In this document: positions 1 to 64,000 of the stretch, one piece after another | Layout: the number at the start of each line of letters is the position of its first letter | Numbering within the stretch: the first letter of the stretch is position 1 | Assembly: GCA_964016885.1 (NCBI GenBank) | Contig: OZ024747.1 | Location: forward strand, 18,228,001-18,292,000 | Reading direction: 5' to 3' | From: Eledone cirrhosa | Taxonomy: Eukaryota | Length of the DNA: 64,000 nucleotides | Notes under the pieces: model-generated | Told to the model about the DNA's origin: nothing | Database searches by the model: none | What the model saw: only the letters and a program-made list of their open reading frames with translations | Made by a program: the position numbers and the translations under genes

Positions 1-35
1 AAAAAAAAACACTCAGTTACACACTATAACAGTGA

Positions 36-545
36 ATGCTGGTGTTGCCCTTTAAAAATTATTATGGCAACCCTAAACACAGCAAGGGGTGCTTGTTGTT
101 ACCGTTCCTCTTCCTCCTGGTCATTGACTGGATAATGAAAACCACTAAAACAGACAGGAATAATGGTATCCAGTGTACACTCTGGACACCACTGGATGAC
201 CTCGATTTTACTGATGACCTGGCACTCTTGTCATACAATTATGACCAAATATAAGATAAGATCTCACACTTGGAGACTATGTCAGCTGGGACAGGGCTCA
301 AGATAAACAAGAAAAAAACCAAGCTGATGAAGATCAACACCACTGCCAACACACCTGTCACAGTTGATGGAGAGCCCATCAGAGAGGTTGAGTCATTTGT
401 ATACCTGGGAAGTGTGTTTGATCGAGGTAGGATAACTGACCAAGATGTCATAGCCAGGATTGGCAAAGCAAGAGCAGCTTTCATCATGCTAAAGAATGTC
501 TGGGCATCAAAAGAGATCTTTCCAAGAACTAAACTTCACAATTTG
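36..545 (+). mobile_element. Degenerate RTE-clade LINE reverse transcriptase fragment
   Basis: ORFs 36-254 and 270-611 give GCLLLPFLFLLVIDWIM, LDDLDFTDDLALL (FADD-type RT motif), GLKINKKKTK, VESFVYLGS and RIGKARAAF, all typical of RTE RT. Interrupted by a stop. Confidence 0.85.
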
Positions 546-1039
546 AACATTGAGACATACTGCGCCTTTCACACTCAAAATGTATGTGGTATTTTGACTG
601 TTCAACAGTAGGCAGTGGGAATAAGCTGCATATATTAACTACTAACAGGATTAGCTGAAAATGTTGTTTATAGTGAAGGATTATAATGAAAGCTTTTAAT
701 ATTTTGTTTCGTCTGAAATACTACTTACTCCCCAGGCATTACATGGATCTCATTAATAAATATTTAATCAAAGCTAAAGAATTGAATGTCTTTTCTCTAA
801 TATTTGATCTCATTAAAATTTTCTAATTGTACCCTATAATATTTCTGTGAACTGATCTATTGAAATGGTTCTCAAGCTTGGGTCTGTGAGCCCCTCAGAT
901 TCTACAAAGGTATTATTGGGGGTCAGTGAGTTAAGTTCAAAATTTCAAGTACTTTGTTAAAAACATATTGTATACATGGTATTGGGTATCCATTCTTCTC
1001 TAAGTGTAAGCATTTCTATCTTTTGATTGTTATTCTCAT

Positions 1040-1200
1040 TGTATAATCTTTTCATGCCAGTTGCTGTCAAGACCTCTGGTGTCTTTGGTCCCCAAACTGC
1101 TGTTTTCCATCACAAAGATGGAAAGACTACAGCCTACCTGATGGAAAAACTACATGTGGTAGTGTGGCTGATGGAGCGGGTGTTGCTGGCACAGCAAGGC
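1040..1200 (+). mobile_element. Old 3' fragment of CRE-like RLE retrotransposon
   Basis: FMPVAVKTSGVFGP resembles the [14 protein letters not shown] motif of the element at 5670-5710. Confidence 0.5.
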
Positions 1201-3129
1201 TTTTGCCACCTTGTCCGTGGGTCACTGCTGAGACATACTGCCCCGACAGGGGTGTAGAGCTTGCCCCCCTTTTCCCCTTGCTTTCATTATCCAATTATTT
1301 TTTATTATAAACATTATATAATTTAACTGAAATAAAATTTCTCATATCAGAGGGTAGTAATTATAGCATGAAGGATTTGGTCCATTTAAATAAAAGGGAG
1401 CTCCATAGTCAAAAGGTTAGGAATCACAAGAATCTGGTTCTACAATTACAACTGGTGCTTGTCAAAAATCAGCAGAGTTAATTGCCTGTAGTAAAGTTTG
1501 ACTAAACATACTTTACAGTAGAGTCAAAGATTTTACCACTTTCGTTTATTCCTTGAAATTTATTCAAGGATAACAGTGCTGCTAGACCAGTTGCTTTACT
1601 ACTGGTTTAATAATGTGTGCTAATCATTTTTTCTTTGTTGTTGTTTTTTTCTTTTTATTCTATATTTCTTGTAGTATGGATTGCCAAGGTTGACTTTCCA
1701 TCTGGTCTTCTCACTAGTGTCTTGCGAATGACTGATTTCCTCACTATGCAATAATAGTTTTGGTTTCTTTAAAAGATCATTGTTACATACATATTTCACT
1801 CTTGTCAGTTTTCTTCATGGTTATATTATATTCTCTGATAAAATCCAGGAGGAAAAGTGATTCATATGAATGGAAATTGAAGGTTTAAAAATGTTACTGA
1901 TTGCTTTTAATGTATTATTTTATCTATATTCTCAAGCAAACAACATTGATATTTTTAACATAGATATGTTTTTCTTAAAATATACATGTGAAAATGGAGA
2001 TAATAGAAATCTATGAAACCAGAAAACTGGTTAATATCTTGTCAGTGGCCCAATGTTCTTTGCCTGGACAACACACTTAACTCACAATAGCTCAATACAT
2101 TTAACTGTACACTCATTTACATTTGTTCACTCAACCACCCTATTCTAATTCACTGATTCACTCCCTCGCAGTCTTTCTCTTATCTCCTTTCTTACACTTG
2201 TTTGTTGATACACTTCTTTACACTTTTTATTGCTAAACCTCCTCCATACCACATTCACAGTGTTCTTTTTGTCTTTTATCACATAGTCAAAGAAGCAAGG
2301 GTGGTGCCTCTGAGCCTTTTCAGAGGCTCCATAACTAGTGTGCTGAAAAGATAAAGTAATCCTCAGACCAGAAACTTCGTTTGAATGCTTGCAATAGAGT
2401 GGTCTCTTCTAAAGTCACTCTTAGGTTCAAGGAGAGGTGTTAAACCAGGTGACAGATTAAGTTTAACTTCCACAGGTTTAACTCCAATCAGTTACTGGAA
2501 TCTTTTCTGTAGAGGTGTAAAAAGCAATATTCTATAGTCAGCTGTATCTAGTTTAGAGAACAGTGAACTCTTTTATTTCCGTTATGCACATGGGATATAT
2601 AAGCATGCCAAAAATTGAAAGAAACATTTTTCTCATTTCTGCAAACAAGCAATGTTTGATAATATGGTACTGGGTTCACTGCATGAAGGAAAAAAGACCA
2701 GAGGGTCATGGTTGGAACATCTTTGATCATAGGTCTAAGCAATAAGGTTTGACTTGGAATTAAAAGACAACCACAACTGCAATACCTAATCCGTGTATAA
2801 CAACTAAAGAACCTTTTTCTACTTCACTCTCCACACTCTCAGATTTGCTAGCTCACTCATTCATTCAAATTTGTTCACCTTTCAATCATTTCTTCACTCA
2901 TATTCATTTGCACGCTCTCACTCATTCATTCGCACTTATTAACTCACATTTGCTCCTCATACCCATTTCATTAAAATTCCTTGTAATAATCCATTTCCTT
3001 GAACTATAACATGCTAGAATTTCAGCCCTCGGCGTAATAACATGGTATGGAAACTTGTAAAGAGTGTTTGACTATTTATAGTTATTTAATTTACTGGTCA
3101 CTGCAAATTGTCAGCTGGTAATGGGAGAA

Positions 3130-3257
3130 TATGGGGTACTCTGTCAAAGAGCTAAGAACTTTTCTTGTAGTTGTCTTACTAAAAAGTGGGCATCTGTGGT
3201 GCTCTTCCCTGGCATGAAGCCAAATTGCATCTCATCTAATTTAACTCTTTCTCTATG
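3130..3257 (-). mobile_element. RTE RT fragment, downstream half of a host element split by the CRE insertion
   Basis: Minus strand reads RVKLDEMQFGFMPGKSTTDAHFLVRQLQEK, homologous to DLDEMQFGFVSGKSTTDALFVVRQLQEK in ORF 43585-43977. Confidence 0.8.
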
Positions 3258-5949
3258 TTTTTTTTTGTTTTTTTTTGTGTACATCCATTCACTCATTCAT
3301 TTACTGCCATTCTACCTTCCCGTGTCTCCCCCTCCATGCAGCTCCTTTTCGCTCTCGTTTTCTGGCACCTCCATATATATAGGTGAGTTATGCTGCCCTC
3401 TTACCAGCATTTTCCCTTCCACCCACACACACCAGCCACCCACCCCTGATGCCGCTCGGTGCCTCAGTTCCCGGCCCCATGCCCCATCCCCCACCCCTCC
3501 AAATCGACACCTGCAGCATTAACAAACGGAAAAGGGGCCGGAACTGTTTGGGGTGCGGCTGTTTCCACCACCTCACCTGCGTTGGTTTGACTCATCGAGC
3601 TTCCAATGCCCTCACAGCGTGGAGGTGCAGGAGCTGCCTCTTCCCCATGTCTTCCCAGCCACGGCCGTCTGGCACACCACCAGATGGGACAGCGAGCTTG
3701 CCTGACGCCCAAGCCTCGCTGGTCAACATCGCTCGGCTCAGGTGGCTCCGGAAGATCCCACTCAGGATCCCGAGAGTGGCACGGGTGCCGGTAGCCAATG
3801 CCCTCGCTTCCTCGATTTCGTCAAGGCCAATGTCTCGTCATTTGGGCGAGCGCCCATTCCAAGCGTCCCTAGGGACGCTACACACTCCACTCTCAGGTAC
3901 CCCCTATCCTCCACCCCCGAGGCCAGCGCCAAGCGTTTGTGTGACCAGGTAAACGCAAAGCTTATCATGGGTGATGTCTTGGCCGCAGTCAGAGTTGTTG
4001 CCTCAGAGGACACTGTCCTCCAACCCACCGAGGAGATCCTGGCTGCTCTGCGGCTCAAACACCCTGAGCCACCCACTGATCTCAGACCCATACCCCCCAC
4101 CTGCTCCTTGTGGCTACTGATGCAGATATCATGTCCGCCATAAGGTCCTTCCCAGCTAGTGTCAAGCTTGACATGAGGAATGCCTTTAACTCTTTACGCT
4201 GGGATCATCTGCTCGAGGCCTGCCTCAGCTGAGCCCCCTCTGCCTACCCGCTGGCCTACCTGTCATATGGAGCCCCGGGCATACTCCTAGCTGCTGATAC
4301 GGTCATACCCTTGGCTACTGGGGTTCAACAGGGCGACCCTTTGGGACCCCTCCTGTTTGCCCTTGGTATTGACCACATCGCCCGGAGTATCACGGCCCCT
4401 CTCAACGTTTGGTATCTGGATGATGCTACGTTGGGCGGGCCCGTACGGACGGTCTGCCAAGACTTCAATCGGTGATTCCTGCCCTGGCGGGAATCGGCCT
4501 CCAGGTCAACTCGGCCAAGTCAGAGGTGGTGAACGTCAGCCTCGATTTTGCGAGCTTTGCAGCCTCCGTCTTGGACGTGCGGTCGATTCTCCGCCAGGTT
4601 CAGGTGACCCCCAAAGAGGGGGTCACCTGAACCTGGCCATCCGCTCCACCATCAAGTCCAGGCTTCAACAGCTCCAGACTCTCACGAGCCGACTGGGCTT
4701 GATTGACAGCCACCCAGCTCTCTTTCCGCTGAGGAACTGCTTCGCCATGCTGAAGCTCCTCTATAGACTCCGCAGCGCTCCGTGCTACACCCAGACATCT
4801 CTCCTCACTGACCTCGATACTTGTATCCGAGCAGCAGCCGAGGGGATATGCAACGTCAAGTTTGACGACATAGGGTGGCAACAGGCCACTTTACCGGTCA
4901 GGTATGGCGGCCTAGGCCACTGGTCTCCGATCTCACTAGCTTTGCCGGCGTATCTTTTGTCGGTAACCTCGTGCCGCGTCCTCGTCAGCAGGGTTCTTCA
5001 AAACACAACAGAACCCTCTGTGTTCAGAGAACGTGAGGCCGTCTGTGAGACGTGGGACCGGCTGGGACTTAGCCCAGTAGACGTCCCTCCTCCTTCTCCC
5101 CTTGTTGACGTCAAGTCCCCCCAATGCACTTGGGATGCCATCCAGTGCAGCCTGGCCTCAAACAGGCTCACGCGCCAGCTCGACCAGCACCGCCTTGCTT
5201 GTTTTCGTGCGGCCTCCAAACCCCACAGTGGTGCTTGGCTCCATTCTCTGCCCTCCTTCTCCACTGGCACGCAGCTAGACAACCATAGCCTGCGAATCGG
5301 CGTTTCCCTGAGGTTCGGCCTCCGGATCTGCCAGCCACACCAATGTCGCTGCGGTTCCACTCCACCCGCTTTCCTGTCGCCACAGTGCCAGCCGCATTCC
5401 ATGCTGCCCTCAACGAGGTCATTAAGCATGGCTTGGACGCTGCAGGCTTCCCTTCCCAGCTCGAGCCGGTGAGGCTGGATCGAGGGGACGGCAAAAGGCC
5501 AGATAGCATGACCATCTTCCCGTTCCGCGGTGGCAAACCCCTCGTCTGGGATGCCACTTGCACCGACACAACCTGGTGCAGTCTGCGACTGACCCAGGTT
5601 CTGCTGCACGTCGGGCTGAGGGGGCCAAACTCCTCAAATACCGGTCGCTCTACGACAGGTTTGCGGTCGTTCCCCTGGCAGTGGAAACTTCTGGTGTCAT
5701 CGGCCCCAGGGCTACCTCCTTACTCACCACCATAGGCGCTGAGCTGGCCAGCCGCAGGTGTGAGCCCCGCGAGTTGGAGTGGCTTTTCCAGCGCGTCTCC
5801 CTTGCCGTCCTCCGGGGAAACGCCTTCTCTATTCTGTCCGCCAGGGCTGTGGGTGGGCCCCATCGCGTACCAATACATTAGTTAAATACCATTCTTTCAT
5901 CTGATACAACACAATAAAATTCGAACATAAAAAAAAAAAAAAAAAAAAA
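3258..5949 (+). mobile_element. CRE-like non-LTR retrotransposon (PHD-like finger, RT, restriction-like endonuclease), frameshifted and internally deleted
   Basis: Cys/His cluster CLGCGCFHHLTC...WRCRSC. RT motifs KLDMRNAFN (~4165), GVQQGDPLGPLLF (~4320) and WYLDD (~4410). RLE motifs [31 protein letters not shown] and FQRVSLAVLRGNA. Stop at 5881, AATAAA ~5913, poly(A) 5928-5949. GC-rich relative to flanks. Confidence 0.9.
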
Positions 5950-6200
5950 TTAGTTGTGCTGGAACCCTTTGTCACTCTCATAACTTGATCCATTAGTTTT
6001 ATTGCCCCGCAGTTGCTCCTTTTTAGAGTATCGTCTTTTTCCTTTTAGTAATTAATGATTTTACTGCTGCACCAGTCATTGAGTATGTCCCCATGCTGTA
6101 TTATTTGATTGACTATGTGGGTGACTTGTTTAACTTCTACTTACCCAGATGCTTTCGTTTATCCAGCTATGATGGTGCTGTCACTTGGAGATTACATATT
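5950..6200 (-). mobile_element. RTE RT fragment, upstream half of the host element split by the CRE insertion
   Basis: Minus strand reads approximately NDWCSSKII..KGKDDTLKRSNCGAIKLMDQVMRVT..AQL, which continues directly into 3257-3130. Confidence 0.75.
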
Positions 6201-6851
6201 GAGTACTACAATAGCCAGTATGTGCATGATACTAAAGTGCCATTTAAGAAAGACTTGACTGCTATTTCTAGCAGGTATGTTGTTGTTACTTAGCACCTGG
6301 TAAGTCTTGATCAAGCAGACTTATAGTCAAAAGTGTTCTAGCTGTGACTGGCCATATCTTATTTTCAGGCATAGTATTTGTATATCTAAGAGTACATTAT
6401 TCAATGTACCCTTCCTTTTTTATGTTAGGTCATTGAGTGCGATTCTAAGGAGACTTTAAGCAGGTAAAGCAACATCATATAGTCTCATTATTCAGTTTGT
6501 ATAACATTAAATAGCTTACAAAATAAAAACCACAACCTTGCAACAAATAAATGAATGAATAAATATAAATAAAATGTCGTAGTTGATTTTTATATAATTC
6601 AGCTAATTAAGGTCTGTTACAAATAATCATTAGCTTAATTAACACTTAATTACTTGTTGACCAATTAAACAGTGCTTATGTTTCATGAATAAATAAAAAC
6701 TAACAAAAACACTTATTTCAAACAATCCTGCTCTTAGATTATCAAACTAATTGTGTACTGTGTGGTGTGATAACCTGTATCAAGAAAGAGTTGAAATACA
6801 TGTGTTAGTACGTGTGTGTGTATATAAGTAAATAAATCTACCTGCCTGTAA

Positions 6852-7638
<787 letters not shown>

Positions 7639-7745
7639 ACCAATGAAAGTTGGAAAATCACTGATGAAGGACTAATTTTATTCATATGTAACCCATGTGC
7701 AACCACGCAGCACTCAATTCTTCTCATATTTATATATATATATAT

Positions 7746-7951
7746 AACGAAGGAAGTGTGGTAAGGAACCAGGTGGACCATAACGCGCCAGAGTACTCAA
7801 TACTTAGGGTAGTAGAGTGGGTAATAGGAAAATGTTCAAGATCCCGACGGCAGAGCTCAAGCAGTTTCGACGGCTATTTCTTGATTGCCTGTCCAGAAAT
7901 AACCGTCGAAACGGCTTGGGCTCTGGCGTCGTGGTCTTGAACATTTTCCTA
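7746..7951 (-). mobile_element. Fold-back element family A, copy 1
   Basis: Imperfect hairpin at 7825-7951 plus ~80-nt tail. Homologous to 31969-32208, 33014-33213 and 57391-57582. (TA)n on both sides. Confidence 0.85.
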
Positions 7952-8032
7952 TATATATATATTGTATACACTCTACTAATGTATTGAGTACTTTACTTCC
8001 TGTGGTTACGCCCGATTGAACCCAGGACTCAC

Positions 8033-8195
8033 ATAAAGAGTCGGGACCTCGACGACTGAGCTCTTGCCGTTTAAGCAGCTAGTTCTTAGCTCAGTCGTCG
8101 GCGTCCTGACTCTTTATAATATAACCATACTCTACTACTCCAAGTATCGAGTACTCGTTGAGTACTGGTCTAACCAGTTTCAAACTGATTCCATC

Positions 8196-8200
<5 letters not shown>
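8033..8200 (+). mobile_element. Fold-back element family A, diverged copy 2
   Basis: Arms ataaagagtcgggacctcgacgactgagct and agctcagtcgtcggcgtcctgactctttat. Tail contains ACTC-TAC...GTA-TC-GAGT. Confidence 0.65.
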
Positions 8201-8276
<76 letters not shown>

Positions 8277-8385
8277 GTTATTCCGGGTTGAATCGGAGGT
8301 AACCACAGTAAGTAAGGTACTCAATACATAGCAGAGTATAAAAGTTTTAATATATTTTCATCTATATTAAAACTATATATATATA

Positions 8386-8645
8386 TGTAGATAAATCTAC
8401 CAAAAGTTTACGGTAGTGTCCAATCCGTATGAAGAACTCAATGTAATCCGGATATCATGGAAAGAAGAGATGCATTCAAAAATCACTTTCGGTGAAAGAC
8501 AAACGGAATACAGAGTCAAGATAAAATATTAAAAAAATAATGAATAAAACAATGAAACAGTTCCTTATATTAAACAGTTCCTTATATTAAACTTTTTTTG
8601 TTTAATATAAGGAACTGTTTCATTGTTTTATTCATTATTTTTTTA

Positions 8646-8652
<7 letters not shown>
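8386..8652 (-). mobile_element. Fold-back element family G, copy 1
   Basis: Near-identical inverted copy at 53142-53362. ~50-bp inverted arms at 8522-8575 and 8600-8653. (TA)n flanks. Confidence 0.8.
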
Positions 8653-8730
<78 letters not shown>

Positions 8731-8736
8731 GGCTTC

Positions 8737-8760
8737 CTGATGATTTCGCCCGAATGAAAC
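8737..8760 (+). ncRNA. Minimal hammerhead core in TA-flanked element family F (8729-8865)
   Basis: CTGATGA-T-TTC-GCCC-GAA-T-GAAAC. Homologous to 34298-34321 (-). Tail homologous to 7965-8030 and 8277-8340 (-). Confidence 0.65.
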
Positions 8761-11140
8761 AGTTCTAGTCCTGTAGAAGCCATTTCTATACTAAATATTT
8801 ATACTCTGCTATGTATTGCGTACTTTACTTACTATGGTTACCACCGATTGAACCCGGGATAAACATATATATATATACACACACACAAACATATGTTTCT
8901 CTATTTTTACGGTTTTGTCTCATTTTCTGCTTCTGTCTGTCTAGTATTTCTCTCTCTCTCTCTCTCTATTTCACTTTCATTCTCTCTCTTTACTAGTTTT
9001 TTTTATCTATCTCTACTACGTATTTTATCTGTCTTTCTGTCACCCACTCTGTTTTCACTGTTCTGACATAAAACAGGTGTTGTTCATTAAATCCACTGTG
9101 GCCTCATGAATTAATCTTATATAATTAGACCCTGGTTATTATTATTATTATTATTCATTTATTCGGTGTAATTTCATGGTGTAATATTTAGCCGCAGATG
9201 CAGTGTAATGTTGCCTACATAAATTGTCATGTTATGATAAATTGTTGTAATAGAACCTTGACTAATGTTATCATAATAGTTTTATAGTATAGGTAACTCC
9301 CTTAACTCACTTAGTTGGAAAAGGATAGCAGAAAGGGGAGTCACTATTTTAAGCTATATATAATAATAATTATGCATAGTATTCACATTAAGTCAGTATA
9401 TTAATATAAATAATATTTTGTGTGTGTGTGTGTATGTGTTTTTATTTATCTTGATGGTGTTGATTGAGCAATCCTAGATCAAAGACATTCCATCTATGAC
9501 TGTCAAGACTTTTTCCAGACATAGTGTACCTTGGATAACATTATACTGAGTGTCCATTAAAAAAAAAAGATGGTTGCATGTAATTTGAGAAGGATTTGGC
9601 TGCTATTTCTAGTAGGTTATACGAACAGTTGGGGACTACTTAATTGGCTCATAGATGCAAATGGGAGGTTTTAAAAACATCAGTTTAATCTAATGAAATT
9701 CTTATGTCGGTGGTTTTTAACCTTTTTAGCTCCATGCCCCACCACAAAACCCCGAAAGAAATTGATACTTCCCCCTCAATATAAAAACATGTTTTGATGT
9801 TAAAAAGCTATAATATAAAATTTAGTAATTTACCAAAAAGAAAAATGTTTAATCAATAATACTGCTTTAAATATACATATTGAAATGAAATTCTTTTCTT
9901 AAATGTTGAGTTTTGAAATTGCCTCCTTAAAATATTCAAATTGCTTCTCTGTTGGGTATATGCTTCACATTCATAATCACTAACATACACCATCAGTGAT
10001 GCAGTATTTCCTGTACTGGCTGTACTCTATCTGCTGTTAGCTACACTCTGACATGTGTGTTGAGAGAGTGTCTTCACTCTGATCACTGTGCAACAGTTCT
10101 GGTTGTTTTAAACAAAACTGTTCATCCTATTCGCCCAGTAAGTTGACAAACTATCAAACTTGTGAGAGGATTTTAACTCAATAAAACTTGTAATTAGAAT
10201 TATTAATGTATCTATTGAGTTCATAGTCAAATATATGTATATTGTATTGAACTTGTAACACCCAATTAAAACAATATATATTGAAAACATAATGAAATAA
10301 AATGTATAGTTCACTCCTCCATAGGTTTAGCTGGCCTCCTATGAGGTGGCACTTTGTGGAAGGTTTCTCAAGTGTCTTAATGAAAAGGTCCTATCATGAA
10401 AAGTAATGTGAAATTAAGTATCTTACTCAAGAACACAATGTGCTACCTTTGTCTATGAATTGAACTCACGACTTTATGATCATGAGTCCAATACTCTAAG
10501 TACTAAGCAAAGTAACTTTACCAAACAAGACGTAGAGAACTTACTAATACACATATACGACTGTAGTTTAAGTTAGTCTAGGCCTAATGAGGTACAAATA
10601 TGTGTGTAGTTACACAGGCAAAAAGGGAGTAGCATGAGGTCTCTTGGAAAGGTGGTACAAAATATCACATGAATAGGTGGTAGGGGTGAAGAAACCAATA
10701 CAAATAGGTAAGAAATCACCACAGGAGACACTCTATTGTCCCTTTTGATACCACATCACTTGAAACTACCTTGCAACTATGATACAAAACTGCTCATTTT
10801 AAAATGTTTATCATGACTCATACACTGTTCATTTTCCTGACAATTGTACATTATTCTATGTCTTATACATGCACCTTTGATGAGTTGTATTGCACCTGAG
10901 AGCTGTACACAATAATTTCATTATATATATCCTGATATTAAATCCTGCTATCAGGTGATGTTCTAAATATCAGTTTACTAATGAAAAACTTTATTTTATT
11001 AAATTCTTCCAAATATTTGATTATTTTTTAAATGAATTGAAACACATAGGGAGTGTATTCTATCAAAATAGGGTAATGAAAGGGGTTAAACAAGCAAGAG
11101 GATTTTTACTCAGTAATACAAACTAATGAAACATTTTTCT

Positions 11141-11345
11141 GTGGAGTGGTAGAATTGGTAGAGCATTGAATAAAATGCCATGGCAGTATTTGTTCTGCCT
11201 CTTTACATTCTGAGTTTGAATCTTGCCAAGGTCAACTTTACCTTTCGCCCTTCTGGGGTCGATAAAATAAAGTACCAGTCATGTATTGGTGTGGATTTAT
11301 TAACTTTACCCTTCACCCAAAAGGCTTTGTGCCAAAATTAGAAAT
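11141..11345 (+). mobile_element. tRNA-derived SINE (family 1)
   Basis: A-box-like tggtagaattgg, B-box-like gagtttgaatc and core gccaaggtcaactttacc...gtcgataaaataaagtaccag. Relatives at 23755-23970 (-), 32270-32395, 50523-50660, 53900-54057 (-), ~61800-61890 and ~62680-62770. Confidence 0.75.
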
Positions 11346-12491
11346 TAATTTACACAAACATTTGCTGTTTCCAGAGTTGAGCATCATATACTCATGATAC
11401 TGATTTCATTGTTAGATTTACTGGGAGAACTCTTTATGTATGTAGTGACACTAGTGAGAAGAGGAAATACTATTGACCTTTTGGTTGATTACCCCCTACA
11501 CTATTAACCCTATGACATTTACAGAAGATATATTACCTTTAACTCTATATCTAGCTTTACACTTGAAACAAATTTGGGCTTATAGCCCCTAGATTAGTGG
11601 TTCTTAAATGATGGATTACAGCACACTAGTATGCTGCAAGATGTAGCTAGATATAATGTGAATATAATTAACCCTTTCATTACAATATTTTAATGAAATA
11701 CACTCCCTGTGTTTCAGCAAATGTTGAAAATAATCAAATATGTGGAAGAATTTATTGAAACAGCAAACCTTTTTATTAGTAAGATGATATTTAGAACATT
11801 ACTTAGCAAAAATATCTAAAATTAAATTATGATGGAAGAGTTTAATATAAAGATGAACAGTTTTGTATTGTAAATCCAGGGCAGTTTCAAGCAGTTGATA
11901 TCAAAAATATTAAATTATGTTTCTAAAAAAATTAAAAAATACAAACTGAAATCTTAAATATAAACTACAGTAAGTAATTAAGTGGTGGCTGCTTTTTTCA
12001 ATAAATAACATCAAGACTTTCATCATCATCATCATCATCTGCTGTTTAAATTATTTATATTTATAGGCTAAAGATATAAATCCCTTTTTGTTTTTAACTC
12101 TTTTGTTATCAAATTTTTAAATACACAACTGACATGTTTCAATTTAATTTGAAAATAATAAGAAATTTGGATAAATTTAATAAAATAACTAACATTTTCA
12201 TTAGTAAGATGGTGTTGAAACATTCCTTAACAATGGAAGGTTTTAATTTTAAGTACGATCATTTTAAAATGGGCAGTTTCGTGTGATAAAACTAGAGTGG
12301 TTTGGTAGGGGAGGGTTTCAACCATTTGTTTTGTACTTAGAATGTTTTTCTAATGTGGTTTCATGTGGTAGAAGATGTTAAGAGTTAGTTAATCTGATCC
12401 AATATAATAAAGTAATTCAAATCAATTAATTCCTCTTTTCTATGTTATGTAATCCTTACATAATTTGGTAGATGGCTACTGTAAGGAGGCC

Positions 12492-12569
<78 letters not shown>

Positions 12570-13303
12570 TAAATACTCTGAAGATATAGTTCTATATAGT
12601 TTTACTTATTCATACATCAATTTATTGAGTAACAGCTGTTATGCATATTTCAGAGGCATCAGACAATTGTTAAGCAAGAATAACATAAATCGGGCATATC
12701 CTTATCAGACAGTATTTGACGAAGTTGGTGATACACACACACGTGTGCGCGCACGCACACACACATGCCTATATGGAAAAGGCAGGCATAAAAGAGCTTT
12801 TCTAGTCTATATAAATTTCAGATTGTTGAAATAGTATATATTCCCCTTCCCCCCCCACTAAATTTAAATTAAAAAATGTTAGGTTAGAAACTGAGAGGAA
12901 TTTAGATTTTATTTTATTTTGGAATCTAAAAAGAATTGAGAACAAAAGATATTGTTGCTTTTTTAGCCCTAGGTCGGCCCTGATCAGTTAGACCACTGAT
13001 TAAAACATTCCAGCTGTGAACATGCCATCAGTTTTCTATGAGCAGAAAACCAATGACCACATTATCTAATGTGTCCTTTTCTAAGACAGTAGTGTAAAAT
13101 CTGAGGTTGATATGGCTGCTATTTCTAGCAGGTCAGGCGACCATATAGAGATTCCCACGTTGGCTCCATTAAAACACTTGGTACATATTAGTGGCTGTCC
13201 AATACAGACTGCTCTTACACTCCATGTAGGGGATTAGTGTCATTTGTGTTGTACATGTTTATGTAATTAGTTATAAAATATTTTTTTTACCTTTGATAAA
13301 TGC

Positions 13304-13575
13304 TTCTCTCTCTCTCTTTCTCTCTCTGTCTCGTTCTCTCTTTCTCTCCCTCTCCTGTCTCTCTCCCTCTCTTTCCCTCCCTCTCTTCTATCTTTTCCTC
13401 TCCTCTCTATCCCCCCTCTATCCCCCTCTATCTTCCTCCCTCTCCCTTTCTCGCTCCCTATGTTTCCCTCCATCTCTCTTTCCCTATCTTTCTTTCCTTC
13501 TCTCTCTCTCTCCCTCCCTATCTTTCCCTCCCCTCTCTCTCTCCCTCTCTTTCTCTCACCCCCACCCACGTCTCT
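13304..13575. repeat. Pyrimidine-rich (CT) low-complexity tract
   Basis: Read directly from the sequence. Confidence 0.9.
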
Positions 13576-16500
13576 AGTAGTGTAGTCTGACAGTTGTAGG
13601 GCTTATACAGCTCTTTACACACACTTGTAACCGATCCTTTATTGATATATTTTTAACAATCTTATTGTTTACAGAATCAAGTCATTTCCTCTCTGTGCAT
13701 TCCATAAGTTCTTAATGTAATTCTTGTAATAATAAACATTATAATGTTTGTTTTTTACATTGGTGCATGACTATACACATTTTAAAGAGAGGATTATAGT
13801 TGAATTAAATGACACTCCAATGTATGTAAAATGCTATTGTTAAAGTTTTACTTGAGTCTAGAGCAGACATGTCAAACTGAAGTCATTTCTACTCTGAAGA
13901 TGGTTAGCATGATCCAAACATCTGTTAATCCTTCTTTAGCATAGGAATTATATTATGCACATTTGATAAATGTGCATTTCTAGCTTGTGACTCAACCTTA
14001 AATAACGTACCAAGAATTTCAGCTGCATGCTTAAGCAAGCATGCATAGATAAAAGACTGCATGCCCATACACACACACACTAACAGAAAATAACAAACTC
14101 GAAAGCAGTGCCCCAGCATAACTGCAGTCAAATGACTGAAACCAGAAAACAAATGAAATATTTTCTCATAGAAATAGTTTTACAGCAGCTATTTATGCAG
14201 CTTAAATAATGATTTCTTAATTAGGCATGAAAATAGAGGTGGGTGGTATCGAGTGATAGGTTGGGGTAAAGGAGGGAGAAAAAATGAGCAGTTACTCAGT
14301 TTGTGCTTTTTTTCACCTCCACCCTTTCTCAAGAGACTACTTAACCCTTTCGTTACTGCATTTCTAATAAAATACACTTGGTAGACAGAAACTATCTCAG
14401 AGCTCATCAAATGGACTGTTTCTGTAATTCAAAGATCCAGCCTTGTCACACATTGGGCCATGCTGAAACTCTTTAAAATATATGCATCTGTCAAATACTC
14501 AGTCATTTACATGTTATATTAAAGAGTAGGCCATTCTGTAGACTGAACAAGCAGAACACTCATCATTGAGCCCAGCAGTTCCATATATTTACAAATGAAC
14601 ATAATTTAATTATTAAACTATTTATGTTACCTAAAAGACCATTTAGTACATGTTCAAGCATTCATTTAATATGACATTTTCTTGTATAATCGTTATAAAT
14701 CTAAGTATCTAGTTACAGCAGACTGCAATACCAAATAGTCTTATGAGCCAACGAAGCACTTTTTACTTGGTCAGAAGGTCTGCTAGAAATAGCAGCCAAA
14801 TCTCCTTCAAATCAAACTTTACCATCTTAAAAAAAGAAAATGACATGATATTAAATATCAGTCTAAATACACCACAAAAGGTCAGGATTGTCATGGTTGG
14901 AATGTCATAGTTCTGTTTGATCAGAGTTGATCTTCCGTTAAACAATAACAACAACCAACTTATGTTATTAAGTTAGCCATAGCCCTGACCTACTTTGAGA
15001 GTGGAAACTGATGGGGGGGGGGGGGTATCTGATATTTTACACTGAACTTGATTTTGTTTGATAAAAATAAACAAAAACCCTTCACTATTTTCATTAGGCA
15101 TGCCTCTCATTAAATATACTGCAAAAGTTTCAATTTTTAAAATAGTAAAAAATTTAGAAAGATTTATTCAAATATTTATTTTATTTTATTGAATTATTTT
15201 TTATTAAAATAAATATTTTCATTTTTTAAGTATATTAAGCTGTGGTTTAGACATAACTCAACAAAAAACATTTGCCATCATTGTCATGTTTATGTTCATT
15301 TTTCTATGTTAGCACTAGTTGAATTAAACTTGTTTGAAGTAGTACTCTAGCAACCTGTCCAACCCATGCCAGCATAATAAGACTGCCATCTTATCCTATT
15401 TGAGGGAATGGAAGCCAGATAGTCATATAGGAAAAAAAGAAGGTTAGAATCACTCAAAACCACACAATTTCACTCCTGAGTCGAGTTGTGTGGTTTATGT
15501 GGACCAAATAGAGTCAGTCAATGGGAACACACCAATCAATGAGACATGCTTTTGCTTTTCACCCACAATTTTGGAGATTCATTGGTAATTTGGGAGAAGA
15601 AAAAAAATATGTACAAAATTAGAATCAGAAAATAAACCTTTTGAGTAGGTGAAATTTGCTCCAGGTTGTGAACCTCTAAACTAGTAACCACTAACATAAA
15701 CATTATATACCATAATACTCATAATTAAGTGGTGGCTAACATACTTAATGTTGTCGCCATCGTCATTTAACATCCGGCTTCTCTTCTAGCAAGGGTTGGA
15801 TGAGTCTTTACAGACTAAATCAGTACTCAAGTAAAGCAGAAAAAAGTGTAACAAATTCAATTGATTAAAATTCTACTCATAATAAAAAGGAAACCTTTAA
15901 CCTGTTGACTGCCATGTATATTTTACACAGCTACAGTTGCTGTGCTGGGTTTTTTTTCAGTAAAATGACTATTTTTTTAAACAAACATTTATTAACAACA
16001 CATATCTGAATGATTGACAAACATCACATCAATAAACTAGTAACCCCATCTAGCTTTGAAATTATGAACTGTTGGAAACCAGTTCAAATTTGTTAGGATG
16101 AGTTATCTCGTCTGTGGCACTAGAATGCATACATTAAGAAGAGTTATCTAATCTATGGCACTGAAGAGGATAATTCTTAAAGACAGGGAAGATATCTCTG
16201 TATCTAATTTAATTCTGACCTTTGGCTAAACAACAGTCATAATATTTACATTGTATCACTCAGGCATATTTAATTGCAGTTTAGGAAACATGAATTTATT
16301 CATATTTATATATACACAAGTTATTCATTTATATCATATTCATTTATATCAAATTTACTTAATTTATATATACCATTTAAATGGGTTAATTTAATAATTC
16401 ATATATCATTCACACAAGTTAACTGACTGGCAAGTCATTTAAATATCAAATGTCTATTAAAACAAACTTGAAGACAAGGGGGTGAGTGATTTCCTCTTCT

Positions 16501-16706
16501 CTCCTAAGGTTTTTTAAGCAATAAACTGTTATTGTTTAGCTCCAAGCCAGCCCTGATTGAGTCACCTTATGATCAAAAGTATAGCCTTCACCACCAATTT
16601 CTTTTTTTTATTTTGTATTTCTAGGACAGAGATCAGCAACTGATTTTTGTAATGACCCACCTGTGTTTAGTTTTATTGATGTCCTACATGTATATTATAT
16701 CATATG

Positions 16707-16940
16707 AAGGTGCATTACTTTGTGGTAAGACCGTTGAGCTCACAATTGTAAAGTTGTGAGTTTTAATCCTGAACTGGGCGTTGTGTTGTATTCTTGAACA
16801 AAACACTTAATTTCATGTTGCTCCAGTTCACTCAGCTGTAGAAATGAGTTGCGATGTCACTGGTACCAAGATATATTAGCCATTGCCTTTCCCTTGGATA
16901 ACATCAGTTGTGTGGAGAGAGGAGACTAACATACATGGAC
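16707..16940 (+). mobile_element. tRNA-derived SINE (family 2)
   Basis: tRNA-like head followed by ttcttgaacaaaacactt...ttgctccagttcactcagctg. Relatives at 26787-27060 (+), 10390-10520 (-) and 24420-24580 (-). Confidence 0.7.
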
Positions 16941-17599
16941 ACCACACTTATAAATTTATGGTTTTGTACCAAAGTAAAAAAGAAAACAAGATTATATATT
17001 TATTTTTTTCCGTAATTGTTTAAATAGTAAAGTTGTGGAATAGTAAAAGAAAGGACTAATTAATTTCATTACCCCCCCCCCCCCCCCCCCCACACACACA
17101 CATCCATTCCTCAATTCTTTGTAGAATGTTCCAATTAAGAACATTCCAGTTTAAAGCAACTAGTCTGCTACATGTAAGAGTGACTATAATTTTTCTATTG
17201 TTCTTTTATTGAGCCAAATGCTGACTTACTTGTTGTTAGAAATTAACATGAAATTAAAAGAAAATTAATTACATTAGACATCACAGCACTAAAAACGAAT
17301 TAAATAATTAATTCTATATATTGTGTACCACTACTCCTCCCTCCACACCTACCTCCTCATCTAACATACCCAACCATTAAAACAACAGTCTCAACTTGTT
17401 GTCTGTGAACCACTGGGAACTTTTCAAACTTTCTATGTAGACAAACTTTTCGAATGCCTGGAAAAATTCATTTAAATAAATAGGCTCCTTTCTAGTGAAA
17501 AGGTTACCACGTTCTGGGGAAAGACTGTCCAGGTGATTACATCTTACTCATATGCTCCATTCTGGCATAGTTTCTATGGCTGGATCTCCTTCCTAACAT

Positions 17600-17940
17600 C
17601 AACCACTTTACAGCATGTATTAAGAACATTTTATAGTGGTACCAGCCCTACCACCTTGCAGGGGGGGGGGGGGACTGTGTTTTATTGTGGTACCAGCACT
17701 ACCGCCTTTCAGGGTGGTCTAGGTGCATTTTATAGTGGCACCAACACTACCACATTGCATGGTGGACTAGGTGCATTTTATAGTGGCACCAGAACTAGCA
17801 CCTTGCAGGATAGACTAGGTGCATTTTATTGTGGTACCAGCACTACCACATTACAGTATGGGCTTGGCATGTTTTATCATGGCACAAACACAACCACTTT
17901 ACAGAGTGGGCTGGGTGTATTTTATCATGGCACAACACTA
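17600..17940. repeat. ~48-bp tandem repeat (about 7 units) derived from an RTE-type 3' tail
   Basis: Unit approximately ggtgcattttatagtggcaccagcactaccaccttgcagggtggacta. Preceded by the RTE tail motif ttctatggctggat...cctaacatcaaccactttacag. Confidence 0.8.
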
Positions 17941-18111
17941 TCCCATTACAACATTAGGGCACTTATGTTCTCGACAAAACTGGAGAAAGCAATAATGGGA
18001 ATAAGAGGGGATGAATGGTAGACTACATCTTGCTTACCTGGGAAGGCAGTCATTTCATAGTGGAAAAGCAAGTGTCAGGTTGTAGAAGTGGCCTTGAAGC
18101 AAGAGAGTGAT

Positions 18112-18436
18112 ATCATCATCATCATCATTTTACGTCCGCTTTTCCCTGCTTGCAAGGGTGGGACGGGAACTGATTCTGGCTTGATTTCTACAGCTGGATG
18201 CCCTTCCTAACACCAACCTCATTTACAGTGAGTGCTGGGTGCTTTTTTGCCGTGGCACTTTGCAGTGGAATGATATGGACCCCAGTCCCTATCATCTCAT
18301 TTTTACAGCTGAGTAAACTGGAGCAATGTGAAATAAAGTGTCTTGCTCAAGGAAACAACACATCACCCGGTCTGAGAATTGAACTCACAACCTTTCGATT
18401 GCAAGGCCAATGCTCTAACCACTAAGCCATGTGCCT
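18112..18436 (-). mobile_element. Full-length SINE: tRNA head, core, RTE-derived tail and (GAT)n end
   Basis: Head ggcacatggcttagtggttagagc...gagttcaattct on the minus strand. Tail gggcatccagctgtagaaa...ggacgtaaaatgatgatg. Near-identical 5'-truncated copy at 54680-54960. Confidence 0.8.
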
Positions 18437-18793
18437 ATATCTGGCAATATATTATAGGGTTTGCCTGACTTTGATAAAATGTTACCAAAGTTGACTTTAT
18501 ATCATAAACACATGACTGCAAATGTTGATGGTTGGGGGTATTGTGCAGGGGGTCCAATCAATTATATTAACAACAGCACTGGACAGGTACTTGTTTTATT
18601 TACTCTAAAAGGATTCATTGAAAGAGATAGCAGCAGATTTTCAGAGTTCAATGAATTACTAACTCTGCAAACTGTAATATATATTATAAATATTTTCATG
18701 GAATTGATAACAGTTGATAACAATCTCAATCGAGTCAGTCACTCAACAGGATATTTGATATCTCTCTCTAACTAACTATGTCCCTTAGATCTA

Positions 18794-18878
<85 letters not shown>

Positions 18879-21800
18879 TCTCCTCTTACTAGTTCTCTCT
18901 TTATCCTCAGTAGTATTCTCTTTCCTCACTTATTCTCTCTCTCTCTTTCTGGTAAAGTATGTGTTAGTTAATCACCAACACTAATATATTTTCCTATCTC
19001 CTTTAGTTCTTTAACCCCTTCCCTACTCTTATCTTTCTCTTAGATCTTCTTCCTTTACATCTTCTCCTCTTCCTTCTCCTCACACTTTTCCTTGCTGGTA
19101 GAGAAATTAAAACTTAGAAAAAATGAAATAAAATTTTAAAAATAACTGTTTTTGCCAATTGTAGTAAAAGTAAATGTGGTGGGAGTTAAGATATTATTGT
19201 CAGGAATGTGTTACAAATGAATCCCAAAACAAAGTGATGCAACAGTGCTAATTATAATGATGGTGACAATAAGGATTTCTTATATAAATATTGATTTTTA
19301 TGAGGTTTATCTTTTGTTTAATGATGATAATAATTCTTTTTAACAGACATAAGGCCAGCAATTTGGGGGAAGAGTGGTGGTTTAGTGGAATTGTTAATAA
19401 GTCAGGCAGAATTTTTTTGTGGTATCTAATCTGGTTTTGTGTGGTCTGAGTTCACATCCCACTTCCTTCTATTAGGAGTTGTGACAGGCAGATAATATTA
19501 GCAATGGAAAGACTAATAGAAACATTGTTTCCTTGGTCTAATATGATGATAGGATCCGTTCCTTTCTTCCCTTAAAATATAAGGCCTTTGTGCCTAGTGT
19601 GGACATATTGTCTTAATAAAAGGAAGAATGTTTGAACAGAAGTCCTAGAAACACTCACCTGAAAAAATAAAAAGACTGGCTGGTTGCAACTGGAATGCCT
19701 TTAATTGTAGATTGCTCAACTGGTGATGATCTGATGCTACACAGTAACAATAAGCTTTTACTATGTTATAGAAATCTGATATAAAAGAAATTTTTATTTT
19801 TTGAATATTTAAAAAATTATTTCTACTCTTTAGTCAGGAAAGAAAGGGCAATACTTATGGCCCTTTTCAAGACCTCTGCGTCTAATGGCAGGAAGGGAGG
19901 AAGGTATCCTTAAACTTGTGACTTGGATTGACTGTTTGCAACTAAGTGTACTCTGCTAAAAGTACCCAGGCAGCTATATTTAGGAAGGTCTATACAAAAG
20001 AAAAATATCAAATCAAAGACCAGCATCAAAATATTGACTTTGAAATTAACTAAGTGAAGTTATTAATAACTCATCCTATTAGCAAATTTTAATTACTTTT
20101 CCCTCTCATCTCATTCCTTTCATAAAAAGATGGCTTACATAGTAAGTTGTTTCTTTGAAAGATAAGCAATAACAGACGTGTGGTAACACACAAGTGTAAT
20201 AAATAAGGAAGTCTTTGTTTATTAGAATTTGAAAATTTCGCCGTAAACAAGCCTGCATTTTATTATATAAGTCACATTAAACTTTTATATTTTTCCAAGA
20301 TGTTAAACTACACTGTTATTCTTCTTTGTCCTGGAATCTCTTAAATATCTTTGTTATAATTACTGTTCTCACTCTTATCTACCATTGTTCACTGTCCTAT
20401 CTATGTTATGGACTATAGCTTGATAAGTTTGTTGAGTAAACGGAACAACGTATAAGAGACTAACAAAATAATGTTTATTTGAGAAAGTTCTTACTGTTGG
20501 TACGGTGCTGATAGAATTGGTTAAACAAGGTCTCACTGAGTGCCTTTATTGTGTTCCAGGCATATATACAAGGGTCAGCTAAAAAGTTCATAGGTTGACC
20601 AAGATACTCTTACGGTATGTGACATAAAATGAGGTTTATTTTCAAAATAGTACCCCTTACAGTCCACACACTTCACCCATTGGTGAAGAAGTTTTCATCC
20701 TGTTGGTAAAAAAAATACCAGCAGCAGAAATACGGCCAAAAAGGGTTTACCCAGTCATATGTAATTCAAGAAGCATTTCAGAAAGATGTTTCTAAACATT
20801 TTTAGTTCATTTTTTTTTAAAATTCAATTTTAATGTTATTTTAGTTTAATTTACACATCTTCTGTATATCCACTTCTTGGTGCTTTCCATTGACTAGATT
20901 TCTTGAATCTTTAAAAAAAATTTATTTGTGTACATATATTAGATCCTTTTGATTTTGCCCCAGGAGTGGGTGGGTGGGAGGGGGGGGGGACAATTTATAA
21001 ACTATTGAGCTGATAAGGGTACCAAGGAGACATAATAATGTTATGGAAGGGAGGAATCATATATGTCACACTCCTATTTTTAAATAAATGAAAGCAGTTA
21101 AACTGCTTGCTGTGAAGAGTTGTTCTAGAATTGTGGTTCTCAAAGTTATACTACCGTATACTCCCGTCCCCTCATGTACTCGTAATGTAGGGCAATAGGA
21201 TTGCTTTCAGGTTTTTTTAATTAGTGAAGGTATTCTTCAGAATTTGCTAGCTTGAATGTTAACCTTTTAAAATTCAGAAAGTGTTAAGTTTATTGTTGCC
21301 CTTTTAAAATTCCTTGATTTGTTGTTGTTGTTATTATTATTAAGTACCAGTAGCGCACTGGGGTTGATTTAATTGACTTTTGCCTCCCCCAAAATTGTTG
21401 GCTTTGTGTCTAAATCAGAAACTAAGGGCAGTGGATTGCATTTTGAGCATATGGAGACTCCCTCATTAGTTTGTTTTAACCATTAACCCATGCTTGCAAG
21501 GAAAATAGATATTAAACGATGATGATGATGATGATGTCCAAAACCACCCCTGGTCATATGAAACAAAAGTACCTATTTCAAAGGGTTCCTATTTAAATGA
21601 AAGCTTTCAACATAATTTTATATAAAAATATAAAAAATCTTTTGTAACAAATACAAACTTAATGAAATAATTAATAATTTTAGCAAAAACCCCAACATTC
21701 TTCACTAATTAACCAAAGTACAGTGTATTTAATGAGAAATATTGTAACAAAAGAGTTAAGGGAGGACTGTTGTTGTGTAGCTTCTGTTCAGACCTGAACT

Positions 21801-22073
21801 AAACCAGCAGTTCTATATACTTAAATAATGACATTAACATTTTGGAATAATATAATAAATCAATAATGGTATAAACATTTTTCAAATCTATTAGATTTTG
21901 TCTTGTGTGAGGCTACTTTCTCAAATATGTGCAATATTCTATTTGCTTACTCTGTCACTTTTTCCTGACACACCACTGGGGGTACCTTTAATTGCTCTCA
22001 GTATATGTGTGTGTATTTTTGCTTTTTTGTACTCTGCTTTCTATGTAATGTGACTCTTAGTATTCTTCTTTAT

Positions 22074-22180
<107 letters not shown>

Positions 22181-22593
22181 TATGTTTATGTTGTTAAGTT
22201 TGATGGTTGGTTGTATTTGATGTTCTCTGGTATTGCTAATAAGAAAGGAGAAAGGGGATTTGATAGGGAGCCAGGTTTCTCTGTTGGGTAAGGATAGAGT
22301 AATTGTGCAGCAGTTTAGTATCCAGAAAATGATGGGGGGATATGAGCTTTGTGTTATATGTGAATGAGACTGTCTGTGTGTTTTTTTGGAGGTGTAAGTT
22401 GTGTAGCTATAGTTTAAAAAGAATGGGTGAGAACAGATTTTTGTGAGCTAGGAAGCTTCTCTGCCACAGGGGAGCAATTTGAATATTTTAGGAGGCGACT
22501 TTTGTAAATTTTACATTAGATATTTTTAACACCCAACGTGCTTTTCATATTGAGAAGGCCATCAAATGTTTTGATGTGCTGTGGTAGGACAGA

Positions 22594-22809
22594 TTAACCC
22601 TTTAGCATTTAAACCGGCTGTATCCTGCTAGAATTCTCTCACTTCTTTCTATTCAAATAAGCTGTAACTGGCTACTCATACTGATGTTAAGGTATTGTTC
22701 TCAAAATAAATGATATCAAAATCTCATAGATTCAACATTATGTGAGATAAAGTCTGTACTGCGAAAATACAATAGTAAATATAGAGTAATGTAACTGCTA
22801 AAGGGTTAA
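22594..22809. mobile_element. piggyBac-like MITE
   Basis: TTAA-CCCTTTAGCA...TGCTAAAGGG-TTAA termini. Related inverted copies at ~56082-56309 and ~59979-60205. Confidence 0.75.
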
Positions 22810-23123
22810 GAGCCACTGGTCTATGAAGTTGTTCAATATGCAAAAAAACTGTAGCCAAATCTTTTTCAAATACTACCTTACTGTTTTCAAAAGTGGTTAA
22901 ATATACAGGATAAATTAAAAAGAAGTATTGGCTTTCATGTATTTTCTAAATGCATTTATAGTATGAAATGAGAATCCCATACTAGTTGTTAACACTTGGC
23001 TCACCAACTGGTTACCTCATGGTGAGTTTGTCTAATTGAGGTTTTCCTTATTAATCTTTGATGTTTGATAATCTGAAATAAAACCCATGTCGAATCATTT
23101 AGTGTTATCATACAGTCCATCGC

Positions 23124-23178
<55 letters not shown>

Positions 23179-25139
23179 TCTCACACACCTATGGGAAACA
23201 TGTATATTTGTTTTAGAAGTAATATCTAGCTGTAATGTACAATGTACATAGCTGGTTAGTTTTGCTATTAGTTTGCATTATTGTTACCATTGATGCTGTT
23301 ATTGTTGTTCTACTAAGTGTGTGGTGAGGCTGGAGACAGCATTAGTAAAACTCTGAACCAAATGCCTTATAGTATATAGTTTTGTATCTTTCAATGTTCA
23401 GAATTTGGAATCCTGCTGAGCTCTGTGTGTTTTTTTATTATCCTTTCCATCATTATTAAAACAAGTAATGGAGGTTCAGTATATAACTTTCCTTTGCAAA
23501 TTTATAGACTTTTAGATGAAGGAGGGATAAAACAACATTTTTCTGTTAATTCTGAGTGCCAACAATGTACTGGTATGTCTTTTATCATCTAGCCCTTGTG
23601 TGTTAAAAACATGGGGTATGTTTTAGTTTAGTTTGTGAGGTAGAATGTTTTTGAAAAATGTAAAATTTAATGTGTAATTGTAGGCTGAAGCTGTAATGAA
23701 CTAAAAACGATGACCCCCTAGCATTCAAATGGTTAAATTGCTCAGTGATAATAATGGCTTCTAATTTAGGCACAAGGCCAACAATTTGGGCGAGAGGAAA
23801 GTCCATCAAATTGACCCCTGTGCATGACTGGTACTTTATTTTATTGACCCTGTAAGGATGAAAAACAAAGCTAATTTCAGCAGGATTTGAACTAAGAATG
23901 TAAAGGGCCATAACTATATGCTGCAAAGTATATTGTCTGATGCTCTACTGGTAATGCCAATCCAACACCCTTAGTGATAATAATAACTGAAACTTCCATT
24001 TTAAAAAAATAGCATTTGTATATAAATGCATAAATGAAGAGGTATGTCAGTGCAGTTGTGAAAGAGACAAAATAGCAAACATTTTAAGTAGATTATAATA
24101 TATATAGTATATTATATATTATATTCATAAATGAGTTTGCCTGATGCCTTACCTTACACAAGGGTAGCTTTATTGATGTCACTGTTGGAATATGGACAGA
24201 TCTCATTTAACTGAAGTATTTAAACATCTGTGTTAACAGACATGTATCATATAAGTTGTCACTTTTTCACTTGAAATTCAATATGCATTACACACAAATA
24301 TCTAATGCATGTGTGTATGTGTTCTTTTAATAAGGCTAATCTTTTCTTTCATTCTTTTTATGTTCTTAGTGTTTTACATTTGTTTGTAATTATTTTACAG
24401 CTGGGTGCATTTTTTTACTCTTTAATCACTCAAACGTGAAGCAAACGTGCTGCTTACTTTGTTACTCAAATAAATTGAAACTAAGCAGAGCCATGTACTT
24501 TTGCAAAGAGCACAATACAATAACGAGTTTTAGGTGTAGTAAGGCTTGAACTCATGACCATGGAATCAGTATCTTGACCTTACAGTTATTTAATCTTAAT
24601 GTTATAGTATTTGTGTTGAAATTAACATAAATTCTGGAAGCATACATACATACACCTCAGGGGAAGGTGTCCATCTTAGGTAACACATGTTGAATTGTTT
24701 GTTGAAGGGTTGGGGGTGGGTAGTTCAAGGGCTGTCCTGGACAGCACAACCTTTAGCTATGCTACTGATACCACTGGAAAGCAAAACAACATTGGAGATC
24801 CATCAGGATCATTTGGAGATGATTGATTCTGATAGGACCTTCTGGAAAGCATGTTTGAGGATTCTGCCTCCATGACCATCTCAGAAATACGTGGTCAAAG
24901 AAGAGTTGGGGACTAATGGGAAAATATTTTTGTTGAAAGTGAGAGTTTCGTGCAACCATCTATCCCTTAATTGCACTTGGCAGTGTTCACTTTGTTGCAA
25001 GCATTTGAGCAAAGATGCTAGTTTGAGGATAACATTCTCCTTTCCTACCACCAATATGTAATACACTGGAAAAGTTCACGGACACTGCCCTTCTTTCTCT
25101 GACTAAATCATTAAAAGATATTCCAAATTGATTTGGTTG

Positions 25140-25255
25140 TGCTGTTTATTGCATATTTTCACAACGATCTATTTACTAGTTAAGACACTATAAATATTTG
25201 AATTAACAAACCCATTTCAAGATATTTTCTATTAAATCATTATGAGATGTTACAA
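25140..25255. repeat. Dispersed ~110-bp repeat
   Basis: ctagt..atactataaatatttgaattaacaa... also occurs at ~27280-27365 and ~28130-28245. Confidence 0.6.
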
Positions 25256-26786
25256 GTTAAACACAGAGCCGTGTTTGTGCTCTAAGGTAACTTTTAAAAC
25301 CCTAGAGGCTTTTAGGGACATTTACATTGATAATATCTTTGTCCTTAAATCATGGCATGACAAAACAACAAACAAAAATACTAAAACACACTCTCTTCAG
25401 TGGTTGTACCCAAGACCCTAACTCCCTCAGGATATACTATTTATGGGATGTTGCTTACATCGTCAAAATTAATATCAACAAAACTGATAATTTCTATATA
25501 TTTTTCTTTTCTGTTTTTTGTCAGCTGTTTTCTGAAATAGCTACCTAAACTCTTATCATGTGTTTAAAACGTTTAAAAGTGTTTAAAACTAAAAGTAATA
25601 TTTCTTCACTTTTATCTCCCCCTCACCTTTCGTGACACTGGTAGGTTTTAGTGTTTATCTTTTTACTTTTCAATTTGCCATTAGAGAAAATGTTATGCTA
25701 TTTTTAGCTGGATTGTGAGGATGGTTTAAATTAAGTGTTTTAATGTCGTCAGGTAAATTTACTTAAGCTCTATTTTGTTTTTCAAGTAAAAACAAAGACG
25801 CACAAACATTCTCTTATCTTCTATCTGTTTATCTATCTAACTGTCTGCCTATCTAACTGCCTGTCTATCTAACTGTTTATCTACATCTAATGTTAAAGTT
25901 TACAGAACTTTTATGTAAAACCCATGTCGTCATGTCTTGTAATGTCCCATCCCTTGTGCGCCCTTATGGCAAATAAAGAAACATATCTATCTACCTACCT
26001 ATCTATCTATCTGTCTGTCTATCTATCTGTCTGTCTGTCTATCTGTCTGTCTGTCTGTCTGTCTATCAATCTCTCCTCCTCACCTACTCTTTCTCTATTC
26101 CCCATATATCCCTTCATCCACTCTCTCTATTTCTAACCTAATTTCTCACTTTCTCTTTCTCTCCTACTCTGTCTCTCTCTTTCACACCCACTCTCTTTTT
26201 TTATTCACTTTCTTTCTCACCCATACTTTCTCTCTTAATGTTCCTTCACTTTCTTCACAAGGCCTACTCTTTAGATTAACATGAGTAACTGAGTATTCCA
26301 CAAGCATGTGTTCCCTAAACATAATTCTCAGAGTGTGAGATGAGGTTGACCCTATGAATTATCGATCACAAAGTGAATTTCATAATTGTTTGGCAGTAGC
26401 CCTATGAAAAGGATTGGATGTTTGTTGGTATGTAGTATGTAGCTGAACTCCTGAATATTTACATTGGGCAAACTAGCATTATATACAGTAGACTAGCATT
26501 ATATACAGCATATCCGGGATTAGGTTTGCCTCTTCACTTCTTGACTCTTATACCAAACAGCATTAAGTATTTTCCAGATGACCTACTGATTTCAGAGAAA
26601 TTGTTGTTTGTTACATCTAAAGAGATAAAAAATGTTGTTTAATTGGTGATGGTAAAGTATATTCTAGGAAATAATGTTTAGTTTTTCTTTGAAAAATTAA
26701 GATTAAATTTACATTTTATTGTTTCTATTTAAAAGTATATTCTTTATTATTTGGTGTTACTTTATACAAATACTTCACACGAATGT

Positions 26787-27060
26787 GAAGGCATGTGGCC
26801 TAGTGGTAAGGATGGTGGACTTACACTTGTAATGTCGTGGGTTTGATTCCTAAGCTGGGTTGCATGTTGTGTTCTTGAGCCAAACACTTCATTTCACATT
26901 GCTCCAGTATACTCAGCTGAAAATGAGTACCAGTAATAGCTGAGGGTTTAACTCTGTAATGGACTGACATCCTGTCCAATGGAAGAGTCTTGTACTCTCA
27001 GTCGTTTCACGCCATGAAACCGAGATAAGCACCAGCTCAACACGTTGCTTACAGCACACA
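26787..27060 (+). mobile_element. tRNA-derived SINE (family 2)
   Basis: A-box tggcctagtggt, B-box ggtttgattcc, conserved core, (CATA)n tail. Confidence 0.75.
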
Positions 27061-27572
27061 AGGACATACATACATACATACAAATGGTATAAGCATTCAC
27101 TCTTTATTCATAATTTCCTGCACGTGTGTGTATATTTGTGGCAGTTTATTATTTAATTCTTAACATCTTGTCCTGAATAAAACTGCTTTAACAAGGCATC
27201 TTTGTAAAGTACAAAATTTACCCTGAGTGCTTCATATTAAAAATTAAAGTCTATACTTTAATAGGGAAACTTTTCACATGAAACTGTTCACTAGTAAATA
27301 TACTATAAATATTTGAATTAACAAACCTGTTTTTAGATATGTTTTGCTAAATCATTACAAGATGTAAAGAAAATATATTTAGTATCATTACATAATGTAG
27401 TGAGTATATATTTAGTATCCCATAACTGACCGACAAATAAAGATACACACTGGAAACTATATTAATAGAGAAATTAAATGATAAATAAAGGTTGTCTACC
27501 TCTTTACATTTTTTAACCATTACAATACACTTTTGAGAGGAAATGACGATGGTGATGACAATAAGCATCCTT

Positions 27573-27608
<36 letters not shown>

Positions 27609-29685
27609 AGCCCACCCTTTCGTTGCCAAATTTCTAATACAACTAACTTACCCATTATTAAGCTGCAGTTTGTAATGTAACAAAGGTGCTTACATATAAT
27701 TTTGATGGAAGGTTTTTAGATAAATATAAACTTTAAAATAAACTGTTTTGTATCATAGAACATAGGGTGGTTTCAGGGTGTTTGGTATCAAAAGGGTTAA
27801 GTTGGTATTTGAAACATAAACAATATAAAATAGAACTAAGGGTGATTTCAAACAGTCTGGTATTCGGGGTTAATCTGACAAAATTCTTTAATTGATGGTT
27901 TTCAGTTCAATTAGTCACCTAGTCACTAATCATTTTACTTCAAATTCTAAGAGGACATACCACAGCAATGAAGTGTCATTCCTGCTAGTAGTGAGTCTTC
28001 AAGACTAGTCAAGCATGCACTAATATACAACTTGTATGGAACATTTTTCTCACTGCTTTGCCAAGTACTCTCATTCATTTTAATTTAAGTACAAAACAGC
28101 ACAATGATTTCATCACATAAAAAAATTCAAGTCTTTAGTTTATTACAAATTTTTACAATGATCTGTTCACTAGTAAACATACTATAAACATTTGAATTAA
28201 CAAGCTCGATTTTAGATATTTTCTGCTAAATTATTACAAGATGTTAAGAGTTAATTAATAAAAATGGTGATTATGAATCAATGAGTACATTTCTTTTTGG
28301 TTGTTTTAGAACCTGCCAGAATTCTTTTAAGCTTTTGATATAAGTGGGTTGGTGGCCCCAAAAGTTTGAAAACCTCTGGTGTAGTAGGTGTGTTTTATTG
28401 TCTCACCAACACTAATGAGGTTGTCATGTCTTTGACGCTACTGAAGAGTCCTATCAACCCTTTTTTTTGGCATCGTTTCTACAGCTGGATGTCCAATGTG
28501 TTATTCCATTTTAAAGATATGTTTTGAAGTTGTTTGGTTGCTATTTCTAGCAGACCAATCCATTGGCTCATTAGACCTGTCTTGTTGGTAAGGTAAAGGA
28601 ATAGATGTCAGGTTTAATGATATTAAACAGAAACTAAGCTATCTACAATAAACTAGATCTGCTAGTGGCTGTTCATTCATAATGTTCATATCCCCGATAA
28701 AGGTGTGTGTATGTTTGCACAAGTGTGTATGTATGAGTGTGTGTTTCTGTACACGTGTGTGTGTGCTCACTGAAAATTGAATGGTTGGTGTACACAAGCA
28801 CACACATGTCTGTGTGTGAATGAATGTATATTTATATGTGTAGGTGTGTATGAATGTATATTTATATATATGTGTGTGTATAATGCATTAGTGTATTTTG
28901 TGTGTATGAGTCTGTAAATATATGTATATACATATGTATGTATGCATGTATGTATGTGTATATGTAATTCAGCTTATCAATAAATACAGTACTAACATAA
29001 CTTTAGCTCTGTGTTGTTGAAAATTAACTCTTTCTCTTTTCTTCAGATATTTTTCTCTTATAACAGGATAAAGGGATTGTCAATCTCTCCCCTGAGATTT
29101 TGGGTGTTCTTTAGCCATAGGTCAGCTCTGACTAATTGATCTTTTCTCAAAAAAGTGGTAGTGCTGGTACTACAATAAAATGCACCCAGTACATTTTCTA
29201 AAGTAAGTAGTATTAGGAAGGGCATCCAGCCATAGAAACATGCCAAAATGTGACATAAAATGTCTTCTCTAGTCAACCCAGTACTGTTAGTTACCCAGAG
29301 GAATTTGTGTACCAGTTGTTTTTTTTTGGGGGGGAGGGGGGGGGGGGGCTTTTTTGCTTGTGAGGAGTCTGATCAAGGCACTTTTCTATTATATCTCTTG
29401 TAATCAACGTACCTTTAGTCACCTTTACATTCTCACCAGACTGATCTTTCATTGTGCTAATGTTAATGCTGGCAGACTTGAATTTTTGCACCTGGCAGGA
29501 AGAGGAATGTGTGTGTGTATATATATATATACACATACACAGACTCACACACACACACACATTCACAAAATGGCTGACTAAACATATACATGCATTCCTT
29601 CCATAAAAAAAAGTACTGTTTCTTCTTTTTACTCTCATCTATCTTTCTATTTCTTCTTTTGTCTCTTATTCTGTTAGTCTATTTG

Positions 29686-29710
29686 CTGATGAAGTACTAA
29701 CATCCAAAAC
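29686..29710 (+). ncRNA. Degenerate minimal hammerhead core (Penelope pLTR-type)
   Basis: CTGATGA-AGTACTAACATCC-AAAACGTT. Homologous, including the downstream ctatttcaagYgttaa, to 56510-56537. Confidence 0.45.
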
Positions 29711-29793
29711 GTTCAGATTCTTTTCCTTCTATTTCAAGTGTTAAACTAATATATATCATCATTGTACACTGTCATTCAAGATAATTATTTTGT

Positions 29794-29843
29794 CTGACGA
29801 ATGAGTTAGATGTTTCTGTAAGAATCATCTAGTTTCTCGAAAC
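29794..29843 (+). ncRNA. Hammerhead core with extended stem II (family E, intact form; element to ~29951)
   Basis: CTGACGA-..GAG.TAGATG.TTCT gta AGAA.CATCTA..CTC-GAAAC. The downstream ~110 nt are homologous to 55084-55195. Confidence 0.7.
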
Positions 29844-29989
29844 CTTCGGTAATGGAATAATTATATTGTATTGTTTATTATGTAATTAAATAGCTCTGTA
29901 CTATACATAGAGCACTCTTCTTTTCTTTACCTTTTCTATGGAAATACTTAACACACACACTCATATATATATATATATATATATATATC

Positions 29990-30205
29990 TAAGGCGGGTA
30001 AAATTCCCGAGATCCATGGACGAGTTCTCTCCAGCGGTCTCTGTCCCTCATTATCGCTGCCATGTCCTGCATCTCCAACAGACCAGTGTCTATCCTTAGG
30101 GCATCAACATACGTTAACCTTGGTCTTCCTCTTCTAGTGTGTCTATGTAGGGGCTCCCAAGAAACTCACTCAGATGGTGGATGGATGCTACACGAGAATG
30201 CTGAG
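29990..30205 (-). mobile_element. RTE-type LINE C-terminal/3' fragment
   Basis: Minus strand reads WEPLHRHTRRGRPRLTYVDALRIDTGL...MRDRDRWRELV. Confidence 0.75.
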
Positions 30206-30255
30206 GATGGCTCTGAACATATATATATATATATATATCATCATCATCATCATCA

Positions 30256-30322
<67 letters not shown>

Positions 30323-30560
30323 ATACTTGGGGAGGGTCATATTTGTGTAATAATATTGCCAGAATTAATAACACACTCACTGTTTGGTCAAAAACCTCGC
30401 AAGACTATATATATATTATCATCATCATCATCATCTTCATTTAACGTCCATCTTCCATGCTAGCATAGTGTGTATGCAGATAAGTATTATACTTGTTGGC
30501 CCCATATAGTGATATTGACATATTAATTTTTTCTTCTTCCTCTCTCTCTCTCTCTCTCTC

Positions 30561-30634
<74 letters not shown>

Positions 30635-30816
30635 TCTCTCTCTCTCACACATGTAAAACCTTGTTCCCCTACACACAGAACACATTGTCCGGCCATTCAG
30701 TTATAACGAGTCTAATGTTTTACTGGTAGAGTAATGTACCACATACACACATACATACATGATCATCATCATCTTCATCATCTTCATTTAACGTCCATCT
30801 TCCACGCTACCATGGG

Positions 30817-30848
<32 letters not shown>

Positions 30849-31312
30849 CCCACACATCATCATTATCATCATCATCATACGTCTGCTTTTCCCTGCTTGT
30901 AAGGGTGGGACGAGTCCTATTCAGCAAAGCATCTCTCCACTTGTCACAGTCTTTCGTCATCTCCTCCGCCCATATATACCCATCATCATCATCATCATCA
31001 TCATCATCATTTAACGTCCATCTTCCACGATAGCAAATATATATATATATATATATGGTGTACGTACACACGCATATATAAATACACATACACACACACA
31101 CACACACACATGTAAGTGAGTCTGTGTCATCACACTGACATCACAGGACCTTTTGAGGCAATGTTTTACAACCAGATACCTCCTCATACCAAACCTATTA
31201 GTTGCTTCTTATTGACACACTGGGTTGTGGTGTACCCTATTCTAAATTAAATACACTTGTACACTGGATATACATGTATGTATGTGTGTATGTGTGTGTA
31301 TGTGTGTTAATG

Positions 31313-31730
31313 TCAGGTCACCAGTTGGTGCTACTGGTAACATGTATCCCAGTACAACCTGTCTCATGGTCGGGTCGTTGGCGACTAAACTGGCAACCCC
31401 ACCAATGTTTCTTGGTGAGGAGGGTGACTTTGGACATCCTGCAGGACTAAAAACAAAACCTGTCAAAGGGCAAAGGAACTCTTAAGAGTCAATGGCAATC
31501 CAAAATCACCGGGAGAGATGACTCCTTAGCCTTTGACAAGGCAGAATTCTAGGAGAAGGAAAACTCTGATATAACACCTGCAACTCTGATGGTATCCAAT
31601 GATGTTGACTTGTTCTTCTTTTTGGTAAATATCATCTTGGTTAAGAGAGTGGGACTGGCTTTGTGCAGTGCCTTTGCTCACTATAAAAGCTTCACGGCAC
31701 AGGCATTGCTTTATATCTGGAGATCTCTCT
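31313..31730 (+). mobile_element. Probable LINE (RTE) 5' UTR fragment
   Basis: GC-richer segment with gtcgttggcgactaaactggcaacccc...aaaacctgtcaaagggc motifs that resemble RTE 5' regions. Recognised from memory only, not aligned. Confidence 0.4.
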
Positions 31731-31920
31731 GCACTTGTCGTCACATGGTACCATGGGCCCAGCACTATGTGTCAATAATTGTCACAAGTGTAGTGTTTGT
31801 ACCAGAGTTTTCAATTCGCTGGCTGGACTAAAAAGTCACACTTGTTCAGCGCATCGGTAGGGATTCTCCTACATGGATATAAAGTAGTGGCCGTACTCGA
31901 AAACGAGTTGGCAGCCACCA

Positions 31921-31968
<48 letters not shown>

Positions 31969-31972
<4 letters not shown>

Positions 31973-32208
31973 AACAAGTAAGACCCCGACGGCTGAGCTC
32001 AAGCCGTTTCGGCGGCTAATTCTGGACTGAATGAAAATTAATTGAAAATTTATGAATAAATTTTCATTCAGTCCAGAATTAGCCGTCGAAACGGCTTGAG
32101 CTCAGCCGTCGGGGTCTTACTTGTTCCTATTACCCACTCTACTACCCTAAGTATTGAGTACTTTGGTGCGTTATCGTCCACCTGGTTCCTTACCACATTT
32201 CCTTCGTT
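31969..32208 (+). mobile_element. Fold-back element family A, copy 3
   Basis: Arms 31969-32039 and 32059-32129 (one mismatch), GAAAC in the right arm, ~80-nt tail, (TA)n on both sides. Confidence 0.9.
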
Positions 32209-32466
32209 ATATATATATATATATATTCATCATCATCATCTATATATATAATCATCATTTACGTCCGTCCCTTTACGATCTGAGTTCAAATCCCGCCAAG
32301 GTTAACTTTGCCTTTCATCCTTACGAGGTCGATAAAATAAAGTACCAGTAATGTACTGGGTAATTGCTGGCCTTGTGCCGAAAGTGGAAACAATTATTTA
32401 ACATTGGTTTTCTCTATTAGCCATCACATTCCAAACCAGTAATTAATCTCCAACCTCGGAACTCCC

Positions 32467-32532
<66 letters not shown>

Positions 32533-32775
32533 ACCCACAAAACTCTTGACTGATCAATAGATAAGATAGGTCCTCATACTTTATTTAAGATTCATTTGAT
32601 AAACTAATATATACGTGCCTACAGTCTCCCAAAGTATTTTTAGGTTATCTCACAAGACATATTCTTCTTAAGTGCCTATAAATAGCTACTTTGGTATATT
32701 TAAGGCCAGATGCGCACACATTGTGTGTATGTGTACATGAGAGTGTGCATATATATATATATATATATATAGGTA

Positions 32776-32814
<39 letters not shown>

Positions 32815-32861
32815 GTATGTGTGTGTGTGTGTATATATATAAAGATATATATATATAGGTA

Positions 32862-32909
<48 letters not shown>

Positions 32910-32911
32910 TA

Positions 32912-32943
<32 letters not shown>

Positions 32944-32978
32944 GGTATGTGTGTGTGTGTGTGTGTGTTCCCCATATT

Positions 32979-33013
<35 letters not shown>

Positions 33014-33017
<4 letters not shown>

Positions 33018-33211
33018 AACCAGTAAGACCCCGACAGCTGAGCTCAAGCCGTTTCGACGGCTAATTCTGGACTAAGTCCAGAATTAGCCGTCGAAACGGC
33101 TTGAGCTCAGCTGTCGGGGTCTTACTGGTTCCTATTACCCACTCTACTACCTCAAGTATTGAGTACTTTGGTGCGTTATGGTCCACCTGGTTCCTTACCA
33201 CATTTCCTTCG

Positions 33212-33213
<2 letters not shown>
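33014..33213 (+). mobile_element. Fold-back element family A, copy 4
   Basis: Perfect 60-bp arms 33014-33073 and 33075-33134 with a 1-nt spacer. Tail to 33213. (TA)n on both sides. Confidence 0.9.
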
Positions 33214-33244
<31 letters not shown>

Positions 33245-33245
<1 letters not shown>

Positions 33246-34278
33246 TAGGTGAGGTACCCAGCGTTGCTAGGGTTTAAGTAATACAATTGTTTGTGCAGAA
33301 ACAACACTTGATGAAGCTCTCGGTTGAATTAAGTCTTATAGGAAAACACGGTCATCGTCGGAGATGTCCACACCACGGCCAACTGGTTAATGCAACTTGC
33401 AGAAGCCTTCTATCCATCCCATAATATGTTCTATTCGGTTAAATATACGCATGTTAGCAGCAAAGATGACACAGCCTAGGGTGGGTAGGTAAATTTTAAA
33501 TATCCTTATGGCCCACGTGCCAACTGTGGCCCGCTGAAGATTTCTATTCGATTCACAAAGGGTTCTGCCCGGTATAAATTTTTGGAAAATACCCCCACAT
33601 TACCCAACCAGAGCCCATAAATCCCATTTGTCTGTTTAAAACTCAGCCCGTGGAGGGCAAATTCAATTGTTATACAATTGTTGTACAGCCCTCTGTCCCG
33701 CTGGAGAAAACCATCCACTGCACATAAGTGGTGTATCTATAATGTTTGAAAAAAGTATTTGTGACATTCGACATTTACGGTGTTTTCACTTTATTAAGGT
33801 GCCCTGGGGAAACTTTTAACACCTTATTGATGCATAAATAATGCACCTGTACAGTTTAAAGCAAATTGGTTGCTCATATCAGAAGAAACAAACCAAATGA
33901 AAAAGAAGTTTGGTCGGCTTTTTGCCTTCCGCGAGTTGTCTGGGATAATTCTAAGCCCAAAGCCATCCTTAGCACATAATTTATCTGTGTTTCAATTTTG
34001 AAGGGAATCAGTTGAGAACTTTAAAAGTTATGGCAGTTGAGAACTTTAAAAGTTATGACATTCACATGCAAATGTCCTATTGATTTATAGAAAAAAAAGC
34101 GATGCAGACTGGAAATTATCGATTTTTCAAAACTTCAAAGTACGTAAGAAATCAAATGGGCATGAGCCCCACACACGTGTCAAGTTTCATCAAGATCGGT
34201 TTGGTAGTTTTTTAGTTTTAGGTTCACAAACAAACACACAAACACAAACAGACAGAAATTGCCATTTATGCATATAGA
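33245..34278 (-). mobile_element. Non-autonomous Helitron
   Basis: Minus-strand 5' TC(TATA) at 34278 and 3' CTAG at 33245-33248. Subterminal hairpin acccagc-gtt-gctagggt. Subterminal caagtttcatcaagatcgg and (ACAA/ACAG) motifs are typical of animal Helitron-N elements. Confidence 0.7.
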
Positions 34279-34297
34279 AGTATACAGGACTAGAACT

Positions 34298-34321
34298 GTT
34301 TCATTCGCATGAAATCATCAG
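34298..34321 (-). ncRNA. Minimal hammerhead core, family F (inverted-repeat element 34283-34460)
   Basis: Minus strand CTGATGA-TTTC-ATGC-GAAT-GAAAC-AGTTCTAGTCCTGTA. The plus strand repeats GAATGAAACAGTTCTAGTCCTGTA at ~34334-34357. Confidence 0.65.
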
Positions 34322-34470
34322 ATGGTTTAATATGAATGAAACAGTTCTAGTCCTGTAGAAGTCATTTCTATATAAAATAAAAAATGCTTATACTCTACCA
34401 ATATACTGAGTTCCTTTTTTTTTATCTGTGGTTAATCCCCCCCCCCAACCCAGCTTGTAAATCTACATAT

Positions 34471-34587
<117 letters not shown>

Positions 34588-34597
34588 GTATATATAT

Positions 34598-35688
34598 GTA
34601 GGAGGTGAGTTTTATTGTAGTACAATAAAGCAATGCAGATATCGGATAAGAAGCACTCTACAGTTTGTAGGACTGGAGTATACATAATATAAGATCAAAA
34701 GATGGTTAAAGGAGTTCCATGTATTTTATTATGCGCATTTCAAAAACAAACATCATCATGCAATAATATTTGTGTTTTTATCAGATAAAACAGGAGAACA
34801 TGATATGAAGGCTAAAAAACACTTGTGGAACTCATTCTTAATACATATTAACTCCTTATTCGCACATATTATCAATTCCTTCAATATACAAACTTTAACT
34901 TCACATTATTTTTCTCAAATCCTTCTACACACAAACCTTAATAATTTTTTTCTCTTCGTTAATTTTGAAATTGCCACAATACTTATCAACATGCACTTTT
35001 TTTTTTTTTTTGACGTTAGAATATTCATCCACAATTATTATTTTTTCTCTCTATCTTCATACATAAATTCCCTTCGTTAATTTTCAAATTCTTTTAATTT
35101 ATACATTATCTTCCAACGGTTCTCAACCTCTCTATGTAAAACAATATATCTTTTCTCAGTTATAAAAACTATCTCTTTCTCTCTATCACCCATCTCTCCC
35201 TCTCCACCTTCACTCTCATCTCCTCCCCATTTTTTCATCCTTTCCACCCCCCCTCCCTAAATAAAATATTTTTTCCTCGTACATATCTTCCCTTCGTTGA
35301 TTTTCAAATTCTTTTAATTTATACATTATCTTCCAACGGTTTTCAACCTCTCTATGTAAAACAATATATCTTCTCTCAGTTATAAAAACTATCTCTTTCA
35401 CTCTATCACCCATCTCTCCCTCTCATCTCCTCCCCTTTTTCATCCTTTCCACCCCCCCCCCTTTCTAAATAAAATATTTTTCCCAATATCACACATCAAT
35501 CTAAAACCACTTTTCATATGTTGATTTAAAACTGCACTATCCACAAGTGTTTTTTAGCCTTCATATCATGTTCTCCTGTTTTATCTGATGAAAACACAAA
35601 TATTATTGCATGATGATGTTTGTTTTTGAAATGCGCATAATAAAATACATGGAACTCCTTTAACCATCTTTTGATCTTATATTATATG

Positions 35689-35690
<2 letters not shown>
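34598..35690 (+). mobile_element. Penelope-like 3' fragment with inverted pseudo-LTRs (family H)
   Basis: ~150-bp inverted repeat 34680-34830 vs 35540-35690, each carrying a hammerhead core. Internal ~220-bp tandem duplication (35070 and 35290). (TA)n arrays on both sides. Confidence 0.65.
35585..35632 (+). ncRNA. Hammerhead core with ~15-bp stem II
   Basis: CTGATGA-AAAC-ACAAATATTATT-GCAT-GATGATGTTTGT-TTTT-GAAAT. Stem pairs with G-U wobbles. The inverted copy at 34737-34784 has CTGATAA. Confidence 0.7.
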
Positions 35691-35719
<29 letters not shown>

Positions 35720-35746
35720 GTACATATATATATGTATATATATATG

Positions 35747-35779
<33 letters not shown>

Positions 35780-36222
35780 GTATATATATGTATATATATA
35801 TGTATATATATATATAGTTATATATGTATATATATATATAGTTATATATGTATATATATATATAGTTATATATGTATATATATATATAGTTATATATGTA
35901 TATATATATATAGTTATATATGTATATATATATATAGTTATATATGTATATATATATATAGTTATATATGTATATATATATATAGTTATATATGTATATA
36001 TATATATAGTTATATATGTATATATATATATAGATATATATGTATATAGATATATATGTATATGTATATATATATGTATATATATATGTATGTATATATA
36101 TGTATATATATATATGTATATATATGTATATATATATATGTATATATATGTATATATTATATATATATGTATATATATATGTATATATATGTATATATTA
36201 TATATATATGTATATATATATG

Positions 36223-36261
<39 letters not shown>

Positions 36262-36286
36262 GTATATATATGTATGTATATATATG

Positions 36287-36321
<35 letters not shown>

Positions 36322-36322
36322 G

Positions 36323-36357
<35 letters not shown>

Positions 36358-36358
36358 G

Positions 36359-36393
<35 letters not shown>

Positions 36394-36443
36394 GTATATA
36401 TATGTATGTATATATGTATGTATATGTATATATATATATGTAT
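35686..36443. repeat. (TA)n/(TATG)n array with a 24-bp higher-order subarray
   Basis: GTTA recurs every 24 bp from 35817 to 36009. Confidence 0.95.
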
Positions 36444-36444
36444 A

Positions 36445-37389
36445 ATGAAAAATTGAACAGGGACAGAACAGAGAGGCAGTACGATAAATGTTTATTAAAT
36501 TCACGCTCAGGAGAGTGGGGGGTAGGTGGAGGACGACGTTTCGGGCATAAGCCCTTCTTCAGGTGAGAGTTCAAAAGGTGTGTAGGGGAGTGGTGGAGAG
36601 ACATATAGCGAAAGGAAACGGTGCGAATGAAAAATTAACAAATAAAGACAAAAATATAATAAATAAAAATAAAGCATGATCAAAATACAAGGAATGAGAA
36701 CATTTAAAAATAAAGGCATGATCAAAATAAACTGAAATTAAAAGGGGGGTAAACAGGTGGTGGAAGGGTGTGGGGTGAGTAGAGGTGGTGGCGGGTGGAG
36801 TGGGGAGAGGGAGACGGGGTGTCCGAGCGGGGAGGGCTGAGGTGGTGTGTGTGGTTAGGTGTGCGTGTGTGTGTGTGTGTGTGTATGTGAAAGTGAGGGT
36901 TGGAGGAAGAACGGGGTTGCATGTTCAGGAAGGTGTGTGTGGGGGTTGTTTTTGTGTGTCGGAGTGTCTGTGCGTGTGTGGATAGGGGGGTGGGGGGAGA
37001 GGAATCAGGGGGCTGAGGGTGTAAATATGTGGTGGGAAGCACGTGTGTGTGGTTTAAGCGTGTTGTGGGTGTGGGTGGCGTGTGGATAAAAAAAATTGTT
37101 TTGGGATGTGTGTGTGGGTGAGTTATATAGGTGATGGTGTAAGACGATGGTTGAAAGTGGTAAGTTACACGGATGTATGGAGATTTTGGTTGGAAGTCAA
37201 AACGCGTGTGGGTAATCCAAGAAGCGGTGGTCGGAAGAGGAGAGATGTGGGGTGCGCGCGCAACAGGAAGTGGTCAACAGTGGAAGTGCTGTGGTCAGTT
37301 GGTGCTGAGACAGTGGTCGGAAGGGCATAGCAGCAGTCAGCGGAATGGTAGGGAGGCGAGGATGGGTAGGTGTGAGAGTTGGAGTGAGG

Positions 37390-37420
<31 letters not shown>

Positions 37421-39304
37421 ATTAGTAGGGGTGTTAGTGGGATGAGTGAGTGTGGAGTGGGGAGAGAAGGGGGTGTGTGGTTCTATGGAGGGAGTGTGGT
37501 GTACTGGTGTGTGTGTAGTTTGGTGAGGAGGTGTTAGTGGGTGTTAGTAGACGGGAGGTGGGGGTGGTGGAATGCAGGTGTGAGTGGGGGTTAGTGGGGG
37601 TAGGGTGTGTAGAGTTGGTGGTGTACGAGGGTGTGTGGGTACGTGTGCGTGGGGTTGGAGGGTGTTAGTGATGTTAGTTGCGTGTGGGGTGGGTGGTGTA
37701 AGTGTGTGCGTGTGATAAGGAGGGGGGAGGAGGAGAAGAGGGGAGGGAAGGGATGTTAGTATGTTAGTTGGGGAAGGGTGGTCAGATGAGGGGTGGAGTG
37801 GAGTGGAGGTGTTAGTATTGTTAGTGTGGGGTGGGCGGTGAAAAGGAGGGGTGTGTTAGTGGTGTTAGTGGGGGATAAGTGGGGGAGGGGGGCGGTCGAA
37901 CGCTAAAGGAATAAGGGTGGGGAGTTCAGGCCGGGGGGAGTGTGGGTCTGTAAGAGGAAGATAGTACGTTGTTCGACCGTGAGGCGATGGGCGGGTGTTC
38001 CGTGGCACTGGAGTAGGCCACAGACTGTGAGATGGCGTGCGGAGTGTCCAGGGCCACCAAAGTGGCGGGCGATGGGGAAACTGCCCCCGAGACGAATGTC
38101 CCGGAGGTGCTCCGTGACTCGGTCCGCCAGGCGACGTCCCGTCTGTCCGACATAAGTCGCGCTGCACCTCGTGCAACGAAGTCCGTAGACTAGGTTGGAG
38201 GAGGTGCAGCGGAAGGCATGCCGGACTGAGAGAGGGTGGCCGTTGGGACCCTGGAAGGTGGTTGTGTTGGTGATGTGGGGACAGGTGTTGCAGCGGGGCC
38301 TAGTAGGGAGCTGTGGACGAGGAGGGTGCGGAGATTGCGTGCGCGTTTGAAGGAGGGGAGTGGTGGGGTTGGGAAGATGTGGGAGGTGGGGGGGTCGGAC
38401 TGGAGGTGTCGGAAGAGGTGGCGGATGGTGCGGTGGAGGGGTAAGGTGGAGGGGTGGTAGGTGATGGGGAAGGGGAGACGGTGGGTGGGTGTGCGGTGGC
38501 GTGGGGTGAGGGTGGTGGAGCGGGGGATAGCACGGGCGCGGGTGAGAGCGGTGTGGACGAGAGAGGGGGGGTAACCTCTGCAGATGAAATGGCTGACTAG
38601 GGAAAGGGCCTGGGACTCGAAGTCAGCATCTCGGCTACAGAGGCGGCGGATCCTGAGAAGTTGGGAGTAGGGAATGGAGAGTTTAGTGTGGGTGGGGTGG
38701 GAAGAGGTGAAGTCGAGGTAAGAGTGGGAGTCGGTGGGTTTGAAGAAGGCGGAGGTGACGAGGGAGTGGTGGGAGGGGCCGAAGGCGACGGAGATGTCCA
38801 AGAAGTGGACGTGGGTGGTGAAGTGGAGGGAGGGGTGGAAGGAGCAGAAGAAGGAGAGAAAGGAGGCGAGCTGTACTCGGGTGAGGGTCGTGGCTCCGAT
38901 ACAGTCGTCAATGTAACGACCGTACAGTTCGGGCGTGGGGCCGGTGTACTAGGCAAAGATTTGGGCCTCAACATGGCCAACAAAAAGGTTGGCATAGTTC
39001 GGGCCCATTCTTGTGCCCATGGCTACCCCCGTGACCTGTTGGTAAAACTCACCCGAGAAGGAGAAACAATTTAGGGTGAGGACCAGCTCGGCGAGGCGAA
39101 GGAGGGTGGGGGTGGAGGGAATGGGGGAGGGGCGAAGGTCGAGGTAGTGTTTGAGGGCGCGAAGGCCGTCCGCGTGGGGGATGACGGTATAGAGGGACTT
39201 GATGTCTAGGGTGAAGAGGAATGGCTGAGGGCCGGGTAGGTAGGTGAAGGAGTCGAAAAGGCGCAGGGTGTGGTTGGTGTCAGAGATGTGGGAGGGGAGG
39301 GTGG
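36445..39304 (-). mobile_element. Penelope-like element (GIY-YIG-bearing, Neptune-like), 5'-truncated
   Basis: RT motifs: [76 protein letters not shown]. Endonuclease: CTSSNLVYGLRCTRCSATYVGQTGRRLADRVTEH..PIARHF..E..I..LQTHTPPGLN (~37920-38220). Long C/A-rich 3' region and a hammerhead core. Both ends abut TA arrays. In-frame stops/frameshifts are present. Confidence 0.92.
36538..36562 (-). ncRNA. Minimal hammerhead core in the Penelope pLTR
   Basis: Minus strand CTGAAGA-A-GGGC-TTAT-GCCC-GAAAC-GTCGTC. Confidence 0.8.
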
Positions 39305-39413
39305 TATATATGTATGTATATATATATATATGTATATATATGTATATATATGTATGTATATATATATATATATATGTATATATATGTATATATATATATG
39401 TCTATATATGTAT

Positions 39414-39454
<41 letters not shown>

Positions 39455-39510
39455 TATGTATATATATGTATGTATATATATATATGTATATATATGTATG
39501 TATATATATG

Positions 39511-39544
<34 letters not shown>

Positions 39545-39599
39545 TATGTATGTATCTTCTTCTTCTTCTTCTTCTTCTTCTTCCTCTTCTCTCCTTTCT

Positions 39600-39924
39600 C
39601 TGTCTCTCTCTCTCTCTCCTTTTTCCCCCCGTCAAACTTGGGCGAAATTCTTTCCTTGCTCACATTTCTACCAGGTTCGATGGTCTTTCGTCTCTTGTTC
39701 ACGATTTCACAGAGTTTATATTCATAGAGATCTGGGACTTGTCTATTTCTACTCACTTTCCGTTGCTTAAACCCTTTTTGTTGTTACTCTAGCGTCCCCC
39801 TTTATTTACGTGTCCCAACGACTTTTTTTAGCCGTTGTTCGCACCAACCTGAGGCATATGGCCCTTAAAGCGATGAAATGCCGAGGACGGTTGGAGGGGC
39901 ACTGATGAAGGACTCACTTTTTCA

Positions 39925-39925
<1 letters not shown>
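39600..39925 (+). mobile_element. TA-flanked repeat fragment, possibly another PLE terminus
   Basis: Ends in gttgga...cactgatgaaggact..tt.ttcatatgta, shared with 7636-7690. Confidence 0.4.
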
Positions 39926-42702
<2,777 letters not shown>

Positions 42703-42706
<4 letters not shown>

Positions 42707-43964
42707 GCTGTCGTCTTTCATGTGCATCACGTGGCCATACCAACGTAGTTTTCTCTCGAGTAAACAGCATCTGATCCCTCTTGTTCCTAATTTCTCACTT
42801 GGTTCATTTTTGCTTTGCCGTTCGCGTATATTGCTATTGCACATCCAACGGAGCATGCATGCTTCGTTCCTTTCCAGTCTGCGCAGGTCCTCTGCACGTA
42901 ATGCCCATGTCTCACTGCCATGTAGCATTGCTGTTCGTATGCAGGCATCATACAATCTGCCTTTCATTTTTAGAGAGTGACCTTTTGTGGCCAACGGCAG
43001 TATAGGCTCTCTGAACTTTTTCCATGCCATTCTGACTCTGGCTGCTGTACTTTCGGAGCACCCTCCACCACTGCTGATTTCGTCACCCAGGTGGCGGAAG
43101 GTTTCTACTATTTCTGTAGAACCATCTGGGTAATGGAAGGGGCTAGTATCCTGTGGACATTTGCTACCTATTGCACCTGAGCATCGGCCACATATAGAGT
43201 CTACGTTCTTGGATAGTTTACCTGTGATCCCACTACATCTTTTATGTACCCATGCTTTGCATTTGGGACATAAAATGGAATTTCTGCCTACTCCTTTCCT
43301 ACACACTGAGCATGGCCATTTCCCAGATGGGACCAGTGCCCTATTTTCCTTCCATACTAGAACTTTAGTCTTAGACAGGTTAATTTTAAGGCCTTTTGAT
43401 TCTAGGCCATGCTTCCATGTTTGGAATTTCTTCTCTAGTTCAGCCATTGATTCAGCTATAAGCGTTAGATCATCAGCGTATAGGAGTTCCCATGGGCAGC
43501 CGGTCTTGAACTCCTCTGTTATAGACTGAAGGGCAATAATAAATAGGAGGGGGCTAAGGACAGAGCCTTGGTGAACACCAACTTTTACACTAAATTCTTC
43601 ACAATATTCATTGTTAATTCTAACCTACTGACTGTTTCATTATACATAGCTTGTATAGCTCTCACAAGCCATTCATCAACACCTAGATTTCTAAGAGCCC
43701 ACCAGATAATGGAGCGGGGGATTCTGTCAAAGGCTTTTTCCAGGTCTACAAAAGCTAAGTAGAGGGGTTTACTTTTATCTAGGTACTTCTCTTGTAGTTG
43801 TCGTACAACGAAAAGAGCGTCTGTGGTACTTTTACCTGACACAAACCCAAACTGCATTTCATCTAGATCAATTCGTTCTATGATTAGTTGCGCTATAACT
43901 CTTTCTGTGACCTTCATAACCTCGTCAACTAACTTAATGCCTCTATAGTTTCCTCTATCTAGAG
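42703..43964 (-). mobile_element. RTE-clade LINE, RT and C-terminal part (3' of the hAT insertion)
   Basis: [47 protein letters not shown], Cys-rich CSVC..CPKC..VHKRC..CGRC insert, GSETW, LRWYGHV. Truncated at the TA array. Confidence 0.92.
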
Positions 43965-46360
43965 CACAGGTTCTCAACTCATTTAGGCCAAACGCCCCTT
44001 TTTGTCCCTTGAAATCACGAAACGCCCCCCTACCCTATTTTTCCATTTTCCCATATACTACTGATTTTGATATCAGTAGATTACTAAAAAATTGATTAAC
44101 AATATTCCAAAGATACCATTGCAGGCAGCTGAGAGTATAAATACATTCCTTGAAAGGAAATATATAAATTTCAAAAAAAGGAACATAAATGTTCTTTTTT
44201 ATGAATAAGGACCAGTTGAATTTGTTATATTCCCACCAGGCGATACCAGCTATTTTGAACATTTATACAAGAGCAACTCTGTCTATCCAAAGAGTGCTCT
44301 TATCTGGAAGAAAGTGGCAATTATATCATTTCAAAGCTTTCCAATTTTCCCTTTAATGAAATGGACAGAATAAATGTTGATATCTAACTTGATGTCCCCT
44401 CTGCTTTGTGAGCTTAGAGACCACGGAAGAGGGTTTTCATGACCACGCGTGAGGGTATATTTATTTTTAAATGGTAAAATATATACAACAAATGAGTAAG
44501 TGAATTGTAGTAGATGGTTTCCAGTCCAGTCAGACTGCAACTACAAATAAAAAAATTATTAGTTTGCTTTGTAACAATAGCATATCCAAGTTTTCGGATA
44601 AATTAACTTACTTTAATTTTGACCTCATTTCAATGGGACCCTTGAGCTTCATGGAGTCTAGCTAACTTGTTGACGTGAGGCTGAATTTTCCTAAGATGTA
44701 GCCAGAGATCTCCACGTGTAATTACATTGTAGCGGTTGCGAGACTTACTGTGCAGTCTGGAAACAGCACCAAACCTCCTCTCGACTAAGTATGAGCTTGG
44801 AAAAGGCAAAGCAAATCTCTTAGCCTCTGCATGTAGGTGTGGAAATTAACGCTGAATTTCCTCTTGCATCCCAAAAAGGGGTTCACCTATTTTGGGAAAT
44901 CTAATTTTGATCATGTCATCTGCTTGAGTTCAATGAATTCTTCTTGAAATTTAACGTCCAAATCGTCGACGTTAGCTATGAAGGGATCTGCTATCCACAT
45001 TGGGATGTCCATCGGCAAAAGGTCGACAAACCGTTCTCTCATGTTGTCTTGTAGCGCACGCAGGTGAGTGGTATAAATTTGGAGTTGGTCATCGCTTACA
45101 ATGTTTTGAACATTGGCGACACTAGGAAAATTATAGAATTCCCGTCAACAAAGATTCCTTTCGATGACATTCAATTTGGCCAGGAATGTTTTCACAGCAT
45201 TCCTTGCTTTAAGCAAGGTGATCTTCTTCCCCTGCAAAGCCAAAATGACGCTATTGCATTTGTTGAAGATGTTGGTGAGGTAGGCGCAGTCTTGCCTCAC
45301 CTTGAGGGTTTTCTTGTACAGTTCTGTGTTGTGTCCTCGCAGAAACTCAATGATAGAGTCAAAGAGTTCAAAGAAGTGAGTAAAGCACTTGCCCTTTGAA
45401 AGCCATCCCACTTCAGTATGAAGGAGCAACTTGACGAATTCTTCGTCATTTTCTTGGCACAGTTGGCGGAAAATTTGTTCATTGAAGGAATGCCGTTTGA
45501 TAAAATTGATGCATCAATGGCCACCTGCAAGGACTTGCTCAGCAGCTTGCTGAGTTTCTTCACAGCCAAGTGTTGTCGATGAATGATAAAATGAACAGCA
45601 AATACAGATAGATTTTCTCTCTTCAGAAGAGTGACAAAACCCTTATGTTGGCCATCCATAGCACATGATACAATGTGTGTTGTATGTGGTCCTAGATGTG
45701 TGTATTACCTCCTTATGTGTTGTAGGTGGTCCTAGATGTTTGTATTACCTGATTATGTGTTGTATGTGGTCCTAGATGTTTGTATTACCTGCTTATGTGT
45801 TGTATGTGGTCCTAGATGTATGTATTACCTGCCTGTGTGTTGTATGTGGTCCTAGATGTGTGTATTACCTGATTATGTGTTTATGTAGTCCTATATGTGT
45901 GTGCTACCCGCTTCTGTTTTTTCTTTTCTTTTTCTATTTGTAATATTATTTATACAATAGGGAATCAAATAGATCTACATAGTGTTAACTCGTTACGGTT
46001 GAGTCAATAATTTCAGACAGGATATACATTGTTATCGGTGAAGGAAAGATAAGATTCTAACTGGTAGCGCTCAAAGTATCCTTGACCCAGTTGACTGTGA
46101 GTTTTTCCATTTTTAAGATCTCAATTACTGGTTAATGTCTCAATTACCGGACACGCCTGCACACCTGCTCACATTTGCAGTCAGGCTATAGTTATGCTGT
46201 CTGCAAGCTCATTCAAATGCATTCACACTGGCTGTCTCAAAGACATACAAATATGGCTTATAAAACTTACCAAAATAAAGAGCCTTCCATCACCCCCCTT
46301 ATGGAACCTTGCTCCCAAACGCTCCCCGGGGGTGCATATGCCCCCCATTGAGAACCTTTG
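43965..46360 (-). mobile_element. hAT (Charlie/Buster-type) DNA transposon, internally deleted
   Basis: 8-bp TSD ATCTAGAG at 43957-43964 and 46361-46368. TIRs CACAGGTTCTCAA and TTGAGAACCTTTG. Transposase remnants VHFIIHRQHL, LLLHTEVGWLSKG and PFPSSYLVERRF (~44650-45660). Confidence 0.92.
45673..45912. repeat. 40-bp tandem repeat (~6 copies) inside the hAT element
   Basis: cctagatg recurs at 45691, 45731, 45771, 45811 and 45851. Confidence 0.9.
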
Positions 46361-47340
46361 ATCTAGAGCATCCCCTTTACTCTTGTAGCAGTTAATGATG
46401 ATGCTGCTTGTCTTTTGGTATGACCCCCATTCTGTATTACTTGGTTAACTATACGGGTGACCATAGTATGTCCCACCATTCCAGATGCCTTCAACATCTC
46501 AGCAACTATCTCCGAAGGCCCAGCTGCTTTGCCTGTCTTCATATCTTTGATTGCCTTACTTATTATATTACCTTTAACTTGCACTGCTGGTCCTTCTATT
46601 GGATCTTTTTCCCACTTATTCTCCTCATTTAATAGTCTCTCGTAGTGACACTTCCAGGCTATCTTCTTATCAGCATCAGTGAGGGCAAGTACACCGTTAT
46701 CATTACGGACACACTTCTCCCCGACAATATCACGGTTTTCCTTGACACATTGTCTAGCAATCCTGAACACCTCACGTTTTTGCTCCTCGCGTTGTAGAAC
46801 ATGCTTGAACTTTCTATCCTCTGCTTCCCTTTTTGCAAGGTACACTTGTCTCCTAGCTTTTCTCCTGGCCACTTGATAGCGCTCTCTACTTCCCCCCATC
46901 CTGCCATACTTTCCAAACCTGCTTTTTGGCCTTGATTATTTCTTCTACCTTACTGTTCCACCACCAAGTTACTCTCCTCCTGCCAATAGGTCTGCTCCAG
47001 CAACAGATTTCATCCGTTGCTTTCAGCCGATTCACTTTCAAGAATTGCCACTGTTCTTCCTATATCGCACGTCTCTAATTGCTCCTCCTTATTGTCAAAG
47101 GCATCAAGTAATAAGCTTTTAAATTTGTCACTGGCTATGGGGTCCTTCAACTTCCATATTCTTCTCCTCAAGGTAGGCCTCCTCTGTCGTCGAGTACGTC
47201 TATTTCTGACTGTGAGGTCACTAACTACTAGGCTCTGTTGGGAGGTGCATTCTTCACGGGGGAGCGATTTAGTGTTTACAACAGACACTTTGTCACATCT
47301 TCTAGTAAGGATATAACTTTTTGATCCCCCCTCGTATACG
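46361..47340 (-). mobile_element. RTE-clade LINE, end of endonuclease to start of RT (5' of the hAT insertion)
   Basis: Y..GG..YILTR..EECTSQ..LVVSDL, RRIWKLKD, TWWWN, WKCHYERLLN, MKTGKAAGPS. Joins 43964 across the TSD (KGDALDRGNYRG). Confidence 0.9.
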
Positions 47341-47469
47341 TGCTGCAACTTCCTTGAATCGGAACTCAGCACAACATGAAAGTTTTAGTCTGCGTGATGA
47401 TGGGCAGATCTGGAGGTTTGTTAAGGCGGTGAAACGTGAAAGAGAGATACCAGCTGGTCTGAGTGCACT

Positions 47470-50255
47470 CTACCCACAATAACTGGCAATGAAAAAACTG
47501 CAACAACTCTGGGAAACTAAACCAGAACAACCTGCCATCCTCTACACACCATCATAAACTGCAAGCAGGGTACAAATTGTTGTCCTTAAATGCTCGTAGT
47601 TTATGCAACAAGATACATCTGTTTAACTCCTACGTCAGAAGCATCGACCCTGACTTCATCACAGTCACGGAAACATGGGCGCATTCCTTACTCTGTGGTG
47701 GGGTTTTCAGCATTACTGGGTACAACCTGTTCCGCAAGGACCGCATTAATCGCCGTGGTGGTGGTGTGATGGTTAACGTTCGTTCAAATTTTTCGGTAAT
47801 TCCTTGCGTTGATTTGAATGAATCACAAGAAGTTTTTTTCTGTGACATATGTATGACCATATCAACACTGCTACTTGGTGTTGTTTATCTCCCCCCCAAA
47901 CTACCATCAGGACACACAGCTTTGCGATACCCTCAGAGCTGCTACCAGGAAAACAGCCACTTATGTGTTTATTGCAGGTGACTTCAATCATCCTGAAATC
48001 GATTGGGAAACTTTTCGTTTGCCACAAAGTGCAAACGATTTCCTTGGGCTAGTGCTGGACTCAAACTGGTCACAAGTAGTCACCTCTCCAACAAGGGGTG
48101 ACAACACTTTGGACCTGCTCTTCACCACTACTCCTGAAGTGGTTATCAGTTGTACTACTGAGGAACCTCTAGGCGACTCGGATCATGCTATGATCATTGC
48201 CAATCTGGCTCTTGCGGGCAGCAACAAAAACCAGAACCATCTCCAATCTGCTTGCTTTGATTGGAAGAAAGCAGATTGGAACTTGTACTGCACTGAGCTA
48301 CAGAGCCCAAACTGGCATGAGTTCTATAACTCTGGAGATGTGAACGCTATACTCCAGAGCACCCTGAACTCAATATGGATAGCGTGTGCAGCATCAGTGC
48401 CATGTAAGCAGAAAAAAACCACCCCAAAAGTGCAATTTGGGAAACTTCAGCAGTCCGACTTGCCAGGAAAGAATGTCGGAATGTTGAACGGGAATATAAA
48501 TTGCATAAATCAGATGCCAACAGAAAAAAGCAGAATAAATCTTCCAACCATCTCAAGCAAGTGACAAAAACGGCAGTGCTTGAATTTGAACAGGGCATAG
48601 TAACCAATCCTGACAGTAAGGTGTTCTGGAAATATGTACATTCAAAGTAGAGACCTCACTCTCCAGTTGATCTTCTTCGCAATCCTCACACAAGCCAGAT
48701 CACTGACGATCCCAAAGAATGCACAGAACTCATTGCTGAGTGCTATGCAAGCATTTTTACTGTTGAAAACCAGAATGTACCATCTCCACCATCTCTAACA
48801 TCAAATTCCATAACAACTATGGCATTTACACCGGCAATGCTGTGATGTCACCTTAAGAACAACTATGCCTCCCCTGGTCTTGATGGTGTTACATACCTGC
48901 TTCTCAAATGTGGCGGGTACTTCCTTTTGCACCAGCTTTCTTTCTTCTTTGAATACTGTCTCAACAATGGTGCTACTCCGGAGCAGTGGAAAACTGCCAG
49001 TGTCATTCTCCTGTTCAAAAAGGTCGACCGCACGTCACCTGTCAACTATCGTTCAGTCAGTCTTACTAGCTGTATTACCAAACTGATGGAATCCTGTGTC
49101 AGAGAAACACTTTGGAACTTCTGGAGCTCTCACAGCCTCATCCGGCCCTCACTGTTTGGATTTATCCCTAACTCCAGCTGCTGTGATCAGCTTATCGAGT
49201 TTCTTGAAGACATTACCCGGATCACTGACAGCGGCTCATGGGTGGATGTTGTCTACCTTGACTTCGCTAAGGCTTTTAATTCTGTGCCACACAAAAGACT
49301 TATGACGAAACTCTCTGCAATGGGTGTGAAGGATGATCTTTTCGACTGGTTGAAATCCTTGATTCTCAGCCGAAAAGAGGTAGTCACGGTTCTAGGACAG
49401 CATTCTTCACCATATGAGATGTCATCTGGTGTACCACAGGGATCTGTTCTTGGTCCCCTTTTGTTTGTTGCATACATTAATGACATAGATGACAACCTAA
49501 AGAATGCCACAGTATACAGATGACATCAAGCTGTACCTTGAAATAAATCAAAAGGACAGATTCTGAAATCTATAACTCTTTCCTACAATCAGACCTGGAC
49601 ACAATGCAGCAATGGATCACAGACTGGCAACTGAAACTGGCTGTGGACAAGTATACCACCATGCATTTTGGGAGGAAAAATCCAGCGTCCACATACTCCC
49701 TCCACAACACTGATATCAAGAAGTCTTCTTGTGAACGTGACCTGGGTATTACTGTCAGCAGCGATTTGCGTTGGACAAAGCACATGTCTAAAATTGTCAA
49801 GAAGGCCGAGGGTGTCTTGGCATTACTCAGCAAGACCTTTGTTAGCCGCTCTCCAGCCATCTATTTAAAGCTGTATACAGCTATGGTACAACCACACTTG
49901 GAATTCGCATCATCAGTCTGGAACCCCTATCTTGCTCAGAACATTGACCTCCTGGAAACTGTTCAGAGACGTGCAACCAAGCGCATACCCTCCATCAGAC
50001 ACCTACCATACTCTGAACGCCTTGCTTCCCTGGGCATGGATTTATTGAAGCTCCGACGTATGGCAATGGACTTGGTAAACACCCACAAAGTTATTAACCA
50101 TCTCGCCAACAACAACCCTGAGAACCTTTTTGATCTCGATGTGTCTAACACCCGTGGGCATGCCTACAAAGTCAGAAAACAGCACAGCTCCCATGACTTT
50201 CGTAGACATTTTTTCACGCTTAGAGGAGTTGCTGAAGCATGGAACAAACTGCATC
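47470..50255 (+). mobile_element. CR1-clade LINE ORF2 (APE endonuclease and RT), frameshifted
   Basis: SLNARSL.NK, VTETW, RKDR..RRGGGV, GDFN, LDLLF, LGDSDH. RT: NYRSVSLTS, YLDFAKAFNSVPH, SGVPQGSVLGPLLF, ERDLG, LE.VQRRAT, TRGH.YK. Confidence 0.93.
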
Positions 50256-50739
50256 CCTTAATTTTTTATTTTTATTCTTATCTTATATACATCATATTTT
50301 ATTTGTATCGACCTTCCGTCTGACACTGTGTTGACTTTATACACTCCCTTCCCTGTATATACCACATACATGTATGTGGTTGTGCGTGTGTGTATGTTTA
50401 TACGTGTGCGTCCTTTCATCCTTGTATGTGTATATATTTCAGCCCTTAGTCCCTGAGTCTGTATGTACGCTAACTCCATTATCTTACAATTTCTATTTCC
50501 AACATATATATATATATATATGTGTTCAAATCCCGCTGAGGTTAGCTTTGCCGTTCATCCTTACAGGGCTTGATAAAATAAAGTACCAGTAATACACTGG
50601 GGTCAATTTAATCGACTGCCCCCCACCCCCACCCCCACCTTTGTGTCTAAAGTAGAAACCTTTACCATCATATCTTTCCTCTCCTGGGATTTGAACTCTG
50701 TACTGACTGGAGGTTGGAACAAACACTATAACATATATA

Positions 50740-50817
50740 TAGGGTGTTCCAAAAAAATGTATACATACTCTGATCAGAATGCTGTTGAAGTGTGTATACA
50801 TTTTTTGGGACACCCTG
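50740..50817. mobile_element. Tiny Tc1/mariner-like MITE
   Basis: ~29-bp TIRs agggtgttccaaaaaaatgtatacatact and agtgtgtatacattttttgggacaccctg. Confidence 0.7.
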
Positions 50818-50921
50818 AGTGTGCGTGTGTATATACATAAATATATATATATATATACACACATATATATATATATATCTATACTTACATGGACATATAT
50901 ATCTATATATATATATGTATA

Positions 50922-50961
<40 letters not shown>

Positions 50962-51009
50962 TGTATATATATGTATATATATATATACATATATGTATAT
51001 ATATGTATA

Positions 51010-51051
<42 letters not shown>

Positions 51052-51085
51052 TATACATATATGTATACATATATATACATATATG

Positions 51086-51116
<31 letters not shown>

Positions 51117-51159
51117 GTATATATATGTATATATATATATACATATATGTATATATATG

Positions 51160-51217
<58 letters not shown>

Positions 51218-51246
51218 CATATATATACATATATGTATATACATGT

Positions 51247-51289
<43 letters not shown>

Positions 51290-51446
51290 TATACATATAT
51301 GTATATATATATATACATATATATACATATATGTATATATATATATACATATATATACATATATGTATATATATATATACATATATATACATATATGTAT
51401 ATATATGTATATATATATATATACATATATGTATATATATGTATAC

Positions 51447-51496
<50 letters not shown>

Positions 51497-51501
<5 letters not shown>

Positions 51502-52378
51502 GAAATAAGAGGGATCAGATGTTGTTTACTCGAGAGAAGGCTACGTTGGTATGGTCATGTGATGCGCATGAAAGACGACAGCTGTATAACAAAGTGCAGG
51601 GCAATAAAGATAGACGGTAGCTATGGAGTAGGCAGACCCAGAAAAACCTGGGACGAGCTGATAAATTCCGACCTCACACACTTACACCTCTCCAAGACAA
51701 TGTCACTGGACCGAGACCTTTGGCGGTACTCAGTAATAGAGAAGACCCGCCTTACCTAAATACAAAGTAAAACCTACTACAGTCAGTAGGCATCTCTAAC
51801 AAAATACACCCCCGTCCCACTACCCCCACCCCATCCACACCACCTCTTTCAATGTAAAGTTATGTTGGTGCCACAACATCCAGGCCGAAACAAATGAGAT
51901 CGTGTAGGTGTCACGACAAAAAAACACACAGTCCACGCTGTAATGTGGCCGTGTAGGCAACACGGTAAAAACCTCCCAGCCCCACACTGTAAATGTGGTT
52001 GGTGTTAGGAAGGGCATCCAGCTGTAGAAAACCCGCCAGACAGTCCACGCTGTAAATGTGGCCGTGTAGGCAACACAGTAAAAACCTCCCAGTCCCACAC
52101 TGTAAATGTGGTTGGTGTTAGGAAGGGCATCCAGCTGTAGAAAACCCGCCAGACAGTTCACGCTGTAAATGTGGCCGTGTAGGCAACACGGTAAAAACCT
52201 CCCAGCCCCACACTGTAAATGTGGTTGGTGTTAGGAAGGGCATCCAACTGTAGAAAACCCGCCAGACAGTCCTATACGAGCAGGACAATCACTCTTGCCT
52301 CAAGTGGGAAAACCCCCGTCCAAACCCATGCAAGCGTGGAATATGGACGTTAAACGATGATGATGATGATGATGATGA
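51497..52378 (+). mobile_element. RTE 3' end: C-terminus, 3' UTR with 3 x ~113-bp tandem repeat, and (GAT)n tail
   Basis: [28 protein letters not shown]. Repeat units start at 51929, 52041 and 52154. Ends ggacgttaaac(gat)n. Shorter copies at ~57135-57376 (+) and 59436-59765 (-). Confidence 0.9.
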
Positions 52379-52444
52379 TACGTATGTATATATATATATG
52401 TATGTATATATATATATATATGTATGTATATATATATATGTATG

Positions 52445-52483
<39 letters not shown>

Positions 52484-52686
52484 ATATATATATGTATGTA
52501 TGTATATGTATGTATGTATATATATATGTATATATATATATGTATGTATATATATATATGTATGTATGTATATGTATGTATGTATATATATATGTATATA
52601 TATATATATATGTATGTATATATATATATGTATGTATGTATATGTATGTATGTATATATATATGTATGTATATATATATATGTATG

Positions 52687-52721
<35 letters not shown>

Positions 52722-52774
52722 GTATGTATATATATATGTATGTATATATATATATATATGTATGTATATATACA

Positions 52775-52855
<81 letters not shown>

Positions 52856-53141
52856 ACACTCTCATGTACACACATACACACATACACACATGTGTGTATG
52901 TGTCTGGCCTTAAATATACCATATATACATATACAGAGAGAGAAAGAGAGAGGTACATCAGCACTTTACAGACATTGAACCTTTTCCAAAGAACCATTTC
53001 CATTTCCTCTATAGGTGTGTCTGCGTGTTTCTGTGAATTTATATATATGTTTGTGTTGTAAGGAAACATTTATTTCATTAGTAGAAAAACGTATGAATGT
53101 ATGTGTGCTTGTATATTTTTATATAATATATATATATATAT

Positions 53142-53362
53142 ATAAAATATTAAAAAAATGAACTTTTTTTGTTTAATATAAGGAACTGTTTCATTGTTTT
53201 ATTCATTATTTTTTTAATATTTTATCTTGACTCTGTATTCCGTTTATCTTTCACCGAAAGTGATTTTTGAATGCATCTCTTCTTTCCATGATATCCGGAT
53301 TACATTGAGTTCTTCATACGGATTGGACACTACCGTAAACTTTTGGTAGATTTATCTACATA
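53142..53362 (+). mobile_element. Fold-back element family G, copy 2
   Basis: Reverse complement of 8386-8650, with a shortened inverted arm. (TA)n flanks. Confidence 0.8.
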
Positions 53363-53421
<59 letters not shown>

Positions 53422-54679
53422 CACACACACATGTATGCTTACAGTCATACTAGGAATGGTTGTCATCAACCTAAATTGTATTTATTGGTATAGTGTAGTT
53501 TCCCATATTCTCATGGTCTTAGGACAAAGGAAAAATGTTCCCATTCCTTGAGGAAATACTTAGTCCAAAATAGCGGAAACTCTTCTCCCAATAACTTACA
53601 CTTTACTAACACACACATACATACTGATATATATATATATATATATCATCATTATCATCATCATCGTTTAATGTTCCACTCTAGCATGGGTTAGACGGTT
53701 TAGTTCCACTTGATGCGGGATTGGTTGGGAGACCATGTCTTGCTCGTACAGAACTGTTCCTGGCAGGTTTTCTATGGCTGGATGCCTTTCCTAACACCAA
53801 CCACATTTACAGTGTGGACTGGGAGCCTTTTTACTGTCTCCTACACTCCTATATATGAAAGCACAAGGAAAAAGTACTCAATACATAGAATTAATAATAA
53901 TGGTTTCTGATTTAGGCACAAGGCCAACAATTTGGGGGAAGTGGAAAGTCGATTAAATTGACCCTAGTGTATAACTAGTAGTCTGTTTTATCAACCCTGT
54001 AAGGATAAAAGGCAAAGCTAACCTTAGCAGAATTTGAGCTCAGAATGTAAAGAGCCATATCTCACATATATATATATATGAATTTACATATATTCATATA
54101 TATATATCTGTGTGTGTGTGTGTTTTTGTGTATTGTCAATGAAAAGATATATCCAGAGCCTCTATTCCAAAGTTTCAGTAATTAGATTTCAGAAGTTGAA
54201 ATCCCCAGATATATCCTACTTAAAAATAAATGTTATTGGAAATGTTATAAAAACCACTAAAGAGGTCAAACACCCCCGAAACAATCAAGTTCATGAGTTT
54301 AGTTCAGTACATATTACTTATATATGTCTTATATTCTTTATATTAATCTTTGTCAAATAAGTTTAACTAATTTCTACACTGTTTTCATTTTACAAAGTCA
54401 CAAGAGTGATCATTTGGTTATTTATTAGCTCTCCTTCTCCCCACCTCTTTAATCTCTCTTCTTAGAACTTATAACCATTTCCTTATGTGTGTGTGTGTAT
54501 ATACACACACATATATATATATATAAGCAAAAGGGATATTTAATTTGTTGGTAATTCAACAAATATAAATGTTTATAACTGATTCGAAGCACTCGACAAG
54601 TTTTCTGGAGTATAATATTCAATGATATTAAATAAATTTAAACTATATTTATAAAACCATATTTATTCTATCCAGGATA

Positions 54680-54960
54680 TCATCATTCATCATCATTTCA
54701 TTTTTACGTCCGCTTTTTCCCTGCTTGCAAGGGTGGGACGGGAACTGATGCTGGCTTGATTTCTACAGCTGGATGCCCTTCCTAACACCAACCTCATTTA
54801 CAGTGAGTGCTGGGTGCTTTTTTTTTTTTGCCCTGGCACCTCCACGACCACTTTGCAGTGGAATGATATGGACCCCAGTCCCTATCATCTCATTTCTACA
54901 GCTGAGTAAACTGGAGCAATGTGAAATAAAGTGTCTTGCTCAAGGAAACAACACATCACC
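54680..54960 (-). mobile_element. 5'-truncated SINE with RTE tail
   Basis: Near-identical to 18120-18368. Confidence 0.8.
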
Positions 54961-54996
54961 CTTGAGCAAGACATATATATATATATATATATATAT

Positions 54997-55195
54997 ATTA
55001 TGTAATAAACAACACAACATAATTATTCCATTACTCAAGGTTTCACGAATTCAGACGCTTCTCTTAGAATCGTCTGACTTCGTGAAACCTTGAGTAATGG
55101 AATAATTATGTTGTGTTGTTTATTACATAATTAAATAGCTGTGTACTATACATAGAGCACTCTCCTTTCCTTTACCTTTTCCACAGAAATACTTA
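54997..55195 (+). mobile_element. Fold-back form of hammerhead family E
   Basis: Perfect 53-bp arms 54997-55049 and 55079-55131 around an imperfect stem II homologous to 29801-29838. GAAAC at 55084. No CTGANGA. Confidence 0.85.
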
Positions 55196-56509
55196 ACACA
55201 CACACACACACACATATATATTTATATATATATATATTTCCCTGTAAATTAATGTAAATATACCAAGAAACAGACACCTTTTGTTGGTAAATTTTTCTGT
55301 GTATTTATGAGTGCATATGTAGTTATATGCATGAGTGGTTGTGTGTATGTAGTTATAAATGTGTGTGTATGTGGTTATAAATGTGTGTGTATGTGGTTAT
55401 AAATGTGCGTGTATTTAGTTATGAATGTGTGTATGTAGCTATGAATGTGTGTATGTAGTTATAAATGTGTGTGTATTTAGTTATGAATGTGTGTGTATGT
55501 AGCTATGAATGTGTGTATGTAGTTATAAATGTGTGTGTATGTAGTTATAATTGTTTGTGAATATAGTTATGAATGTGTATATGTGTATGTACATACATAT
55601 ACAAAGAAAATGTATATGTATATAAGAATTTTAAATTCTCTAAGCAAGGAATTTCTTGTTAATAGCATTTGCTTTTCTTTGAAATGATTTCTATTTTCTC
55701 CTAACCCATTATCACACCTACATATCAGTTCAATCCTTACTCTTTCCTCCTCAGCCTTAAATATACCTTATTTTTCAACAGACACCGAATACTTAACTAA
55801 TTAATGACAAAACAGAAAGGATTGTTGCGGGATCTCTTCCGATGATCATTGCCTGATTACTAACTATAACCATTCAGCTCACTTACATTTAAACACACCT
55901 CAGATATACACACCCTGAATGTAATCTGTTATGTTGTTTAGATATTATAAAGACTTATGACGAAACAGGAGGTAAAAAATAGTGGGTGCAGCTTGATTTG
56001 TATTGTGTAACTTCTACAGTGTTTGTTTATATAAATATTTAGCTAGTGATGATGATGATGATGATGATGTTGAATTAATGTTTAAGCCTTTACCATTTAC
56101 ATTATTCTATATATACTATTGTATTTTCATGGTAAAGTCTTTACCTCACATAGAATCTCACATGATATCGAATCTATGAGATTTTGATATTATTTATTTT
56201 GAGAACAATACCTTAACATCAGTATGAGTGGCCAGTTATGGCCAGTTTGAACAGAAAGAGGTGAGAGAAATCTGGCTGGATATGACCGGTTTAAATGCTA
56301 AAGGGTTAACAAGTGAAACTGTATATGTGAGGGAGTTTGTTTTTTTCCATCTTCCTTGCTCAGACGAATCAAAGAAAGGAAAAAAAGAAAAACAGACCCT
56401 AAAATATATTTTCCGTGCTATTTCCAACTTCACCTTTACTCTATATCCACTGTTTTGTATAGAACCTTACTTCCTTTTCCTAATGTATATATATATATCA
56501 TTCTTTCTT

Positions 56510-56537
56510 CTGATGAAGGACTAGCGTCTGAAATGTT
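56510..56537 (+). ncRNA. Minimal hammerhead core (CpG-decayed)
   Basis: CTGATGA-A-GGAC-TAGC-GTCT-GAAATGTT, consistent with an ancestral GTCC-GAAACGTT. Confidence 0.6.
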
Positions 56538-56904
56538 AAGACCCTCTTCCTGCTATTTCAAGCGTTAACCTAATATATTCCTGCCATATACTGTACCGAT
56601 TGTGTTGTTATTTCTGTTTACCTTTTACACACACACACACATACACACACACACACACATACACACACAGCAGGTGTGTTGTTCGAATTCAGCAGAGGGG
56701 TACCATCACAATCTTTCTTATATTTAGCTCATATATAAATATATCATTTTAGGGCATCCGGCCATAGAATCCACATGAAATATAGACCATATGAACAAGA
56801 TGAGGACACGCTGACCTATCTGGTCTCAGACCATGGTAACCTATCCAACCCATACCAGCATGGAAAGTGGACATAAAATGATGTTAAAATCTTAATCATA
56901 TATT

Positions 56905-56944
<40 letters not shown>

Positions 56945-56979
56945 AGTGTGTGTGTATTATGTATATATATATTCATATA

Positions 56980-57052
<73 letters not shown>

Positions 57053-57390
57053 TATTCTATTATCTATTCTATTCTATTCTATTATCTATTCTATTCTATT
57101 CTATTATATTCTATTATATATATATATATACAAAATAAATGAGGTCGTGTAGGTGTCACGACAAAAAAACACAGTCCACGCTGTAATGTGGCTGTGTAGG
57201 TAATACGGTAAAAACCACCCAATCCACACTGTAAATGTGGTTGGTGTTAGGAAGGGCATCCAGCCGTAGAAAACCTTCCAGACAGTCCTATACGAGCGAG
57301 AGAGTCACCCGACCAATCTTGCCTCAAGTGGGACAATTCCCGTCTAAACCTATGCTAGCATGGAAGATAGACGTTAATAAATAAATATAT

Positions 57391-57582
57391 ATATGAAAAG
57401 ATTCAGCACCCCAACGGCTGAGCTCCGGCTGTTCGACAGCTAGTTCGGATCTAGCTGTCGAAACGGACGGAGCTCAGCCGTCGGGGTCCTGAATCTTTTC
57501 ATATTACCCACTCTATTACCGCAAGTATCAAATACTCTTGTGCATTATGGTCCACCTGGTACCTTACCACGCTCTCTTTGTT
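57391..57582 (+). mobile_element. Fold-back element family A, copy 5 (diverged)
   Basis: Hairpin 57391-57504 with inner gacagctag-ttcggat-ctagctgtc-GAAAC. Family A tail. TA flanks. Confidence 0.85.
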
Positions 57583-58128
57583 ATATATATATATATTCAT
57601 TGTTTTGAGACAATTTTTTTTTCATGCTGGCATGGCTTGGATAGGACATTTTAAGGCAATGTTCTACAATTGGATACCTATATTAGAACGGATACACATT
57701 GTTATAGGAAATGTATGTAGGTATGTTTGTATGGTGGTGGCAGTAGAAGTAGGTAGGTATATAAATGGGTGATACTTATGTGTAGATATGTTTGAGCGCC
57801 TGTTTATATGTTGGAGTATATGTATATATATATGTGATTGTGTGTATATAATAGTGTAAGAATGTTTGCATGTAGGTGTTTGAGATTGTATGTAGGAGTG
57901 TATGTATGTGATTGTATGTAGGAGTGTATGTATGTGATTGTGTGTAGGAGTGTATGCCTTTCTGTATATGATTCAATGTAGGAGTGGATGTATGTATGAG
58001 GGTAAATTTTTATTTATATGACTTCATGAAAATCATAGTTATCATTGCAGCTATTATTGATATTAGGATGAATTTTACAAAATTGCTCCCAACATTCTAA
58101 AATGATTAATTCTACTATAAAGAATGCT

Positions 58129-58161
<33 letters not shown>

Positions 58162-61100
58162 TCCCTCACTACCGCCATTATCAAACACAGAGGACAAACA
58201 CAAGCTTTTAGTGACACAGTTTTAATTCCTAGTTGAAGCTATTTCATTTCATATACACTGGTATATGTTTGCAGCAGAAGTATGTAAGCCACACCTTGTG
58301 CATTCCCCTCTCTTATTGAGAACTCACTATTCTAATAATAAAGAAGATATCTCCGGAAATTATTTAAACTCCTGTGTCATATCTAGCTGTGTAGATATGA
58401 TCATTGTTTTATATATTTAGCCATTATATTTATATCACACTGGCCAAATTCCAGAGACCAGCTGCCTGCCACTCGCCTCCGCCTATGTTTGACTCAGGAT
58501 TGCAGTTTGGTCAAATGGATAGCCACACTCACTGTCAGGAGATTTCTATAGATGCTACAATACAAACTAATTATAATAATCTCTTATATAGGTACAAGAT
58601 CTGACATTTTCTATGGAATGGCTAGTCTGTCAACTCTTTTGATACCAAGGGAGATTTACATTCATGAATGACTGCCAGTCTTCTACTAAAAAAAAAAAAA
58701 ACCCTTGCCCAAGCCTGCACCTTGGAGAGCAACATTCCCGATACAAATCTATGGCTTCATGAGACATGCAGAGGCCCCCTGTGTTTATATTTAGCTAAAA
58801 ATCCCCATGATAAGTATAAAGCCTGCCATGGAGCCAACAAGGTTAACCCCTGCTTTAACAGGGGAAATATCATCCAATGTGTTCTTCCCTTTTTTTGAGA
58901 TTTTATTTTGAGACTGTGAAGGTTAGACTAGCAGAAGGTTAGTTAGCCTTCAAGAGAGCATCAATGGGGTCATTTGACCTGTTAGAAATAACAGCAAAAT
59001 CTTCTTAAATAAGGAAAGGATATATCGGATAATGGCATAATAATGTAATCGTAGATATAGTGTCTCTGAAAAGAAGAGGAAAAGATTGAATTATGATGGG
59101 TGGTTGAATGTCTTTGATTATCTATCTGTTCAATCAGTGCAGACATTCGTCAAAACAACACAACAACATCAAAAACAACAATGGCAATGAAATAATATAT
59201 AGATCGAGCAAAGAAATTCAGTCATGCAAACATATATCTCTTTTATTCTGTTTTCTAATATCAACGTTTTTGAAAGGTTTTATATTGTATAACATTTCAT
59301 TTATATCTATTTTGGCTCTGTTTCTACCTGTTGCAGTAATAACAAAAGGTATTTATTTTCACTAGGCATAATGCCAAATTTGGAAGAGATGAAGGATATA
59401 GCTGAATGAATTGACTGCAATAATAATAATATCATCATCACCATCATCATCAACGTTTAACGTCCGTGTTCCATGCTTGCATGGGTTTGGACGGGGGTAG
59501 TCCCACTTGAGGCAAGAGTGATTTTCTTGCTCGCATAGGACTGTCTGGCAGGTTTTCTACAGTTGGATGCCCTTCCTAACACCAACCACATTTACAGTGT
59601 GGGTCTGGGAGGTTTTTACCGTGTTGCCTACACGGCCACATTACAGCGTGGACTGTGTGTTTTTTTGTCGTGACACCTACACGATCTCATTTGTTTCGGC
59701 CTGGATGGCGCGGCACCAACATAACTTTACATAGAACGGGGTGGTGTGGATGGGGTGGGGGTGGTGGTGGTGTATATCTAATGTAATGTAATATAATATA
59801 TGCATAAATAGAGGAAGAGTAGCTGGATGTGAGGGAAATGTCTGACTGCCATCATATATACACACACAGAATAGTGTCCCTAGTCCCTTTCAGGGCCTCC
59901 AACACTGGTAGAATAGAAGAATGCATTCTGTTAAAGGTACCCAAAGGGCCAGATAGTGATATTAGACTGAGCAGCAGATTAAGTCTTTAACATTTACGTT
60001 ATATATTTACTATTATATTTACACAGTAAAGGCTTTACCTCCACATATTTATCTCACATTATATAGAATCTATGAGATTTTGATATTATTTATTTTGGGA
60101 ACAATACCTTAACATCAGTATGAGCAACCAGCTATTGCTGGTTTGAACAGAAAGAGGTGGGAGAATTCTGGCCGGTTATGCCCAGTTTAAATGCTAATGG
60201 GTTAAGCCTCATGATTGTGAAGCAAACTTCGTAACCATTTGGCCATGCTGTTTCTAAGAAAGCTAAAATGCCACATATTCTCATTTCTTCTCACGAATCA
60301 TTAACCTTGTTTCTTGATAAGAACCCATTTCTTTTTTTATTTATTTATTTATAAGTAGTAAGTTTTAAGAACTTTGGTTTTAATTTTCACTTGGAACCAC
60401 TTCAGTATTGTTGCACTTTAACACTTTCATTGCCATATTATATTTCTATTGAAAAGACAACTGCTTATATTTTTCAAATCATTTGGAAAGTAATCAAGAA
60501 TTTGGTGGGATTTAGTAATGTAACTAACTTTCCCATTATTAAGTTAGTGTTTGGAACATAACAAAAGCTCTTATATAAAATTATGATAGAAGGGTTTTAT
60601 ATAGATATAAACATTTTGAAATAACCAATTTAGCATCATAAAACCAGTGGGGGTTTCAGTTAGGCATCAAAATGGATGACTTCCCTACCTCCTTGCTCCA
60701 AACAGTCTCAGGCAATATTTCTTAGTGCTTTCCTTCTATAATTAAGTGGAGGGGGTTATGATTGTGTGTATAAGTGTGTAAGGTTAATATGAATTGCTTT
60801 TATCTAACACAGAACATATTGAGAGGAAGTGTGTGAGTGAGTAATATATATATATATATTCTCTTTAAAAAGTTAGATACTTAGCTAAGTGTTCTTAAAT
60901 GCAAGACTGAATATTGGAGATATATTTTTGGCCTTCAGCACTACATTCCATCCTTTCTAAAAGTTTAGCAATTATAGTAGAGTACAGACTCAGCTGGTAG
61001 GAGCATTCTGGATTTCCAACTGAGAAATCATTGCTTTCTGTCCTATTGTGGGAACTGAGTTAATTCAGTGAACAAAACATTTAGCACTCTTCAGCTGAAT

Positions 61101-62369
61101 TGACCTAGTTATAAGTAAGTTGAAGGGATTTTTGATTTTTACTATTTGGGAATGGCAGGGTCTATGATATTTTTCAGGTTTTCCGAGACTATTGAGAGGA
61201 AGGGAGAAAAGTATCCCTAAACAAGAGACCTGGCTCAAATGCTTACAACAGAATGGACTGTGAAAGTACCCAACAGCAGGTGATCCCAGCAACAGTTTAA
61301 GTTAACTATCAAAGGATGAAATATTGATAAAAGTACTCAAGCAATATTATTCATTATTTGTATGTCTCACGTTTTTTTCCAAAGACATGAACGTCACAAC
61401 TTCAAGCCACTCTTCCATGAAAAGATTTATATATTTATTTATCTATTCATTTATCCCAGGTTTTAGAATCAGTGCACTGATGTTGTAAAAGTTGAGTAAA
61501 AGGGTTAGCATCATGTAGGACATCCAGCTATAAAAAAAGCTGCCTCAAAAAGTCCCCTCCAACCCATGGAAAAGTGGATGTAAGAACAGTGATGGTAATA
61601 GTGATCTGAAAAGAATTGTTGCTGACTCACAGCATTATCAGTTTCCTCAGATTCTAAATTGAACCATTTGAAGGATGTATATACTTACACTGACTGGGAC
61701 GATAAGGTTTTGGTCTACTCATTGCTCTGGTATTGTCTCTGTGTTGTTGTTAACTTGGGTATCAAATCCCTTGGGGTCAATAAATAAAGTACCATTTTAG
61801 AGCAGTGGATTGGCAAAATTGTTAGACCATTGGATTAGATACTTTGCAGTATTTGTTCTGGCTCTTTGCATTCTGAGTTCAAATCCTGCATTCTATCCAA
61901 CCTACTAGCATGATCAGTTGGGTCTAAAAGCAGTATAGTTGGTGCAACTGTATAGGTCCAAGTATATCTAGGATCATATTATCCAATGTGTTCTATTTTT
62001 TTTAGAATGGTAGGATATTATTTCTAAGAGAAATGGGTATTATTACAGGCAGACAAACTGACAGACGGATAGTTACTCAAGAAGATAAAGTATCTTTTAG
62101 AAGTCATATTAAGAAGTGTGGAGTAAAAATGTTAAGTTCTTGACTAGCAAGTTCAGCGAGATTTTGGTTCCTATTTGTAGCCATTTCACTCAGCAAATAT
62201 CTTGTATATCACAGAGTATTTTTCGTTTTCATTACAAATCTGTGACAGTAAGATTGTCTGTGAAATTTTCTTTAAAGAACTGAGTTTCTCAGATGGAAAT
62301 GACTCTTGAAAGGGGAAATAGGTCAGTCTATACACATATAATCCATTTCCTGCAAAGTCGCATGTGTAT

Positions 62370-62424
<55 letters not shown>

Positions 62425-62744
62425 TATATGTAATGTATATAAACTGTATGTGTGTGTGTGTATGCATGTGTATGTGTCCCAACAAATCTTCTATGGTTCT
62501 ACTTTATCTCCAGTCATTAAATCTCTAAGTTGTTCAGAGGTTACACATTACATACAATTAGTTATGGGTGGGGCTGTGAATATTCAAACACATACACACT
62601 TCACATATTTAACCCTTTTGATACCTGCTTCTGTTTCTTTGATACAAAACCATTATTTTAGAATGTTTATATTCAAATTAAAAGGTGGCAAATTGGCAGA
62701 GTTGTTAAAATATCAGATAAAGTACTTTGTGGTATTTGGTCTAG

Positions 62745-62793
62745 CTCTCTGCTCTCTCAGTTCAAATTTCACTATTTTGATGTATATATATAT

Positions 62794-62831
<38 letters not shown>

Positions 62832-62883
62832 GATATATATATATACATCAAAATAGTGAAATTTGAACTGAGAGAGCAGAGAG
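62745..62883. repeat. Local inverted duplication around an (ATC)n spacer
   Basis: ctctctgctctctcagttcaaatttcactattttgatg(ta)n-tca is mirrored after (atc)n. Confidence 0.9.
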
Positions 62884-62955
62884 TATATATATATATATAA
62901 AGTTAAATAAAAGTCAAATGATTAAAATTTAGCTTCGTTTATTACTGCTATATAT

Positions 62956-62993
62956 ATTTCAGTGACAGCCATCTTTGGCTTTGACCTCTTCAG
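62956..62993 (-). ncRNA. Hammerhead core with extended stem II
   Basis: Minus strand CTGAAGA-GGTCAAAGCCA-AAGA-TGGCTGTCACT-GAAAT. Stem pairs with two mismatches. Confidence 0.6.
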
Positions 62994-63161
62994 GCAGTTT
63001 GAATTAGTATGGTATAGACAAGTACATATATTGTTTAGGTGTATGATATTATCAATACTCTGATATGCCCAGTTCCTTGTTGGGTTGTTAATTCACTGGG
63101 GAACTGGAGTGCTCCAGCCTGCATACTGAGGTGTTGGTATACAACCAACATAAACTCAAAA

Positions 63162-63195
<34 letters not shown>

Positions 63196-64000
63196 TAAAT
63201 GGGTAGAGAGGACTCTTCAGTTGTTTCAAGGGTATAGCAAACTCTCTAGTTTTGGTGACATGATAAATGCATCCAGTGCATTCTGTAAAATGGTTGATGA
63301 AAGGAAAGGCATCCAGTTATTGAAAACTTAAGGGTCAGGATAACACTAAAGTTGTATCAAAAATATTGACAACCTCCCAAGTGCTGGTGTCTCAATGGAG
63401 TGTACCCTGTTGCACTCTATAGAGTGTGGAAACATTTCTAAGCAAGATATCTCTAAACCTTATAGATTAGTAAACTCAGTTAAGTACTAATCCTACCTGT
63501 GATGACCAATCCAATCTTTACTAGCAGGGAGAACTCATTAAATGATGATAATTCGTGCACACATATATACACACATATACCTTTAATATTTGTGAATTAT
63601 GCTCATTCATTGTATATTATTTATCTTATTTTATTTTATAGTAGGCGAGAGAAATTGAATGGAGAAAGAAAACAGCTAAAACTTTCTTATTAGAAATAAT
63701 CTAGGCCTATGTCAATTTGTTTGAATCTGAAGAATGACTTTTCTTCTTTGTGACCCTCAAATGACGTCAATAGTTAAACAATGAATGTATTTACTACTTG
63801 AGTTCTTTCCTGAAAATATATGACTGACTTCCACATTGTATAGTAACAATTTGATTCATAGTATTGTGGATGTAGCTACCACAAGTGTTGTCCTAACAAC
63901 ATAAGGTCCACCCCACAAAACTAAAAAATTGATTGAAAAGAAGGGTGTATATGTTTGTGTGTGTGGGTGTGTGTTTCACTACTTTGTCAGTGCCCATTAC

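Follow-up and report, generated by a model that had tools for sequence, protein, structure and literature searches.

Family A consists of five hairpins, each of which most likely represents the terminal 150 bases of a Penelope-like retrotransposon (PLE), present twice, head-to-head, in TA repeats and cut short inside the hammerhead ribozyme. That the sequence represents a PLE end is, taken alone, a rather secure assignment. With less assurance, but still as the reading we favour, each copy would be one insertion of a PLE 3' end in which two cDNAs, primed from opposite strands, were joined at helix II of the ribozyme. An inverted layout is already known for PLEs, and copies so small and numerous could help to explain how it comes about; the insertions described here appear to consist solely of two truncated PLE ends, and their parent has a hammerhead with a variant core.

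Five hairpins with a one-sided tail

The window is the whole 64-kb stretch of DNA that was analysed, and all coordinates are relative to it. It is AT-rich, (TA)n and (TACA)n tracts being numerous alongside LINE fragments and short repeats, a make-up that indicates an animal genome and would suit a cephalopod; ~10% of the window lies in or beside (TA)4+ runs. Within this window family A comprises five copies (c1–c5), each a hairpin with a one-sided tail and each at the place given by the initial annotation of this DNA. An HMM of the right arm plus tail recovers the five copies together with their inverted arms, and detected no sixth copy in the window (next match E=1.3). The tails are 78 nt long in four copies and 83 nt long in c2. 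The copies had been described as lying next to or between (TA)n, and nine of their ten ends indeed adjoin TA runs; the exception is the left end of c2, which adjoins the 3' end of a family E tail. Target-site duplications are unreadable in TA runs.

In c3, the inverted tail-less arm (31968..32039, minus strand) is the reverse complement of the right arm with 1 mismatch over these outer 72 positions, and its outer end is the counterpart of the short 3' end at 32130. It is followed by a 19-nt junction (32040..32058) made of repeated, stuttered partial copies of the adjacent TGAAAATT, resembling a templated insertion, and by what is left of hammerhead loop II and of the 3' strand of helix II (32057..32087, plus strand); the loose ends of public sequencing runs before 32054-32058 supply the matching 5' strand of helix II together with the core TTGANAA. 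The hammerhead 3' half (32088..32114, plus strand) has GAAAC at 32088-92, helix III at 32091-32109 with a GAGCTC palindrome in its loop, a predicted cleavage site after C32110 and GGGG, the 3' strand of helix I, at 32111-14. The 78-nt one-sided tail (32131..32208, plus strand) lies between the short and long 3' ends and carries a stem-loop motif at 32136-32164. Copy c4 (33013..33213, plus strand) has its inverted arm at 33013-33073, a 1-nt centre, its right arm at 33075-33135 with GAAAC at 33093-97, and its tail at 33136-33213. Copy c1 (7746..7952, minus strand) has GAAAC at 7868-7864 and its tail at 7823-7746. Copy c5 (57391..57582, plus strand) belongs to the other subfamily and has a helix II junction with a sense-strand loop, GAAAC at 57460-64 and a tail at 57505-57582. 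The most diverged copy is c2 (8033..8200, plus strand), whose right arm lacks the GAAAC segment; the gap has AGCT on either side.

Arm identity within a copy is 61/61 in c4, 77/81 in c3, 51/56 in c5, 55/64 in c1 and 30/39 in c2, and between copies it ranges from 23/43 to 59/62. Alignment columns follow the locus in 97 cases, the side in none and run crosswise in one (10 locus pairs, mutually non-independent), and the co-varying bases quoted in the initial annotation are present, in agreement with its view that the arms are alike within a copy and unlike between copies. Its expectation that trees of left and right arms would pair by locus was borne out for c1, c2 and c4, whose two arms are sisters, while the positions of c3 and c5 were not resolved by the tree. 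Such locus-wise pairing fits fresh synthesis and palindromic subfamily masters alike, and it does not by itself decide the mechanism.

Because its arms are identical, c4 is taken to be the youngest copy, and the spread of arm identity across c1–c5 suggests insertions of different ages. Folded as a hairpin, c4 has z = -22, with 0/200 shuffles as stable. The centre is distinct in every copy, with lengths of 1 nt in c4, 7 nt in c5 and 19 nt in c3, as had been noted for the loops. Copies c3 and c4 are alike at 77/80 tail and 59/61 arm positions, yet their centres are unrelated; the junction was therefore probably made per insertion, and a centre that differs with each insertion is what had been claimed. 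The window copies are probably inert relics. We also observed that the tails of c1 and c3/c4 are identical at 75-76/80 positions, whereas their ribozyme-bearing arms are only ~73% identical; across subfamilies, conservation is thus much stronger in the tail than in the hammerhead region.

Hammerhead remnants, an un-inverted parent and two 3' ends

Behind the inner stem, the right arm consists of GAAAC, GGCT, a loop with the GAGCTC palindrome, AGCC, GTC and GGGG. This series corresponds to the 3' part of a type I hammerhead, in which the core is accompanied by 6 bp of helix III, by GUC as cleavage triplet and by one strand of helix I. The initial annotation had recognised GAAAC directly behind the inner stem in four copies as half of a hammerhead core; it is present in 4/5 copies, having been lost in c2, and helix III, the triplet and the helix I strand extend that reading. 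A C>T change in c4 keeps helix III through a G-U pair. The 3'-half pattern taken alone is unspecific, 60/833 GAAA sites passing a similar test. As had also been noted, CTGANGA is absent from the copies (0 of 37 window sites fall inside one), and no hammerhead 5' half of the parent type was found in the window at up to 3 mismatches. TTGAAAA at 32042 in c3 fits the core pattern, but it is part of the junction duplication and was rejected as a core. None of the Rfam matches listed (150 of 325) is a hammerhead, and the Rfam matches on the hairpins (MIR810, MIR8706, WsnRNA46) were set aside as far below the gathering score. Small folds (helix III alone, tails alone) are no more stable than shuffles. 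The window copies are unable to fold a hammerhead core; an un-inverted parent has, by sequence, the needed parts.

Public sequencing runs were compared with positions 32040-32208 of c3 (loop, right arm and tail), using X1, X5, X6 and X11 of 13 listed. No RNA library is among the runs listed, which carries no information on expression. The aligned material comprised 17686 X1 contigs, 23572 X11 reads, 2 X5 contigs and 11 X6 contigs; results on loose ends are from 19 of 373 rows and those on variants from 40 of 147 rows. With a depth of ~2, the two X5 contigs may be contaminants; chimeras are possible in X11, which is a RAD library, and summed contig depth is not read as copy number.

At least seven X1 contigs (agreement 0.99) have, before 32054, CCC, TTGATAA and GTT followed by CGGCTATTT, and at least one X6 contig, from another labelled organism, has C, TTGAGAA and GAT followed by the same CGGCTATTT. 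At least 12 further X1 contigs (agreement 0.6) have CGGCTATTT and the loop in common, their consensus lacking the core. The helix II 3' strand, in the version with the common A allele at 32079 (35% of X1 depth, and found in c1), is complementary to this 9-nt segment. The letters before it are unlike the left arm, and these contigs are therefore not palindromic copies. The core TTGANAA is a U3-A8 swap of the C3-G8 core pair and is kept in the two labelled organisms, which differ at the free position N7; behind it the helix II strand of the parent has a bulge and leads into a loop II of ~31 nt. We conclude that an un-inverted parent with core TTGANAA exists and has what reads as a complete hammerhead, in which the pairing of the 5' and 3' halves, including that of CCC with the GGGG behind the cleavage site, was read by eye. 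The U3-A8 core variant is reported in Schistosoma PLEs (PMC4209133) and has been described as active (PMC3088659).

A parent of this kind had been predicted by the initial annotation. The un-inverted form does exist in the public runs, with TTGANAA and not the expected CTGANGA as its core, and the proposed search for CTGANGA-GACGGC would have failed because of this core, the bulged helix II strand and the ~31-nt loop II. For the same family, descriptors requiring CTGANGA miss the parent, and the hairpins score weakly as miRNA precursors and look like MITEs, which bears on how such DNA is annotated. The c3 junction letters differ from the native upstream letters in the runs. Among the variants listed, the alleles that separate c3 from c4 are 32107 C>T (20% of X1 depth, 13% of X11 reads) and 32122 T>G (35% of X1 depth, 15% of X11 reads); being common genome-wide, they would come from the source elements and not from mutation followed by arm conversion. 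X11 read ends at 32059 and 32077 were rejected as truncations, as these are AATT sites and the ends are restriction ends, and 32066 is probably a variant AATT site. In at least one X1 contig an end seems to be joined in tandem to the body of an element, and a tandem source elsewhere may exist.

(TA)n directly follows position 32130 in 3915/23572 X11 reads, 134/17686 X1 contigs and 1/11 X6 contigs, so that this short 3' end, 78 nt before the long end (~32208), is joined to (TA)n in 3/4 runs compared. The other subfamily has the same short end (loose ends behind 32116, among those listed), and the site is fixed in two subfamilies and two labelled organisms. By analogy, a fixed short end followed by (TA)n at some distance before a long end is the 'tail' signature of PLEs, although the 78 nt of family A lie outside the 30-40 nt published for described PLEs. 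The tail stem-loop ends in GTATTGAGTACT(C/T)T and is common to families A, E and F. For a degenerate form of this motif, drawn from these elements, the window has 10 occurrences where 0.98 would be expected, and 8/10 are in the three families. When family A and E tails were aligned, the best pair beat 500/500 shuffles and another 490/500, and a third pair gave no alignment. An isolated exact tail motif lies at 53871-53888 (minus strand), inside or beside another repeat family.

Members of families E and F with intact ribozymes are present in the same window. Family F has an intact type I hammerhead with a 13-bp helix I and a long helix II at 29781-29955 (plus strand; F29794), and a palindromic sibling at 54997-55195 (plus strand; F54997) that is 85% alike, keeps the native helix II and the same tail motif and has lost the 5' core. 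Family E is represented by a copy at 8728-8862 (plus strand) with an intact hammerhead at 8737 and a 6-bp helix I, by a head-to-head copy at 34283-34460 (plus strand; E34283) and by tail-only fragments at 7960-8032 (plus strand) and 8278-8342 (minus strand).

Origin of the second arm

We propose that the source of family A is the extreme 3' end (pseudo-LTR, pLTR) of a hammerhead-bearing, (TA)n-targeting Penelope-like retroelement; both the enzyme and the order of the steps that follow are ones we infer. A GIY-YIG endonuclease would nick both strands of a TA run, and uncleaved RNA would be reverse-transcribed from both nicks, beginning at two fixed start sites 78 nt apart. The long start would give the arm with the tail, and the short start the tail-less arm. 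Both cDNAs would halt within ~60-150 nt, in most cases where the ribozyme has its long helix II/loop II, and their 3' ends would be joined head-to-head by helix II annealing or microhomology repair. With one source RNA for both, the arms would match, and the copies would differ because their sources belong to different subfamilies. Since the family A copies run 25-50 nt upstream of the cleavage site, an uncleaved RNA template would be needed. In the Poseidon element PAc of the lizard Anolis, synthesis proceeds from nicks in both strands of AT-rich DNA, the tail is set by a pair of RT start sites and the template is uncleaved RNA (Frangieh et al. 2024, PMC11167929), although PAc belongs to a different clade and has a shorter tail.

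The junctions cluster in helix II/loop II: c1, c3 and c4 are joined inside loop II, and c2, c5 and F54997 have sense-strand loops closed by helix II. Of the 12 joints listed from the public runs, 11 are opposite-strand, with offsets of 36-89 nt, and none is symmetric; in 6/11 of these listed joints one piece lies wholly within the tail. In two listed joints the 'side' is exactly as long as the stretch to 32130, which would make the tail-less arm the one that reaches further 5'. Five joints end at 32107-32127, in or close to a segment with many indels at which alignments tend to be interrupted. In E34283, CTGATGA is found on the tail-less arm only. In several junctions, then, the tail-less arm holds sequence that is absent from the tail arm, an observation more in keeping with two separate priming events whose products were joined at helix II. 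Arm asymmetry can also be obtained by later deletion in a palindrome, and c2 looks like such a case.

More tentatively, helix II of PLE hammerheads could possibly serve as a built-in stop and splint, halting the two opposite-strand cDNAs and annealing their 3' ends. If true, the ribozyme fold, and not cleavage, would create inverted pLTRs; the pattern occurs in three unlike families (A, E and F) of one window, and thousands of genomic copies would record it.

A doubtful alternative keeps the same PLE origin and derives both arms from one cDNA, which would fold back via helix II or a sub-hairpin of loop II, prime itself and be captured at the first TAT of the TA target (32130). Self-priming from palindromes at inverted PLE junctions has been proposed (Arkhipova 2013, PMC3846280), and the loops of c2 and c5 fit it, as does F54997, whose arms pair perfectly over their outer 53 bp and have their two mismatches in helix II, one of them at the native mismatch position of F29794. 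For these three elements the same product would be expected if two cDNA ends annealed through helix II. However, a copy cannot hold what its template lacks, and E34283 and the asymmetric joints do so; c1, c3 and c4 are joined inside loop II, where the 1-nt centre of c4 is too tight for a hairpin primer; and the short end is a fixed site across subfamilies and organisms. Synthesis of the left arm by fold-back at stem II, as the initial annotation had it, is thus only partly supported for family A: helix II is involved and c2, c5 and F54997 fit, whereas c1, c3, c4 and the asymmetric joints do not, and the parallel it drew with family E breaks down at E34283. Twin priming and fold-back may both operate. 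A very abundant family of two-end insertions would offer thousands of natural junctions of graded age on which the two routes could be compared.

We consider it improbable that the hairpin plus tail is a non-autonomous element of which a few palindromic masters are transcribed and re-inserted whole, with arms pairing by subfamily. The centres of c2 and c5 begin alike (GCT-AGTTC), copy density is high at 5 in 64 kb and un-inverted parents are rare among the loose ends listed, all of which such masters would explain; against them, c3 and c4 are 96-97% alike with unrelated centres, there are at least 11 different inverted joints, and a perfect hairpin of 60-80 bp would be expected to serve poorly as a template for RT. 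A DNA element (MITE or Helitron/Replitron-like) with TA insertion and long inverted repeats homogenised by gene conversion is very unlikely despite its long inverted repeats, its TA flanks and co-varying arms of a kind known in MITE subfamilies too, as the 78-83 nt tail lies outside the repeat, which is not terminal on the right, the variable centre is not the fixed interior of a classic MITE or TIR transposon (a type the initial annotation had rightly set aside), old copies keep arm mismatches (9/64, 5/56 and 9/39), so that gene conversion is not efficient, and the existence of an un-inverted form with a complete hammerhead largely refutes it.

Relation to known elements and other repeats of the window

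Returning to the favoured reading of two joined PLE ends, family A, as a putative PLE insertion, has every PLE trait that we tested: a type I hammerhead near the 3' end (3' half in 4/5 copies, variant-core 5' half in two organisms, with pairing by eye), an inverted 5'-truncated copy adjoining the 5' end (5/5 copies), the optional one-sided tail from two fixed 3' ends and a TA target. PLEs are already known to carry inverted 5'-truncated copies and one-sided tails and to favour (TA)n (PMC8557442), and the formation of tandem and inverted PLE ends and the role of the hammerhead are called unresolved by Craig 2021 (PMC8557442) and Frangieh 2024 (PMC11167929). A motif scan of the window (RWK, DKT, CxCX5C, no CCHH) found no piece of a Hydra-type ORF, and the 30 upstream letters read from the public runs contain nothing that connects family A with an RT/endonuclease ORF.

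The source PLE probably belongs to the Hydra clade, or is a non-coding derivative mobilised by a Hydra-clade PLE. Like family A, Hydra PLEs target (TA)n and have a hammerhead of type I, located some 100-200 nt before the 3' end; in one family a 5'-truncated inverted copy is attached (PMC8557442). As a lead, a similar 3' stem-loop, recognised by text search and eye and not by alignment, is present in 3/6 consensuses new in that paper, with tail-motif variants at the termini of Hydra-2_Amil, Hydra-1_Ajap and Hydra-2_Ajap; two other 10-letter motif matches fall inside non-Hydra sequences of its supplement, and that supplement contained no exact family A motif. A Hydra family is listed there from Octopus bimaculoides, and the published Octopus Hydra consensus lacks the tail motif and ends ~35 nt after the ribozyme. 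Unlike the Hydra PLEs described, family A has no ORF in its copies, its parent core is TTGANAA in contrast to CTGANGA in all listed Hydra ribozymes, and its helix III has 6 bp compared with 3-4 bp; the ~31-nt loop II and the 78-nt tail are also unlike (PMC8557442).

Head-to-head inverted pLTRs, one of them tailed, and junction palindromes are also known from Penelope elements of Adineta vaga (Arkhipova et al. 2013, PMC3846280). There, the inverted pLTRs flank ORFs or captured DNA in low-copy elements, whereas in family A the whole insertion would be two truncated ends and the junction maps to helix II of the ribozyme. The minimal hammerheads of PLEs (Cervera and de la Pena 2014, PMC4209133) resemble family A in occurring as dispersed single motifs of truncated PLEs with a long helix II and a palindromic loop III, and opposite-strand motif pairs spaced by 100-700 bp are described. 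The motifs reported there are complete and almost without helix III, whereas family A has lost the 5' half in nearly all copies and has a 6-bp helix III. Non-LTR retrozymes (bioRxiv 10.64898/2026.07.22.740005) are similarly non-coding, carry a type I hammerhead and are related to PLE pLTRs; they are head-to-tail tandems of complete ribozymes, in contrast to the head-to-head, broken family A, and we rejected them as an identity for the window copies, all five of which are single, inverted and without a 5' core.

ORF-less head-to-head stubs joined in helix II of a hammerhead were not reported in the literature searched, which lies outside most subscription papers, Repbase and Dfam. The text and supplement of a paper on Octopus vulgaris repeats (PMC13282606), as far as accessible, make no mention of a hammerhead, hairpin or palindrome; family A may already be in the Octopus vulgaris repeat library, or in Repbase or Dfam, under another label. 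Tail and arm patterns gave 0 matches in viral contigs, metagenomes and prokaryote genomes. A looser ribozyme plus tail pattern gave 12 viral loci, which we attribute to chance, since 0/12 have an upstream core, TA runs or RT motifs.

The window also contains a broken GC-rich PLE (36445-39300, minus strand) with a stop codon, a frameshift and a truncated 5' end, located between TA-type repeats. It has RT and GIY-YIG motifs, with weak Pfam matches below cut-off for both at 37900-39300 (minus strand), and a minimal hammerhead at 36562; its cysteine-rich linker presumably resembles that of Neptune. The 3' end of this element is unrelated to family A, 189/500 shuffles scoring as well, and a 14/18 match between it and the family A tail was rejected as not significant. 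A nest of at least five PLE-end pieces surrounds TA runs at 7345-8900, together with inverted repeats at 7345-7589 and 8521-8654. Hammerhead-like cores near TA runs at 56510 (plus strand), 62993 (minus strand) and 35585 (plus strand) pass a loose descriptor, and 7661 (plus strand), near a TA run, has CTGATGA only. Palindromes unrelated to family A lie at 62745-62883, centred on a (CAT)n run, at 50741-50816 and at 4593-4637. Finally, GC-rich frameshifted ORF pieces at 3082-5881 (plus strand), two of which were tried and gave no Pfam match, resemble what we take to be a non-LTR retrotransposon with a restriction-like endonuclease.

Follow-up and report, generated by a model that had tools for sequence, protein, structure and literature searches.

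In LINE-1 twin priming, priming by the second target end takes place internally on the RNA, and the resulting two cDNAs are joined head to head. The insertion units of EN+ Penelope-like elements are described as carrying an inverted truncated copy, a one-sided tail and a hammerhead within their pseudo-LTR (PMC8557442, PMC6765202), and a further account already proposes self-priming for Penelope elements from palindromic junctions (PMC3846280). In case of the Poseidon element of the green anole, both strands are cleaved and extended from two internal starts that bound the tail, with the use of uncleaved RNA and by a predicted dimer (PMC11167929).

The family investigated in this study is represented by a folded copy at positions 54997–55195 of the analysed 64-kb stretch of DNA (the window). 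As described in PMC8557442 and PMC3846280, the EN+ Penelope-like insertion unit shares with our family a 5'-truncated copy next to an inverted truncated copy, a one-sided tail, a pseudo-LTR hammerhead, a microsatellite target and palindromic junctions, whereas it differs in its tail of 30–40 nt compared to about 60–65 nt found here, in the small size of most of our units, which are shorter than 300 nt and devoid of any ORF, and in the long 39-nt stem II region of our hammerhead. As a structure, the hairpin corresponds to the usual insertion unit of Penelope elements and is already known; what is new is a map of junctions, which rejects a fold-back specific to stem II and favours two separately primed cDNAs.

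The folded copy, with about 200 bases, and a second copy of the family in the window contain the following parts, in which positions relative to the element are counted from the predicted hammerhead cut site, with the core located at −59 to −53 and the 39-nt stem II region at −52 to −14:

54973–54996, no strand: (AT)n target tract flanking the insertion on the left, with no readable target-site duplication
54997–55049, minus strand: inverted arm, element +35 back to −18 from the cut site, its outer end coinciding with the inner end site of the family
55045–55049, plus strand: 5-nt junction overlap ACGAA, equivalent to the native stem II base, with a join ambiguity of −5 to 0
55045–55083, plus strand: native hammerhead stem II in sense orientation with its own mismatches, as defined by pairing
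55084–55096, plus strand: GAAAC, 3-bp stem III and GTA cleavage triplet with a predicted cut after 55096, lacking both CTGANGA and stem I's 5' strand
55097–55131, plus strand: 3' strand of stem I and on to the inner end site, from profile alignment and the map of ends
55132–55197, plus strand: one-sided tail of about 65 nt between inner and outer end site; full elements continue into the ORF
55196–55238, no strand: (AC)n(AT)n tract flanking the insertion on the right, read from the sequence
29781–29952, plus strand: second copy of the family, 5'-truncated, sense only and of another subfamily, with core 29794–29800, stem II 29801–29838, GAAAC 29839–29843, predicted cut after 29851 and tail to 29952

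In the folded copy, residues 54997–55049 pair with 55079–55131 at 53 of 53 positions around a palindrome centre at 55064, and past these perfect pairs the inner stem proceeds with a mismatch, six pairs, another mismatch, four pairs and a short loop. The original prediction had described a perfect 53-bp inverted arm in place of the sequence 5' of stem II and an inner stem that keeps its native mismatches, and our pairing map reproduces both features, except that five of the 53 pairs, the innermost ones (ACGAA at 55045–55049 with TTCGT at 55079–55083), constitute the base of native stem II, which leaves 48 new pairs. Stem II, the GAAAC at 55084–55088 and the tail were equally found as described, and inspection of 54997–55195 revealed no CTGANGA. 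Both arms are identical and have a rare variant at +14 in common, and identical arms were found in only 3 of 64 other loci of the family. A short-read contig of run X1 (70 nt, depth 13.4), which possibly originates from the assembly's own sample, spans the join from 55020 to 55089 with zero mismatches, and RAD-seq reads from a different individual do not extend over it. The folded copy is a real and ordinary Penelope-like insertion unit, constituting a short head-to-head insertion of a decayed element. From this copy alone, fold-back in cis and annealing in trans are indistinguishable, since both yield identical sequence.

The complete core reported for the second copy is present, with CTGACGA at 29794–29800, GAAAC at 29839–29843 and a tail that extends to 29952. 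This copy starts near 29775–29781 according to profile alignment, and between stem II and the end of the tail it is identical to the folded copy in 125 of 153 columns, which, together with the assignment to different subfamilies, defines it as a homologue and not as the parent. The change from ATG/CAT to ACG/CGT in stem II, which had been put forward as compensatory, is real, but it is weak evidence by itself since both changes are of the CpG-decay type, and covariation over 40 copies is more informative. In these copies, 83.8% of cells in the three-helix hammerhead are paired and 40 double changes are observed compared to 25 in shuffled controls, although the copies were picked for an intact core and related sequences can exceed such shuffles. 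The predicted assignment to type I hammerheads, which is based on core motifs, constrained folding (−13.6 kcal/mol compared to −17.6 kcal/mol for the minimum free energy structure) and the pairing in the 40 copies, applies to the copy at 29794 and not to the one at 54997. No hammerhead was contained among the nine Rfam matches up to an E-value of 10 at 29660–29960, and scans of the whole window with Rfam and for repeats were dominated by microsatellites.

Searches of the 3.0-Gb genome with the tail yielded 2,296 and 2,061 first-look candidate copies, and a 27-nt tail motif has 536 exact matches in the genome compared to 0 for a control. Walking upstream from the pseudo-LTR, we traversed an untranslated region that is AT-rich and arrived at a locus whose reverse transcriptase (RT) fragment is flanked by inverted and sense pseudo-LTRs. 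The family's pseudo-LTR is located within 1.5 kb in 14 of 30 loci matching this fragment, and in one of the loci (L235) pseudo-LTR, tail and the start of the ORF are contiguous and unbroken. Translations of 30 decayed loci contain RT motifs, with RWK and DKT-like sequences found in 8 of 30 each and CxCX5C and CxxC..E in 14 of 30 each; the labels of RT and endonuclease motifs follow PMC8557442 in part, and the CxH pattern used in the count is loose and includes false matches. All ORFs found are broken, no Pfam family was matched in three ORF fragments, and the 3' UTR encompasses about 1.3 kb or more. Judged by sequence, the pseudo-LTR defining the family belongs to a decayed EN+ Penelope-like element with a linked ORF that appears to encode an RT together with a GIY-YIG-type endonuclease at the C terminus. 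Its motifs (RWK, DKT, CxCX5C, CxxC/CxH) and the targeting of (TA)n, into which family copies are inserted, would place it close to the Hydra clade, a candidate placement made by motifs only. As described, this clade shares with our family RWK, DKT, the CxCX5C linker, CxxC and CxH around conserved E and N residues, a hammerhead and (TA)n targets, whereas the ORFs found here are all broken and a 3' UTR of at least about 1.3 kb makes the element exceed the size of 'generally <3 kb' (PMC8557442). The original reading of a hammerhead pseudo-LTR from a Penelope-like element, inserted in (TA)n and accompanied by an inverted arm on its 5' side, was correct, with the arm originating from the same source. 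Non-LTR retrozymes, as described in bioRxiv 10.64898/2026.07.22.740005, are likewise short non-coding hammerhead units derived from Penelope pseudo-LTRs, but form tandem head-to-tail arrays; this identity was ruled out for our family, whose copies are dispersed as single or inverted units and not as tandem hammerhead monomers. A 28-bp minisatellite of more than 3 kb (G000:C22:31769549–31772898) has apparently expanded from the 3' untranslated region of the element.

For the map of junctions, the sense 5' end and the inverted arm of each copy were located by profile alignment in two samples picked blind to the join, one (U) made up of 99 loci among the first 100 in the list of 536 exact tail matches and the other (T) 60 further loci from BLAST searches with the tail. 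The two window copies (L001 at 54997 and L031 at 29794) were excluded from frequencies, and 13 duplicate loci, five tail-less loci that all came from a junction-aimed set, spurious microsatellite inversions and 13 borderline calls were dropped. An inverted 5'-truncated neighbour, which is a trait of EN+ Penelope-like elements, was found in 51 of 99 copies in U and in 41 of 60 in T, together 92 of 159. The outer end of the inverted arm is located at +28 to +41, defining the inner end site, in 83 of these 92 copies, whereas the sense arm ends around +99 at the outer site. The tail is one-sided, another trait of EN+ elements, and present on both arms in only 2 of 92. Among 30 long copies chosen by their upstream sequence, about 16 end at the inner and about nine at the outer site. 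Since 13 of 14 long inner-ended single arms that were checked have no partner on the opposite strand within 8 kb, with one showing a tail-only piece 7 kb off, the inner site behaves as an independent start. Tail-only insertions, which start at +20 to +45 and thus at the inner site, account for 13 of 48 non-inverted copies in the unbiased set. Loci where such insertions were noted are L096, L099, L100, L122, L140, L143, L179 and L181.

In 40 of 92 copies, the inverted arm extends beyond the 5' end of the sense arm by more than 8 nt, the reverse being the case in 24, and in 10 of the 51 inverted copies in U the sense arm starts only at +34 to +57 and consequently holds no template for the inverted arm. 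Between the paired arms of the loci, 254 derived alleles are shared, and arms differ at 14% of polymorphic columns, compared to 46% for other copies (a sum that includes the misaligned L149, which was left out of the set used for ends and divergence). The comparison of arm-to-arm with copy-to-copy identity proposed earlier gave divergences of 8.1% and 15%, respectively, over 64 loci, as expected for arms sharing a source, and two different source elements as a rule are ruled out by shared subfamily variants. The arms of tight palindromes are no younger than those of asymmetric copies (7.1% compared to 7.3% divergence, p = 0.87), which counts against a gradual later deletion. Homogenisation of arms in tight palindromes is ruled out since spacer length is unrelated to arm divergence, and one-sided deletion from a common fold point was rejected with a table of short/short combinations that is non-significant (p = 0.21). 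The overlap at the junction amounts to 1.18 nt compared to 0.86 nt by chance (p = 0.02), and symmetric joins are enriched, with 28 of 92 falling within 8 nt compared to 15.5 by permutation (p = 0.0004).

Self-priming at stem II, as general mechanism for the generation of hairpins, is not reflected in these data. Once tail copies were collected and palindrome centres mapped relative to the ribozyme, as had been suggested, joins were not concentrated on stem II, which is crossed in 0 of 92 tail-selected inverted copies compared to 0.5 expected by permutation, or in 1 of 93 if the borderline L111 is counted (95% upper bounds of 3% and 5%, respectively). The cDNA hairpin of stem II is predicted to be stable (−14.6 kcal/mol), with pairing probabilities of the cDNA end predicted to exceed 0.8 at −52, −44 and −34, but none of nine inverted copies whose sense arm ends at −53 to −34, within the 5' strand or the loop of stem II, has used the native partner. 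Of 182 5' ends between −110 and −10, 97 cluster at −81 to −60 and 42 are found in stem II and its surroundings. A search directed at the join of the folded copy, in which 40 of 681 candidates were scored, retrieved forward stem II joins in L064, L066 and L074 by script and in L075, L261 and L262 by eye. In mirror-image joins, found in L063 and L065 and as the borderline case L111, the loop resides in the inverted arm, an arrangement not obtainable from one folding cDNA. Stem II thus rarely serves as junction homology in both orientations, with a total of about ten such joins, mostly from the targeted search, three of them mirror images including L111. The proposed fold is therefore correct in that the join at 54997 uses stem II pairing, but this copy is an exception in its family. 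Equally, the loss of ribozyme function ascribed to such insertions fits the folded copy, which is devoid of CTGANGA, and is not a rule, since an intact core motif is retained on one strand in 43 of 92 copies.

A second Penelope family in the same genome, which is younger, has 21,375 exact tail matches. Its joins, which in most cases form near-perfect palindromes, cluster 35–45 nt upstream of the putative cut, with 14 of 34 symmetric within 2 nt compared to 5.9 expected, in a set that includes one duplicate and a few mis-split joins. Inverted arms were found in 22 of 30 loci (20 by script, 2 by eye), none of which reaches the 5' strand of the putative stem II.

With a probability of about 0.6, we interpret the hairpin as a short insertion of a Penelope-like pseudo-LTR into (TA)n that was generated by two cDNAs, each primed separately at one of two fixed start sites of a single RNA, with subsequent head-to-head joining. 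This interpretation builds on an element family with two fixed 3' ends, same-source arms, variable joins and 5' ends at −81 to −60, to which it would add a transcript start near −72 as well as nicking, priming and the displacement of strands. In such a process, the endonuclease of the element would nick both target strands, with one reverse transcriptase starting at the outer site to produce the sense arm with its tail and another at the inner site to produce the inverted arm. Each would read across the uncleaved ribozyme and either dissociate or arrive at the 5' end of the RNA at around −72, which probably corresponds to a transcript start shortly upstream of the core. Both cDNA 3' ends would then anneal by 0–8 nt of complementarity and gaps would be filled, with the complementarity used in the folded copy happening to be the base of stem II. 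This reading is suggested by the fixed inner site, which also ends solo arms, by inverted arms that are longer than their sense counterparts, by the common source of both and by the short homology at the joins. Compared to LINE-1 twin priming, the head-to-head cDNAs are shared, and a non-overlapping pattern is found in 10 of 51 copies, but the internal site is fixed in our case and most arm pairs overlap, leading to palindromes. With Poseidon, the family has in common two internal starts that bound the tail, an AC-rich outer start, AT-rich targets and copying through an uncleaved hammerhead, although inverted arms are not discussed in that study and our start sites are read from genomic ends only (PMC11167929). 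It is about an even matter whether the inverted-arm-plus-tail signature of Penelope elements results from a protein dimer that performs twin priming at two fixed start sites of a single RNA, where each cDNA would run to the end of a transcript whose start is located just upstream of the hammerhead and ribozyme stems would act as occasional glue only.

The symmetric joins, which are twofold enriched in both families, speak against two primers and would fit them only if both cDNAs run off the same RNA end, whereas they are directly predicted if a single cDNA from the outer site snaps back onto its own 3' end at whatever point it stopped, in most cases upstream of the core, with extension then proceeding to the inner site and central trimming or deletion accounting for asymmetric joins. 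The common source of the arms and the self-priming proposed from junction palindromes in PMC3846280 agree with this alternative, but extension would have to stop exactly at the site that also ends solo insertions, many inverted arms contain sequence missing from the sense arm or have no template in it (40 of 92 and 10 of 51), and tight and loose joins are equally diverged. We consider it rather unlikely as general origin, while the excess of symmetric joins suggests that it may apply to a subset of copies. Conversely, solo inner-ended arms could have lost their partner, asymmetric joins could have arisen by deletion of the palindrome centre right after insertion, and two polymerases copying the same stretch of RNA would need strand displacement.

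An origin of the family's hairpins by self-priming specifically at the folded stem II is very improbable despite the location of the join at 54997, the stability of the hairpin and the six further forward joins, which came from a search aimed at them, since the tail-selected copies, those stopped within stem II, the mirror forms and the second family all argue against it, though it may hold for the copy at 54997 itself. For this copy, the identical arms with their rare variant at +14, unusual for a family with an average divergence of about 7% and identity in only 3 of 64 other loci, could also have arisen after insertion, if replication of an ordinary copy switched templates at its stem II inverted repeat. 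However, the outer end at +35, which coincides with the fixed end site shared by 83 of 92 inverted arms, abuts (TA)n, a boundary that a replication accident would ignore, making such an event improbable. A fold-back artefact of assembly or library, a concern raised earlier, might be suspected from perfect arms adjoining a microsatellite and from the fact that no single record spans the whole insertion, but it is scarcely credible in light of the depth-13 contig bridging the join without mismatch, the imperfect inner stem and a layout common to 92 of 159 copies, whose arms usually differ by about 7–8%.

In searches of the open literature, we did not find a two-primer reading for Penelope elements, and supplements of the papers cited here may list the family or its joins. 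Such a reading makes clear predictions for an existing in-vitro system and bears on how telomerase-related elements complete integration. If true, twin priming by a dimer would tie start sites defined in vitro to the long-unexplained inverted pseudo-LTR, which thousands of genomic joins would map.

Hammerhead-like families are often neighbours within shared (TA)n tracts. The second family, with the same layout, a sharp inner end and a tail of about 78 nt, is found in the window at 31968–32208, 33013–33212, 57391–57580 and 7748–7952, and its long copies elsewhere (L162:4070–4170; L080) contain an atypical core CTGAGAAG in place of CTGANGA, a long stem II loop and a 5–6 bp stem III. The locus L162, considered as full-length copy of the first family, was ruled out since it is a 2-kb palindrome whose ORF end belongs to a different family; at L162:290–4400 both 2-kb arms contain this second-family ORF end, a microsatellite and a first-family unit, as if one element had carried another. 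A third family, whose hammerhead core is short (8737 and, on the minus strand, 34321) and which includes fold-back forms, is located at 8737–8865, 34283–34357 and 8521–8654, and a fourth hammerhead-like repeat at 29686–29775 and 56510–56620, with the copy at 29794 adjoining its decayed remnant. Palindromes or inverted repeats of unrelated sequence are found at 62745–62883, 50741–50816, 4593–4637 and 6947–7589 of the window.
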